Source: a bacterium (lineage in GTDB: Bacteria; Patescibacteriota; Minisyncoccia; UBA6257; GWB1-50-10). Taken from it: 64,000 nt of DNA. Below the pieces are notes generated by a model, which did not search any database, was not told the DNA's origin, and saw only the letters and a program-made list of their open reading frames with translations. This document shows positions 1 to 64,000 of this stretch, one piece after another; positions within the stretch are counted from its first letter, which is position 1; every line of letters begins with the position of its first letter. Both the position numbers and the translations under genes were made by a program. Location: NCBI GenBank assembly GCA_021801565.1, contig JAJYXV010000015.1:155198-219197 (forward strand), written 5' to 3'.

Positions 1-104
1 AAATACAAACCCAGTCGTTTCTCCTGAATCCGGATTTGAAGACGCAGCAAAAAGTTCAGGTATTCAATATAGTGATTTTTTGCGCGAACTTGTTTTGAAT
101 ACGC

Positions 105-827
105 TTGCCCGCAAAAAAAACGGGAATAGTGATATTATTGATTCATATGAAAGTGTTGGTGTTTAATACATTAAAAAATTCAGGAGTTGAAGAGGTTTTA
201 AAAGAACACGGGTTTGAAATTGTTTCTTACAATCCCGATGTCGTTGTAAGTTACGGTGGGGATGGAACGCTTATGCGTGCAGAACACATGTATCCGGGAA
301 TTCCAAAACTTCCGCTTCGCGCAAGCGCAGTGTGCAAATTATGTTCACCGATTTCAAATGAAGAAGTGTTGAAGAAAATAGAGAAAAAAAAATATTCGAT
401 TGAAGAGTTTTGGAAATTGAATGTAGTTGCACGTGGGGAAACATACGTAGGAGTAAATGATGTGATTGTGCACAATAAAGATCCGCGCCACGCGATTCGC
501 TACGATGTGTCGGTGAATAATAAAAAAATTTTGGAAGGAGTGATTGGTGATGGGGTGGTAGTGGCAACGCCATTTGGTTCAACCGGATACTATCGTTCGA
601 TTACCGATAGTTACTTTGAAGTGGGGATGGGGCTTGCATTTAATAATAGTACTGAACAGTCGGATCATATTGTACTCAAAGAAAGTTCGATGATACGAAT
701 TACAATTGCACGTGGTCCTGCGATCGTGTATGTTGATAATCGAAAAGAAAGCATTGAATTAGATGAAGGAGAATTCGCTGAAATAAAAAAATCAGACCAG
801 GTGGCGAAAATAATAAGAGTTATTTAA
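105..827 (+). CDS. nadK: NAD kinase
   Basis: GGDGTLM motif and DGVVVATPFGSTGYY (NAD kinase signature). The true start may be the internal Met (MKVLVF..., ~147). Confidence 0.8.
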   Translation: MPAKKTGIVILLIHMKVLVFNTLKNSGVEEVLKEHGFEIVSYNPDVVVSYGGDGTLMRAEHMYPGIPKLPLRASAVCKLCSPISNEEVLKKIEKKKYSIEEFWKLNVVARGETYVGVNDVIVHNKDPRHAIRYDVSVNNKKILEGVIGDGVVVATPFGSTGYYRSITDSYFEVGMGLAFNNSTEQSDHIVLKESSMIRITIARGPAIVYVDNRKESIELDEGEFAEIKKSDQVAKIIRVI

Positions 828-842
828 TATAAAGTGTAGTTT

Positions 843-955
843 GGGCCTGTAGTTCAGTGTCCCGATTCATAACTTAATGCGTTAGAATCGCGGATCCTCG
901 AAAAATATATAAATTGAAGATTGATTATTTTTCGGGAGTATGACGCAACATTCGT
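843..955 (+). pseudogene. degenerate tRNA-like copy (5' GGGCCTGTAGTTCAGTG... plus GTATGACGCAACATTCG block), not foldable as a cloverleaf
   Basis: Shares the 5' acceptor/D-stem string and the GTATGACGCAACATTCG block with the intact tRNA-Ala at 1393. No complementary 3' acceptor strand. Confidence 0.3.
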
Positions 956-975
956 CCTGATTTTTAAATTTTGAA

Positions 976-1242
976 ATGTTTTACACATACATTTTAAGAT
1001 CAGAGTTAAACAACCCTTTTTATATTGGGAGTACAAATAATATTGAACAACGGTTATATTTTCATAATCATGGTCTGGTCAAATCGACAAAGAGATACAA
1101 ACCCTGGCAATTGATATATATTGAAGAATATAAGACACTAAAATTTGCTCGGAATAGGGAATTACAAATTAAGTCATGGAAAAGTAGAAAGTCGATTGAG
1201 TCAGTTATTTCAAAATTTGAAAAAATCGATGATCCTCGATGA
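976..1242 (+). CDS. GIY-YIG nuclease domain protein (88 aa)
   Basis: YILRS...FYIGSTNNIEQRLYFHNHG...R..E...K matches the GIY-YIG fold (UPF0213/YhbQ-like). It lies between the tRNA-like fragments. Confidence 0.6.
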   Translation: MFYTYILRSELNNPFYIGSTNNIEQRLYFHNHGLVKSTKRYKPWQLIYIEEYKTLKFARNRELQIKSWKSRKSIESVISKFEKIDDPR

Positions 1243-1249
1243 TTTTGGT

Positions 1250-1390
1250 GGGCCTATGGTTCAGTGGTAGAACGCGGTCCCGCCCATACTTCGTATCGCG
1301 GGATTGCGATTTGTGTATAAAAATCATAAAATTTTTATACAAATCGGGAACATTCGCACCGTGCCCCGTTTATAAATTTGTGGATCTGTG
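1250..1390 (+). pseudogene. degenerate tRNA-like copy (intact acceptor-5'/D-arm GGGCCTATGGTTCAGTGGTAGAAC, aberrant downstream hairpin)
   Basis: Canonical 5' half followed by the hairpin CCCGCCATAC-TTC-GTATCGCGGG instead of an anticodon arm. No T-arm or 3' acceptor. Confidence 0.3.
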
Positions 1391-1392
1391 AT

Positions 1393-1463
1393 GGGCCTAT
1401 GGTCTAGTGGTATGACGCAACATTCGCATTGTTGAAGCGGCAGTTCGATTCTGCCTAGGTCCA
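1393..1463 (+). tRNA. tRNA-Ala (anticodon CGC)
   Basis: Acceptor GGGCCTA/TAGGTCC with a G3:U70 wobble pair, anticodon stem CAACA/TGTTG, loop TTCGCAT, T-arm GGCAG-TTCGATT-CTGCC. Confidence 0.75.
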
Positions 1464-1473
1464 CAAAATATAT

Positions 1474-1785
1474 ATGTCAATTAATAAGGAAAATAAAAAT
1501 TCATCACACATACTGAATGCATCATCAAACTTGGTGGGATTTTCATTTATATTATTTACCACAATCAGGGCAATCGGCTTATCAAAAGACACACTACTTG
1601 ATGAAATTGCGGCGTTAGAGATTCTTTTGTTTTGTATAAGTAGTTTGTTTTCTTTTATGTCTATGCGCACAAATTCGGAACAGAGAGCAAATTTCTATGA
1701 AAACGTTGCCGATTTTATATTTTTTATCGGACTTGGTATTCTTTGTATTGTAGCGATACTCCTTACCCTTACCGTGATTAAGTAA
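1474..1785 (+). CDS. hypothetical small membrane protein
   Basis: ORF with 2-3 hydrophobic helices. No recognisable domain. Confidence 0.3.
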   Translation: MSINKENKNSSHILNASSNLVGFSFILFTTIRAIGLSKDTLLDEIAALEILLFCISSLFSFMSMRTNSEQRANFYENVADFIFFIGLGILCIVAILLTLTVIK

Positions 1786-1790
1786 TATTT

Positions 1791-2099
1791 ATGAAAAAAT
1801 CTAATTTCTATCTAAAAAGTTTTTTATGTGCACTCGGTACGTTGGTCTATATCGCATTGGTAGCGTTCCTCATGTTTAATGGAAAAAATGTTTTTGGAGA
1901 TGTTTCGAGTTTTATGATCCCTCTCTTTATGTTGCTCTTGTTTGTAATATCAGCATCAATAACCGGATTTTTGGTTTTTGGAAATCCGGTCCAACTTTAT
2001 TTAGACGGATACAAAAAAGAGGCATTTACATTTCTTTTTTCCACAATCTCGTGGCTCATTCTTTTTGCGGTGATGATTGTAGTTGGGTTTTTAATTTAG
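1791..2099 (+). CDS. hypothetical small membrane protein
   Basis: ORF with 3 hydrophobic helices, adjacent to the previous one. Confidence 0.3.
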   Translation: MKKSNFYLKSFLCALGTLVYIALVAFLMFNGKNVFGDVSSFMIPLFMLLLFVISASITGFLVFGNPVQLYLDGYKKEAFTFLFSTISWLILFAVMIVVGFLI

Positions 2100-2277
2100 A
2101 AAACTTGTCGTATCTATGGCAGATCTCTACTTTCGGTAGACAGGCACTTTTGGCGGAAAAAACTTATTATCTCTCAATTTTTTTGGGTTTTTAATACAAA
2201 ATTATTAGCCATCTTTTCGCGCGTGTATTATAGACCCCTTCTCTTCTACGGGAAAACCGTATGATACAATTAAAAAT

Positions 2278-3954
2278 ATGACAGGAGGATTATTTGAACT
2301 TGCAGTGGTTATTCTTATTGCTGCGGCACTTGGAATTGTGGCAAAACTTTTGCGGCAGCCAATTATTCTCGCATATCTTGTGACGGGAATATGTATTGGG
2401 TATTTTGGTTTTTTCAACATACAAAATGGAGAAGTATTTTCTGTGTTTTCCGATTTGGGAATTATGTTTCTTCTCTTTTTGGTCGGCTTGGAAATTAATT
2501 ACACCTCCCTTCGTCTTGTCGGGAAAACATCACTTTTCGTCGGACTCGGACAGGTTACTATTACAACACTGTTCGGATATATGATTGCCATATGGCTCGG
2601 ATTTATTCCACTCCACGCACTTTATATCGCCATTACGCTTATGTTTTCAAGTACAGTGATTGTGGTAAAACTACTTTCCGACAAGGGAGATTTTAACAGT
2701 TTATATGGAAAAATCAGCGTAGGAATACTTCTTATTCAAGATATCATTGCTATTATTATTCTCGTTATTCTGGCTGGTATTCAAGGAACCGGAGGAACCA
2801 TTGCGTGGGGAAGTCTCCTTCTTACCCTTTTAAAAGGGGGAGTGTTGTTTGCGACAATTGTATGGCTTGGAAGAAAATTTTTTCCTCCACTTTTTGATCG
2901 CATTGCACGCTCACAAGAACTTTTATTTCTCACAAGTCTCGCATGGTTATTTTTTCTTGCCGCGATAGTCAGTAAAATCGGATTTTCAGTTGAAATTGCA
3001 GGATTTCTCGCAGGGCTCGCACTTGCAAACTCGTCGGAGCACTTTGAAATTTCTTATCGTGTCCGTTCGCTTCGCGATTTTTTTATCCTTATCTTTTTTG
3101 TGATTCTTGGGTCCTCTGCGGTAATTTCAAATTTTAGTGGACTCACCGTTCCTATTATTGTTTTTTCTCTGTTTGTGCTTATTGGAAATCCGCTTATTAT
3201 CCTCGTTATTATGGGATTTCTGGGACATCGGAGAAGAACAGGTTTTTTGACTGGTGTAGCACTTGCACAAGTTTCAGAATTCAGCTTGGTGCTTGCAGCG
3301 TTCGGCTTAAAACTCGGACATATTACAGATCAGGTAGTAACACTTATCACAAGCGTCGGTATTATTACCATTGCACTTTCTTCTTACCTCATTGTCTATG
3401 GAGAGCGCATCTATCAATCAATTGAACATATATTAAAATTCTTTGAGAGAAAGAAAATAAAAGAACTTGAATATTCTGAACGTGGAGGAGAAAAATCAAT
3501 TGTGCTTATCGGGGGACATCGCACAGGCGAAAGTTTAGCACTTGGACTTCCACGAAAAGATCTTCTTATCATTGACTTTGATCCGGACGTGATTAAAAAA
3601 CTGAAAGCGAAGGGGTATGAGGTAATTTATGGTGATGCAAGCGATGACGAAGTGCTTTATAATGCGCGGATTGAGGATGCAAAACTTGTCATTTCCACAA
3701 ATCCTCTTCTTGAAGATAATATTATGGTTGCGAAAAAAATCCGTTCTCTTTCCAAAAAACCAAAATTGGTGCTTCGTGCAGATACGGAAAAAGATGCCAA
3801 AATCCTTTATGAATATGGTGCCGATTATGTGTTGCTTCCAAATTTTACTGCGGGACAATATCTTGGAAAAACAATTGCACTAAGTCCTGAAATGGAAATA
3901 CTGCATCATCTTAAAGAAAATGATCTCGCACTTATGAAACGCATTGATACATGA
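2278..3954 (+). CDS. Kef-type monovalent cation:proton antiporter (CPA2) with C-terminal TrkA-N/RCK domain
   Basis: About 12 TM helices of the Na+/H+ exchanger type, followed by IVLIGGHRTGESLA (Rossmann GxGxxG) and an RCK-like C-terminus. Confidence 0.7.
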   Translation: MTGGLFELAVVILIAAALGIVAKLLRQPIILAYLVTGICIGYFGFFNIQNGEVFSVFSDLGIMFLLFLVGLEINYTSLRLVGKTSLFVGLGQVTITTLFGYMIAIWLGFIPLHALYIAITLMFSSTVIVVKLLSDKGDFNSLYGKISVGILLIQDIIAIIILVILAGIQGTGGTIAWGSLLLTLLKGGVLFATIVWLGRKFFPPLFDRIARSQELLFLTSLAWLFFLAAIVSKIGFSVEIAGFLAGLALANSSEHFEISYRVRSLRDFFILIFFVILGSSAVISNFSGLTVPIIVFSLFVLIGNPLIILVIMGFLGHRRRTGFLTGVALAQVSEFSLVLAAFGLKLGHITDQVVTLITSVGIITIALSSYLIVYGERIYQSIEHILKFFERKKIKELEYSERGGEKSIVLIGGHRTGESLALGLPRKDLLIIDFDPDVIKKLKAKGYEVIYGDASDDEVLYNARIEDAKLVISTNPLLEDNIMVAKKIRSLSKKPKLVLRADTEKDAKILYEYGADYVLLPNFTAGQYLGKTIALSPEMEILHHLKENDLALMKRIDT

Positions 3955-4008
3955 TCCGTAAAAAGAACACTCTTTCTTTTTTTGAATCTTTGAATAAAAT
4001 AAATATAT

Positions 4009-4788
4009 ATGAACCAAAATAAATCAGCATCATTACCACTTATGGTGAGCGCGCTTATTCTAGGAACAAGTATTGTTGGAGGAACACTTATCGTCGCAAA
4101 TACATTTTATAGGGTGAAGGCTCTCTCAAATGTAGTTGCAGTGACCGGATCAGCGGAAAAAGTGGTGAAATCGGATACTGTAAAATGGGTGAGTAGTTTT
4201 TCTCGCAATGTTGGCGCGGATAATTTGAAAGGGGGAAGCACAGAGATGAAAAAAGACCTTGGAATTGTTTCTGATTATTTTAAGGAGTACGGTGTTCCGG
4301 ATGGAGCGATTACAATACAGCCGATGACCATGACGGCGGTGTGTGAGAGCCAAAATAATGTATTCTACGACAAATTCGGAAACCAATCATGTGGGGGCAA
4401 TCGCGTGACCGGATATACATTCAAACAAGATGTAATTATACAGTCAGATGATGTTGATAAGGTAACAAAACTTTCTCAAGACGCATCCGATTCGCTCATT
4501 ACAAAAGGAGTTATTTTTTCAAGCCAAAATCTCGAATACTACTACAATAAACTTTCGGAGTTACGCGTGGAACTTTTGTCTGAGGCAACAAAAAATGCAA
4601 AAACTCGGGCTGAAAAAATTGTAGAAAGTACTGGCGGAAAAATCGGATTTCTTCAGTCGGCAAGTATGGGGGTATTTCAGGTAACTGCAAAGAATGCAAC
4701 GGATTTTTCGGACTACGGATTTTATGACACCACATCACTTGAAAAGAAGGTAACCGCCGTTGTACGCGCATCATTTGTACTTGAATAG
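4009..4788 (+). CDS. SIMPL/DUF541 (YggE-like) protein
   Basis: VTGSAEKVVKSD, ITGYTFKQDVIIQSDDVDKVTKL and KNAKTRAEKIVESTGGKIGFLQSAS align with E. coli YggE blocks. N-terminal signal/TM. Confidence 0.6.
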   Translation: MNQNKSASLPLMVSALILGTSIVGGTLIVANTFYRVKALSNVVAVTGSAEKVVKSDTVKWVSSFSRNVGADNLKGGSTEMKKDLGIVSDYFKEYGVPDGAITIQPMTMTAVCESQNNVFYDKFGNQSCGGNRVTGYTFKQDVIIQSDDVDKVTKLSQDASDSLITKGVIFSSQNLEYYYNKLSELRVELLSEATKNAKTRAEKIVESTGGKIGFLQSASMGVFQVTAKNATDFSDYGFYDTTSLEKKVTAVVRASFVLE

Positions 4789-4917
4789 GCACATTGTTAT
4801 GAATTATGAGAATGTAACTATATTCCCATGTGTTTTTTTGGTATAATAAGATAAATGCAAAAAGGTCGAGAATACAAAGGTATTTTTATATAGAGAGATA
4901 CCTTTTATGTTATTTTT

Positions 4918-5595
4918 ATGATTATTCAAGATTGGGCATCGGTTATTATTGGATCATTACAAAACCTTTGGGTAGGAACCATGAGTACAATTGGAAATAT
5001 TCTGGGTGCACTCGTTGTTCTTCTCATTGGACTCATTGTTGCTGCTGGACTAGGGACCCTTGTTGATCGGCTTATTAAGGTAATTAAACTTGATAAGGCA
5101 TTAGCTGGGCTCGGAATTCAAGAGTATTTCAATCGTGCAGGGATTTCTTTGAATAGTGGAAAGTTTTTTGGGAAATTGGTGTACTGGTTTTTTGTCGTAG
5201 TATTTCTTCTTGCCGCGTCTGATATTTTGGGATTTTACTCACTTTCTGGTTTTCTCCGCGATACATTGCTCTATATTCCAAACGTTGTCGTTGCGGTGCT
5301 TATTATGCTCGCGGCAGTGGTGATTGCGAATGTATTGAAAAAGCTTGTACAGGCCTCGGTGAAAAGTGCACAACTCCACGCATCAAATTTTCTTGGCTCA
5401 CTTACATGGTGGGCGGTTACGATGTTTGGATTTTTTGCGGCACTATCTCAACTTGGTGTTGCGGTACAAATCATCAATGCGGTGGTGACTGGTTTTGTTG
5501 CAATGCTTGCTATTGCCGGTGGTATTGCATTTGGGTTGGGTGGAAAAGACTACGCGTCTCATCTTATCTCAAAACTCCGCGACCACGTGGAATAA
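4918..5595 (+). CDS. membrane protein with repeated TM helices (conserved-TM-helix / MscS-N-like)
   Basis: Four long hydrophobic helices with GxxxG-rich repeats. No catalytic motifs. Confidence 0.35.
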   Translation: MIIQDWASVIIGSLQNLWVGTMSTIGNILGALVVLLIGLIVAAGLGTLVDRLIKVIKLDKALAGLGIQEYFNRAGISLNSGKFFGKLVYWFFVVVFLLAASDILGFYSLSGFLRDTLLYIPNVVVAVLIMLAAVVIANVLKKLVQASVKSAQLHASNFLGSLTWWAVTMFGFFAALSQLGVAVQIINAVVTGFVAMLAIAGGIAFGLGGKDYASHLISKLRDHVE

Positions 5596-5663
5596 AATCG
5601 ATTTTTTTCAAAATTCCTCTCCAATACACACTGGGGGGAATTTTGTTTTTACTGACAGGGTTG

Positions 5664-5795
5664 CCCCGCACCTTTTCTCAATTTCAAAACCATAATTATG
5701 GTTTTGAATGATTTCTTGGAAAAATATCTTTTTTATGGAATGTTTCAGGATTTACTTTTAAATAAACCAAATCCAATTGAGAAAAGGTGCGGGGT
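5664..5795. repeat. MITE-like element, family 3 (20-bp TIRs CCCCGCACCTTTTCTCAATT / AATTGAGAAAAGGTGCGGGG)
   Basis: Perfect 20-bp terminal inverted repeats at 5664-5683 and 5776-5795. Internal 26-bp perfect palindrome TTCAAAACCATAATTATGGTTTTGAA. Confidence 0.6.
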
Positions 5796-5841
5796 TGATT
5801 TTCTTATTCAAGAATGATAATCTGGTGTAGATTTTAAATAT

Positions 5842-6150
5842 ATGTTTGCAGTTATAGAAACAGGAGGAAAGCAGTATGTTGTCGAAAAAGGAACGATACT
5901 TTCGGTTGAAAAACTTTCCTCATCAAAAAAAGATGATAAAATAGTTTTTGATAAAGTGCTTTTGATAGCTGAAAAGGATGAGATATCAATCGGCGCCCCT
6001 TATATAAAAGGAGCTGTAGTGAATGCAAAAATTTTAGAAAGTGGAAGGGAAAAAAAGAAAATAGTATTTCGATATCACTCAAAAACTCGGTATAGAAAAC
6101 TAAGAGGTCATCGTCAGCCGTACACAAGTGTGCAGATACTTTCTGTATAA
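5842..6150 (+). CDS. rplU: 50S ribosomal protein L21
   Basis: MFAVIETGGKQYVV...KIVFRYHSKTRYRKLRGHRQPYT is the typical bL21. Confidence 0.9.
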   Translation: MFAVIETGGKQYVVEKGTILSVEKLSSSKKDDKIVFDKVLLIAEKDEISIGAPYIKGAVVNAKILESGREKKKIVFRYHSKTRYRKLRGHRQPYTSVQILSV

Positions 6151-6160
6151 TTCGTATGCA

Positions 6161-6196
6161 AAAACCCCGCGGTCTATAAGCCTTGCGGGGTTTTTG
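6161..6196 (+). terminator. rho-independent terminator after rplU
   Basis: AAAACCCCGCGG...CCTTGCGGGGTTTTT. Confidence 0.7.
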
Positions 6197-6211
6197 CTAT
6201 GATAGATATAT

Positions 6212-6667
6212 ATGTTCATTTCAAGTGCATATAAGAATGTATATGGAGGACAAATGACGTTGCCATTTATATTGCTTGTAAGCGGCATTATTATTGAGAT
6301 TACGATTGCGGGGGCGTTTGTTACATATTTTTTAAGCACTTCCGGGTATGGTGAACGGCTTGCAGTACGTGCAGAAACCGCCGCTCGTTCAGGTATTAAT
6401 GATGCGCTTGCGCGAGTGATGCAAAATAAAGACTTTTCTTCCGCTTCTTGCGCCTCGCCCTATACATATACCGTTACTACAGGAGGAGATGTTGCAGAGA
6501 TTTTCCTATGTAGGACGGTTGATATTACTACAAATAAGTATACGTTTACCATTACGAGCGTTGGGACGGCAGCGGCGCACCAGAAAAAATTTGTCGCTAC
6601 TTTACTTGTGGATCAAACTACGGGACAAACTGAGTTACAATCAATTACAGAACAGCCAGTTGAATAA
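6212..6667 (+). CDS. PilX-N-like pilus assembly / minor pilin-like protein
   Basis: N-terminal TM followed by ERLAVRAETAARSGINDALARV, resembling the PilX_N helix. Directly upstream of a PilM/N gene. Confidence 0.35.
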   Translation: MFISSAYKNVYGGQMTLPFILLVSGIIIEITIAGAFVTYFLSTSGYGERLAVRAETAARSGINDALARVMQNKDFSSASCASPYTYTVTTGGDVAEIFLCRTVDITTNKYTFTITSVGTAAAHQKKFVATLLVDQTTGQTELQSITEQPVE

Positions 6668-6672
6668 AAATT

Positions 6673-8205
6673 ATGAATAATATTTTTTCTCTAATAAAAA
6701 AAATTCTTGGATGGTTTGGGCATGTTTTGGAAAAATTAAGCTCTCGGCCGCCTGTGGGTGGAATTTATGTAAGTGGTCTTGGCGTGCAATATGTTTCTTT
6801 TGAAAAAGAGAAACCACAGACACATTTCTTTCGCTTTCCTCCGGGAGTGATGAAAAACGGACGAGTGCAGAATCCTGATGAATTCATAAATATTTTGAAG
6901 CAGATACGAGAAGCAGTGAATCCTAGAAAAAAGACACAAACACTTCAGGTAATTGTGACTCTTCCAACAGAAATTGTATTTACTCAAAGTTTTGAAGTTC
7001 CAAATGTTGGAGAAGAAAAACTTGAAGAAGCGGCAGATTTAAATCTTCAGATGATCTCGCCAATTCCTCACGATTCCGCATATATGAGTTGGCAATTAGT
7101 GAAAGAAAATGACGACCATTTTGAATTATTTGGTGCATTTGTTGAAAAAAATATTATTGAGGAATTTAGAAAGGTGTTTGAAGGCGCTTCATTTCATCCG
7201 ATTGCATTTGAATTCCCAGCGCTTTCTCTTTCACGCGTGATTACAAAATCAATAAATCTTAAAGAAAAGCCGGTCCTAGTATTACAGGTTTCTGGGGATG
7301 GAATTGATCTCTCAATTCTTCGCCACAACACATTGCAATTTGATTATTTTCGTTCTTGGCAATCAGTGCAGGGTGAAGGAAAACAAATTTCTCGTGACGC
7401 ATTCGAGCAGGTAATTGTTGATGAAGTACAAAAAGTTATTAATTTCACTCTGAGCAGATTTAGAGAGATGCTTGATCAGGTTATCGTAGTAGCGCCCGGG
7501 TTCGAGGGGGATATACAGCGGATATTAAAGGGAAGGTTCGGGAACTTGGGAATTATTCCCTTCGTACTTCCTTCACAGGAAGTTACACCATCGTGGTATG
7601 TGGTATATGGCTCCGCACTTCGTGGGGAAAATGATTTTAGCACGGATCAGTATATTAATTTGAATTATGGAATGTCGGCAGATCTTTTTTTTGAACAGTA
7701 TGTGCTGGGATTTACGAAATTATGGAGAAATGTATTAGGAATTATATTTTTATTTTTCTTTATCTTGTTTCTTGTATCGGCACTGTTTTTGAATAGACAG
7801 TTAAAAAACCTCAGCGATGAATTGAATATTTCAAAGCCACAAATAAATAATAAAGAATTTGCCGATATTCGATCGAAAGCACTCGAATTTAACACGATAG
7901 TTGACGCAATTCGACGCGAACCCCGGTATGGAGCGTTTTTCTCAAACTTCATTGATTATTTCACAAAACTTACAGATGAAAATAAAATCTCTATCGATCG
8001 CATTGAGCTTTCTTCTCCGTCGGCACTTATACAGGTGTTAGCTCGTGCACCCGACACAGGAACCGCGATAACGTTTAAAAATGTATTGTTAAAAGATGAA
8101 AGATTTAAGGACGTCAATCTTCCACTTTTTGGGATACACGAACTTCCTGACAACACAGCAAGTTTTTCACTTACGTTTTTTGCAAATGAAGCAATGTTTC
8201 AATAA
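6673..8205 (+). CDS. type IV pilus assembly PilM-like ATPase-fold domain fused to a PilN-like TM/periplasmic domain
   Basis: GIYVSGLGVQYVSFEK and GVMKNGRVQNPDEFINILKQI resemble PilM. Single TM at about aa 340, followed by a coiled-coil PilN-like tail. Confidence 0.55.
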   Translation: MNNIFSLIKKILGWFGHVLEKLSSRPPVGGIYVSGLGVQYVSFEKEKPQTHFFRFPPGVMKNGRVQNPDEFINILKQIREAVNPRKKTQTLQVIVTLPTEIVFTQSFEVPNVGEEKLEEAADLNLQMISPIPHDSAYMSWQLVKENDDHFELFGAFVEKNIIEEFRKVFEGASFHPIAFEFPALSLSRVITKSINLKEKPVLVLQVSGDGIDLSILRHNTLQFDYFRSWQSVQGEGKQISRDAFEQVIVDEVQKVINFTLSRFREMLDQVIVVAPGFEGDIQRILKGRFGNLGIIPFVLPSQEVTPSWYVVYGSALRGENDFSTDQYINLNYGMSADLFFEQYVLGFTKLWRNVLGIIFLFFFILFLVSALFLNRQLKNLSDELNISKPQINNKEFADIRSKALEFNTIVDAIRREPRYGAFFSNFIDYFTKLTDENKISIDRIELSSPSALIQVLARAPDTGTAITFKNVLLKDERFKDVNLPLFGIHELPDNTASFSLTFFANEAMFQ

Positions 8206-8795
8206 AACAGTTTTTCATTAATTATATGGAGCGCGTGAGAGAGAATTTCCAAATCCTCTTTTTTTATTTTTTTTAATACAAACTCAGATGCTTTTACCCG
8301 CCTTTCTTTATTAGGTGTTAGCGGTCGAATTCCTATACGGAGCCTAAAGAAATCTTTTGTCCCAAGTGCGTGTATTACTGAAGCAACACCCTTGTGGCCT
8401 GCGGCTCCTCTTCCGAAATCGATTTTATAGTTTCCTAACATAAGATCAGAATCATCATGTGCAAGGAGAAGGTGTTGTGGCGTTTCTTTAAAATAATGTA
8501 GTGCGGTTTGTATTGCATGTCCCGAATCATTCATGAACACAGTCGGTTCTACAAAAATTTTTGATCCATTTTTTGCATACTTAAACACTTTTGATGTGTG
8601 GTTTTTGAATGACAAACCGTATGCATTTTGTAATTCTTTAAGAAACAACGTACCGAGATTATGGTAGGTATGAATATATTCCACACCAGGGTTTCCGAGC
8701 CCTATAATAATGTGCGCAGTCTTACGAACAACATCTAGATTTGTAGGATTGAATTCTTTCATTTGATTCTTTACAATTATCCCATAATTATCCAT
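8199..8795 (-). CDS. pth: peptidyl-tRNA hydrolase
   Basis: HIIIGLGNPGVEYIHTYHNLGT (Pth signature). Confidence 0.85.
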   Translation of the reverse strand: MDNYGIIVKNQMKEFNPTNLDVVRKTAHIIIGLGNPGVEYIHTYHNLGTLFLKELQNAYGLSFKNHTSKVFKYAKNGSKIFVEPTVFMNDSGHAIQTALHYFKETPQHLLLAHDDSDLMLGNYKIDFGRGAAGHKGVASVIHALGTKDFFRLRIGIRPLTPNKERRVKASEFVLKKIKKEDLEILSHALHIINEKLFY

Positions 8796-8803
8796 GAGGT
8801 GCC

Positions 8804-9457
8804 ATGTTATATGCCCTATTGGAGAATTATGAATATAGTCATAAAATAAAGCATGCTATTTTTTTGGAATATATAAAAGAAAGTCGTTTTTTGCTTGTAG
8901 ATTTAATTAATATAATGAGGAAATTTTTTTGGTCCCTGTTTGAAATAATAGAAACAATAGCGATTGCTGTTGTTGCGGTAGTGCTTGTCCGAACGTTTGT
9001 GGTACAGCCATTTGTGGTAAGTGGGGCGAGTATGGAGCCCACATTTTATAATGGGAACTATTTACTTGTAGATGAGCTTGCATATCGTTTCCGAAGTCCC
9101 GAGCGTGGAGAGGTGGTGGTGTTTCGTTATCCGGGAGACAGAAGGTCATTTTACATAAAGAGAATTATTGGGCTTCCTGGTGAGCGAATAACGCTTGATA
9201 ACGGAAAAGTTTCGGTTTATAAAAATGGAAAAAAGCAGGAATTGGATGAGAGATACCTTTTTGGATCTTCACTTTCTGGATCGTTTGATACAACACTTGG
9301 TGAAGATAAATATTTTGTAATGGGCGACAATCGGAATTTTAGCTTTGACTCGCGGAGTTGGGGATCTCTTCCCGGGTCGGATATTATAGGGGTGGTTCGG
9401 ATTCGTTTGTGGCCGTTGAATGAGATGCGGGCATTTGCCGCGCCTCTCTATAAATAA
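8804..9457 (+). CDS. lepB: signal peptidase I
   Basis: SGASMEPTF (Ser box), YIKRIIGLPGE, GDNRNFSFDSRSWG. The start may be the internal Met at about 8917. Confidence 0.85.
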   Translation: MLYALLENYEYSHKIKHAIFLEYIKESRFLLVDLINIMRKFFWSLFEIIETIAIAVVAVVLVRTFVVQPFVVSGASMEPTFYNGNYLLVDELAYRFRSPERGEVVVFRYPGDRRSFYIKRIIGLPGERITLDNGKVSVYKNGKKQELDERYLFGSSLSGSFDTTLGEDKYFVMGDNRNFSFDSRSWGSLPGSDIIGVVRIRLWPLNEMRAFAAPLYK

Positions 9458-9462
9458 CATAT

Positions 9463-10749
9463 ATGACAACACAAGAAAAAAAGAAGGGAAAGAGAGAAAA
9501 GGAGGACACACTTTCTCCAAAGAACGTATTGGATATCCTTCCAAAGGATGGTGATTTGTGGAAAGAAATCGGACGCGCGATGTTCGGTGTTGCAGAACTT
9601 CATAATTTTCATTTTATGGAAACTCCAGTGATTGAGCGCGCCGAATTTTTTGAGACGAAGCAAAACAAAGAATTTCCGTTCAAAAAACATCTTTATATAG
9701 TGAAAGGAAAGGGGGAGCGTTTGGCATTGCGTCCTAATTATATTCTTCCGTTTCTCAGAAGTTACATTGATCATCATCTTGGATATTTTGCTTCTCCGCT
9801 TAAGGTTTTTTCCTATGGACAAATATTTTCAATAAAACATTCAAATGAACAAGAAAAGAATGTTTCTCGTGAATGGGTTTTTCACGTTATTGGAGACAAC
9901 GATCCAATTTATGATGTAGAAATTATTCATGCCACACTTGAGGTAGTAAAAGCATTGAAAATAAAAGATGCTTCGCTTCTTATCAATATTAATGGATGTA
10001 GGACATGCCGAGGCGCATATCGTGAAAAGATCAAGTCATTTACTGGATCAAAAAAGGGAGAAATGTGCTCGCACTGTGCACATCTCTGTGAGAAAGATCC
10101 ATTCGCTTTTTTTGACTGTGTATCTGAAAAATGTGCTGTTGTAAAAAAAGACGCTCCCACCGTACTCGATTATCTTTGTCAAAGTTGTAATAATTATTTC
10201 AAAAATCTTCTTGAACTTATAGAAGATAATGGTATTCTCTACGAACTTACCCCCTCACTCATACGAAAAAGCGAAGGGAGTAATCGACTTGCATTTAGTG
10301 TGCGTTCTCTCGGCATTGAGCTTGCTATGGGAGGGCGGCATGATTACATTTCAGAGATGGCTTTTAAGAGGCAAATTGCCGCAGTCGGAGTTTCATTTTT
10401 TGTTGACCGCATAATACAGGCTATTCAGTTACAAGGAAATCAAATACTTACAAAACAGAAACCAAAAGTGTTTTTTATTGTAGTGGGAGATCAGGCAAAA
10501 AAGGCGAGCGTACGTCTTATGCATATTCTGAGATCAAGCGGTGTTATTACTATGGAAGCGCTTGGAAAAAAATCGCTGAAGATGCAGTTAAAAGCAGCGG
10601 AAAAGGCGAAAGCTCCGGTTGCAGTTCTTCTTGGGCAAAAAGAAGTTTTTGAAGAAACGGCAATTATTCGTGATATGGATACGGGCGCGCAGGAAACGGT
10701 GACTTTTGCCGGACTTGTGGAAGGGGTGAAAAAGAAATTAAAATCATAA
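9463..10749 (+). CDS. hisS: histidyl-tRNA synthetase with Cys-rich insertion
   Basis: LALRPNYILPFLRSY (class II motif), GGRHDY (HisRS GGRYD box), C-terminal HGTP anticodon-binding domain. About 70-aa insertion with multiple CxxC pairs. Confidence 0.6.
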   Translation: MTTQEKKKGKREKEDTLSPKNVLDILPKDGDLWKEIGRAMFGVAELHNFHFMETPVIERAEFFETKQNKEFPFKKHLYIVKGKGERLALRPNYILPFLRSYIDHHLGYFASPLKVFSYGQIFSIKHSNEQEKNVSREWVFHVIGDNDPIYDVEIIHATLEVVKALKIKDASLLININGCRTCRGAYREKIKSFTGSKKGEMCSHCAHLCEKDPFAFFDCVSEKCAVVKKDAPTVLDYLCQSCNNYFKNLLELIEDNGILYELTPSLIRKSEGSNRLAFSVRSLGIELAMGGRHDYISEMAFKRQIAAVGVSFFVDRIIQAIQLQGNQILTKQKPKVFFIVVGDQAKKASVRLMHILRSSGVITMEALGKKSLKMQLKAAEKAKAPVAVLLGQKEVFEETAIIRDMDTGAQETVTFAGLVEGVKKKLKS

Positions 10750-10751
10750 TT

Positions 10752-11156
10752 ATGGAATGTATTTTTTGTAGTATTGCAAAAAAAGAAATACAGACGAAAG
10801 TCGTGTATGAAGACGATATTGCAATTGGAGTGCTTGATATTCATCCTCGTGCCCCTGGACACGTTGTGTTATTTCCAAAGAATCATGTACACTCTATATT
10901 GGATGTTCAAAGTGGGCAGATCGGACCATTATTTGAGGGTGTTCAACAAGTAACCGATCTTTTAAAAAGAAAGATTAATCCAGAAGGATTTACCGTAGGG
11001 ATCAATCATGGAGAGGTGGCGGGACAGGAAATTGCCCACCTCCACATCCATGTAATTCCTCGCTGGAAAAATGATGGGGGCTCGTCTATACAAAGTGTTG
11101 TACAAAATATATCAAAAAAGTCGCTTGATGAAATCTACAAACAAATAGTTTCTTAA
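10752..11156 (+). CDS. HIT-family (histidine triad) hydrolase
   Basis: HLHIHVIPR triad. Confidence 0.8.
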   Translation: MECIFCSIAKKEIQTKVVYEDDIAIGVLDIHPRAPGHVVLFPKNHVHSILDVQSGQIGPLFEGVQQVTDLLKRKINPEGFTVGINHGEVAGQEIAHLHIHVIPRWKNDGGSSIQSVVQNISKKSLDEIYKQIVS

Positions 11157-11162
11157 ATTTAT

Positions 11163-11393
11163 ATGATAGAGATAAAGAAAAAAGAAGGGGAACATGTGGG
11201 TGCGTTTATTTTTCGTTTTAACAAAAAAGTGAAACAAAGTGGAATTATGAAAGAAATGAAGAAAAGGAAGTTTACCACGAGAAATGTAAATCGAAACAAA
11301 CGCAAAGCAGCCGCGCTCTACCGTGTGTCAAAAATAAAGTCGCTTTCAGAACTCAAAAAATATGGAAGCACCCCTGGAAATAAAAATTCATAA
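11163..11393 (+). CDS. rpsU: 30S ribosomal protein S21
   Basis: MIEIKKKEGEHVGAFIFRFNKKVKQSGIMKEMKKRKF matches the bS21 pattern ([28 protein letters not shown]...). Confidence 0.7.
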   Translation: MIEIKKKEGEHVGAFIFRFNKKVKQSGIMKEMKKRKFTTRNVNRNKRKAAALYRVSKIKSLSELKKYGSTPGNKNS

Positions 11394-11409
11394 CGATCTT
11401 GAATTCTCA

Positions 11410-11826
11410 ATGAAGCAGAAGAACCAACTACATACCGAGACACTTCGGATGCTTCTTTCGAGTATTCATTCGCGTCTTATTGAGAAAAGAGGGCAAGGGA
11501 AAACCGAGCTTACCGATGATGATGTGTTGGAAGTACTCGCAAAGGAAGCTAAAAAAAGAAGAGAAGCGGCGGAGATTTTTGCGTCTGGAGGACGGAATGA
11601 TCTTGCGGAAAAGGAAAAAAGAGAACTTACAATCGTTGAAACATATCTTCCCACACAAGCAAGCGATGAAGAAATTGAGGTTGTAGTAAAAAAGGCAATT
11701 GAAATAGTGAATCCGGCAAGTCAGAAGGATTTCGGAAAAGTAATGGCGGAAGCGATGAAAAATTTAAAAGGAAAAGCTGATGGCACACGTATAGGGAACC
11801 GTGTTAAAAAAATGATGTCATTTTAA
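11410..11826 (+). CDS. GatB/YqeY domain protein
   Basis: YqeY-like helical domain (LAKEAKKRREAAEIF...EKELTIVETYLP...). Start chosen at the first ATG after the rpsU stop. Confidence 0.6.
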   Translation: MKQKNQLHTETLRMLLSSIHSRLIEKRGQGKTELTDDDVLEVLAKEAKKRREAAEIFASGGRNDLAEKEKRELTIVETYLPTQASDEEIEVVVKKAIEIVNPASQKDFGKVMAEAMKNLKGKADGTRIGNRVKKMMSF

Positions 11827-11834
11827 TTTAAAGC

Positions 11835-12293
11835 ATGAGTGGCACCCATATATTTCGGATAACGGGAAACACAATTATTGTTTCGATAGACACAAAAACA
11901 CTTTCCACATATATTCGGTTGGTAAGTGAGGCGGTAGCTACCGCTCTTTTTTTAGAGAAACAAAAAAACATTTCTATTGAGGTATATTTGCTTACTGATC
12001 GTTCAATGAAGGAAATAAATAAGACATTTAAGCATAAAAACACTGTAACGAATGTATTAAGTTTTGAATGTCCTAGCGATCCGGTATTTTCAAAAAGAAA
12101 AGAGAGAAAAAAACACGTTGGGGAGATATATCTTGCTCCGCGATATATTACACGCAAAAAAGAAGATATAGTGGCACTTTCTTTGCATGGGGCGCTCCAT
12201 TTATTGGGATATGACCATAAAAAGAGGGACGATCGGAAGAAAATGGAGAAAAGAGAGGGGGAAATCTATGTACGTGTAAAACGGGGAAAGTAA
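11835..12293 (+). CDS. ybeY: rRNA maturation endoribonuclease YbeY
   Basis: HGALHLLGYDH zinc-binding motif. Confidence 0.8.
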   Translation: MSGTHIFRITGNTIIVSIDTKTLSTYIRLVSEAVATALFLEKQKNISIEVYLLTDRSMKEINKTFKHKNTVTNVLSFECPSDPVFSKRKERKKHVGEIYLAPRYITRKKEDIVALSLHGALHLLGYDHKKRDDRKKMEKREGEIYVRVKRGK

Positions 12294-12346
12294 TCCCGTT
12301 TTTTTCTTTTTATAAATTGGTTATAATAAATACATATTTTTGATGT

Positions 12347-13564
12347 ATGTCTCTTATTATTACAGGATTAGATATTGGTTCTTCGCAGATAAAAGGAGTG
12401 GTGTGTGAAAAAAGAAAGGATGGGCAGCTCTCAGTACTTGCTGTGGTAAAACAACCATCTTTGGGATTTCGAAAAGGAGTGCTTGTTGATCGCGAAGAGG
12501 CGACGAGTGTACTTCGCGAACTCGTATTGGATCTTCAACGTATTTCAAAAAAAACCACACAAAATGTTTTTGTAAATACGAACAGCGCGTACATACGTGT
12601 TCGCAATTCTCGGGGAATTGCAGCGGTAGCGCGTGCAGATAGAGAAATACAACAAGATGATATTGATCGCGTGATTCAAGCATCACAGGCGGTAAAACTA
12701 CAGCCAAACTATATGGTGATTCATAATATTACGCGTGAATATTTTGTTGATGATATCGGGGATATTTATGACCCGCTTGGTATGACGGGACATCGTCTGG
12801 AGGTGAGTACGCTTGTGGTTGAGGCGTTTGCCCCGCAGGTGACACTCCTTTTAAAAACCCTTGAGAGTGTAGGAATGCGTGTTGGTGGATTGATTTTTAA
12901 TCCTCTTGCTGCTGCACGATCAGTGCTTACAAAATCTCAGCGTGAATTAGGGGTGTTGCTTATTGATTTTGGATTTGATTCTACCTCATTTGTAATTTAT
13001 GAAGAAAACAAAGCATCGTATGCAAAAACAATTCCCATAGGTACACGCCATATCACAAACGATATTGCAATGGGACTTAAAATTTCTTTTGAGTCGGCAG
13101 AAAAATTAAAACTTACCCATGGATATGCATTTGCAAAAGATATATCAAGAAAAGACATAATAAAACTTTCTGAGTTTGATCCATCAAATAAAAATGAAAT
13201 TCCAAAACGGTTTGTTGCGGAAATCATTGAAGTGCGTCTTGCCGAAATACTCGAACTCGTGAATAATGAACTGAAAGTCTTGGGAAGAAGTATTCAATTG
13301 CCTGCCGGAGTAGTGATTACTGGAGGAGGAACGAAACTTCCAGGGATGACAGAACTCGTAAAGCAGGAATTGAAGTTTCATACACAAGTCGGATTTCCTG
13401 ATTTAGGCGTATTTGAAGTGATGAACCCAACGCATAAAGAACTTCTTGATGATCCTGAATTTTCCACCGCGCTTGGACTTGTACTTTTTGGAAATGATGA
13501 GGGGACAAAGCCAATGGACGCAACTGATTGGGTGAAACAATTTGTAAAAAACCTTTTTCCATAA
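12347..13564 (+). CDS. ftsA: cell division protein FtsA
   Basis: Actin-fold N-terminus LDIGSSQIKGVV. Immediately upstream of ftsZ. Confidence 0.8.
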   Translation: MSLIITGLDIGSSQIKGVVCEKRKDGQLSVLAVVKQPSLGFRKGVLVDREEATSVLRELVLDLQRISKKTTQNVFVNTNSAYIRVRNSRGIAAVARADREIQQDDIDRVIQASQAVKLQPNYMVIHNITREYFVDDIGDIYDPLGMTGHRLEVSTLVVEAFAPQVTLLLKTLESVGMRVGGLIFNPLAAARSVLTKSQRELGVLLIDFGFDSTSFVIYEENKASYAKTIPIGTRHITNDIAMGLKISFESAEKLKLTHGYAFAKDISRKDIIKLSEFDPSNKNEIPKRFVAEIIEVRLAEILELVNNELKVLGRSIQLPAGVVITGGGTKLPGMTELVKQELKFHTQVGFPDLGVFEVMNPTHKELLDDPEFSTALGLVLFGNDEGTKPMDATDWVKQFVKNLFP

Positions 13565-13576
13565 ACATATACATAT

Positions 13577-14815
13577 ATGACAAAAAAGAAAAAAAGAAAC
13601 ACAAAAAAAATAAAACAGATAATACCTCTACAGCAACCGCGTGTAGCAAAACCAAAAACGATTATTACTCGCATTAAAGTAGTGGGAGTAGGAGGATGTG
13701 GGGGAAATGTAGTGAGTCGAATGATGGAGGGTGATCGTATGCGTGGAGTTGAATTCGTCGCAATAAACACTGATGCACAGGATCTTGATCGTGTGGTGGC
13801 ACACCGGAAAATATATATAGGAAAAGCTCTTACACGGGGATTGGGAGCGGGGATGAATCCAGAAATCGGAAAACAAGCGGCCGAAGAAAACCGTTCTGAA
13901 ATTGGCGAGGTGTTAAATGGTGCGGATATTGTTTTCGTCGTTGCGGGAATGGGAGGGGGAACGGGGACATTGGGTTCATCTGTGGTTGCAGAAATTGCGA
14001 AAGAGAAGGGAATTCTCACTGTTGCAATGGTAACAAAGCCGTTTGCGTTTGAAGGATCACAACGTATGGCGCTCGCGCAAGATGGATTGAATAGGTTAAA
14101 AGACAAGGTGGATGCACTTATTGTGATTCCTAACGATCGAGTATTTACGCTTGTTGATAAAGATACGCCGCTTTTGAAGGCATTTGGATATATTGATGGA
14201 GTATTAAAACAAGCAGTAAGCGCGATTTCAGATTTAGTAAACGCTCCGGGAATTATCAATGTAGATTTTGCAGATATCAGAGCAATTCTAAAAGATGCAG
14301 GAATGACGCTTATTGGTATTGGTGAATCATCGGGACAAGATCGAAGTGTAAAGTCAGTAAATATAGCAGTGAATTCTCCGCTTCTCGAAATTTCCGTTGA
14401 TGGGGCGAAAGGAGTGCTTTTTAGTGTCGCGGGGGGGAAAGATTTAAAAATGTCTGAAGTGAATGATGTGGCAAAAGCAGTAACAGCGAATCTCGATCCA
14501 AATGCAAAAGTGATTTTTGGGGCATATCAAGATAGAGGACTCAAAGAAAAAAGCATGCGTGTAACTGTAATCGCAACCGGATTTAGCGGTGTGCTTTCTG
14601 GTCCTCGCATGAATACCCCGACACTTTTTTTTACCAGTGAGCCGCCAAAAGCAATCACAATTGAAGAGCCGATTGGAAAAAAAGAAAAATCAACACTACA
14701 GAATAAAGAAGAAAGGGAACGGGAAAAAGTGCGCGAAGAGCGTGAAAAGAAACCGGAATTAAATGATCCGGAACCGTGGGAAATCCCAGCATTTTTGAGA
14801 AAAAAGAAAAAATAA
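13577..14815 (+). CDS. ftsZ: cell division GTPase FtsZ
   Basis: GVGGCGGNVV and AGMGGGTGTLGS tubulin signature. Basic/acidic C-terminal tail. Confidence 0.95.
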   Translation: MTKKKKRNTKKIKQIIPLQQPRVAKPKTIITRIKVVGVGGCGGNVVSRMMEGDRMRGVEFVAINTDAQDLDRVVAHRKIYIGKALTRGLGAGMNPEIGKQAAEENRSEIGEVLNGADIVFVVAGMGGGTGTLGSSVVAEIAKEKGILTVAMVTKPFAFEGSQRMALAQDGLNRLKDKVDALIVIPNDRVFTLVDKDTPLLKAFGYIDGVLKQAVSAISDLVNAPGIINVDFADIRAILKDAGMTLIGIGESSGQDRSVKSVNIAVNSPLLEISVDGAKGVLFSVAGGKDLKMSEVNDVAKAVTANLDPNAKVIFGAYQDRGLKEKSMRVTVIATGFSGVLSGPRMNTPTLFFTSEPPKAITIEEPIGKKEKSTLQNKEEREREKVREEREKKPELNDPEPWEIPAFLRKKKK

Positions 14816-14905
14816 ATTGATTCCGCCTGTCCACATGGATAGGCGGAATCTTGATTATAGGTAGTTATTGAAATGTTTTCTGTATTCAAGTATCATTTTT
14901 TTGTT

Positions 14906-14980
14906 GCCGACATAGCTCAGTGGTAGAGCAGCTGTTTTGTAAACAGCAGGTCGTCAGTTCAAATCTGACTGTCGGCTCCA
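14906..14980 (+). tRNA. tRNA-Thr (anticodon UGU)
   Basis: GCCGACA acceptor, D-arm GCTCAGTGGTAGAGC, anticodon stem GCTGT/ACAGC, loop TTTGTAA, T-arm GTCAG-TTCAAAT-CTGAC, encoded CCA. Confidence 0.85.
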
Positions 14981-15001
14981 GATTTTAGAAATTAAGTGGG
15001 C

Positions 15002-15095
15002 GGGGCAACACTTTTTCACCGAAGACAGATAAATTCCAAGCGTGCTTGCCTGCCTTTGGTGGGGGTCCTCGGTTTAAATCCGAGAGGTGGCTCCA
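15002..15095 (+). ncRNA. unassigned tRNA-like RNA (T-arm CTCGG-TTTAAAT-CCGAG plus acceptor-like 3' end ...GGTGGCTCCA)
   Basis: 3' T-arm/acceptor-like module. A possible 5' partner GGGGCAA would give G3:U70. No anticodon arm could be folded. Immediately followed by an intrinsic terminator. Confidence 0.25.
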
Positions 15096-15096
15096 A

Positions 15097-15127
15097 GAAA
15101 AAACACTTCTTATCGAAGTGTTTTTTT
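15097..15127. terminator. bidirectional intrinsic terminator (AAAAAACACTTC-TTAT-CGAAGTGTTTTTTT)
   Basis: Perfect stem flanked by A-run and T-run. Confidence 0.7.
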
Positions 15128-15174
15128 ATGCCTTTTCAAGAAAACCACGGGTGTAAGCCTGTGGAGTTTCATTT
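15127..15174 (+). repeat. conserved 47-nt element, copy 1 (TATGCCTTTTCAAGAAAACCACGGGTGTAAGCCTGTGGAGTTTCATTT)
   Basis: Second copy at 42763-42810, with a compensatory change in the CCACGGG/CCYGTGG hairpin. Both copies start with ATG and could encode M[PS]FQENHG[CR]KPVEFHL. Confidence 0.5.
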
Positions 15175-15179
15175 GAATT

Positions 15180-15587
15180 TTAATTTCTCTTCCATGTAAG
15201 TAATGCAGAAAGATATTTTTGAATAAAATAGATAAAAATTATAAATATCCCGTCTACTATGAGAAGTAGGATGCTATATACAAACAAATTCAGAAACAGA
15301 ACAAGATATTGCATTTGAATAGTTGGAGGTCCAGAAGTGAATAAAAGATGAATATTTAAGGGGTAGCTGATGAATGTAAGTACTATCAATCCGCCAAGCG
15401 CCATAAGCCATGCTATTGGACGAAAATCCAGAAGAAATACTGGCCAAAAAATTGGACTTAATCCATAATGAAACACCTTAAACAGTTTTGTATCTGGATA
15501 TGGATGATTTTCTAGATTATTAAGGGCAATTCCTGTGGTCATAAACAAATATACCACTATTACTGCAATAACTAATGAAGTTTCCAT
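15180..15587 (-). CDS. hypothetical membrane protein
   Basis: Four predicted TM helices. Confidence 0.35.
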   Translation of the reverse strand: METSLVIAVIVVYLFMTTGIALNNLENHPYPDTKLFKVFHYGLSPIFWPVFLLDFRPIAWLMALGGLIVLTFISYPLNIHLLFTSGPPTIQMQYLVLFLNLFVYSILLLIVDGIFIIFIYFIQKYLSALLTWKRN

Positions 15588-15751
15588 TTTAACTCCTGTC
15601 AGTTGTTATTAAATATTCTGTCTTGTAGTATAACATAATATAATAAATGTATGTCAATATTTATGTATTGACAGTTTACATACATAATAAGAAACTTAGA
15701 AATGCGTTAATTCAAGAAATAAAGAATTTACGCACTTAAAAATTTTGTATC

Positions 15752-15824
15752 GCCAATGTAGCTCAGTTGGTAGAGCAACTCCATGGTAAGGAGTAGGTCG
15801 TCGGTTCAAATCCGACCATTGGCT
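15752..15824 (+). tRNA. tRNA-Thr (anticodon GGU)
   Basis: GCCAATG/CATTGGC acceptor, anticodon stem ACTCC/GGAGT, loop ATGGTAA, T-arm GTCGG-TTCAAAT-CCGAC. Confidence 0.85.
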
Positions 15825-15840
15825 CAAAGTCGCATTATAA

Positions 15841-15864
15841 AAAAAACGCCCTAGGGGCGTTTTT
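15841..15864. terminator. bidirectional intrinsic terminator (AAAAAACGCCCTAGGGGCGTTTTT)
   Basis: Palindromic GC stem with flanking A- and T-runs. Confidence 0.7.
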
Positions 15865-16222
15865 CAGTTTCTTTTAATTTTTCAGCAAGTGCTTCTCCTG
15901 CTTCTTTTGGAAAATTCATCCCGACAAGTGTGAAGAATATGATTGAAAGAAGAAGAAGAGTGTGATGTACTACTTCAAATACCACACCCTCATATTCGAA
16001 ATAAGAGAAAAGCTGAATCGCAAATCCAAAAGTAAAGAATAGACATCCTATCGTTGCAAGACCATAACTGCGCTTAAAAAACGATCCAAGAAGCGTGCGA
16101 CGTGTTCGTATATTAATCCCGATAAGTGTGATGCCGACTACGACGCCTATAATTAAAACAGTGGTGACAATATACATAAGTGGATTTATTATACCACACT
16201 CTTTACTTTTTTTCTTATACAC
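15851..16222 (-). CDS. hypothetical membrane protein
   Basis: Three TM helices. Confidence 0.35.
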   Translation of the reverse strand: MYKKKSKECGIINPLMYIVTTVLIIGVVVGITLIGINIRTRRTLLGSFFKRSYGLATIGCLFFTFGFAIQLFSYFEYEGVVFEVVHHTLLLLSIIFFTLVGMNFPKEAGEALAEKLKETEKRP

Positions 16223-16251
16223 CGTATTCTTGTACCATATAACAAAGATAT

Positions 16252-16422
16252 ATGGCCCAAGGCAAATTTACTGAAAATTTAATAAAGCTTCGTTGTGGAA
16301 CGTGTAAACGTATAAATTATTTAAAACACAAGAATAGAAAAACGGTTGACCGAAAGATTGAATTTAAAAAGTATTGCGAATGGTGTAAAAAACATACGGT
16401 CCATAAAGAATCCAAGAAATAG
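16252..16422 (+). CDS. rpmG: 50S ribosomal protein L33 (56 aa; below the ORF-track cutoff)
   Basis: MAQGKFTENLIKLRCGTCKRINYLKHKNRKTVDRKIEFKKYCEWCKKHTVHKESKK. Aligns closely with bL33 (..[42 protein letters not shown]) and has the CxxC...CxxC zinc ribbon. Confidence 0.85.
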   Translation: MAQGKFTENLIKLRCGTCKRINYLKHKNRKTVDRKIEFKKYCEWCKKHTVHKESKK

Positions 16423-16454
16423 GAAATCCCCCAAAGGGGATTTCCTATTTCTTG
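16414..16454 (+). terminator. 18-bp perfect hairpin overlapping the rpmG stop (AAGAAATAGGAAATCCCC-CAAA-GGGGATTTCCTATTTCTT)
   Basis: Long perfect inverted repeat. The T-run is weak. Confidence 0.5.
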
Positions 16455-16481
16455 AGATTTTAGTATAAAATAAAGGACATT

Positions 16482-16556
16482 GGGGGCATAAGCTCAATGG
16501 TAAACTGCGGGACTCCAAATCCTGACTTCTGGGTTCGAATCCTAGTGCCCCCGCCA
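16482..16556 (+). tRNA. tRNA-Trp (anticodon CCA)
   Basis: GGGGGCA/TGCCCCC acceptor, anticodon stem CGGGA/TCCTG, loop CTCCAAA, T-arm CTGGG-TTCGAAT-CCTAG, encoded CCA. Confidence 0.85.
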
Positions 16557-16616
16557 AAGTTGATTATAGGGGTTCCCTCGCCATCCACAAAAAGCTTCAT
16601 GTTATACTAAGAATAA

Positions 16617-17600
16617 ATGTCTAAACCCCTATGTATAGCAATTCTCATGGGAGGACCCTCATTGGAACATGAGGTGTCCTTGAAAAGCGGAGAGATGGTA
16701 TTTCGATATCTTGATCGGAGTAAATATGAACCCGTGCGTGTGCTCATACAAAAAAACGGTGATTGGAATATCCCTGCCGAAGAGGTAAAAAAAATTTGTG
16801 ATTGCGCATTTATTGCGATGCATGGTACATATGGAGAAGATGGGACAGTACAGGGAATTTTAGAACTTCATAATATTCCATATACGGGATCAAATGCACT
16901 TTCAAGCGCACTTGGGATGAATAAATTTTTGTCGCTGCGTGTGTTTCAAGATGGGGGGCTTCTTATCCCGCCAAGCATTCTTATTCATAAAGGAGAGTGG
17001 AGAACTTCACATGAAGAAACAACAAAAAAAATAAAACATCACATTGAACTTCCGTTGGTAATAAAACCAAATAACCAAGGTTCGAGTTTTGGGGTTACTA
17101 TTGTAAAAAATGAGAAAAAATTGAAAGAAGCACTTGATGAGGCGTTTAGTTTTTCGAGAGAGGTATTAGTGGAAAAATTTATTGAGGGGAGAGAAATGAC
17201 GTGTGCAGTGTTGGATCACGGGTGGCCGGAGAGTGCGTTTCCACTTCTTCCTACTGAAATTATACCGCGTGGTGGAACATTTTTTGACTATAAAGCGAAG
17301 TATAGTAAGGAGGGATCATATGAAATTACTCCCCCGCAAAATATTTCTAAGTCCACAATGGAAAAACTGAAGTCTACGGCGCTCGCCGCACACAGACTTG
17401 TCGGTGCGGGGGGATTTTCACGGACAGATATGATTCTTGATAAAAAGGGAAACGTGTATATTCTCGAGATAAATACTATTCCCGGACTTACTGAAGAAAG
17501 TCTACTTCCAAAGGCGGCATCAGTTTCTGGTATTGAATTTTCAAGATTGCTCTCACTTATACTTGAGTCGGCATTTTATCGTTATGGGAAAAAAATTTAG
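16617..17600 (+). CDS. ddl: D-alanine--D-alanine ligase
   Basis: ATP-grasp: ELPLVIKPNNQGSSFGVTIV; ...ILEINTIPG. Confidence 0.85.
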   Translation: MSKPLCIAILMGGPSLEHEVSLKSGEMVFRYLDRSKYEPVRVLIQKNGDWNIPAEEVKKICDCAFIAMHGTYGEDGTVQGILELHNIPYTGSNALSSALGMNKFLSLRVFQDGGLLIPPSILIHKGEWRTSHEETTKKIKHHIELPLVIKPNNQGSSFGVTIVKNEKKLKEALDEAFSFSREVLVEKFIEGREMTCAVLDHGWPESAFPLLPTEIIPRGGTFFDYKAKYSKEGSYEITPPQNISKSTMEKLKSTALAAHRLVGAGGFSRTDMILDKKGNVYILEINTIPGLTEESLLPKAASVSGIEFSRLLSLILESAFYRYGKKI

Positions 17601-17652
17601 TTTTCACTCCGGGGTTGCCTTTTTTCTCTTCTTTGGTGTAAACTAAAAAAAC

Positions 17653-27243: not shown

Positions 27244-28890
27244 ATGAAGAAAACATGTGAGCATTGTAAAAAGGAATTTTTCATTACCGACGGAGAGCTT
27301 GGAATGTACGAAAAACTCGAACTGGAACTTCCACGGCTTTGTTTCTTTTGTCGGGTAAGCTTACATTTTTCCGTGTGGCCATTCGGTAAATTTCGGAAGG
27401 CAAAATCCGATCTCTCCGGGGAAAATATGATTACTGTGCTTTCCGCACAGAAAAGATATCCGATATACACACTTCATGAGTGGCATAGTGATGCGTGGGA
27501 TGCGATGGAACATGCAAGGGATTATGATCCAACATGCCCATTTTTCGATCAAATGAAAGACCTTCAGGAGAAGGTGCCACGCCCCCATCAAGGTGCGGGA
27601 AACAGCACTGATTGTGATTGGTGCGATGACGTATGGAATTCAAAAAACTGTTATCTCTCCCGCTCAATGGAGGAATGTGAGGATTTGCATTATGCGTACC
27701 GCGTATTTCGCGGAAAAAATTCAATTGATCTTGTATTTTGTTTTGACTTGGATAATTGCTTTGATTGCACGTATTGTTTTAATTCATACAATCTTTTTTA
27801 TTCACAGAATTCCCGCGATTGTATGGATTCGTATTTTCTTTTTGATTGTAGAAATTGCACAAATTGTTTTATGTGTTGGAATTTACGCGGAAAATCATAC
27901 TGTATTGAGAATGTGCAATATACGAAAGAAGAATATACAGAAAAAATAAAATCGTTAAATCTTACCTCATTTCAATCCATTGAAAATTTTCGGAAGCGGT
28001 TTAAGGAGATGATGAAACGTGATGTAGTGCATCGAGAGAATTTCAATATTCGGGTAAATAATTCTGAAGGGGAACATCTTATGGATATGAACAATTCTCA
28101 TAATTGTTTTGGAATTCAATTTTCCGAGGAGTGTTACAACTGTGTGCGTGGACTTACCGATAAAACAAACATTGATGCAAATGGGTGTTGGTATGCCGAA
28201 TTTATGGGGAATTCAAGTTGTTGTGTGAATGCATATGCACTCAAATATTCTTCGTGGTCTTCTTCACGATTTTCCGAATATCTCGATATCTGTAACGAAT
28301 GTGAATATTGTTTTGGGTGTGTCGGATTGAAAAAGAAAAAATATTGCATTTTGAACAGGCAATATACGAAAGAGGAATATGAAAAACTTCGTGAAAAAAT
28401 AATCGTCGATATGAAATCGAGACGGGAATATGGACTTTTCTTCCCGTATTCGATGAGCCCGCACCCGTATAATTTTTCAACGAGCTATACCTACTTTCCC
28501 GAAAAAACGAAAGAGGAAATTCTTGCGCTCGGCGGATATTGGGAAGATATCGACGAAACACGTGTTGAGGGAATGCCGACGAGCGACTTACCCGACGACA
28601 TACGTGATGTTTCCGATTCTATTACAACACAGGCACTTATTTGTCCTATAACCGGATGGAGATTCAATATTGCGCAAAAAGAGCTTCAATTCTATAAACA
28701 AAAGGGAATTCCATTGCCACGCATACATTTTGATGTTCGCATAAAGGAACGGATGAAATATATGACCGTACTTACCCCACGAGAACACTCCTGTATATTT
28801 TGCAAAAAGAAGATGACTATCTATTACCCAGAAACATGGGGATATGAAAAAATTGCTTGTGCCGAATGCTATCAGAAAGAAGTGGCATAA
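27244..28890 (+). CDS. Cys-rich multi-zinc-ribbon protein, paralog 2
   Basis: Same architecture: CEHCKKEF...LCFFCR..., CTNCFMCWNLRGKSYCIEN, CEYCFGCVGLKKKKYCILNRQYTKEEYE, ELQFYKQKGIPLPR..., CIFC...CAECYQKE. Confidence 0.5.
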   Translation: MKKTCEHCKKEFFITDGELGMYEKLELELPRLCFFCRVSLHFSVWPFGKFRKAKSDLSGENMITVLSAQKRYPIYTLHEWHSDAWDAMEHARDYDPTCPFFDQMKDLQEKVPRPHQGAGNSTDCDWCDDVWNSKNCYLSRSMEECEDLHYAYRVFRGKNSIDLVFCFDLDNCFDCTYCFNSYNLFYSQNSRDCMDSYFLFDCRNCTNCFMCWNLRGKSYCIENVQYTKEEYTEKIKSLNLTSFQSIENFRKRFKEMMKRDVVHRENFNIRVNNSEGEHLMDMNNSHNCFGIQFSEECYNCVRGLTDKTNIDANGCWYAEFMGNSSCCVNAYALKYSSWSSSRFSEYLDICNECEYCFGCVGLKKKKYCILNRQYTKEEYEKLREKIIVDMKSRREYGLFFPYSMSPHPYNFSTSYTYFPEKTKEEILALGGYWEDIDETRVEGMPTSDLPDDIRDVSDSITTQALICPITGWRFNIAQKELQFYKQKGIPLPRIHFDVRIKERMKYMTVLTPREHSCIFCKKKMTIYYPETWGYEKIACAECYQKEVA

Positions 28891-28916
28891 TGGGGAAATT
28901 CTCCACTCTTATAATG

Positions 28917-29025
28917 AACCTCGTTAGGAGCTTGTATAAAATCTACCAAAACAAGTGTTTTCCTAAAAATTATGAATTTAGTTCTTAGTGAGATAAACTA
29001 CTGGGAATTTCGTTTCTAACGGGGT
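28917..29025. repeat. degenerate family-2 TIR element (AACCTCGTTAGGAG ... GTTTCTAACGGGGT)
   Basis: Right end matches the family-2 TIR ATTTCTAACGGGGT. Left end has 3 mismatches. Confidence 0.35.
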
Positions 29026-29039
29026 AAAATCAGAGATAT

Positions 29040-30944
29040 ATGGATTTAGAGTTAGATAAAGAAGTCGTCTATTTCGCAAAAACCGACTTTCGGAATTCGA
29101 AACGTCTTTTTGGTATAAAACGAAGCGATCGCAGACAACATATGTATGTTGTCGGAAAGACGGGTACTGGTAAAACTACATTATTGCACAATATGATGGT
29201 GCAGGATATTTCGAATGGAGAGGGTGTTTGTGTCATTGACCCTCACGGAGAATTTGTTGAGACACTTCTTCATAAGGTGCCAGAAAAGCGTGCGAAAGAT
29301 GTGGTCTATTTCAACCCAGCGGACCCAGATTCTTTTATTGGATTTAATGTACTTGAATTACCAGACCCACGATACAAACACCTTGTAGCATCGGGGCTTA
29401 TGGGAATTTTCACAAAAATTTGGTCAAACGTATGGTCCGCAAGAATGGAATATATTTTGAACAACGCAATTCTCGCACTTCTTGATACCCCGGGAACAAC
29501 TCTTTTAGGAGTGACACGTCTTTTAGTTGATAAAGAATATCGCCAGAAAGTTATTTCGAACGTAAAAGACCCTGTGGTAAAAGCATTTTGGATACATGAG
29601 TATGAAGAATGGCGCGATCAATTTAGAAATGAAGCAATTGCTCCTATCCAAAATAAGGTGGGTCAATTTCTTTCAACCGCGCTTGTGCGCAACATTGTTG
29701 GGCAATCGAAAAGTACCATTGATATTTTCGACTTAATGAATAGCGGGAAGATTTTTCTCGTGAATCTTTCAAAGGGAAGGATTGGGGAGGATAATTCCGC
29801 GTTACTTGGGGGAATGCTTATTACAAAAATGCAGTTGGCGGCAATGGAACGTGTGCGTATTCCCGAGGATGAACGCGTTGATTTTTTTCTTTATGTCGAC
29901 GAGTTTCAAAATTTTGCAACTGATTCATTTGCAAATATTCTCTCAGAAGCACGCAAGTATCGTTTAAATCTTATCCTTGCACATCAGTATATTGGACAGC
30001 TCGTCACTGATGTTTCTACGAAGGTGCGTGATGCAGTGTTTGGAAACGTAGGAACAATGGTGATGTTTCGCGTCGGCGCCGGAGATGCTGAATTTTTGGA
30101 AAAAGAATTTACTCCTGAGTTTGAAATTCAAGACATGGTAAATCTTCCCAATCGCTGTATTTATTTAAAACTTATGGTAGATGGAGTGACAAGTAGACCG
30201 TTTTCTGCTGGGACACTTCCTCCACTTCAAGGTCCTGAAGATTCTGCAGATGCCGAAGAGATCATTGAATCATCAAGGAAAAAATATGCCCGCCCACGTG
30301 CTATTGTGGAGCAAGAAATAAATAAGTGGAGTGGTATGTCGGAACAAACAACAGAAGCTCGCGCAGTACTTTGTTCACTTTGCGGAAAAGAAACAACAGT
30401 ACCATTTGAACCGGAAGAGGGAAGGCCGGTATATTGTCAGGATTGTTTGAAAAAAATTAAATCAGGCGAAGCGCGTCCGGTATCACTTCCTCAGATCAAT
30501 CCACAGAGAAGTTTGCAACAAAAAAGCAGGAAAGCGCTTGCGGCACTCGGTATTGAGTTTGATGATAAGGGAGGAGAAGAAATATTTGGAGCTGATGAAA
30601 AAGGCGGAAAAGAACAAAAAGGATCATTTACTGCGCGCGAACAAAAGTTATTCAGACCGCCGGCAAATACATACGGACAACAACCCGCTGATCCATCGAT
30701 AAAACGCCCTCCGCGCCAGCAAACTTCGCCACAATCAAAACCTTTTCAATCATCTCAGCCGTCTCGAGTTGAAAAACAACCAGAAGAAGAAAAAGAAGAA
30801 CCGACAATAAGATTAAGTGATGTGATTGCGCGGGGAAATATAAAACCAAAAGAAACAATCCAACCGAAGGAGGGGGATAATGTTTCCGGACTTAAAAATG
30901 CACTCGAGGAAGCCCTTAAAAATTTAAATAAGGAAGAAAAATAA
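29040..30944 (+). CDS. TraG/VirD4-like ATPase, paralog B, with C-terminal zinc ribbon and low-complexity tail
   Basis: GKTGTGKT Walker A, VIDPHGE, FLYVDEFQNF, ARKYRLNLILAHQYIGQL. C-terminal CSLCGK...YCQDCLKK, then a Q/P/K/E-rich disordered tail. Confidence 0.6.
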   Translation: MDLELDKEVVYFAKTDFRNSKRLFGIKRSDRRQHMYVVGKTGTGKTTLLHNMMVQDISNGEGVCVIDPHGEFVETLLHKVPEKRAKDVVYFNPADPDSFIGFNVLELPDPRYKHLVASGLMGIFTKIWSNVWSARMEYILNNAILALLDTPGTTLLGVTRLLVDKEYRQKVISNVKDPVVKAFWIHEYEEWRDQFRNEAIAPIQNKVGQFLSTALVRNIVGQSKSTIDIFDLMNSGKIFLVNLSKGRIGEDNSALLGGMLITKMQLAAMERVRIPEDERVDFFLYVDEFQNFATDSFANILSEARKYRLNLILAHQYIGQLVTDVSTKVRDAVFGNVGTMVMFRVGAGDAEFLEKEFTPEFEIQDMVNLPNRCIYLKLMVDGVTSRPFSAGTLPPLQGPEDSADAEEIIESSRKKYARPRAIVEQEINKWSGMSEQTTEARAVLCSLCGKETTVPFEPEEGRPVYCQDCLKKIKSGEARPVSLPQINPQRSLQQKSRKALAALGIEFDDKGGEEIFGADEKGGKEQKGSFTAREQKLFRPPANTYGQQPADPSIKRPPRQQTSPQSKPFQSSQPSRVEKQPEEEKEEPTIRLSDVIARGNIKPKETIQPKEGDNVSGLKNALEEALKNLNKEEK

Positions 30945-30979
30945 TTAAAAAATTCCCCGATATATGTCGAGGAATTTTT

Positions 30980-31561
30980 TTATGCTTTCTCAACCCGCTC
31001 AACATAATCTCCTGTCTGTGTGTTAATGCGGATAATATCTCCCTCGTTTACAAAGAGAGGAACATTCACTTTTGCTCCGGTTTCAATGGTGGCAAGTTTT
31101 GTGCCCCCCTGAGCGGTGTTCCCTTTAATTGCCGGAGGAGCTTCGGTTACCTTAAATTCCATTTTCACTGGGAGTTCAACATCAATCACTTTTTCACCGA
31201 ATTTAAATGCTTTGATTTCTGTATTAGGTTTCAGATATTGACCGCCGTTTCCTAATGCATCGTCAGAAAGTGTGAAACGATTTTTTGGATTACCGACCTC
31301 ATGAAACCAATATTCACCCTTGTTATGATAAATAAAATTTGCTTGTATTGTTTCAATTTCTACCTCATAGAAATCTTCATTTTGATGTGCGGTGTAATCC
31401 TGGCTCTTCCCCGTGATAAGGTTTTTTATCTTTAATTGCACCACAGGTTTTCTCTGTTGCATGCGAATAAACGCATATTCCATTACTTTGTATGGATTTG
31501 GGTCGTCGTTTTTGGTAAACACCGTACCGACTTTGAGTTCAATATATTCAAGTTTTGACAT
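30980..31561 (-). CDS. efp: elongation factor P
   Basis: KOW-like N-terminus and two OB domains. EF-P length and pattern (VGTVF...YKVMEY.F...). Confidence 0.75.
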   Translation of the reverse strand: MSKLEYIELKVGTVFTKNDDPNPYKVMEYAFIRMQQRKPVVQLKIKNLITGKSQDYTAHQNEDFYEVEIETIQANFIYHNKGEYWFHEVGNPKNRFTLSDDALGNGGQYLKPNTEIKAFKFGEKVIDVELPVKMEFKVTEAPPAIKGNTAQGGTKLATIETGAKVNVPLFVNEGDIIRINTQTGDYVERVEKA

Positions 31562-31696
31562 GGAAGTAGCAGATAACTAGTAACTCGTAATAAGTAACTA
31601 GTAATCAATTTTTACTGTTGTATTTTATTTGATTTTTTTGAAAAACGCAAGAAATAAAAGAAAAGGCGCCGATTTGATCGGCGCGCAGTATTAATT

Positions 31697-32026
31697 TTAT
31701 TGTGATAGCATTCCTCCGCAAAAGATGAATTTAAAAATTGCGGATAAAACAATTTTCAGACCTTTTGACACAAGTATTACCACCCATATTATAAGGAAGG
31801 CACTTAGTAATGCCGGCCAAAAAATTAATACGGGTATATAAAGAAACCCGTCAACGTTATTTTCCCCCTCTTTTTTTGGACTGAAGTCAAAAAACATGTT
31901 TGTTTTTGGATATTTTTTGCAATCCGCGTTCATTGCCGAAAACATTGCTGTTCCAGCGTTGAAATAGATTGTTAAAAAAACAATCCCTAATAAAACAAAC
32001 ATGTACCATGGTACGTATAGAAACAT
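31697..32026 (-). CDS. hypothetical membrane protein
   Basis: Three TM helices. Confidence 0.3.
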   Translation of the reverse strand: MFLYVPWYMFVLLGIVFLTIYFNAGTAMFSAMNADCKKYPKTNMFFDFSPKKEGENNVDGFLYIPVLIFWPALLSAFLIIWVVILVSKGLKIVLSAIFKFIFCGGMLSQ

Positions 32027-32094
32027 GATGACATCTCCTTTGATTATTGATAATTATCTAGTTACTGCTATAATTGTAGCATATTAACATATAG

Positions 32095-33288
32095 ATGTCA
32101 AGTAGTTCAAAAAAGCGGGTATTTGTAGGAATGAGCGGGGGAGTTGATAGCTCCGTCGCGGCGTTTTTATTGAAAAAAGAGGGATATGATATGACCGGAG
32201 TATATATTAATGGGTTCAATGTAGATGGATGTTCTGAGCGCGATGCAGAGGACGCGCGTCGTGTTGCTGATCACCTTGGAATCCCATTTTATGTGATTGA
32301 TGCTCGCGAAGACTATTTTGCATATGTGGTGCAATACATGATTGAAGGATACAAAAAAGGACTGACGCCGAATCCCGATGTGATGTGCAATAAGGAAATA
32401 AAATTTGGGATTTTTTTGGATAAAGCATTAAAACTTGGAGCGGATTACATCGCGACAGGACACTATGTAAGATTAGTAACCAGTAATCAGCAATCAGTAA
32501 ATAGTAAAAATTACGAGTTACCGATTACGAGTTACCGATTACTTTCTGCTAAAGACTTAAACAAGGATCAGTCCTATTTTCTCTGGACACTCACCCAAGA
32601 ACAGTTAAAACATTGTTTGTTTCCGGTTGGGGAATATACGAAGCCAGAGATTAGGGAAATTGCGAAAAAAGCAAAGTTGCCAACCGCAGAGAAAAAAGAT
32701 TCACAGGGAATTTGTTTTTTAGGGAAAGTAAAATTACCGGAATTTTTAAAAGAGTATATAAAATCAAAAAGAGGAGATGTGTTGGATACTGAGGGGAATA
32801 AAATCGGGGAACACGAAGGAGTACAATTTTATACCATCGGGCAGAGACACATTAACATACAACCTACAACAAAAAACAAAAAACAAAAAACAAATCAGAA
32901 GCCATATTATGTGGTAGAGAAAAATATAAAAACAAACGCACTCATCGTTGCGGAGGGGGATGATCATCCAACACTCTTCAAAAAAGAAATTAAATTAACT
33001 GATGTTCATTTTATCGACCCATCACTCGAAATTAGAAATTCGAAATTAGAAATTCCCGTGCTCGCACGGGTCAGGTATCGTCAGCCGCTTGTGAAAGCAA
33101 TGTTAGTAATTAGTAACAAGGAATCAGTAACTAGTAAAGATAGAAAATTACAAGTTACAAGTTACCATTTACTCTTTTCTGAACCCGTCAAATTTATTGC
33201 ACCTGGGCAATCCGCAGTTTTCTATTCGATTAGTGGAGATAAAGACGGAAACCATGAAATGCTAGGCGGAGGAGTGATTTTAAATTAG
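32095..33288 (+). CDS. mnmA: tRNA-specific 2-thiouridylase MnmA, carrying two in-frame AGTAA-rich insertions
   Basis: PP-loop VFVGMSGGVDSSVAA, IATGHYVR...NKDQSYFLW, RVRYRQPLVKA...PGQSAVFY. About 20-aa inserts at 32474-32542 and 33103-33172. Confidence 0.85.
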   Translation: MSSSSKKRVFVGMSGGVDSSVAAFLLKKEGYDMTGVYINGFNVDGCSERDAEDARRVADHLGIPFYVIDAREDYFAYVVQYMIEGYKKGLTPNPDVMCNKEIKFGIFLDKALKLGADYIATGHYVRLVTSNQQSVNSKNYELPITSYRLLSAKDLNKDQSYFLWTLTQEQLKHCLFPVGEYTKPEIREIAKKAKLPTAEKKDSQGICFLGKVKLPEFLKEYIKSKRGDVLDTEGNKIGEHEGVQFYTIGQRHINIQPTTKNKKQKTNQKPYYVVEKNIKTNALIVAEGDDHPTLFKKEIKLTDVHFIDPSLEIRNSKLEIPVLARVRYRQPLVKAMLVISNKESVTSKDRKLQVTSYHLLFSEPVKFIAPGQSAVFYSISGDKDGNHEMLGGGVILN

Positions 33289-33317
33289 TATTAAGTATAT
33301 AGTATCGGGTATTTAGT

Positions 33318-35102
33318 ATGGCTGAATCAGAGACAAAAATTTGCCAAAACTGTAAGCAAGACTTCGTTATTGAGCCCGAGGATTTTGATTTCTACAAAAA
33401 AATGGAGGTGCCACCTCCAACCTGGTGTCCGGAGTGTCGGCTTTGGCGAAAAGCACTATGGCGAAATGAGAGATTTTTGTATCGTGCAAAAGATGCGCAT
33501 GATGGCAAGGAGATATTTTCAATGTATTCCCCGATGTTACCCGTTACTGTTTTTGAGAAAGAATTTTGGAATTCCGATGACTGGGATCAGCTTGAGACAG
33601 GAAGGAACTATGACTTTTCAAAACCATTTTTTTTACAACTCAAGACACTTCTTGATGTTGCACCTATTTTCAGTCGTTCAATTGTGAGTCTTGTGAGAAG
33701 CGACTATTCAAATAATGCGACCGCACTCAAAGATTGTTATCTGGTATTTGGAAGCTCTTATACAGAAAATAGTTTTTATTCGGAAAATTGTGGGCACACC
33801 AAAGAAGCAATAGATAGTTCTTTTGTGCATGGAAGCGAGATTTCATATGAAAGTTTTTTTAATATACGTTGTTATAGAGCATTTTTTTCTTCATATTGTG
33901 AAGAAAGTTCTGATATCTGGTTTTGTAGAGATTGTATTGGCGTGTCCAGCTGTTTTGGCTGTATTGGACTAAAGAATAAATCATATTGTATTTTTAACGA
34001 ACAATACTCAAAGGAGGAATATGAAAAACAAATTCACGGAATGCATTTGTCGAGTTATCACTCTCTTTCTAGATTAAAAGAAGAAGTACATTCGCGGTGG
34101 CTTGCATTTCCATCGCGTTTTGTTCGTGGAAGGAAAAATGAACATTCTACTGGGGAGTACATTTCAAATTCAAAAAATGTTCGTAAAAGTTATTATATGG
34201 TGGGGGGAGAAGATATGAAATATTGTCAATTTGTTATTATTCCGCCGGCAAAAGATGCATATGATCAATTCCGTTTCGGAGACAATACCAGCATGGTGTA
34301 TGATTGTCTGAGTGTTGGCGGACATTCTACAAATATAAAATTTTGCTCAAATAGCTATACAAATTGTAGTAATCTTCAGTATTGTTATGGAGTTATATCT
34401 TCAAGTGACTGTTTTGGATGTGTCGGGCTCCACCACAAGAAATTCTGTATCTTAAATAAGCAGTATTCTGAAGAAGAATATAAGGTCATTATTCCAAAAA
34501 TTATTCGCCACATGAATGAGGTTCCATACATAGATAAAAAGGGGAGAGTATACAAATATGGAGAATTCTTTCCACCTGAGTTTTCCCAAACTCCGTATAA
34601 TCACTCAGTTGCGCAGGAATATTTTCCTATGAATAAAGAAACGGTTTTGAGTGGTGGAAATATCTGGATGGACGCAGAAAAAAGAGAATATAAGGCAACG
34701 CTAGGGGTGGGCGATCTTCCGGATGCAATTGAAGAAGTCTCAGATTCTATAGTGAAAGAAATTATAGCATGTCCTCATGCCCAGAATTGTAATGAAGAAT
34801 GTACTGCAGCTTTTAGAATCTTGCCAGAAGAATTGGCATTTTACCGGAAAGTTGGCATTCCACTTCCAAGACTTTGTTCGAATTGTCGCTATGCAGAAAG
34901 AATAAAACAACGAAGTTCTTTAAAACTTTGGCGTCGCACATGCCAATGTGCTGGTACTAAATCTGAAAATGGAATTTATACTAACATTGCGGTTCATCAA
35001 CATGGGAATACTCCCTGTCCCAACACGTTTGAGACATCATATTCCCCAGAGAGAAAAGAGATTGTTTACTGTGAACAGTGTTATCAGGCGGAGGTGGTAT
35101 AA
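33318..35102 (+). CDS. Cys-rich multi-zinc-ribbon protein, paralog 3
   Basis: MAESETKICQNCKQDFVIEPEDFDFYKKMEVPPPTWCPECRLWRK..., CSSCFGCIGLKNKSYCIFNEQYSKEEYE, DCFGCVGLHHKKFCILNKQYSEEEYK, ELAFYRKVGIPLPR..., YCEQCYQAEVV. Confidence 0.5.
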   Translation: MAESETKICQNCKQDFVIEPEDFDFYKKMEVPPPTWCPECRLWRKALWRNERFLYRAKDAHDGKEIFSMYSPMLPVTVFEKEFWNSDDWDQLETGRNYDFSKPFFLQLKTLLDVAPIFSRSIVSLVRSDYSNNATALKDCYLVFGSSYTENSFYSENCGHTKEAIDSSFVHGSEISYESFFNIRCYRAFFSSYCEESSDIWFCRDCIGVSSCFGCIGLKNKSYCIFNEQYSKEEYEKQIHGMHLSSYHSLSRLKEEVHSRWLAFPSRFVRGRKNEHSTGEYISNSKNVRKSYYMVGGEDMKYCQFVIIPPAKDAYDQFRFGDNTSMVYDCLSVGGHSTNIKFCSNSYTNCSNLQYCYGVISSSDCFGCVGLHHKKFCILNKQYSEEEYKVIIPKIIRHMNEVPYIDKKGRVYKYGEFFPPEFSQTPYNHSVAQEYFPMNKETVLSGGNIWMDAEKREYKATLGVGDLPDAIEEVSDSIVKEIIACPHAQNCNEECTAAFRILPEELAFYRKVGIPLPRLCSNCRYAERIKQRSSLKLWRRTCQCAGTKSENGIYTNIAVHQHGNTPCPNTFETSYSPERKEIVYCEQCYQAEVV

Positions 35103-35122
35103 AAAAGTATATAGTAGTAAGT

Positions 35123-36829
35123 ATGGCTGAATCAGAGACAAAAATTTGCCAAAACTGTAAGCAAGACTTCATTATTGAGCCCGAGGATTTTGATTTCTAC
35201 AAAAAAATAGAAGTCCCACCCCCGACATTCTGTCCGACGTGCCGACTTCAGAGAAGACTGGCGTTTTTTAACATTTTCAATCTATATAAACGTCCATGTG
35301 ATTTTTGTAAAAAGGAGTTTATTTCCGTTTATCACAAGGATTCTCCGTATGTGGTGTATTGCCCAAAGTGTTGGTGGTCCGACAACTGGAACGTTTTTGA
35401 TTATGGAAGAGAGTATGACTTTTCCCGTCCGTTTTTTGAGCAATTTAAAGAGTTGTGGCAAACGACGCCGGTATTGGGGATTTCTATTGATATTCCGACA
35501 ATGGAAACGTCACCATACACCAGTCATTCAGGTCACCTGAAAAACTGCTATCTTCTTTTTCATGCGGACTATATTGAAGATTCTGCATATGGGTTTTATC
35601 TCGTTCACAACCAATCCACTTTTGATTGTTCGGTAACCATGATGTGTGAGTCATGTTATGATTGCCAAAATTCTTTCAAAAACAATACTGTTGTGGGGGC
35701 ACGTGGAAATGTGACAAATTCATTGAATTCTTATTTTCTTCGTGATTGTGATAACTGCCAAAATTGTTTTGCCTCGGCAAATCTACGAAATAAACAATAT
35801 TATATTTTCAACACGCCATACACCAAAGAGGATTATTTTAAAGAAATTGAAAAATGGGATTTGGGTTCGTATAGGACGTATCAAGAAGTTTTTCGAATGG
35901 CTCGGGAGCATTGGAAAAAATTTTCCCCACGCCCAAAGTATGATGATTTTTCCACCGATTATACGGGGAGTTATGTTTTTCAGTCAAAAAATTGTAAAGA
36001 ATGCTATGACGTATCAAATGTACAAGATTCAAAATTTATGCTTATGGTGGCGGATAGGCCTACAAAAGATTGTTATGATGTTTCGAGTTGGGGTAATAAT
36101 ATGTCTCGCTGTTATGAATGTTGTAATGTAGGAGAAGATGCTTCTGATGTAAAGTTTGCTCATGAGTCAGGACTTGGGTTAATTGATGCTGAGTATTGCA
36201 AACTCTCGACTGGAGCACACCACTTTGGTTGCGTGTCTGTAAAAAAGGGAGACTATGTAATTTTGAATAAACGATATTCAAAAGAAGAATATGAGTCATT
36301 ACGCAGAAAAATCATTGAACATATGAATACAATGCCGTATGAGGACACAAAGGGAAGAATATATAAATATGGAGAATTTTTTCCAACCGATTTATCTCCA
36401 TTTGCATATAATGAGACAATTGCAGATGATTTTTTTTCTCTCTCTAATAGTGAGATAGAACGCAATGGATATCGGTTTTTTGAGAAAAAAGAAAATACCT
36501 ACACAATCACAAAGCACGCATCGGAACTTTCCGATAATATTAATGATGTGACAGACGCAATTTTAAAAGAGACGATTGAGTGTGAGAGTTGTGGAAAGGG
36601 ATTCAGAATAATATCGATGGAACTTTCATTTCTCAAAAAAATGAGATTGCCACTTCCTCGAATGTGCCCATTTTGTAGAATAAATATAAAACTTAAACAA
36701 TGGGTAAAAAATCTCCGTGTTATTCCAAGAACGTGCGATAAATGCGGTGATGAATTTACCACGAATTATGCAAAAGAAGAAGCGCCGTTTATTTTATGCA
36801 AAGAGTGTTATAAAGCAGAAATACTCTAA
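35123..36829 (+). CDS. Cys-rich multi-zinc-ribbon protein, paralog 4
   Basis: Starts MAESETKICQNCKQDFIIEPEDFDFYKKIEVPPPTFCPTCR... The first ~97 nt are near-identical to paralog 3. C-terminal ELSFLKKMRLPLPRMCPFCR...CKECYKAEIL. Start taken at the ATG homologous to the paralog 3 start, not the track's 35078. Confidence 0.5.
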   Translation: MAESETKICQNCKQDFIIEPEDFDFYKKIEVPPPTFCPTCRLQRRLAFFNIFNLYKRPCDFCKKEFISVYHKDSPYVVYCPKCWWSDNWNVFDYGREYDFSRPFFEQFKELWQTTPVLGISIDIPTMETSPYTSHSGHLKNCYLLFHADYIEDSAYGFYLVHNQSTFDCSVTMMCESCYDCQNSFKNNTVVGARGNVTNSLNSYFLRDCDNCQNCFASANLRNKQYYIFNTPYTKEDYFKEIEKWDLGSYRTYQEVFRMAREHWKKFSPRPKYDDFSTDYTGSYVFQSKNCKECYDVSNVQDSKFMLMVADRPTKDCYDVSSWGNNMSRCYECCNVGEDASDVKFAHESGLGLIDAEYCKLSTGAHHFGCVSVKKGDYVILNKRYSKEEYESLRRKIIEHMNTMPYEDTKGRIYKYGEFFPTDLSPFAYNETIADDFFSLSNSEIERNGYRFFEKKENTYTITKHASELSDNINDVTDAILKETIECESCGKGFRIISMELSFLKKMRLPLPRMCPFCRINIKLKQWVKNLRVIPRTCDKCGDEFTTNYAKEEAPFILCKECYKAEIL

Positions 36830-36899
36830 GTAAAAAGTTTGTAAGGTATGAATTTTTACATTGAATATTTTTAATTAGAGGTTCTTTGGAAATTAATAT

Positions 36900-38396
36900 T
36901 TGGTAATTAGAAATTTATTTATTATGCCTCTCCCAGAGAAATTTTTCTTTGGATCATGTTTTTTCCTCTTTGGTGTTTTGTGTGCGAGTATTTCATTCGG
37001 AATATTTACTATTATTATTACAAGTGTTACGGCACTTTTTTCTTTATTCTTATTTTTTGGTATAAAAAAGAAAATATATCTATCATTTTTCTTTCTTCTT
37101 TTTCTTATTCCAGTTGGTTCAGTTTATTACACGTTGCGAGATCAGTTAATGGTACGTATTTCTCCAAACTCAATCATTAACGCTGACGTGATGATAACGC
37201 AAGATGTTCGCGTTCTTGAGAATTCACAGGAAGCAGTGGTAGATATACTCAATAAAGAAAAATGGAAAAGTGGACGTGTACTTTTGCGTCTCAGAAAATT
37301 TCCGGAAGTGCACTATGGTGATCTTTTGCATATTAAAGGAAGAGTTGAGTATCCAAGCGAAAAAGGATATGCCGGGTATCTCGAAAAAGAGGGAATTTCT
37401 GGAATTATTGCATTTCCTGATTTTATTTTTCTTGGAGAAAATAGAGGATCGCAAGTGTTAAAAGTTCTCTTTGGTATAAAAAATTTTGCAATTCATTCAT
37501 TTGAAAAGGTGTTACCGCCGAAAGAAAGCGCATTTCTTTCTGGGGTGATAGTGGGAGATACCAGCGGATTTTCAAAGGAGTTTAAAACAGCAATGTCCAA
37601 AAGCGGAACGTCTCATCTTGTTGCGCTTTCTGGATATAATATTTCTATCCTTGTTTCGGCAATTATGACGATGTGTGGGCGATTTTTTTCCCGCCGCGTT
37701 GCACGATGGATTGCTGGGGTGTGTATATTGGGTTTCGTAATCATGACTGGTGGGCAAGCATCAGTGGTTCGTGCGGCAATTATGGGATGTGTGCTTCTTT
37801 TTGTTGGCACATGGAGAGCAAAAAATCCGCGTAATCTTCTTGTGTGTACAGCGCTTGGTATGGTGCTCTGGAGTCCAAAAATACTTACCTTTGATGTCGG
37901 GTTTCAACTTTCTTTTTTTGCACTTTTGGGAATTGTCTACCTTCGCCCCGCACTTCAGGAGTTATTTCATTTTTCGAATAATTCAGGAATATTTTTATGG
38001 AGAGAAAATTTTCTTTCGACTACAGCAGCGCAGTTGGCAGTGCTTCCAATTCTCATTTTGTCATTTGGGGGAGTTTCCGGGACTGCACTTATTGCGAATA
38101 TATGTATTCTGGGAATTATTCCAGTCACCATGGGTCTTGGTTTTTCGATTATATTTTCAAGTATTTTCTCTTTTTATATTTCTCTCGTTTTTGGGTGGAT
38201 CACATGGATATTTTTAAAACTTGAAATTGAAATCATCGAATTTTTTGCACGTATTACACAGCCAATCGATATGTCAGTAAACACATATATGATTATTCTG
38301 TATTATTTTTTTCTTATATATCTTGTGTGGTATATGAATAAGAGGACGATGACAACAATCAAGACTGATAACAATAATTTCAAAAGAATGGGATAA
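36900..38396 (+). CDS. comEC: ComEC/Rec2 DNA-uptake channel, N-terminal plus competence (TM) domains
   Basis: DUF4131-like N-terminus. Competence-domain block SGTSHLVALSGYNISIL with multiple TM helices. Confidence 0.65.
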   Translation: MVIRNLFIMPLPEKFFFGSCFFLFGVLCASISFGIFTIIITSVTALFSLFLFFGIKKKIYLSFFFLLFLIPVGSVYYTLRDQLMVRISPNSIINADVMITQDVRVLENSQEAVVDILNKEKWKSGRVLLRLRKFPEVHYGDLLHIKGRVEYPSEKGYAGYLEKEGISGIIAFPDFIFLGENRGSQVLKVLFGIKNFAIHSFEKVLPPKESAFLSGVIVGDTSGFSKEFKTAMSKSGTSHLVALSGYNISILVSAIMTMCGRFFSRRVARWIAGVCILGFVIMTGGQASVVRAAIMGCVLLFVGTWRAKNPRNLLVCTALGMVLWSPKILTFDVGFQLSFFALLGIVYLRPALQELFHFSNNSGIFLWRENFLSTTAAQLAVLPILILSFGGVSGTALIANICILGIIPVTMGLGFSIIFSSIFSFYISLVFGWITWIFLKLEIEIIEFFARITQPIDMSVNTYMIILYYFFLIYLVWYMNKRTMTTIKTDNNNFKRMG

Positions 38397-38405
38397 AATA
38401 GAATT

Positions 38406-39320
38406 ATGGATGAAAGGAAAACACCAATTGAGAGAATAGTTGGGTTGCTGCAACTAAAAAAACGGAAACACATTGTTCTCACACTTCTTATTGGATGTGT
38501 GTTATTTGACGCTGTCTGGATTTTCAACTTTATTTCAGCAATGGAAAAAGTGGGAGTAATATATTTTTTGAATGTCGGACAAGGCGATAGCGAACTTGTA
38601 ATATTTCCCAGCGGGGTAAAATTGCTGATTGATGGCGGCCCGCCAAACGGAAAGGTAGAACAAGAACTTTCTCGAATTGTCGGCTCGTTCGACAGATATA
38701 TCGATCTTGTGGTACTAAGTCATCCGCAGATAGATCATTTTGGCGGACTCATTCGTTTATTTCAGGACTATCGTGTCGGCGCATTTCTTACCAATGGGGA
38801 AATATCAGGAGATGATGCTTATACGTCTCTTATTGGTAATTTGGAAAAACAAGATTCAAAAAAAGTTGCGGTATATGCAGGTGATATGATACAACAAGGA
38901 AATATTTCGTTTCGCATATTGTCACCACAAATTACTGATCATAAGAGTCAAAAAAAAGAAAATCCGAATGATCGCGCGATTATAGGGAAGCTTTCAATGA
39001 ATCAAGTGAATATTTTGTTTACCGGAGATATCGGAGAGAATATTGAAAACGCATTTGCTTCGTCTTTTGAAAAAACAGATGTACTAAAAGTTGCACACCA
39101 TGGATCAAAAAACTCATCAAGTGAGGAGTTTGTCTCTATTGTTCAGCCAAAAATCGCGGTGATTGAAGTTGGAAAAAATTCATATGGCCACCCATCTTCC
39201 GATGTAATTCAACGACTTTTAAATAAAGGTGCATCGATATTTCGGACTGATATTGACGGAACAATAAAGATTATTTTTGAAAATGGATCGGCTCGCATTT
39301 TTTCCCTCCCCGATGTGTAA
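38406..39320 (+). CDS. ComEC C-terminal metallo-beta-lactamase domain (separate ORF, same frame, 1 stop after the upstream part)
   Basis: VLSHPQIDHFGG (HxHxDH) and AHHGSKNSS are typical of the ComEC lactamase_B domain. Confidence 0.65.
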   Translation: MDERKTPIERIVGLLQLKKRKHIVLTLLIGCVLFDAVWIFNFISAMEKVGVIYFLNVGQGDSELVIFPSGVKLLIDGGPPNGKVEQELSRIVGSFDRYIDLVVLSHPQIDHFGGLIRLFQDYRVGAFLTNGEISGDDAYTSLIGNLEKQDSKKVAVYAGDMIQQGNISFRILSPQITDHKSQKKENPNDRAIIGKLSMNQVNILFTGDIGENIENAFASSFEKTDVLKVAHHGSKNSSSEEFVSIVQPKIAVIEVGKNSYGHPSSDVIQRLLNKGASIFRTDIDGTIKIIFENGSARIFSLPDV

Positions 39321-39358
39321 AATTTCGCAAAATCTTCTTTTGGCGATACAATAGATAT

Positions 39359-39721
39359 ATGCAAAAGTTGATCAATGTATTTCCCGCCCGTTTTCTGAGA
39401 GATAAAGTACTTCGTACACTTTTTTTTGCTGGGCTTCTTCTTTTTGTTGGGAGCTTTATATTTGTTCTTCTCAAGGTAAACCTCCTTAGTCTTCCAGTGA
39501 TTCTTCACTTTGATGTAATGAGCGGAGTAGACAGGTTCGGAGATCAATCTTCGGTATGGGGTGTGTGGGGTCTTGGATTTGTGCTTTTTATCATTAATTC
39601 CATATTGGGAGAAATGTTTTTGTTGCGCGAACGCGCACTTTCATTTGTGTGCTTTGGTGCGAACTTATTCTTGAGTATTTTGTTTCTCATTATTCTTTCG
39701 GTTATTATTACAGTAAATTAA
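39359..39721 (+). CDS. hypothetical membrane protein
   Basis: Three TM helices. Confidence 0.3.
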   Translation: MQKLINVFPARFLRDKVLRTLFFAGLLLFVGSFIFVLLKVNLLSLPVILHFDVMSGVDRFGDQSSVWGVWGLGFVLFIINSILGEMFLLRERALSFVCFGANLFLSILFLIILSVIITVN

Positions 39722-39848
39722 CTAGATAATGAAAACTGGATATATGCTTTGCGCAAGATATATAATAAACACCTTCAACGTAAAATAATGTTATAAAAAC
39801 AAACATTTCAATGATTTCTGTTAAAATAAATTACATCTCTATTACCTA

Positions 39849-40901
39849 GTGAATATGGCAACTATTATCTTACTCATTATTATTGTGGTCTTATTTATCG
39901 GGGGATTTATATCTCTTGGCGTACTTATTTTAAAACAAAAAAAGTTAAAAGAGAGTGATCAAGCGCTTGTGCTTATACAAAATCAAATTAATGAACTAAA
40001 TCGTACGCTTGATAATAAGGTGGGGGAATCAACGCGCGCGATTGAACGGCAGTTCAGCGAAAGTGCAAAAATCATACGTGATGTAACAGAAAAACTTACA
40101 AAACTTGACGAGACAAATCGGCAAGTAATGAGCTTCACCGACCAACTGCAATCATTGCAGGATGTATTAAAAAACCCGAAGCAAAGAGGAATACTTGGTG
40201 AATATTATCTAGAAACGCTTTTAAAGAATGTTTTACCACCAGGAAGCTATCAGATGCAGTACCCATTTAAAGATGGAACGATTGTTGACGCGGTAGTATT
40301 TGTGAAAGATAAAATTATTCCAATTGATTCAAAGTTTTCACTTGAAAATTATAACAGGCTTGTGGACGAACATGATCAGATCGAACGTGAACGACTAGAA
40401 AAATCTTTTAAAGCCGATTTAAAAAACCGTATCGACGAAACAGCAAAATATGTAAAGCCGAGCGAGGATACAATGGATTTTGCATTTATGTTCATTCCCC
40501 ATGAAGCAATTTATTATGATCTGCTTGTTGCGCAAGTGGGCGCGGTAAAAGTAAATACGCGTGACTTAATTGAATATGCATTTAAGGAAAAACATGTAAT
40601 TATTGTTTCTCCAACATCGTTTCTTGCATATTTGCAAACCGTGCTTCAAGGACTCAAGGCGCTTCAAATTGAAGAATCGGCAAAAGAAATCCGAAAGCGC
40701 GTTGAAGAACTTGGGAAGCATCTCGGAAGTTATGAATCATATATGAAAAAACTTGGAGGGCATTTGGGAACGACGGTAAATATGTATAACAGTGCATATA
40801 AAGAATTTGGAAAGATTGATAAGGACGTTATGCGGATTAGTGGTGAAGCGGCAGGGATTACCGCAGAAACTATTGAGGGACCAAAAGAGGAAGAAGATTA
40901 A
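39849..40901 (+). CDS. rmuC: DNA recombination protein RmuC
   Basis: N-terminal TM, long coiled coil, and the RmuC C-domain block FMFIPHEAIYYDLL...VIIVSPTSFLAYL. Confidence 0.7.
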   Translation: MNMATIILLIIIVVLFIGGFISLGVLILKQKKLKESDQALVLIQNQINELNRTLDNKVGESTRAIERQFSESAKIIRDVTEKLTKLDETNRQVMSFTDQLQSLQDVLKNPKQRGILGEYYLETLLKNVLPPGSYQMQYPFKDGTIVDAVVFVKDKIIPIDSKFSLENYNRLVDEHDQIERERLEKSFKADLKNRIDETAKYVKPSEDTMDFAFMFIPHEAIYYDLLVAQVGAVKVNTRDLIEYAFKEKHVIIVSPTSFLAYLQTVLQGLKALQIEESAKEIRKRVEELGKHLGSYESYMKKLGGHLGTTVNMYNSAYKEFGKIDKDVMRISGEAAGITAETIEGPKEEED

Positions 40902-40940
40902 GTGGGTTTATAATGTAAGGGTATATAATCTACAAAATCC

Positions 40941-41207
40941 ATGTCTCCACGGGAATTAGAAAAACTCTTAAAGGCAGTAGGAAATAGGCGACGAATTGCT
41001 ATTTTGCAATATCTTAAAAAGCACCACGAAGCATCAGTGGGGGAGCTTGCGAATGAAATACACCTTTCATTTAAATCAACCTCGAAACATCTTACGGTGC
41101 TTTTATCGGCTAATATTGTTGAAAATAATCAGAGAGGTGGATGGGCGGTTTATACTATTATAAAAGAACAATCGCCCGTTGCATTAAAAATTTTATCCCT
41201 ATTATAA
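40941..41207 (+). CDS. ArsR/SmtB-family HTH transcriptional regulator
   Basis: RRIAILQYL...SVGELANEIHLSFKSTSKHLTVL wHTH. Confidence 0.65.
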   Translation: MSPRELEKLLKAVGNRRRIAILQYLKKHHEASVGELANEIHLSFKSTSKHLTVLLSANIVENNQRGGWAVYTIIKEQSPVALKILSLL

Positions 41208-41269
41208 TTTTTTCATATTTATTTTTGTACTAATCCCTCATTCATTTACCCATTCGTACGAATGGGTAA

Positions 41270-42061
41270 ATGAATGAGGGAGGGGGGGATGAAGGAAAGG
41301 AGAAAGATAGTGTGAAATATATTAGTGGCATATATCATACACATATTATGAAAAAAACCACAAAACAAAATAGAAACGTTTTGGTGGGAGTAATAAAAAG
41401 TAGGAAAGATCTTCGTATTCTTTTGAAGGATGGATGGTATAGGATCCCCTTGATACACGTGCCGAAACGCAAGTTTTCATATATTGCATTTTATCAACCG
41501 ATTTCGTTTGGGAAGAATGGAAAGCGCATTGAATATTATGCGCGCGTGGGAAAAAGAGTGATTGTGCAGAGAATCAATTTATTGCCAAAAGAAAAGAATC
41601 ATCCACGGGCACATGATAAATATGTAAAAATTCAATGTGAAGAAATAATAAAACTCCCACGGGCCATAAAAAATATAATGCCACGTCGTGTATCTTTTGG
41701 ATTTACTACAATAAAAACCTTGCTTTCTGCAAGGAATATACTTGAACTTTTTGGCGTGCCTCAAACCGAAGAAATAATAAAAAAAGAATTATGGTGCGCT
41801 GGCATGAAGGCAGTAAGGGAATTTCCAGTTTCAGTAAATGGAAAAAGATATCGAATTGATTTTGCTCTTTTTTATAAGAAAGGAAATATCGCAATTGAGT
41901 GTGATAACGACAAAGCTCATAGAAATAAAACACAAAAGAGGAAGGATAAAATAAGAGATTCTATTCTTTGCCGCCATGGGTGGCGCGTGATTCGCCTCAG
42001 AGAAAAAGATATCATAGAGCGCCCCGATAGGTGTATCGCTCGTATTAAAAAACTGATGTAG
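41270..42061 (+). CDS. DUF559/Vsr-like (PD-(D/E)xK) endonuclease-domain protein with N-terminal extension
   Basis: C-terminal GKRYRIDFALFYKKGNIAIECDNDKAHRN....D..RDSILCRHGWRVIRL fits the DUF559 pattern. The start may be the internal Met at about 41348. Confidence 0.45.
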   Translation: MNEGGGDEGKEKDSVKYISGIYHTHIMKKTTKQNRNVLVGVIKSRKDLRILLKDGWYRIPLIHVPKRKFSYIAFYQPISFGKNGKRIEYYARVGKRVIVQRINLLPKEKNHPRAHDKYVKIQCEEIIKLPRAIKNIMPRRVSFGFTTIKTLLSARNILELFGVPQTEEIIKKELWCAGMKAVREFPVSVNGKRYRIDFALFYKKGNIAIECDNDKAHRNKTQKRKDKIRDSILCRHGWRVIRLREKDIIERPDRCIARIKKLM

Positions 42062-42096
42062 TTTAAAAAAGAAATAGGAGTTTATCTTTAAAAATA

Positions 42097-42121
42097 AAAA
42101 ACCGACAGTATGTCGGTTTTT
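42097..42121. terminator. bidirectional terminator AAAAAACCGACAGTATGTCGGTTTTT
   Basis: Sits between convergent genes. Confidence 0.7.
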
Positions 42122-42126
42122 AGATT

Positions 42127-42600
42127 TTAATTTTTCGCATTTTTTGCTTCAGTTGTTTGGTTTTGTGGGACGAAAACTAACTTTCCCCCAAATTTTTTTG
42201 GTAGTCGCCACGTCCAGACATTTCCATCACTAGTGCTATTTCTCCACTCAAACACTTTTTCTAACCCGTTTTTCATCATGAACCTTTCGTCTTTTGCAAC
42301 CAACTTACATGTACCGAGAAAAATTGGATCAAGTATTGCAATGTCTCTTTTTTCACCAATCTCGAGGTCCCGATCAATGTGTTCACAATATATAGAACAT
42401 TCTCCACTTTTTCGTTTTGGAAGTTTATACTCCGATATTGCTCTTATCTTGGATGAGTCGACTTTATCTGGATTTGCTAAACTACCATTTACGGTATAGT
42501 AAAAAAGCTTTTTTCTACGTGCCATTTTCACCTCTCTTGTTGTTTTAGTGCTGTAGTCATTATTATCCTCCCTATCTAAAAATGTAAAGTATTTGACCAT
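42127..42600 (-). CDS. hypothetical protein
   Basis: ORF only. Confidence 0.35.
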   Translation of the reverse strand: MVKYFTFLDREDNNDYSTKTTREVKMARRKKLFYYTVNGSLANPDKVDSSKIRAISEYKLPKRKSGECSIYCEHIDRDLEIGEKRDIAILDPIFLGTCKLVAKDERFMMKNGLEKVFEWRNSTSDGNVWTWRLPKKFGGKLVFVPQNQTTEAKNAKN

Positions 42601-42623
42601 CGCGTAGTATTTATGAAGTGAAC

Positions 42624-42651
42624 TTGACAGGAAAAATGTATGTGCTATAAT
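42624..42651 (+). promoter_or_regulatory. sigma-70 consensus promoter (TTGACA-16 nt-TATAAT)
   Basis: Perfect -35 and -10 hexamers with a 16-nt spacer. Confidence 0.6.
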
Positions 42652-42657
42652 GCTTTT

Positions 42658-42762
42658 GTTGAATGCAGTGTAGGTTTCTTATCTTCACCGCGACGGTTCG
42701 CCGAGGCGGAGAAATGTAAGGAATCCCTCTAATTCCTCCCGCCGAAAGGCGGGGGGTTTTTG
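42658..42762 (+). ncRNA. candidate small RNA (~105 nt) with its own promoter and intrinsic terminator
   Basis: Three hairpins: CGG-UUCG-CCG, GGAAT/ATTCC, and CCCGCC-GAAA-GGCGGG plus U-run. No ORF. No SRP, RNase P, 6S or tmRNA motifs recognised. Confidence 0.4.
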
Positions 42763-42810
42763 TATGTCATTTCAAGAAAACCACGGGCGTAAGCCCGTGG
42801 AGTTTCATTT
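42763..42810 (+). repeat. conserved 47-nt element, copy 2
   Basis: TATGTCATTTCAAGAAAACCACGGGCGTAAGCCCGTGGAGTTTCATTT. See copy 1 at 15127. Confidence 0.5.
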
Positions 42811-42953
42811 ACCCAATAGAAGAAAATTAATATACCACTTTTTGTGTTGGGTATAGCCTAAGTTTATATACAAATAAAAACAAAAAATTATAGGTTTTTC
42901 CTCCAGTAAGGTCCACATAAATATGATTAAGTTTTTCTCTACCGGGTTTATTT

Positions 42954-43081
42954 ACCAAGTAGTGAAAATTCAATTGGTTGCGAAGCGGCTGATTTCCCAA
43001 TAAGTCGCCATGAGCTTATTTTGTTTACGTAAATGTGTTTTTCAAAATTTATACCTATTTTTATTGAATTTCTACTACTTG
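42954..43081. repeat. MITE-like element, family 1 (TIR CCAAGTAGTGAAAATTCAAT / ATTGAATTTCTACTACTTGG)
   Basis: 20-bp TIRs. Intergenic, upstream of secA. Confidence 0.6.
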
Positions 43082-43305
43082 GTTTACGCGTATTTTCAAA
43101 CCTGCTACTCTATATGTGTGCGGTTCGGACCTCCTTGGCGGCTATGGATGTGCACTCGTTCAACATTTAATAAAAAATTGGAGGTTACCGCCATAGCCGC
43201 TCAGGGTGCCTGAGCGGCTTCAAAAAAACAACGAACCGGAATTATGGAAACAGATAAAAACATAAAAGTCACTAACTAAAATAAATCCAATTTCTACTAT
43301 TTGGT

Positions 43306-45864
43306 ATGTTTTCATTTCTATCAAACATAGGGGAGAAAAAAAATATAAAGCGTCTCGAAGATATCGCATCGCTGGTTTTGACGTTTGAAGATGAGTTAAA
43401 AACTCTCTCTTCGGAAGAATTAAAAAATAAGACAAATAAATTAAAAGAAAGATTGCAGTCGGGGGAATTAGATGAGCATATTCTTCCAGAAGCATTTGCG
43501 CTGGTGCGAGAGGCGAGCCGACGTACATTGGAAAAACGGCATTTTGATGTGCAGATTATGGGAGGAGTGATTCTCCATGAAGGAAAAATTGCTGAAATGA
43601 GAACTGGAGAAGGAAAGACACTTGTAGCAACGCTTCCTGCATATTTAAATGCACTGTCTGAAAAGGGGGTACATATTGTTACTGTTAATGATTACCTAGC
43701 AAAGCGCGACACGGTGTGGATGGGACAGGTGTATTATGCACTTGGGCTTAATGTTTCTTGTATCGTCCATGACGGAGCATATATATATGATCCAGAACAT
43801 ACACAACAAAATAACCAAATTACAAATGACAAATTACAAACAAATTCAAAAACCCAAAATCAAAATGAAAAACTAGACAAACAAAGAGATGACTTAGGGG
43901 GATTTATGGTGTTTGAAGAATTTTTACGTCCGATTTCACGAAAAGATGCATATCTTGCGGACATTACATATGGCACCAATCATGAGTTTGGGTTTGATTA
44001 TCTCCGCGATAATTTGGTGATGCGAACCGAAGACAGGGTACAGCGTCCGTATTATTATGCAATTATCGATGAAGTCGACAGTATTTTGATTGATGAGGCA
44101 CGTACCCCACTCATTATTGCCTCGCCGGATCAGGCATCAAGCGAATATTACAAAATGTTTGCGCGCATTGCGGAACGATTGGAAAAAGATAGAGATTACA
44201 TAGTTGATGAGAAACTCAGATCGGTAAATGCAACCGAAGAGGGTATTGAAAGGGTAGAAAAAATAATCGGGATTTCAAATATTTTTGATCCGGAGCACTC
44301 TCGTCTTGTGCATTTTTTTCAAGAGAGCTTGCGTGCAAAAGCGCTTTTTTTCCGCGATCGAGATTACGTAGTGCGGAGTGGAGAAATAATCATTGTTGAT
44401 GAATTTACCGGACGCATGCTTCAAGGAAGAAGATATTCCGGCGGATTACACCAAGCGATTGAAGCAAAAGAAAATGTATTAGTAAAGGAAGAAAACCGAA
44501 CGTATGCACAAATTACCATCCAAAATTACTTTCGTTTATATAAAAAAATTGCCGGTATGACAGGAACTGCGCAGACTTCCGCAGAGGAGTTTCATAAAGT
44601 GTATGGACTTGATGTGGTAAGTATTCCGACAAATAAACCGATGATTCGCGAAGATTTAGATGATAGAATTTATAAAACTAAAGAAGCAAAATATCGTGCA
44701 ATTGCCGAAGAAGTAAAAGAGCGACATAAGAAAGGACAACCAGTGCTTCTGGGAACAACATCAATTAGCAACAACGAGACACTCTCAGCATATTTACTAT
44801 CTGCTGGAGTCCCACATGAAATATTGAATGCAAAAAACAATGAACGTGAAGGAGCAATTATTGCACAGGCAGGAAAATTTGGGGCAGTGACTGTTGCAAC
44901 AAACATGGCGGGGCGTGGTGTTGATATTATTCTCGGGGGAAATCCTCCGGTTGAAAAAGAAATGGAAAAAGTAAAAATACTTGGTGGACTTCATGTTATT
45001 GGCACTGAACGGCATGAGGCGCGGCGTATTGACAACCAACTTCGCGGACGCGCGGGACGCCAAGGGGATCATGGTTCATCTCAATTTTTTCTTTCGCTTG
45101 AGGATGACTTAGTACGTATTTTTGGAGGTGAACGAATTTCGCGACTGATGGCGACACTTAATTTTCCTGAAGATATGCCAATTGAGACGAAGATGATTTC
45201 AAAAGCGGTGAACCAGGCACAGCAAAAAGTGGAAGGGGCAAATTTTGACATGAGAAAACATCTCCTTGAATTTGACGATGTACTCAACAAACAGCGAACC
45301 GCGATTTATACAAAACGAAACATGTATCTTGAAATGGGGGAAAAAAATGAAATACGAAACGTGGTATGGGACATTCTTTCAAGGTTCCACATACATGCGC
45401 GTGAGGAAATGATACAGCAGGCAGAGTACAATCCATCGGAGTCACTTGATCAGAAGTTAAACAAACTTGATGAGAAATTAAAGAAAGTTCCAGAAGCATT
45501 TGAACCAGAACGTGGACTTATTATTGGACAACATCTTGTGCATATTATGGATACATTGTGGGTGGAACACCTAGAGAATCTCGAGGGACTTCGCGATTCT
45601 GTAAATATTCGCGCCTATGGACAACATGAACCACTTACCGAATATCGCCGTGAGGCACATATATTATTCCAAGCACTTAACAGAAATTTTGAGGAGCTTG
45701 TGTGGAATACAATATTTCCGATTTTTGATTTTGATTTAAAACAGATAAAAACAGAAGAACCAAAATCGAAAACACCCGCGAATATAAACACGAAAGAAAT
45801 TGGACGAAATGATCCTTGTTGGTGCGGGAGCGGAAAGAAGTTTAAAAAATGCCATGGAAAATAA
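43306..45864 (+). CDS. secA: preprotein translocase ATPase SecA
   Basis: DEAD-like motor (MRTGEGKTLVATL), HWD/HSD. C-terminal SEC-C zinc motif CWCGSGKKFKKCHG. One Q/N-rich low-complexity insert. Confidence 0.95.
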   Translation: MFSFLSNIGEKKNIKRLEDIASLVLTFEDELKTLSSEELKNKTNKLKERLQSGELDEHILPEAFALVREASRRTLEKRHFDVQIMGGVILHEGKIAEMRTGEGKTLVATLPAYLNALSEKGVHIVTVNDYLAKRDTVWMGQVYYALGLNVSCIVHDGAYIYDPEHTQQNNQITNDKLQTNSKTQNQNEKLDKQRDDLGGFMVFEEFLRPISRKDAYLADITYGTNHEFGFDYLRDNLVMRTEDRVQRPYYYAIIDEVDSILIDEARTPLIIASPDQASSEYYKMFARIAERLEKDRDYIVDEKLRSVNATEEGIERVEKIIGISNIFDPEHSRLVHFFQESLRAKALFFRDRDYVVRSGEIIIVDEFTGRMLQGRRYSGGLHQAIEAKENVLVKEENRTYAQITIQNYFRLYKKIAGMTGTAQTSAEEFHKVYGLDVVSIPTNKPMIREDLDDRIYKTKEAKYRAIAEEVKERHKKGQPVLLGTTSISNNETLSAYLLSAGVPHEILNAKNNEREGAIIAQAGKFGAVTVATNMAGRGVDIILGGNPPVEKEMEKVKILGGLHVIGTERHEARRIDNQLRGRAGRQGDHGSSQFFLSLEDDLVRIFGGERISRLMATLNFPEDMPIETKMISKAVNQAQQKVEGANFDMRKHLLEFDDVLNKQRTAIYTKRNMYLEMGEKNEIRNVVWDILSRFHIHAREEMIQQAEYNPSESLDQKLNKLDEKLKKVPEAFEPERGLIIGQHLVHIMDTLWVEHLENLEGLRDSVNIRAYGQHEPLTEYRREAHILFQALNRNFEELVWNTIFPIFDFDLKQIKTEEPKSKTPANINTKEIGRNDPCWCGSGKKFKKCHGK

Positions 45865-46276
45865 AATCCCAAAATCCCTAAAAAAAGCCGGTTACGAAAT
45901 ATATTGCGACGCAGAAAAACTAGGATCATTGGATATTCCTATCGTAGATTTTAAAATTAATGATTTGATATGGAACTTCGACTTACCTTTATGGGGAAAG
46001 GACGGCGAAAGCTGGAATCTAACCCCGTGGGATGTTATCAATAAGGTTCCCGGAAGTGCTAGTCAGCGGAAACGCGTAGAAAATATTGATATGACCTACC
46101 CCATATTGGTTATTGAGAGAAACAATAAGTGGCTCATCATAGATGGCGTGCATCGATTAGTAAAAGCGTATTTAGATGATCAAAAAACAATATTGGCAAA
46201 AATAATAACGCAGGATTTAATTGATAAATATCCATGGAGAACCGATTCAAAAAATGTTAATGCGTTGCGGAAATGA
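45854..46276 (+). CDS. ParB/sulfiredoxin-like nuclease-domain protein
   Basis: LIIDGVHRLVKAY fits the ParB-N DGxHR motif. Weak. Confidence 0.3.
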   Translation: MENKIPKSLKKAGYEIYCDAEKLGSLDIPIVDFKINDLIWNFDLPLWGKDGESWNLTPWDVINKVPGSASQRKRVENIDMTYPILVIERNNKWLIIDGVHRLVKAYLDDQKTILAKIITQDLIDKYPWRTDSKNVNALRK

Positions 46277-46309
46277 TATAGAATTTAGAGATGTCATAGA
46301 AAATGAAAT

Positions 46310-46723
46310 ATGGAAACTTATACTATTGCAACGGCAATAATTAGAAATAACAACGAATATCTTATTGCAAAACGAGCGCCAACGAAAAAATTTGCGCCAA
46401 ACCAGTGGGAATTTATTTCCGGATTTATAGATGACGGAGAAACAGCAGAAGAAACAATTTTGAGGGAAATTAAAGAAGAGCTAGGTATTGATGGGAAGAT
46501 AGATAATTCATCAAGTCCATTTTATGTTATTGATGATGAGGGGAAATGGACTATTGCACCATTTTTAATTGAAGTAAATACACGAGATATTAAAATTAAT
46601 CTAGAAGATCACTCGGAGATAAAATGGGTCATTGCAGATGATTTAGAAAAATATCCTGATCTTAAACCATTTCTGGAAAATAGAGGTGTTAAGAATTTTT
46701 ATGCAAATACAGATAAAAGATAA
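46310..46723 (+). CDS. NUDIX hydrolase
   Basis: Nudix box GFIDDGETAEETILREIKEELGI. Confidence 0.75.
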   Translation: METYTIATAIIRNNNEYLIAKRAPTKKFAPNQWEFISGFIDDGETAEETILREIKEELGIDGKIDNSSSPFYVIDDEGKWTIAPFLIEVNTRDIKINLEDHSEIKWVIADDLEKYPDLKPFLENRGVKNFYANTDKR

Positions 46724-47390
46724 TCACGAGCCACTCGTGGATATAAAAAAATATTGTCCCGGAGTTGTAGTGAGAATTGGAAAAAAGCGGATGAAAATTG
46801 AAAAAACCGCATATCTTCGAAAAACTGTTGCGGAGATGCTTCGAAGTGCGCAGAAAAATCTACCAAAAGGCTGGAATTTTATTATTAATGACGCGTGGCG
46901 TCCACAATATATACAAGCTGAAATTTATTTTAATTTCATCGAACGTTTTCAAAAAATGCATCCCAAATGGACACAAGAGATGATTATAAAAGAAGTGGAA
47001 GAGTATGTGGCAGATTGGAAGGGTGTTGCTTCATCGGGGCATATGAGTGGAGGAGCGGTGGATATACGTTTGGTGGACAAATATAAACACAAGATTCCGA
47101 TGAAAAAGAGGGGACTAACCTATCAGCAAAATGCACTTTCAGATCAGAAATTACTGCCTGCATATATTCAAAAAAATAGAGAAATTATGTTTTCAGCGCT
47201 CAGAAAGGCAGGATTTTCGAATTATCCAAAAGAATATTGGCACTGGTCGTATGGTGACTATCAGTGGGCAAAGCGGAATGGGAAGAAGATAGCATTATAC
47301 GGTACAATTTCAGATGTGAGGGGATTATATTCAAAAAAGATGTGTCCTTGCGGACAAAACAAAAAATTTGTCGAGTGCCATGGGGAATAG
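46686..47390 (+). CDS. LAS/M15-type D-Ala-D-Ala peptidase-like protein with C-terminal SEC-C motif
   Basis: SGHMSGGAVDI (S.H..G.A.D zinc-peptidase motif). C-terminal CPCGQNKKFVECHG, the same metal-binding motif as the SecA tail. Confidence 0.5.
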   Translation: MLRIFMQIQIKDNHEPLVDIKKYCPGVVVRIGKKRMKIEKTAYLRKTVAEMLRSAQKNLPKGWNFIINDAWRPQYIQAEIYFNFIERFQKMHPKWTQEMIIKEVEEYVADWKGVASSGHMSGGAVDIRLVDKYKHKIPMKKRGLTYQQNALSDQKLLPAYIQKNREIMFSALRKAGFSNYPKEYWHWSYGDYQWAKRNGKKIALYGTISDVRGLYSKKMCPCGQNKKFVECHGE

Positions 47391-47405
47391 GGCCCCTAAA
47401 AAATT

Positions 47406-47708
47406 ATGAAATATAACAAATTAGTGCGGGATAAAATTCCCGAGGTCATAAAAAAGAAAGGTGGATCACCAGTTTATCATGTTGCGGACGAGAAAGAATA
47501 TTGGGAAATGTTAAAAAGGAAATTATCCGAAAAAATTAAAGAATTTGAAGAAGATGAGAGTAAAGAGGAGTTTGCCGACTTACTTGAAGTAATTGATGCG
47601 ATTGCTGATTATAAGAAATTTGATCGGAAAATAGTGGAAGAAATCAAAGAAAAGAAAGCCGAAGAACGAGGAAGGTTTAAAGATCGAATTATACTTGATG
47701 AATCGTAG
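47406..47708 (+). CDS. MazG-like nucleotide pyrophosphohydrolase
   Basis: KLVRDKIPE...EE..DLLEV fits the MazG/HisE-like four-helix NTP-PPase pattern. Confidence 0.6.
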   Translation: MKYNKLVRDKIPEVIKKKGGSPVYHVADEKEYWEMLKRKLSEKIKEFEEDESKEEFADLLEVIDAIADYKKFDRKIVEEIKEKKAEERGRFKDRIILDES

Positions 47709-47716
47709 TAATTTTT

Positions 47717-48094
47717 ATGAGTGCAAAGATAAATTTAAAAATAAGTGCGAGACCAAAAGAAACTACCATACGATTTCGGGCGGTAAACCGCGATATTTTT
47801 CTTGCAATTAAGAACGGGACAAAGAAGATAGAAACACGGGCGGCGACAAAAAAATATCAGAAAATCCAAAAAGGGGATACGTTAGTTTTTGTATGCGGGG
47901 AAGGTAAGTTCAAAAAACAGATTAAAAATACTGAACATTTCCCCTCAGTTAAATCATTGGTGAAAAAACACAAACCAAACGCAATAAATTCAAATGCGCA
48001 TTCCGAGAAGGAACTAAGCGAGATGTATGATAAATTTCCTGGGTATAAAGAGAAAATAAAAGAGTTTGGTATTGTTGTGTGGAAATTGGAATAA
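47717..48094 (+). CDS. ASCH/PUA-like domain protein (putative)
   Basis: Small beta-barrel-like pattern. Weak. Confidence 0.25.
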   Translation: MSAKINLKISARPKETTIRFRAVNRDIFLAIKNGTKKIETRAATKKYQKIQKGDTLVFVCGEGKFKKQIKNTEHFPSVKSLVKKHKPNAINSNAHSEKELSEMYDKFPGYKEKIKEFGIVVWKLE

Positions 48095-48122
48095 AATAAG
48101 AAAATAATCTTATAATAAAAAT

Positions 48123-49100
48123 ATGAAAGGAAGTAGAGAATTTTTAACCTCGAACGGAGAGCCTGAAAACCAGGAATTTGTTAAAGAAATTGAAAGGTTC
48201 CATCTCGAAAGATATGAAAAAGAACAAAGTGGAGAACTGAAGGAGTTACTAAATTCCATTAATTTTTCTGTATTGGAGAGTGAATTTTCATTGATTGCAG
48301 AAAAAAGCAGAATGGACAAAAATAAATTTAATTTTATCGGTAGGGAAAAAATTTTTAACCTTGAAAAAGATCGTCGTGAAGGACTTGGATTTAAGCGCAT
48401 TGGAATGTATGATCCTGGTGCAAATTGTCTTGCGTTTGATATTGATGGTCTGGTTTTTGCTGCGAAAGATAACAACTTTAATAAAAAAGATTTCTTTTTA
48501 TATCTTGTGTGCCACGAAGAAGCACACGCAACAGCAAAAACAGAATGTGTTGGACTTAGTGAATTCGAGAAAGAAAAAGAGGACTCAATGGTTGTTACAA
48601 CTGGATACTCAAAATATTTTATAATAAAAGACGTAAATAAAAAGGTTTATGATACCGAACTTCTAAAGCCATTTAATGAAGGTATTACCGAAAAAATAGC
48701 ACGCGAAGCACTTGACTCTTACTTTAAAAAAACTGGAATTTCAGGAGAAAATTTTAAAAAAAGATTAGAAAACGGATCCAATAGTGATAATCTATATGGT
48801 TATGAAGTTTCTTTTGTTGATACTCTTATAAAAAGAATAAGTGTCGATACTGGCGTGTTGGAAATAGATGTGTGGAATGCTTTTAAACGGGGATTTTACA
48901 ACGGTGAGGATCTGTTGGGTGATCGCGAATTACGTGAGTTTTGGAAGGGGATGTTTGGTGAAGAATTTATAAAGGACCTTACAAATAGTAAGGAGGGAAG
49001 ACATCTTTTTGCTATTCAAGAAAGAATAAAAAATTGGAAAGATCCAAGTGGGGAAAATAAACTTTCAAAATTTTTCAAAGAGTTTTTAGAAAAAAAATGA
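48123..49100 (+). CDS. hypothetical protein with HExxH motif (CHEEAH)
   Basis: Single zincin-like HEEAH. Otherwise unrecognised. Confidence 0.3.
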   Translation: MKGSREFLTSNGEPENQEFVKEIERFHLERYEKEQSGELKELLNSINFSVLESEFSLIAEKSRMDKNKFNFIGREKIFNLEKDRREGLGFKRIGMYDPGANCLAFDIDGLVFAAKDNNFNKKDFFLYLVCHEEAHATAKTECVGLSEFEKEKEDSMVVTTGYSKYFIIKDVNKKVYDTELLKPFNEGITEKIAREALDSYFKKTGISGENFKKRLENGSNSDNLYGYEVSFVDTLIKRISVDTGVLEIDVWNAFKRGFYNGEDLLGDRELREFWKGMFGEEFIKDLTNSKEGRHLFAIQERIKNWKDPSGENKLSKFFKEFLEKK

Positions 49101-50056
49101 TGAAAAAAATCTTTGTAACATTTTTCATTTTCATTCTAGGTCTTGTTTTTTATTGGCAGTTTTTGAGTGCGCCGGGGAACGGGGAGGATGAACGCTTTAT
49201 CGTTCCATTAGATACCGGAACGCAGGCAGTGGCGGAAAAGCTGAAAAATGAAGGGTTTATACGTAGCACCCTTGGTTTTGATATAGCGTTTCTCTTACGA
49301 GGAAATATTTCCGTCGAGTCTGGAGGATATAAAATTTCAAAAGGAATGAATATGTGGGAAATTATTTCCACACTGAAAGATGGCCCATATATGAAATGGG
49401 TGGTAATTCCGGAGGGTCTTCGGAAAGAGGAAACCGCTGATATCTTGGCTGAGACACTTAGATGGGATGAAAATGAAAAAAATGGATGGATTCAAAAAGA
49501 TACGGTGAAAAATCCCGATCTCTTTGAGGGGGTATATTTTCCCGATACTTATTTAATACCAAAAGACGAAGCACCAGAAAAAGTCGCAGAGCGAATGCAA
49601 AATAAATTTCAGGAAAAATTTGCCGAGTTTGCAAAAGAAGCGACACAGCAAAATATAAAATGGACGACACTTTTAAAAATTGCGTCAATCGTGCAGCGTG
49701 AAGCGGCGGGGAAAAGCGACATGCCGCTTATTGCGGGGATTTTATGGAATCGACTCTTAGAGGATATAAAATTGGAAGTCGATGCAACTGTGCAATATAT
49801 TCGCGGGAACACCGAAAAAGGGTGGTGGGCACCTATAAAAGTTGCGGATAAACAGATTAATTCGAAATATAATACATATAAATATAAGGGGCTCCCTCCT
49901 CATCCAATTTCAAATCCTGGAGTAAGTGCAATTCATGCGGTACTTTTTCCAGAGGAAACAAAGTGCTTGTTTTATCTCCATGACAATCAAAAACAAATTC
50001 ATTGCGCGATTACATATATTGAACATCAAAAAAACATAGAGAAATACCTCAAATAG
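49097..50056 (+). CDS. mltG: endolytic murein transglycosylase MltG (YceG-like)
   Basis: N-terminal TM plus YceG domain; GLPPHPISNPG block. Confidence 0.7.
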   Translation: MMKKIFVTFFIFILGLVFYWQFLSAPGNGEDERFIVPLDTGTQAVAEKLKNEGFIRSTLGFDIAFLLRGNISVESGGYKISKGMNMWEIISTLKDGPYMKWVVIPEGLRKEETADILAETLRWDENEKNGWIQKDTVKNPDLFEGVYFPDTYLIPKDEAPEKVAERMQNKFQEKFAEFAKEATQQNIKWTTLLKIASIVQREAAGKSDMPLIAGILWNRLLEDIKLEVDATVQYIRGNTEKGWWAPIKVADKQINSKYNTYKYKGLPPHPISNPGVSAIHAVLFPEETKCLFYLHDNQKQIHCAITYIEHQKNIEKYLK

Positions 50057-50212
50057 CAACAAATTACTAAATAACTAATTACTAATGACAAATAATCTAG
50101 GGAACGCAATAAATAATATGCGACTCATAATGAGAGATTGACAATGGCGCAGAGAAGGAGGTATAAAGAATATCTGCACTAATTTAATAACAATAAATAA
50201 AGGAGAATCGTT

Positions 50213-50377
50213 ATGGCAAAATGTTGTCGCGACGAAGGAAGGAAAAGATTAAAAAGAGTGGTGAGTCTTACAAAAGATGGATCTGTTCAGGGTATAAACC
50301 ATAGAACTATTCGTCTCACAAAAGCCTTTAATAAATATTTTTTTCAAAATAGAATGAATTTTGCATGTAGATATTAA
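50213..50377 (+). CDS. small basic protein (54 aa), hypothetical; has a strong SD (AAAGGAG)
   Basis: MAKCCRDEGRKRLKRVV... GGAG lies 8 nt upstream of the ATG. Confidence 0.3.
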   Translation: MAKCCRDEGRKRLKRVVSLTKDGSVQGINHRTIRLTKAFNKYFFQNRMNFACRY

Positions 50378-50393
50378 AAAGGAGAAGATATTT

Positions 50394-50627
50394 ATGGCAA
50401 AGAAAGCGGAAGTGGTACGAATAGTTTTAGAAAAAGGTAGAGTGATAGAGGTAAAAAGGACCGAAACTCACGCTACTATTGTTTTGAAAGATGCGGGAAG
50501 TTCTAAGTCAGAAATATTTTCTGCGAAGCATGGTACGACTGTTGAGGTAAGTGAAAATAAAGGAAATGTTTCCGTTACGCTTCGACCGTCGAGGGGAAAG
50601 ACAAAGATGGAAATGATGAAATTTTAA
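50394..50627 (+). CDS. small hypothetical protein (77 aa) with a strong SD (AAAAGGAG)
   Basis: MAKKAEVVRIVLEKGRVIEVKRTETHATIVLKD... Terminator at 50639-50664. Confidence 0.35.
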   Translation: MAKKAEVVRIVLEKGRVIEVKRTETHATIVLKDAGSSKSEIFSAKHGTTVEVSENKGNVSVTLRPSRGKTKMEMMKF

Positions 50628-50638
50628 TAATTAATCTA

Positions 50639-50664
50639 AAAAGCCCAATATGATAGGGCTTTTT
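50639..50664 (+). terminator. intrinsic terminator AAAGCCCAATATGATAGGGCTTTTT
   Basis: Stem plus T-run. Confidence 0.7.
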
Positions 50665-50696
50665 CTTTATTTCCAATTTCCGAGTACAATAGAGAT

Positions 50697-51698
50697 ATGG
50701 ATGTTCTCACATTAGGAACGATTACACGGGATGTATTTATTCAAAGTCCTCTTTTTAAGGTTTTAAAAGACAAAAATTACCTTGAAAATCTTGGGTTTAA
50801 AACGGGAGAAGTAGAATGTTTTGCCTTGGGTTCAAAGATTCAAATTAACCGCCCCGTCTTTTCAGGTGGGGGAGGAGCACATAACGCAGCCATCACATTT
50901 GCCCGACAGGGGTTAAAAACGGGAATTGCCGGGCTCGTTGGAGATGATGTTGCAGGAAAGGAAATTTTGAAATTATTAAGATCTGAAAAAATACGGCCAT
51001 TTGTAAAAAAGAGCGAAAAAATTGGTACTGGATACTCAATTATCCTTATGGCCGAAGGAGGGGAACGGACAATCCTCACTTATCGTGGAGCGTCCAATTC
51101 TTTCCAAAAAAAAGATATTCCTATTTCTTCAATTCATCCAAAGTGGATTTACGTTTCTCCCGGGGAAATTTCATTTTCCACACTTTTTCCTATTCTTTCT
51201 GTATTTAAAAAAAGAAACACAAAAATAGCCATCAATCCATCTCGTTTTTATCTTGATATGAAGAAATCCGATCTTTTTAAGATTTTTAAACTTTCCAACG
51301 TAGTCATTATGAATCGTGAAGAAGCATCTTATTTTACCGATATGAAATATACTGATGAGCGCGGGATATTTAGAAGATTTGACGAGTTAATAGATGGAAT
51401 TGCCGTAGTCACTGATGGACGACGTGGTGCAATTGTGTCTGACGGTTCGTATATGTATCGCGCTGGGATTTTTGAAGAAAAGGCAATGGTAGATAGAACT
51501 GGGGCAGGAGATGCATTTGGTTCCGGATTTATTGCTGGTCTTATTGAAAAAAATGATGTTCATTTTGCGCTCCGTCTTGCCGCGGCAAACGCTACATCGG
51601 TTGTGGAACGCATCGGTGCGACCGAAGGAATTCTTACAAAAAAGGATTTTTTAAAAAAGCGTTGGGGATTCCTTAATTTGGATGTGGAGAACGTCTAA
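50697..51698 (+). CDS. PfkB-family carbohydrate kinase
   Basis: GGGGAHNAA and TGAGDAFGSGFIAGL (ribokinase-family motifs). Confidence 0.7.
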   Translation: MDVLTLGTITRDVFIQSPLFKVLKDKNYLENLGFKTGEVECFALGSKIQINRPVFSGGGGAHNAAITFARQGLKTGIAGLVGDDVAGKEILKLLRSEKIRPFVKKSEKIGTGYSIILMAEGGERTILTYRGASNSFQKKDIPISSIHPKWIYVSPGEISFSTLFPILSVFKKRNTKIAINPSRFYLDMKKSDLFKIFKLSNVVIMNREEASYFTDMKYTDERGIFRRFDELIDGIAVVTDGRRGAIVSDGSYMYRAGIFEEKAMVDRTGAGDAFGSGFIAGLIEKNDVHFALRLAAANATSVVERIGATEGILTKKDFLKKRWGFLNLDVENV

Positions 51699-51705
51699 GA
51701 CACTT

Positions 51706-51771
51706 ACCCCGTTAGAAATAACATTGTTTTTGTTATGGAAAAATCACGCACTCAAAAATTTCTAACGGGGT
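51706..51771. repeat. family-2 TIR element (ACCCCGTTAGAAAT ... ATTTCTAACGGGGT)
   Basis: Perfect 14-bp TIRs 38 bp apart. Overlaps the annotated start of the downstream ORF. Confidence 0.55.
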
Positions 51772-53438
51772 TTTTTTCACTTCTTGTATTCGCAATATTT
51801 TTTCTTGCGGTTTTTTTATTTTCGCTTCACCCAATTCGTGAATCTGATACTGGATTTATCATACGAACAGGGGAGTATATATGGAACACGGGGTTAATAC
51901 CCCACGCGGATATTTTTTCATTTACTGCGCCGAATGCTCCGTGGATTGCCCACTATTGGTTGCCAGGACTTCTCTTTTTCTTTTTTTATTCCTTATTTGG
52001 GGTGTGGGGAATTATTTTGTTTGTCGGGTGCATTGCATTTTTGACTTTCTTTGTTATTTTCAAAACCGCAGGTCTCTTTACTCATACGCTGTGGATTCCG
52101 TTTATTTTTTTCTTTTTTTTCTTTTCCCTTACGTTTGATTTATGGTCAGCACGTCCGCAGATTTTTTCGTATTTATTTGCTTCAATTCTCCTCTATATTA
52201 TTTTTTCATTCAAAAAAAATCGAGTGTTTAAAAAACTTCTTTTTTTTCCTCCCCTCCTGTTTTTATGGGCGAATATGCATGCGGGGGTTGTATTTGGTAT
52301 TGCCCTTCTTCTTATTTTTTTGATATCAGAAATTATTCGAGAGTGGCGTTTTTATAATAAGGAATTGTTGCATAAGGGACTTGTAGTTTTTTCTTCAATT
52401 TTTATTACACTTTTAAATCCAAACGGATTTTCTCTTCTCACTTATTCACAAAGTATCGCACCCACAGCGAAAGAACTTGGAGTGATGGAGTGGTTTTCAA
52501 TTTTCGATCGTTTTTCAACATGGCAAGCAAAAACATTTTTTCTTTTCATGTGCATTTCCGCGTTATTTGTGCTGTGGAATATTGTAAAAAGAAAAAAACA
52601 ATTTTTCCGCAATGATTTTTTTGAAATTGGACTCGTATTATTCGTGTTTATTCTTCCGCTTGTTTCTGTTCGTCATATTATTTTTTTTCCTATTGCTGTA
52701 TTTCCTTTATTTCTTTGGACACTCGAGTGGCATCATGAAAAAGAAATAATTCGAATAGAGAAGTTTCTTCAGAGTTCTTTTTCGATTCCACTTTTTTTTA
52801 TTCTCCTTCTTCTTGTCGTTGCGGGTGGGATATCATTGAAACGCAATATTGCATTTGGTGCCGTAGATGGTCGTGTACTTCCAGTTGGAGCGGTTGATTT
52901 TATTATTCGTGAAAATATATCAGGACCGTTTTTTAACCTTGAAAATGGAGGATATCTCATTTGGAAACTTTGGCCAAAGGAAAAAGTATTTCTTGATGGA
53001 CGAAATGAGGTGTATAAAGGACTTCCGACAAAAGAATATATTTCTGTAGCCCGACAGGAGGGAGATTGGAAAAAAATAATAGACGAAAAGTATCATATAA
53101 ATGGGATGATTCTTTGGTATCGTCCACCTCTTGATATATTCGCGAATAATCTCGTTGTGCGTCTTTTACAGGAAAATGAATTCACACTCGTATATTGGGA
53201 CGATGCGGCAATTATACTTCTCCGAAATAATGAGATGAATAGGAATATAATTGTAAGATTTGGGTATTCAATAATAAACCCATTTCGTAATCCCACCACT
53301 ATTACTGCTAAGAATATGGATGTCGCTTTACATGAGATAAAACGTGCGCGAATGATTGCTTCGCAATCAGCTGTACTTGAGGAATATGAATATATTCTTA
53401 TTCATCGCGCACTAACCACAAAAAAACTGTTACAATAA
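51735..53438 (+). CDS. polytopic membrane protein (possible GT-C-type glycosyltransferase)
   Basis: At least 10 TM helices in the N-terminal two thirds plus a soluble C-domain. No firm motif. The true start may be downstream of the TIR. Confidence 0.3.
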   Translation: MEKSRTQKFLTGFFSLLVFAIFFLAVFLFSLHPIRESDTGFIIRTGEYIWNTGLIPHADIFSFTAPNAPWIAHYWLPGLLFFFFYSLFGVWGIILFVGCIAFLTFFVIFKTAGLFTHTLWIPFIFFFFFFSLTFDLWSARPQIFSYLFASILLYIIFSFKKNRVFKKLLFFPPLLFLWANMHAGVVFGIALLLIFLISEIIREWRFYNKELLHKGLVVFSSIFITLLNPNGFSLLTYSQSIAPTAKELGVMEWFSIFDRFSTWQAKTFFLFMCISALFVLWNIVKRKKQFFRNDFFEIGLVLFVFILPLVSVRHIIFFPIAVFPLFLWTLEWHHEKEIIRIEKFLQSSFSIPLFFILLLLVVAGGISLKRNIAFGAVDGRVLPVGAVDFIIRENISGPFFNLENGGYLIWKLWPKEKVFLDGRNEVYKGLPTKEYISVARQEGDWKKIIDEKYHINGMILWYRPPLDIFANNLVVRLLQENEFTLVYWDDAAIILLRNNEMNRNIIVRFGYSIINPFRNPTTITAKNMDVALHEIKRARMIASQSAVLEEYEYILIHRALTTKKLLQ

Positions 53439-53444
53439 ATAGAT

Positions 53445-54713
53445 ATGGATAACGCAATTGTGCATATCGCAAAAATACTAAGATGCGACCAGGATTATCT
53501 CTATAAAATTGATAAGCATTTTTCCCAAGTGACGGGGAAAAAACACATATTTGACATCATTTTCAATGAAAACGAGTCTGTGGTTGAGGATAGAATGCGC
53601 CGACTTGGTCTTTCGATGCACGCAAGTGCGAAAAACGTGTATGATGCACTTATATCAAAAGTTGAGTCAGATGATCATGCGCTTTATGAGGCACTCGGAA
53701 GACCTTCTTGGGTTTCACAAAAGGGGTGCGAACTGATAGTGAATGTCGCAAAACAAACGGTAAAAAATTCAGGCGCACCAACACGCGGATTTTTTCTTAA
53801 AAAAAAGAAAGCAGAAGAGTTTTTAAGACGTGAACCGCCACGAAAGATACTCGCATATTTGGGATATGCCTCTGTTGAAAAAATGCTTGAGAAAGAAGAT
53901 TTATTTGAAATATTTTGTGCGCTTCGATTTGTAGAAGGAAGCGAGTGGCTCAACAAAAAGTTTTTTAATTTATACACCGAGTTAACGCCGAAAGATTTTG
54001 AAGAGCGTGAGATTGAAGTGAGAGCGCTTTCACAAAAATGGAATAATGTGGCACAGGTATTTGTGATGAAAAAATGGCATAATATTAGTCATTTGAAGGA
54101 ACTGGGAGTGGTGTTTGTAATTCCAATTTCATTAGAAATCCCAGGGGAGTTGTTGCGTATGATGAGTTTGGTGCTTCACTATTTGCATGAGGTACCATTT
54201 TACTCTGATATGTTCCGGATGATAAGCGGGGATATAAAAACATTCTCAAAAAATCTCATTTCTCTTCTTCGCGGCGATGTAGCTGAAGAACATTTTTTTG
54301 AGGGAGAAAAAACGCTTTGGCTTGTTGTGCAACGTTATTTAGCAAAAGATGATGAAAATGAATGGCGGCTATTTGTTCCGCGTATAAATCCAGAAGCACT
54401 TCATTGGGCGCGCGCGTCCTCGGATCTTGCTCGAATTGGCAAGGTAGCACAACTTGAAGGAAGCGGGCTTTCCTTTTGGGATGGTCTTGATTGGGTAGGT
54501 GATTATTTCAAAGATGATGTGGGAGATGATGTACTTGTAAGTTTTAATGTGGTGGATACCGTGATGTCACTTGTTAAAAAAAAGGAATTTATAAAATATC
54601 TCTATCATCACCAAGAGGCCTTGTGGAATAAAATTTTTGAAAAATATTTCAGCGAGAGATTACTTGAAAAAGCAATGAAAAAACATCTTTTGAGAGGGTA
54701 TTTTGAGATTTAA
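53445..54713 (+). CDS. hypothetical protein
   Basis: ORF only. Confidence 0.35.
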   Translation: MDNAIVHIAKILRCDQDYLYKIDKHFSQVTGKKHIFDIIFNENESVVEDRMRRLGLSMHASAKNVYDALISKVESDDHALYEALGRPSWVSQKGCELIVNVAKQTVKNSGAPTRGFFLKKKKAEEFLRREPPRKILAYLGYASVEKMLEKEDLFEIFCALRFVEGSEWLNKKFFNLYTELTPKDFEEREIEVRALSQKWNNVAQVFVMKKWHNISHLKELGVVFVIPISLEIPGELLRMMSLVLHYLHEVPFYSDMFRMISGDIKTFSKNLISLLRGDVAEEHFFEGEKTLWLVVQRYLAKDDENEWRLFVPRINPEALHWARASSDLARIGKVAQLEGSGLSFWDGLDWVGDYFKDDVGDDVLVSFNVVDTVMSLVKKKEFIKYLYHHQEALWNKIFEKYFSERLLEKAMKKHLLRGYFEI

Positions 54714-54722
54714 CTTTTTACT

Positions 54723-55112
54723 ATGGGATTTTTATTTGTGTTGATTTCGGGGATGATTATTGGGTGGGCATTAGAATTTTTTTATAAACTTTTTGACCAA
54801 GGAAAAATTATTTTCCCGAAATTTATAAACGTGCAGATGTATATATATACCTCTCTCTTTTCGTATCTACTTTTTTCTTATGATTTTTCAGTGATTTTTG
54901 TTATTTTCTCCCTTTTTGTATTTACCTCAGGAATTGAATTTATTATTGGGTATTTATGTCTCAAAATTAGGGGATATATTCCGTGGGATTATTTAAAATA
55001 TAGGCTCAACTATAGGGGAATTATTTGTCTCAAATTTTCTTTTTATTGGCTTATTATTGCTTTCATATATTATTATCTCATTTTGCCAAGCATTGTTTCT
55101 TTGTCATTTTAG
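54723..55112 (+). CDS. hypothetical membrane protein
   Basis: Four TM helices. Confidence 0.3.
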   Translation: MGFLFVLISGMIIGWALEFFYKLFDQGKIIFPKFINVQMYIYTSLFSYLLFSYDFSVIFVIFSLFVFTSGIEFIIGYLCLKIRGYIPWDYLKYRLNYRGIICLKFSFYWLIIAFIYYYLILPSIVSLSF

Positions 55113-55148
55113 GTCGCTATTCAAAATTTTAAGAGTTATACTAAACGT

Positions 55149-56048
55149 ATGAAGTTGCTAAAAGAATTAATTCGGGAGGCAGAGGAGAAAAAAATTGCGA
55201 TTGGGCATTTTAATATTGGAAACCTTGAACAATTGAAAGCAATTGCACACGTTGGCGGGAGGTTGCATGTTCCGATAATCATTGGCGTATCGGAAGGGGA
55301 GCGTGCATATCTTGGTGTCCATCACGTGGTTGATTTTGTAAAAAGTTATAACAAAGAACATGCGGTGGAAGGAGGGTTTTGTTTATTTTTAAATGCCGAC
55401 CACACACATTCAGTAGAAAAAATAAAAGAAGCGGTTGAGGCAGGATTTGATGCAGTGCTTTTTGATGGGGGAAAATACTCTCTCGAAGAAAATATACAAA
55501 AAACCAAAGAAGCGGTCGATGTTGCGAAATCAATGAATCCGAATGTAATTGTTGAGGGCGAACTTGGGTATATTGGTTCTTCATCGGAGATTCTTTCCGG
55601 AGTTCCCACTGGTGCCGCTATTCGTTCTGAGGATCTTACAAAATCAGAAGATGCTCTAAGATTCGTAAAAGAAACGGGTGTAGATTTATTGGCACCTGCA
55701 GTAGGAAACATACACGGAATGCTTGCCCGACCAAGCGAGAGCGGGGGCGGGTTTGAAAATCCGCGTATTGATATTCAAAGGATAAAAGAAATTCGTGAGA
55801 TTACTGGGGTGCCATTGGTGCTTCATGGAGGATCGGGGATAGTGGACGAAGATTTTATAGCAGCGATTAATGCGGGAATTTCGATTATTCATATTTCGAC
55901 TGAACTTCGTTATATTTGGAGAAAAAAACTTGAAGAAGCGCTCCGCGAGAATCCATTAGAGATTGCACCATATAAAGTGATGCCAGAAGTGATTAAAGCA
56001 ATTGAGGAAGTGGTAGAAAAGAGGGTAAAACTTTTTTCAAAAATTTAG
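55149..56048 (+). CDS. fba: class II fructose/tagatose-bisphosphate aldolase
   Basis: FLNADHTHS, LVLHGGSGI, HFNIGNLEQLKA (class II FBA family). Confidence 0.7.
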   Translation: MKLLKELIREAEEKKIAIGHFNIGNLEQLKAIAHVGGRLHVPIIIGVSEGERAYLGVHHVVDFVKSYNKEHAVEGGFCLFLNADHTHSVEKIKEAVEAGFDAVLFDGGKYSLEENIQKTKEAVDVAKSMNPNVIVEGELGYIGSSSEILSGVPTGAAIRSEDLTKSEDALRFVKETGVDLLAPAVGNIHGMLARPSESGGGFENPRIDIQRIKEIREITGVPLVLHGGSGIVDEDFIAAINAGISIIHISTELRYIWRKKLEEALRENPLEIAPYKVMPEVIKAIEEVVEKRVKLFSKI

Positions 56049-56066
56049 CATATTAGCTTTTTCTTT

Positions 56067-56168
56067 ACCCCGTTAGAAATAGTAGAATGTTTCACGACTT
56101 GCTGTGGGGATGAATGCCAGTGATTTTTATGAATATAAAGTTTAATTAGTGTGGATTTCTGACGGGGT
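56067..56168. repeat. family-2 TIR element (ACCCCGTTAGAAAT ... ATTTCTGACGGGGT)
   Basis: 14-bp TIRs with 1 mismatch. Confidence 0.55.
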
Positions 56169-56257
56169 TTACATCTATCTCATTTGGGGGTATACCATTA
56201 ATACCAAGAAACACTTGGTGTTAATGGTATTTTAATAACATCATAAGGAGGTTTGTC

Positions 56258-57085
56258 ATGACGAGCACGAAACAACTTGTCGAAGACGAGCAGAAAAAAA
56301 ACAAAGAGCTTTGGGGGAAGCTTAAAATATCACAATCTCACATTGATTTTAGAAATAAGATTGATGATTTTGTAAGGCGGATAAAAGAGAAATTCCATTC
56401 AAATGGAGAAAAAACAAAAGTTTCACTTGGAATCTTTAGGTCGCTACAACTTTTGATAGAAGAGAAAGATCTTTTCGCCGCATATCATATTTTTTCTCGA
56501 TCTATTGCCGGATTATTGAGAGAGCAGGCAGAACGGGAAATCGGATATAAATTTCATCGTTTTCGAGGTATGGATGATTATGTCTATGACTATTCACGGT
56601 CTCGCGGATTTTTTGAAACATACCCGATTTTTATTTCCCAAGATTTTACTGACCACAATTTCCAATATTTTGAACCGGTGTATATTGACAAGGTTATACC
56701 CTTCACAACGAGAATGTCCCTTGTTGGTATGGAGTGTGAAGAGGATGCGCTTCATTTTTTTCTCAGTAATAATGTACTACCAAATCAATATGTTGTGTTT
56801 GTGTGTGTGGATCCATTTTGGTTGACGCATAGCAGAACTCTTGAGGGAATTCGAGAAAGATTGGAGGACGAGCGATTTATGTATGTGGACGAAATTCCAC
56901 AGTTCTATGTAAAATTTAAAGAGAAACTCCGCTCGGATTGCCAGTATGTTTTTGCTGGGGTCCTTTCCCCAACATCTAGATTTCCTGTTCTTATTATTGA
57001 AGACGGAAAACCGAAAGTAGTTAATGGAATAGTACCTGAATTAGAAACAATTTTTCCTGTTGCAGGAAAAACACAGATGAAATAA
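56258..57085 (+). CDS. hypothetical protein (strong SD AAGGAGG upstream)
   Basis: ORF; GGAGG lies 7 nt upstream of the ATG. Confidence 0.4.
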   Translation: MTSTKQLVEDEQKKNKELWGKLKISQSHIDFRNKIDDFVRRIKEKFHSNGEKTKVSLGIFRSLQLLIEEKDLFAAYHIFSRSIAGLLREQAEREIGYKFHRFRGMDDYVYDYSRSRGFFETYPIFISQDFTDHNFQYFEPVYIDKVIPFTTRMSLVGMECEEDALHFFLSNNVLPNQYVVFVCVDPFWLTHSRTLEGIRERLEDERFMYVDEIPQFYVKFKEKLRSDCQYVFAGVLSPTSRFPVLIIEDGKPKVVNGIVPELETIFPVAGKTQMK

Positions 57086-57091
57086 TTTAAA

Positions 57092-57116
57092 TCCCCGTAC
57101 ATACGGGGATTTTGTT
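57092..57116 (+). terminator. intrinsic terminator AATCCCCGTACATACGGGGATTTT
   Basis: Stem plus T-run. Confidence 0.7.
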
Positions 57117-57141
57117 TTAACTTGTCGTATAATCATTTTTC

Positions 57142-57897
57142 GTGTTTAATGAGTTGGTTATGGAAGAAGTAAAGATAAATAAAATCATTTTAGAAGTGCG
57201 TGCGGGAACCGGTGGCGACGAAGCGTCTCTTTTCGCCGGTGATTTAGCGCGTATGTATCAACGGTATGCAGGAAAACGCGGATGGGGATTTTCAGTGCTT
57301 GATGCGAGCGAGAGTGGGGCGAAAGGATATAAAACACTTGTTGCTGAAGTAAAAGGAGAGGGAGTATATGATGCTCTAAAACAGGAATCTGGAGTTCATC
57401 GTGTGCAACGCGTGCCGGTGACTGAACGACAAGGGAGAATACACACTTCGACTGCGTCGGTGGCGGTATTGCCGATTGTTGAGGCAAAAATGGTAGAAGT
57501 GAAAGATAACGATCTTGAGGTGACATTTTCGCGCGGCGGTGGTCCTGGAGGACAAAATGTAAATAAGGTTGAGACGGCGGTGCGTATTTTGCATAAACCT
57601 ACAGGATTGGTGGTTTCTTCTCGCGAGGAGCGAAGTCAACATGCAAATCGTGAAAAAGCAATGGAAGTACTTCGTGCAAAACTTTTTGAAATACAAAAGG
57701 AACAATCAGTGGGATCGGTGGACCAAATTCGCCGCGATCAGATTGGTTCCGCAGACCGTTCAGAAAAAATACGCACTTATAATTTTCCCGAAGATCGGAT
57801 TACCGATCATCGTATTGGGAAAAAGTTTTCAAATATTGAAAAAGTATTGGAAGGAAGTATGGAGAAAATTGTGGAGGCATTTCAGGAAAATAAATAG
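57142..57897 (+). CDS. prfA: peptide chain release factor 1-like, lacking N-terminal domain 1
   Basis: Aligns to E. coli RF1 from about residue 100: [11 protein letters not shown]..., PVT tripeptide (RF1 PxT), GGQ motif [11 protein letters not shown]. Confidence 0.7.
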
Positions 57898-57926
57898 AAT
57901 AAACCCCACAACTCGTGGGGTTTATT
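57896..57926. terminator. bidirectional terminator GAATAAACCCCACAACTCGTGGGGTTTATTC
   Basis: Sits between convergent genes. Confidence 0.7.
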
Positions 57927-59423
57927 CTATTTATTTAACACTGCAATATCATCTTCATATGCATTCGCTTGTTGCACTACTGGGTCTCCATACCAGAACC
58001 GATAAGTGTACCAATTTCCTCCCGCATAATATTTTGCCGCCGCACACCTCTCGGTGAGTGTTTGATAAGAAACAGTACTCTGATTTGCTTTTGCATAGTC
58101 GATACAACTTGATGACGAAAGAAGGTCTTTTATATAGACCGCAGTGGCGGCGAATGCATCAGAGTTATTCCATGGATTTGGGGGATTGTTTCCAGTGACC
58201 CCAGAAATCTTACTTTCATATAGTTTCCACGTTGAGGGAATAAATTGTGCGGGTCCCATTGCTCCTCCATATGTGCCATGTTGATTTGCACACGAAACTT
58301 TTGCAAATTCAGATGTTGGGTCAACATTGAGGCGTTTTAACAGATCAAGGAAGTAAGGAATGTCTCGGATTGGATTCATTGCTGTTTTATATGAACATTT
58401 TCCCACATTTTTCCCGAGTAGCGATTCTCTATTTAATATTGCGAGAATAAGAGCCGAGCGGACCCCCGTTGCGCCTTCGGCAAGTTTTGCATAGTTATAT
58501 GCCTTCTCAAATGTAAGCTGACCGCCACCCAACAGCTCGAAGATCCTACTTCTTATTTGTGCAGCGGTTTCTTTTGTTTTCACCAATATTTTTTGATATT
58601 CTGTTTCTTTTCCTTTTGTATCTTTCAATAATTTATTTTTTTCACCCTGTGTTAATTGAATTGTTTTTTTCTGTGCTTGTTGAATCGCCTTCAAATTTTC
58701 TACATCCTCCTTTTGAAGTGTGAGCTCTTCTTTTTGATTTAACAGTTCTTGCCTTAGTTTTGTTACTTGTTCGAGTTCAAGGCGGAGATTATTTTGCACG
58801 AGTGTCATGTTATTCAAACTACCAAAAAAATCAGAAAGTGTGTTGTTCGCGAGAAGAATTGTCATCATATTCTGACTGTCGCTTTGATAAATTGCACGAA
58901 GTGCTTCTGCAAGCGCTTCCTTATGTGTATCTATTTTATCCTCAGTGGTACCAATTTGTTTTTGTGTTTCAATAATATCTTGATTTATCTTTGAGAGGTT
59001 CACGTTTATCGCCCGTATTTGAAGATTTAATTTATCAACTTTTGCATTTAAAGTTGCTATTTCATTTTTTAGTGTGTTTCCCTTTTTCTTGTATTCATCG
59101 ATTGTTTTCTGCGTATCCTCAATCTGTTGTTCATATTCTGCAAGCTGACGCTCAAGTTCTGCGCGTTGTGTCTGTAGATCATCAATCTTTTTTTCACCTT
59201 CCGTTTTTGCTGTTTGCGTATCTGTTTTCTGTTGTTGTTCCTGCGCAGAAACAAAGAGAAAACGCTGAGGGGCTTGCACGGAGCCAAAAAAAAGAAACAC
59301 CACCACTCCGATGGGGAAAAGTGTTTTTAAAATTTTTACAATAGGGATATATACCATTGTTTTGTATCCCACATGTATGCGCTGTTCTCTGTTTGTTACA
59401 ATATCAAAAACCCTCTTTTGCAT
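57927..59423 (-). CDS. coiled-coil protein with C-terminal lytic transglycosylase-like domain
   Basis: N-terminal TM, about 250 aa of Q/E/K-rich heptad coiled coil, then GPAQFIPSTW (MltB/SLT-type motif). Confidence 0.5.
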   Translation of the reverse strand: MQKRVFDIVTNREQRIHVGYKTMVYIPIVKILKTLFPIGVVVFLFFGSVQAPQRFLFVSAQEQQQKTDTQTAKTEGEKKIDDLQTQRAELERQLAEYEQQIEDTQKTIDEYKKKGNTLKNEIATLNAKVDKLNLQIRAINVNLSKINQDIIETQKQIGTTEDKIDTHKEALAEALRAIYQSDSQNMMTILLANNTLSDFFGSLNNMTLVQNNLRLELEQVTKLRQELLNQKEELTLQKEDVENLKAIQQAQKKTIQLTQGEKNKLLKDTKGKETEYQKILVKTKETAAQIRSRIFELLGGGQLTFEKAYNYAKLAEGATGVRSALILAILNRESLLGKNVGKCSYKTAMNPIRDIPYFLDLLKRLNVDPTSEFAKVSCANQHGTYGGAMGPAQFIPSTWKLYESKISGVTGNNPPNPWNNSDAFAATAVYIKDLLSSSSCIDYAKANQSTVSYQTLTERCAAAKYYAGGNWYTYRFWYGDPVVQQANAYEDDIAVLNK

Positions 59424-59504
59424 AAGAATATATTATTAGTATAGCGGATTTTTTTGTTATTAAAAATCCCCCAATGTATATTGGGGGATTTTCTTTGCTC
59501 TCGT

Positions 59505-60134
59505 TTATTCTTTTTTCTCTTCTGTTACCTCTTCTATTTTTGAAGCTTCTTCAGGAGGTGTTTCTGGTGCTGGTGCCACTTCTTCTTTTGCTTTTTCAGT
59601 TACCGTCGCAATAATTGTTTCTTTGTGTGTCAAAATTTTCACCTCTTTTTCTACTTTTAAGTCTTCAACACTTATACTTTGTCCAGAGGTGATAAGTGTG
59701 GAAACATCAACAATAAACGAATGTGGAATCTTATCAGGAAGTGCCTCTACCTCGATTTCATCGAGTACTTTTACGAGGAGATTTCCCGCCTTTGTCGCTG
59801 CATCTTCTCCTACATATTCAATAGGTACTCTTGTTTTAATTTTTTCATCTTTTCTCACGTGATAAAAATCAATGGAGAGAATAATATTATTTATTAAATC
59901 ACGTTCAACATGTGAAATGAGTACTGGTATTTTCTTTTCGGATGCATTTGTAAGTGTAATAATGGTATTTTCTCCAGCTTCTTTGTATGTCTTTTCGAAG
60001 TCTTTCGCCGATACACTTACATGCTCATTTTTAAATCCATGTCCGAAAATTTCTCCAGGAATAAGTCCGGTGGCTCTCAATTGTTTTGTTTTTTTTCCAA
60101 AAATTGTTCTATCTTGGATTTTAAGTTCTATCAT
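59505..60134 (-). CDS. rplY: 50S ribosomal protein L25 / general stress protein Ctc
   Basis: MIELKIQDRTIFGKKTKQLRATGLIPGEIFGHG. Confidence 0.8.
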   Translation of the reverse strand: MIELKIQDRTIFGKKTKQLRATGLIPGEIFGHGFKNEHVSVSAKDFEKTYKEAGENTIITLTNASEKKIPVLISHVERDLINNIILSIDFYHVRKDEKIKTRVPIEYVGEDAATKAGNLLVKVLDEIEVEALPDKIPHSFIVDVSTLITSGQSISVEDLKVEKEVKILTHKETIIATVTEKAKEEVAPAPETPPEEASKIEEVTEEKKE

Positions 60135-60155
60135 ATTAAAGTTTAAGTAAAGTTT

Positions 60156-60434
60156 TTATTTCCCCCTTTTCTCTTTTTTTGTCACCGGTTTTTCTATTAC
60201 CTTCTTTTTTATTTTTCTCTCTTTTTTCGGTTGTATCTTTGACTGGCGCGCTTTAAACCTCTCAACGCGTCCAGCGGTGTCGATGAGTTGTTGTGAACCG
60301 GTATAGAACGGATGGCAGTGGCTGCAAATATCTACTTTTAAATCTTCTTTCGTATCTCCAAAAGAAAATGTGTGTCCGCATCCACAGGTAATTTTTGCCT
60401 TTGGGAAATATTTTGGATGTATGTCTTTTTTCAT
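60156..60434 (-). CDS. rpmE: 50S ribosomal protein L31 with K-rich C-terminal extension
   Basis: MKKDIHPKY...CGCGHTF...[12 protein letters not shown]. Confidence 0.85.
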
Positions 60435-60688
60435 GTCTCTATATTTATGCAGGGCTCATTATTACACGTCTTTTTCAAAATAGCAATATTAGCAACTTGT
60501 TTTATTTTTATGGATTATGATATTCTAAGTGTAGCTCCAAAACTGATTCCAGGTTGGTCAGCAACAAGAGAGTGGAATGAGAGTGCCGCACAAGGATAGT
60601 GCACAACCTTTTTTATAGGCAGCAGAGGAGTCTTTAGATTTAATAGTCGCTTCACAGATCAACGGGGCGACTTTTTTTGTGGAGTTGA

Positions 60689-60730
60689 CCCCGTGAGTAG
60701 AAACTCGATAAGCCACTTCGTGGCTGTATT
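60689..60730. repeat. partial family-1 MITE left end (CCGTGAGTAGAAACTCGATAAGCCACTTCGTGGCTG)
   Basis: Matches the left TIR plus internal GCCAC-TTCG-GTGGC hairpin of the full copy at 60841. Confidence 0.4.
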
Positions 60731-60840
60731 TATAGGCATTTCATTCTTTGTGCATTGTATATAATTAGATAAAATTCAGAAAATCCATCTTTTTACAATT
60801 GAGTTTTCCTGCCTACCGCAGGCAGGCACTACGGGGTTGA

Positions 60841-60969
60841 CCCCGTGAGTGAAAGTTCAATATGCCACTTCGTGGCAATGAAATTTTTCAAAGTTACGCG
60901 TTTTGATTGTAATCTAGGGGCACTATTTAATGGTATTTTGTAACGATACAATTGAACTTCTACTACGGG
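60841..60969. repeat. MITE-like element, family 1 (TIR CCCCGTGAGTGAAAGTTCAAT / ATTGAACTTCTACTACGGGG)
   Basis: TIRs carry a compensatory AAGTTCAAT/ATTGAACTT change relative to other copies. Internal UUCG-tetraloop hairpin. Confidence 0.6.
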
Positions 60970-60970
60970 G

Positions 60971-61000
60971 TTGACATATACAATGTTATTTCTCTATACT
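60971..61000 (+). promoter_or_regulatory. candidate rRNA promoter (TTGACA-18 nt-TATACT)
   Basis: About 265 nt upstream of the 16S 5' end. The -35 overlaps the MITE flank. Confidence 0.45.
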
Positions 61001-61263
61001 GTTACTTGCCGTAAAAAACGGCACTATATTCGGGATATCGAATGTATATTGAAAAATGAATAGCATATATATCCAAATATATTGCAAGCATAATAGCATA
61101 CTAAATAATAAACATTTTTAGTTGCCCTAATTTTCATTTCTTTAGAGGATTTGATTGTAGTGCAGGAATGAACCCTGCCTGCCGGCAGGCAGGGCTGGCG
61201 ATACCCGCCAGCTCTCTCTACCTTTGCAGCAGATTCATTTTTGCTTTCAAATTTTTCTTTTAT

Positions 61264-62836
<1,573 letters not shown>

Positions 62837-63038
62837 ATTAAATTACGTCGATTGCAAGTCGTAAAAAGTGAGACGCTGAAACGTTGGCGAATCGCTGTTT
62901 ACGATTTGTGATACTTTTTTACAAATCAAGAAGGTCTGAGTCGAACCTTCTCCTCGAACTTCGAGGAATATAATTCGGCCGCGAAAATTAGGACAACTAA
63001 AAATGTTTGTTATAAATTCTATGTTTTTAAAATAGAAT

Positions 63039-63073
63039 AAAAACCCATGTGTCGGCTTGCACATGGGTTTTTT
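63039..63073 (+). terminator. intrinsic terminator downstream of 16S (AAAAACCCATGTGTCGGCTTGCACATGGGTTTTTT)
   Basis: No tRNA or 23S follows, so this 16S appears unlinked from 23S. Confidence 0.7.
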
Positions 63074-63117
63074 GTCATTTTTTAATACCAGAGTATAATT
63101 AAATAGAGAAAAGGAAA

Positions 63118-63516
63118 ATGGAAACACAAACATCAACATCAATAAAAAATATTCTTCTCATTGAAGATGAACCCCTTTTGGGGACACTCTTAAAGCAGCG
63201 TCTCGAGCGGGAGGGGTTTAAGGTATTACTCGCACGCGATGGAAGTGAGGGATTGGAACTTTTAAAGAATAGTCAACTTGATTTGGTATTACTTGATATT
63301 ATCCTCCCAAAAATATCTGGATTTGAACTTTTGGAAAAAGTACAGGCTGATCCGTTATTACAAAAAGTGCCGATTGTCATTATCTCAAATCTTGGACAAG
63401 AAACTGATTTAGAAAAAGGACAAACACTTGGTGCTGTTGGATATTTTGTAAAAGCACGCATTTCAATGGAAGAACTCGTTGAACGCGTGAAAGAATTTTT
63501 GCTTTCTAGTCAATAA
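63118..63516 (+). CDS. response regulator receiver-domain protein (CheY-like, stand-alone)
   Basis: LLIEDEPLL...DLVLLDIILPKISGFELL...K phospho-acceptor pattern. Confidence 0.75.
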   Translation: METQTSTSIKNILLIEDEPLLGTLLKQRLEREGFKVLLARDGSEGLELLKNSQLDLVLLDIILPKISGFELLEKVQADPLLQKVPIVIISNLGQETDLEKGQTLGAVGYFVKARISMEELVERVKEFLLSSQ

Positions 63517-63576
63517 ATACCTGAAATAGTGTATAATATTATTATCGAAAGGTCGGTATTTCTTGTAGATAATGTA

Positions 63577-64000
63577 ATGGAAACAAAAACAAAAAAAGGT
63601 TTTACCTTAATTGAGCTCCTTGTCGTCATTGCTATTTTGGCAGTACTTGCAACAGCAGTCGTTATTATCTTGAATCCTGCACAACTCGTGAAACAGGGGA
63701 GAGATTCAACACGAATTTCTGATCTCGCGGCAGTGCATAGTGCAATTGCACTCTACCTTTCTGAAGTCCCAGGACTTACTTCATGGACTCCCTATACATA
63801 CTGCACAAATGAAACTGCTGGATCAAAACCAACAGGGTTTGATCCGTGCACCTATTCGAGTTCAACTGCGGTCAATGGAACAGGATGGGTACCAGTGAAT
63901 TTTGGTGCAATTTCATCTGGATCTCCACTTTCTCGTCTCCCAATGGATCCCGTAAATGATGCAACATATTTTTATGCGTTTAAGAGTTCTTCGACACTTC
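63577..64000 (+). CDS. type IV pilin / pseudopilin (partial, runs off the window)
   Basis: Prepilin N-terminus KGFTLIELLVVIAILAVLA with Glu at +5. Confidence 0.7.
   Translation, partial: METKTKKGFTLIELLVVIAILAVLATAVVIILNPAQLVKQGRDSTRISDLAAVHSAIALYLSEVPGLTSWTPYTYCTNETAGSKPTGFDPCTYSSSTAVNGTGWVPVNFGAISSGSPLSRLPMDPVNDATYFYAFKSSSTL

Follow-up and report, generated by a model that had tools for sequence, protein, structure and literature searches.

Free-standing GIY-YIG nuclease genes at tRNA loci are known from T-even phages, where the Seg-type gene segB lies among tRNA genes and its product cuts inside them, promotes its own inheritance together with the adjacent tRNAs and leads to tandem tRNA-plus-nuclease repeats via breaks and short-homology recombination (PMC13096335, citing Brok-Volchanskaya 2008). 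A separate branch, the prokaryotic Slx1-like proteins, is of minimal size and without accessory domain (PMC1564403), and its UPF0213 (YhbQ) members are treated as cellular proteins of unknown role in the literature searched. Mobile genes may also bring part of their target with them: in the mobile ORF of Allomyces mitochondrial atp6, and in the flank gene conversion of free-standing endonucleases, the cassette carries a piece of the target. Rickettsia palindromic elements, mitochondrial double-hairpin elements and GC clusters are small palindromic mobile elements, for which no dedicated enzyme is known. Bacterial tRNA group I introns, for which a review is available (PMC3984707), sit in anticodon loops.

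The locus described here was found in a DNA stretch of 64,000 nt, referred to as the window, from a bacterium of the Patescibacteria (candidate phyla radiation, CPR). Its region 843–1475 is likely a tRNA-Ala(CGC) gene that was colonised more than once by a small selfish DNA element. The design of this element is probably undescribed as far as the open-access literature goes: no description of the architecture was found in the open-access literature searched, and an earlier report is not excluded. Nor was any report found there that links UPF0213/Slx1-like proteins to tRNA genes, hairpin termini or mobility.

Anatomy of the interrupted tRNA-Ala locus

The tRNA-Ala 5′-end pattern GGGCCTRTRGTYYAGTG has three matches in the 64 kb window, at 843, 1250 and 1393, against a mean of 0.38 matches in dinucleotide shuffles, with three matches reached in 0 of 100 shuffles. 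A preliminary description, made from sequence alone, had claimed that only the third of these copies is a tRNA. This held: ARAGORN called a tRNA-Ala(CGC) at 1393–1464 and no other tRNA at the locus, and the Rfam tRNA model scored 1393–1463 at 63.5 bits. No non-tRNA Rfam family exceeded its threshold in the region 700–1600. The same description had proposed a displaced block of the intact tRNA in copy 1, a perfect acceptor and D-arm followed by an aberrant hairpin in copy 2, and an 88-aa GIY-YIG ORF between the two, all of which were confirmed. The GTATGACGCAACATTCG block at 938–954 is identical to 1410–1426 of the intact tRNA; the acceptor strand and D-arm of copy 2 (1250–1277) are clean and are followed by a hairpin with a CUUCG loop (1278–1303); and the ORF (976–1242) is intact. 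The sequence of the locus did not differ by a single base among four independent assemblies, namely an NCBI metagenome-assembled genome and three separate sequencing runs assembled in Logan, and mis-assembly is therefore ruled out.

Two other readings of the tRNA-like sequences were rejected. A tmRNA or tRNA-like RNA, considered on account of the G3:U70 acceptor, found no support, with no tmRNA detected by ARAGORN. As to one long tRNA-like RNA, the minimum-free-energy fold of 1240–1470 pairs the copy 2 acceptor strand with the 3′ end of copy 3, which reflects shared sequence only.

Each base of 843–1475 was assigned to a part (Table 1).

Table 1. Parts of the interrupted tRNA-Ala locus, given in window positions
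Feature	Position	Strand	Sequence or remark
Displaced tRNA-Ala fragment 1, part a	843..859	+	GGGCCTGTAGTTCAGTG: acceptor 5′ strand, nt 8–9, D-stem 5′ strand, D-loop to G18
ORF-less hairpin unit U1 (TCCCGA...TCGCGGA)	860..894	+	In fragment 1 D-loop; −12.0 kcal/mol
ORF-less hairpin unit U2 (TCCTCGA...TCGGGA)	895..937	+	Row of covarying-arm alignment A4
Displaced tRNA-Ala fragment 1, part b	938..954	+	GTATGACGCAACATTCG; stops at element junction
Left arm, ORF-bearing unit	955..978	+	TCCTGATTTTTAAATTTTGAAATG; start codon included
GIY-YIG nuclease ORF, 88 aa, minimal Slx1/UPF0213 type	976..1242	+	Pfam PF01541
Right arm, ORF-bearing unit (...AAAAAATCGATGA)	1206..1232	+	Within ORF 3′ end
Second-unit left arm and leader	1233..1249	+	TCCTCGATGATTTTGGT
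Displaced tRNA-Ala fragment 2, part a	1250..1277	+	Acceptor 5′ strand, D-arm, nt 26, anticodon-stem nt 1–3
Hairpin unit U5 (TCCCGC...GCGGGA)	1278..1303	+	In fragment 2 anticodon stem; −10.5 kcal/mol
Hairpin unit U6 (TTGCGATTTG...CAAATCGGGA)	1304..1349	+	−12.7 kcal/mol
Displaced tRNA-Ala fragment 2, part b	1350..1363	+	ACATTCGCACCGTG; decayed anticodon-arm remnant, TTCGCA retained
Leader of intact tRNA	1364..1392	+	CCCCGTTTATAAATTTGTGGATCTGTGAT; pairs with tRNA 3′ end and trailer
Intact tRNA-Ala(CGC), G3:U70, working copy	1393..1463	+	ARAGORN; Rfam
Shortened trailer	1464..1475	+	CAAAATATATAT

Copy 1 is the 5′ half of a tRNA-Ala and stops exactly at anticodon nucleotide G35. Its part a ends at the same D-loop position in the related loci L015, L016 and L020, and its part b comprises the remaining D-loop, the D-stem 3′ strand, nt 26, the anticodon-stem 5′ strand and the loop to G35. 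The junction after 954 (...CATTCG/TCC, the slash marking the border here and below) is common to L005, L009, L015, L016, L018, L020, L026 and L034. Four ORF-less hairpin units are present, in the D-loop of copy 1, where U1 and U2 form a double-hairpin mini-element, and in the anticodon stem of copy 2, where U5 and U6 are both conserved in the relative L094. The "decayed copies" of the preliminary description are thereby refined: they are displaced 5′ portions of tRNA genes that were interrupted, and ORF-less hairpin units of the same element family have split them again. They are not products of random decay.

The two arms of the ORF-bearing unit are 94% complementary (−15.1 kcal/mol), and the pairing of a left arm that contains the start codon with a right arm recurs in 23 loci. 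Both arm cores deviate in the window, the left reading TCCTGA against the consensus TCCCGA and the right TCGATGA against TCGAGGA; the cores contain one mismatch and one wobble. In relatives, the left arm of the second unit and its partner arm surround a replacement tRNA, the slot of which is filled here by part a of fragment 2; the partner right arm (expected ...ATCGGGA) was not found in the window. The right end of the element and the 3′ half of the outer tRNA, both present in relatives, are likewise missing. The window copy may be immobile by now, with its arm cores off consensus and its right end lost, though the ORF is intact. Around the working tRNA, L094 keeps the full leader/trailer helix (CCCCG...ATAAATTTGTGG with CCACAAATTTAT...CGGGG). 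A promoter/terminator scan was uninformative (3 promoter-like sites, 4.1 expected). The rest of the 64 kb window held no further element copies, hairpin motifs or nuclease paralogues. The other tRNAs of the window (Thr, Thr and Trp) are clean.

The nuclease family, its insertion sites and its hairpins

The ORF product matched the Pfam GIY-YIG family (PF01541) with E = 6.9e-19 and 68.4 bits, the cutoff being 22.6 bits, and 117 homologues were found. The residues Y5, Y16, G18, R26, H30 and E62, conserved across 46 homologues, are all present in the window protein. A family profile matched two UPF0213 structures, PDB 1zg2 (BH0048; 1.4e-11) and 1ywl (EF2693; 4.2e-10), as well as SLX1 chains (1e-5 to 9e-4), and I-TevI at 8e-4 only. 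These matches place the protein in the minimal Slx1/UPF0213 (YhbQ-like) branch of GIY-YIG enzymes; it consists of a single domain of 88 aa without accessory DNA-binding domain. It looks active, judging from its intact GIY-YIG residues and its kinship to the UPF0213 structures and SLX1; cleavage activity is inferred. The conserved hairpin arms beside the gene are suggestive at most of structure-specific cleavage of branched or hairpin DNA. The protein does not fit the Seg/I-TevI type, as TIGR01453 (group I intron endonuclease) scored 21.5 bits against a cutoff of 56 bits and the two-domain layout of that type (nuclease, linker, DNA-binding domain) is absent. A PHROG homing endonuclease match was marginal (E = 1e-3, over 33 residues only), tblastn gave no match to the protein in 50,697 phage records, and no PADLOC defence-system match was obtained. 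In a neighbour-joining protein tree labelled by phylum and tRNA type, sequences grouped mostly by phylum and tRNA; resolution is weak for a protein of ~80 aa, and cross-phylum transfer is unproven.

For comparison, ~85 loci encoding relatives of the ORF were used, and tRNA adjacency was counted in 83 non-redundant loci from Patescibacteria, Chloroflexota, Acidobacteriota, Bacteroidota and other phyla. A same-strand tRNA was located within 150 nt of the ORF in 67 of the 83. The nearest homologues (63–68% identity) all lie 0–50 bp upstream of a tRNA-Ala gene, with differing neighbouring genes. At the orthologous locus of L093, identified by a neighbouring NAD kinase with 86% amino acid identity, an uninterrupted plain tRNA is the only feature, and it is identical to copy 3 of the window in 71 of 71 positions; at that of L094 (NAD kinase 93% identical) hairpins and one fragment are present without the ORF. 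Presence and absence of the ORF at the same chromosomal locus among close relatives is thereby shown. It had been stated beforehand that the insertion reading would fall if the ORF proved to be a YhbQ-type housekeeping gene found at unrelated loci. This applies in part, the protein being YhbQ/UPF0213-like by sequence, but the housekeeping portion failed, given that the ORF is tied to tRNA genes and that the nearest relatives do not have it at the orthologous locus.

The insertion junctions could be placed to the nucleotide. The left junction reads ...TTCG/TCCCGATTT in tRNA-Ala(CGC) or ...TTTG/TCCCGATT in tRNA-Ala(TGC) genes (14 loci, including the window), and the right junction TCGGGA/CAT.. 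or /CAA.. (11 loci). Comparison shows that insertion into tRNA-Ala genes takes place exactly between anticodon nucleotides 35 and 36, without target-site duplication. Insertion points fall in tRNA loops (anticodon loop at 35/36, D-loop and T-loop), no duplication was present at any junction examined, and the target resembles NG^CA. When the flanks were rejoined in silico, a tRNA with the same anticodon was detectable by ARAGORN in 7 of 12 loci, the other five being decayed. Replacement tRNAs keep the anticodon-arm sequence of the interrupted copy. Insertions with the same ends also occur outside tRNA genes, in duplicated 5′ fragments of atpG, tpiA and gatB, with the complete gene downstream of each fragment; for atpG and gatB, the target in this complete copy has been altered by synonymous substitutions. 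Phyla other than the CPR show another arrangement, with the intact tRNA upstream and a hairpin replacing the anticodon arm of the downstream copy; one mechanism may not cover every case. Near-identical copies at different sites of one genome were not seen, and recent movement is not shown.

The arms of unit 1, which encloses the ORF, follow the consensus TCCCGAT...ATCGAGGA or TCCCGAT...ATCG(A)GGA, and those of the second unit TCC(N)CGAT...ATCGGGA. The arm palindrome of the element is ATCGAGGATCCTCGAT. ORF-less mini units span 26–46 nt. In related loci, 41 units of the hairpin family were counted, against at most one in each of 20 shuffles. The ORF-unit arms, which pair across the whole ORF including its start codon, pair more stably with their partner from the same locus than with arms of other loci (−18.2 vs −10.4 kcal/mol, p = 6.5e-6); this comparison is the noisier one, as false right arms (AAATCGTGGAAA, coding for K-S-W-K inside the ORF) were retained for several loci. 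The covariation count was limited to units of the second type, which hold no such false pairs. Their arms are 96.6% paired, all seven variable pairs change on both sides, and the covariation score was 0.497 against 0.119 in shuffles, the observed value being reached in 0 of 500.

The proposed element and its rivals

The preliminary description had suggested, GIY-YIG enzymes being classic homing endonucleases, that the locus may be the footprint of repeated mobile-element insertion at the tRNA gene. This reading, with the nuclease as the driver, is supported by the recurrent architecture, the nucleotide-exact junctions and the ORF-less orthologous locus. The proposed element consists of two adjacent units with short inverted arms, of which the first holds the nuclease gene and the second, in tRNA-borne copies, encloses a complete replacement tRNA. 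Comparison of loci shows that displaced tRNA pieces remain and decay, while ORF-less derivatives of one or two hairpins build up in the dead pieces. By the same comparison, copy 1 is the 5′ half that was displaced first, its D-loop holding a double hairpin; copy 2 once served as the replacement tRNA until a further double hairpin inactivated it, and copy 3 is the tRNA that works at present.

The remaining steps are inferred. Target genes without the element would be cut by the nuclease at NG^CA, and the cassette would be copied in during repair. Survival within essential genes would be possible because an intact version of every broken gene is always either carried along or generated by the element. 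Transcription would probably start from the promoter of the displaced tRNA fragment, and arm pairing over the start codon probably holds nuclease expression low. The covarying arms would imply a folded single-stranded intermediate (ssDNA or RNA), which would fit the structure-specific Slx1 branch. No cleavage, excision or insertion was observed; the mode of insertion is not shown, and the target and role of the nuclease are inferred from the architecture alone. A hydrolytic GIY-YIG nuclease on its own cannot join DNA, so that precise, homology-free insertion needs host functions or an unknown step. The model leaves unexplained how the replacement tRNA, having the same anticodon arm, escapes cutting, and no tested model explains the origin of the duplicated target segment.

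A bolder reading, which we consider less likely than not, is that of a previously unrecognised class of mobile DNA in several phyla, made up of the hairpin-bounded units. It would be mobilised by a minimal Slx1-like GIY-YIG enzyme acting on folded single-stranded termini, would insert precisely and without duplication at NG^CA, be it in a tRNA loop or at the 5′ end of an essential gene, and would persist by means of an ever-present intact spare, in CPR a whole tRNA inside the second hairpin.

Four rival explanations were weighed. In the intron reading, which the preliminary description had left as an alternative, copies 1 and 2 are exons of a tRNA or tRNA-like RNA, the inserts with their bounding hairpins are excised from the transcript, either through ribozyme activity or by an endonuclease protein together with a ligase, and the ORF is an intron-borne homing endonuclease. 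In its favour, insertion is into tRNA loops, the exon ends are brought together by terminal arms that covary like RNA helices, and some outer halves are still perfect (L010, L018 and L026). Against it, neither a group I intron nor another ribozyme was found in the window (no match at E ≤ 10 in 700–1600) or, at gathering threshold, in 18 related loci, which gave tRNAs only. Mini units of 26–46 nt are far below the size of a group I core, and the 3′ exon is wholly missing in the window, where nothing after 954 could serve as one apart from the complete tRNA itself, and in L015. Outer halves are broken in 5 of the 12 loci, and each insertion is accompanied by an intact spare gene copy that would be superfluous with clean splicing. 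No bulge-helix-bulge, as expected of an archaeal-type protein-spliced intron, was seen at the junctions by inspection: ...TTCG/TCCCGA...TCGGGA/CAT... gives a helix with a symmetric internal loop and not two 3-nt bulges offset by 4 bp. We regard introns as very unlikely, and the alternative was not supported. The same grade is given to ordinary tRNA duplication and decay beside a housekeeping gene of YhbQ/UPF0213 type, with the hairpins as unrelated palindromes or terminators. Bacterial UPF0213/Slx1 members are indeed usually regarded as stand-alone cellular proteins (PMC1564403), and the 64 kb window holds no second copy of the ORF or the hairpins. However, many genomes with differing neighbours share the junction sequences and the succession of parts, the ORF is absent at the orthologous locus of the nearest relatives, tRNA adjacency is far above the ~1–2% expected (an estimate from tRNA density), and the hairpins share conserved cores and covarying stems.

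A domesticated module is better placed, though still unlikely. The tRNA fragments and hairpins would then be processing and expression signals for a nuclease that serves the host at tRNA genes or on tRNAs; RNase P/Z cleavage, for example, could punctuate the transcript and the hairpins regulate translation. The ORF is always on the same strand as the tRNA and probably on the same transcript, the arms sequester the start codon, and the family has great age and a wide distribution. There are moreover prokaryotic Slx1-like domains fused to a TrmH-type tRNA methyltransferase, from which the authors of that work suspected an involvement in RNA metabolism (PMC1564403). Presence and absence among close relatives, insertions within essential protein genes with duplicated fragments, and nested insertions with decaying targets speak against this rival, the last being hallmarks of a parasite and not of a host function. 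It concerns the role of the module and does not conflict with the anatomy of the element. Attachment-site scars of an integrase-mediated island or prophage once present at the tRNA-Ala gene are all but excluded. tRNA genes are classical integration sites at which partial tRNA repeats are left behind, but no integrase or recombinase is encoded in the interrupted locus or in the called genes beside it, the ~630 bp hold the nuclease as sole ORF, 5′ and not 3′ ends are repeated, the break lies at anticodon 35/36, and phage matches are lacking.

Should the selfish-element reading be true, minimal GIY-YIG proteins of a large clade, whose sole annotation is "GIY-YIG nuclease family protein", would have a biological role. 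It would also account for the strange incomplete tRNA copies and the hairpins that make tRNA annotation confusing in genomes of CPR bacteria and others. A "break it but bring a spare" strategy would allow a parasite to live within essential genes without any need for splicing, and the covarying terminal hairpins would point to a mobility mechanism outside the known transposase and intron classes. The very small enzyme, which apparently recognises defined sites or structures, is of potential interest for genome engineering. If the bolder reading were true, UPF0213/YhbQ-type proteins, which have long been without an assigned function, would have one for this clade at least, and the element would be the smallest known self-contained nuclease-based mobile element.

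Comparison with known systems

Some traits of a free-standing homing endonuclease gene are present: the ORF is not part of an intron or intein and sits inside the interrupted tRNA-Ala gene that is its presumed target, and it shows presence/absence polymorphism. Cleavage of the ORF-less allele, with the gene copied in by repair, is inferred, and the signs of a donor allele protected by target-site differences are mixed, with synonymous changes in the intact atpG and gatB copies but an unchanged anticodon arm in the replacement tRNAs. SegB resembles this locus in that a GIY-YIG gene is situated at tRNA genes. It is, however, a two-domain phage protein of I-TevI lineage, whereas a single-domain Slx1/UPF0213 protein of 88 aa is encoded here, as small and as free of accessory domains as its prokaryotic branch in general; and SegB loci have no conserved hairpin termini, fixed 35/36 insertion point or hairpin-enclosed tRNA. 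Group I introns in tRNA anticodon loops share the location and can carry GIY-YIG homing endonuclease genes, but the present element has no ribozyme core, does not maintain the host tRNA and is accompanied by a spare tRNA in place of splicing.

By analogy, the element has in common with target-carrying endonuclease cassettes that a replacement segment arrives and the resident segment is left as a pseudogene. It differs in that a whole tRNA inside a hairpin, or a complete essential gene downstream, takes the place of that segment, and in its defined inverted termini. Small palindromic elements are alike in their ORF-less units of one or two hairpins, their insertion in genes including RNA genes, and their nesting; here, in contrast, the autonomous copies have a nuclease gene of their own, and conservation of the termini extends across phyla. 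Hairpin ends, absence of target-site duplication, a short specific insertion sequence and covarying stems, pointing to a folded single strand, are shared with IS200/IS605. The HUH/Y1 TnpA transposase of that family is lacking, the sole ORF being a hydrolytic GIY-YIG enzyme, and the hairpins of this ~0.4 kb element are terminal, whereas those of IS200/IS605 are subterminal.

Anatomy of the window locus and its alleles

The window has three matches, and no more, to the motif GGGCCTRTRGTYYAGTG (copies 1 to 3, at 843, 1250 and 1393), against a mean of 0.38 in the shuffled window, with none of 100 shuffles reaching three. Only 1393–1463 was recognised as a tRNA, namely tRNA-Ala(CGC) by ARAGORN and with 63.5 bits by the Rfam tRNA model; copies 1 and 2 were recognised by neither. 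The preliminary description, which had reported three tRNA 5′ ends with the last alone a tRNA and a GIY-YIG ORF between the first two, thus held. The locus was found identical in the Patescibacteria (candidate phyla radiation, CPR) MAG GCA_027423585.1 and in three further assemblies, each built independently from its own sequencing run, which excludes an assembly artefact.

Features of the tRNA-Ala(CGC) locus (positions in the window)
Feature	Position	Remarks
tRNA-Ala fragment 1a	843–859	
Double hairpin inside the D-loop of fragment 1	860–894, 895–937	
Fragment 1b	938–954	stops at G35; identical to 1410–1426
Left arm of the ORF unit	955–978	core TCCTGA, 1 change vs consensus
GIY-YIG ORF	976–1242	88-aa GIY-YIG domain (Pfam 6.9e-19)
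Right arm of the ORF unit	1206–1232	core TCGATGA, 1 change vs consensus
Left arm of the second unit and leader	1233–1249	
Fragment 2a	1250–1277	occupies the spare-tRNA slot of relatives
Second double hairpin, inside the anticodon stem of fragment 2	1278–1303, 1304–1349	
Decayed remainder of the fragment 2 anticodon arm	1350–1363	
Leader of the working tRNA	1364–1392	
Working tRNA-Ala(CGC)	1393–1463	
Shortened trailer	1464–1475	

The ORF unit, bounded by inverted arms, is adjoined by a second arm-bounded unit, of which the right arm is missing here, as is the outer tRNA 3′ half. The locus is therefore the record of two or more successive interruptions, an intact copy having survived every time.

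The orthologous NAD kinase gene was found on two metagenome contigs, L093 (86% aa identity) and L094 (93% aa identity). On L093, a short double hairpin comes after the kinase gene, and then a plain tRNA-Ala(CGC) identical to copy 3 at 71 of 71 positions, with neither nuclease ORF nor tRNA fragments at the locus. The double hairpin (L093 3700–3760; TCCGCCAAAGGCGGA followed by TCCTCCTTTGGAGGA, central GGATCC) could be a divergent mini-element. L094 also lacks the nuclease ORF at this locus and carries a single hairpin-bearing 5′ fragment, the same mini unit (an ORF-less hairpin unit) as window 1278–1349, the same leader, a trailer and a decayed 3′ remnant. Its tRNA-Ala(CGC) (L094 755–826) differs from window 1393–1463 at 12 of the 71 aligned positions, most of them stem positions, with largely compensatory changes, while the hairpin and leader just upstream differ at a mere handful of positions, which suggests that the tRNA allele was swapped via recombination. 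Presence and absence among the three alleles follow the pattern expected of a mobile cassette, and the direct repeats of the tRNA 5′ end also offer an obvious route to loss of the ORF.

To the right, the 103-aa ORF (1474–1785) and the beginning of the small membrane ORF that comes next, both within window 1474–1874, have no counterpart in L094 830–940, where decayed tRNA 3′ remnants with hairpin insertions are found instead; this side of the locus has been remodelled.

A tRNA gene split between nucleotides 35 and 36

Homologues of the nuclease numbered 117 at E ≤ 1e-3, nearly all of 76–92 aa. The genes of the four closest each lie 0–27 bp upstream of a same-strand tRNA-Ala (4/4 contigs), amid protein genes that differ from contig to contig. 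Relatives share a fixed order: a tRNA-Ala 5′ half ending ...CATTCG, i.e. at anticodon nucleotide 35; TCCCGATTT..., the ORF and ...AAATCGAGGA; TCCNCGA with a leader, a complete tRNA-Ala, a leader-complementary trailer and ...TCGGGA; and finally CAT... with the tRNA 3′ half (3′ strand of the anticodon stem, T-arm, 3′ strand of the acceptor). The outer halves of three loci (L010, L018, L026) rejoin as a perfect tRNA-Ala(CGC), and of 12 loci joined in silico, seven gave an ARAGORN tRNA of the same anticodon and five had decayed. No target-site duplication is present. Given the fixed order and the rejoinable outer halves, the structure is a tRNA gene broken open between nucleotides 35 and 36, and the inserted element brings a tRNA of its own.

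Distribution, targets and hairpin units

When one genome per species was scanned with the family profile, 532 relatives were found, the best 80 of which belong to Patescibacteria, Chloroflexota, Acidobacteriota, Bacteroidota, Ignavibacteria, Armatimonadota and some Proteobacteria. A same-strand tRNA lies within 150 nt of the ORF in 67 of 83 non-redundant loci; from tRNA density, we estimate that a few per cent at most would be expected to have one. In CPR loci, the tRNA (Ala-CGC, Ala-TGC, Glu, Ile, Lys, Asp or Thr) immediately follows the ORF, with the left junction (slash) ...TT[CT]G/T[CT]CCGAT in 14 tRNA-Ala loci, the window included, and the right junction TCGGGA/CA[TA] in 11. Outside the CPR, the intact tRNA stands 10–60 nt upstream of the ORF and a 5′-truncated copy of it downstream, in which the hairpin TCCCGAT-N4-6-ATCGGGA takes the place of the anticodon arm and leads directly into variable loop and T-arm (junction TCGGGA/AGGT...GGTT, at least 15 loci).

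In a Gracilibacteria MAG (L060 1440–1960), an intact tRNA-fMet is preceded by three tandem 5′ parts of it, their anticodon arms swapped for TCCCGATTAAAATCGGGA; the start of the nuclease ORF lies within a T-loop remnant. In L017 (1287–2054), the ORF lies between two intact tRNA-Ile(GAT) genes, with near-identical pseudo-tRNA 5′ pieces bearing the same double hairpin at 1376–1470 and 1863–1957, an arrangement resembling a segmental duplication of the entire cassette. Downstream of tRNA-Pro(CGG) in L005 (2830–2990; also L007 and L008), a second tRNA-Pro 3′ fragment has a T-loop with the GC-rich hairpin CCCTGCCCGCC...GGCAGGCGGG; another tRNA may thus bear similar scars without a neighbouring nuclease gene.

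Elements with the same ends also occur in protein-coding regions, where the second unit is a plain hairpin. They interrupt duplicated 5′ fragments of atpG (L021 1400–1900), tpiA (L050 1410–1900) and gatB (L028 1420–1900), each followed after 12–21 nt by the complete gene (Pfam ATP-synt 1e-79, TIM 9e-68 and GatB_N 1.5e-106, respectively). Intact atpG and gatB carry synonymous changes at the insertion point, AAAG^CAATGG of the atpG fragment reading GAAGGCCATGG in the intact copy. In L046, a small Cys-rich ORF is interrupted and its frame runs on across the junction. Target sites have NG^CA in common, several resembling the tRNA-Ala(UGC) loop TTG^CAAT. The general order, to which the window conforms, is a displaced 5′ piece of an essential gene, the element and the intact gene.

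Units are bounded by TCC(N)CGA...TCG(N)GGA, and 41 with at least three further base pairs were found in related loci, against at most one per shuffle (20 shuffles). The arms of the ORF unit pair over about 20 bp, start codon included, and vary among 23 loci yet remain complementary, with a duplex energy of −18.2 kcal/mol within a locus vs −10.4 across loci (p = 6.5e-6). The second unit was aligned from 18 cases (10 enclosing a tRNA, two from non-tRNA elements and six minis, among them window 895–937): 96.6% of cells were paired, 7 of 7 variable pairs changed on both sides, and the covariation score was 0.497 vs 0.119 in shuffles (0/500 reached the observed value), while shifting the partner by one column lowered pairing to 44–61%. 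Since units were selected on the first three extension pairs only, the outer four are unbiased; they were paired in 17, 17, 17 and 12 of 18 rows. With conserved cores and covarying stems, a fold of the single strand (DNA or RNA), beyond a mere protein-binding sequence, is under selection. The sites at which ORF-less units were seen, as single or double hairpins, are one and the same D-loop position of the displaced 5′ half (window, L015, L016, L020), T-loops (L009, L016, L019, L036) and the interior of other units (L010, L047, L051).

In L016, L019, L020, L034 and L047, the conserved K-S-W-K motif of the nuclease is coded by AAATCGTGGAAA, a mimic of the right-arm core AAATCGNGGA that gave false arm pairs in the automatic arm search; the window codons (1171–1182, AAGTCATGGAAA) show no mimicry. 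The likeness may or may not be coincidental.

Proposed mechanism and known systems

Anatomy, conserved junctions, covarying arms, polymorphism and the constant intact copy of the interrupted gene are shown. By inference, the nuclease would break element-free genes at NG^CA (cleavage was not observed), and repair off an element-bearing template would bring in the cassette with the adjoining intact gene segment; with homology on one side alone, joining on the opposite side would take place at the element terminus, leaving a precise junction and a displaced fragment. Transcription would start at the promoter of the displaced fragment and pass through the ORF into the working tRNA, to be freed by RNase P and RNase Z, and arm pairing across the start codon would limit nuclease synthesis. 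Recognition of folded termini by the nuclease is suggested by its structure-specific enzyme ancestry and the selected hairpins. The scheme does not account for the escape of the spare tRNA from cutting, its entry into the second hairpin or the joining of DNA ends, and confidence in any particular insertion chemistry is far below that in the anatomy and the selfish-element reading.

All conserved GIY-YIG residues are intact in the window protein. With the family profile, two UPF0213 structures (1zg2, 1ywl) and the SLX1 nuclease domain are matched, and I-TevI far more weakly; the nuclease scored below threshold with the group I intron endonuclease model and had no match in phage genomes or among defence-system models. 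For Dunin-Horkawicz et al. (PMC1564403), prokaryotic Slx1-like proteins represent the domain in its minimal, stand-alone form, and a fusion to a TrmH-type tRNA methyltransferase hints at a connection with RNA metabolism; linkage to tRNA genes goes unmentioned by them.

A group I tRNA intron does not fit, for want of intact exons and of a ribozyme in the searches of window 700–1600 and of 18 related loci. The main interpretation of the preliminary description, repeated mobile-element insertion at the tRNA gene, is supported by the architecture of the relatives and by the alleles. The locus is likely a site of nested insertion, used by a small selfish GIY-YIG element that brings along, or keeps intact, a spare copy of its target. 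IS200/IS605-like elements share hairpin ends and the lack of a duplication but differ in their enzyme. The ORF-less units are reminiscent of the palindromic mini-elements of Rickettsia and mitochondria, for which no enzyme is known.

No prior description of the architecture was found in the open-access literature searched (full text). In function, phage SegB comes closest: this free-standing GIY-YIG endonuclease cuts inside tRNA genes and drives tandem tRNA+segB repeats via break-induced recombination (PMC13096335); the window nuclease falls outside the SegB family by size, domain structure and sequence alike. The element probably sits among free-standing homing-type nuclease elements, as a variant not yet described in the literature searched, and its hairpin-bounded design may even represent a new class of mobile element.
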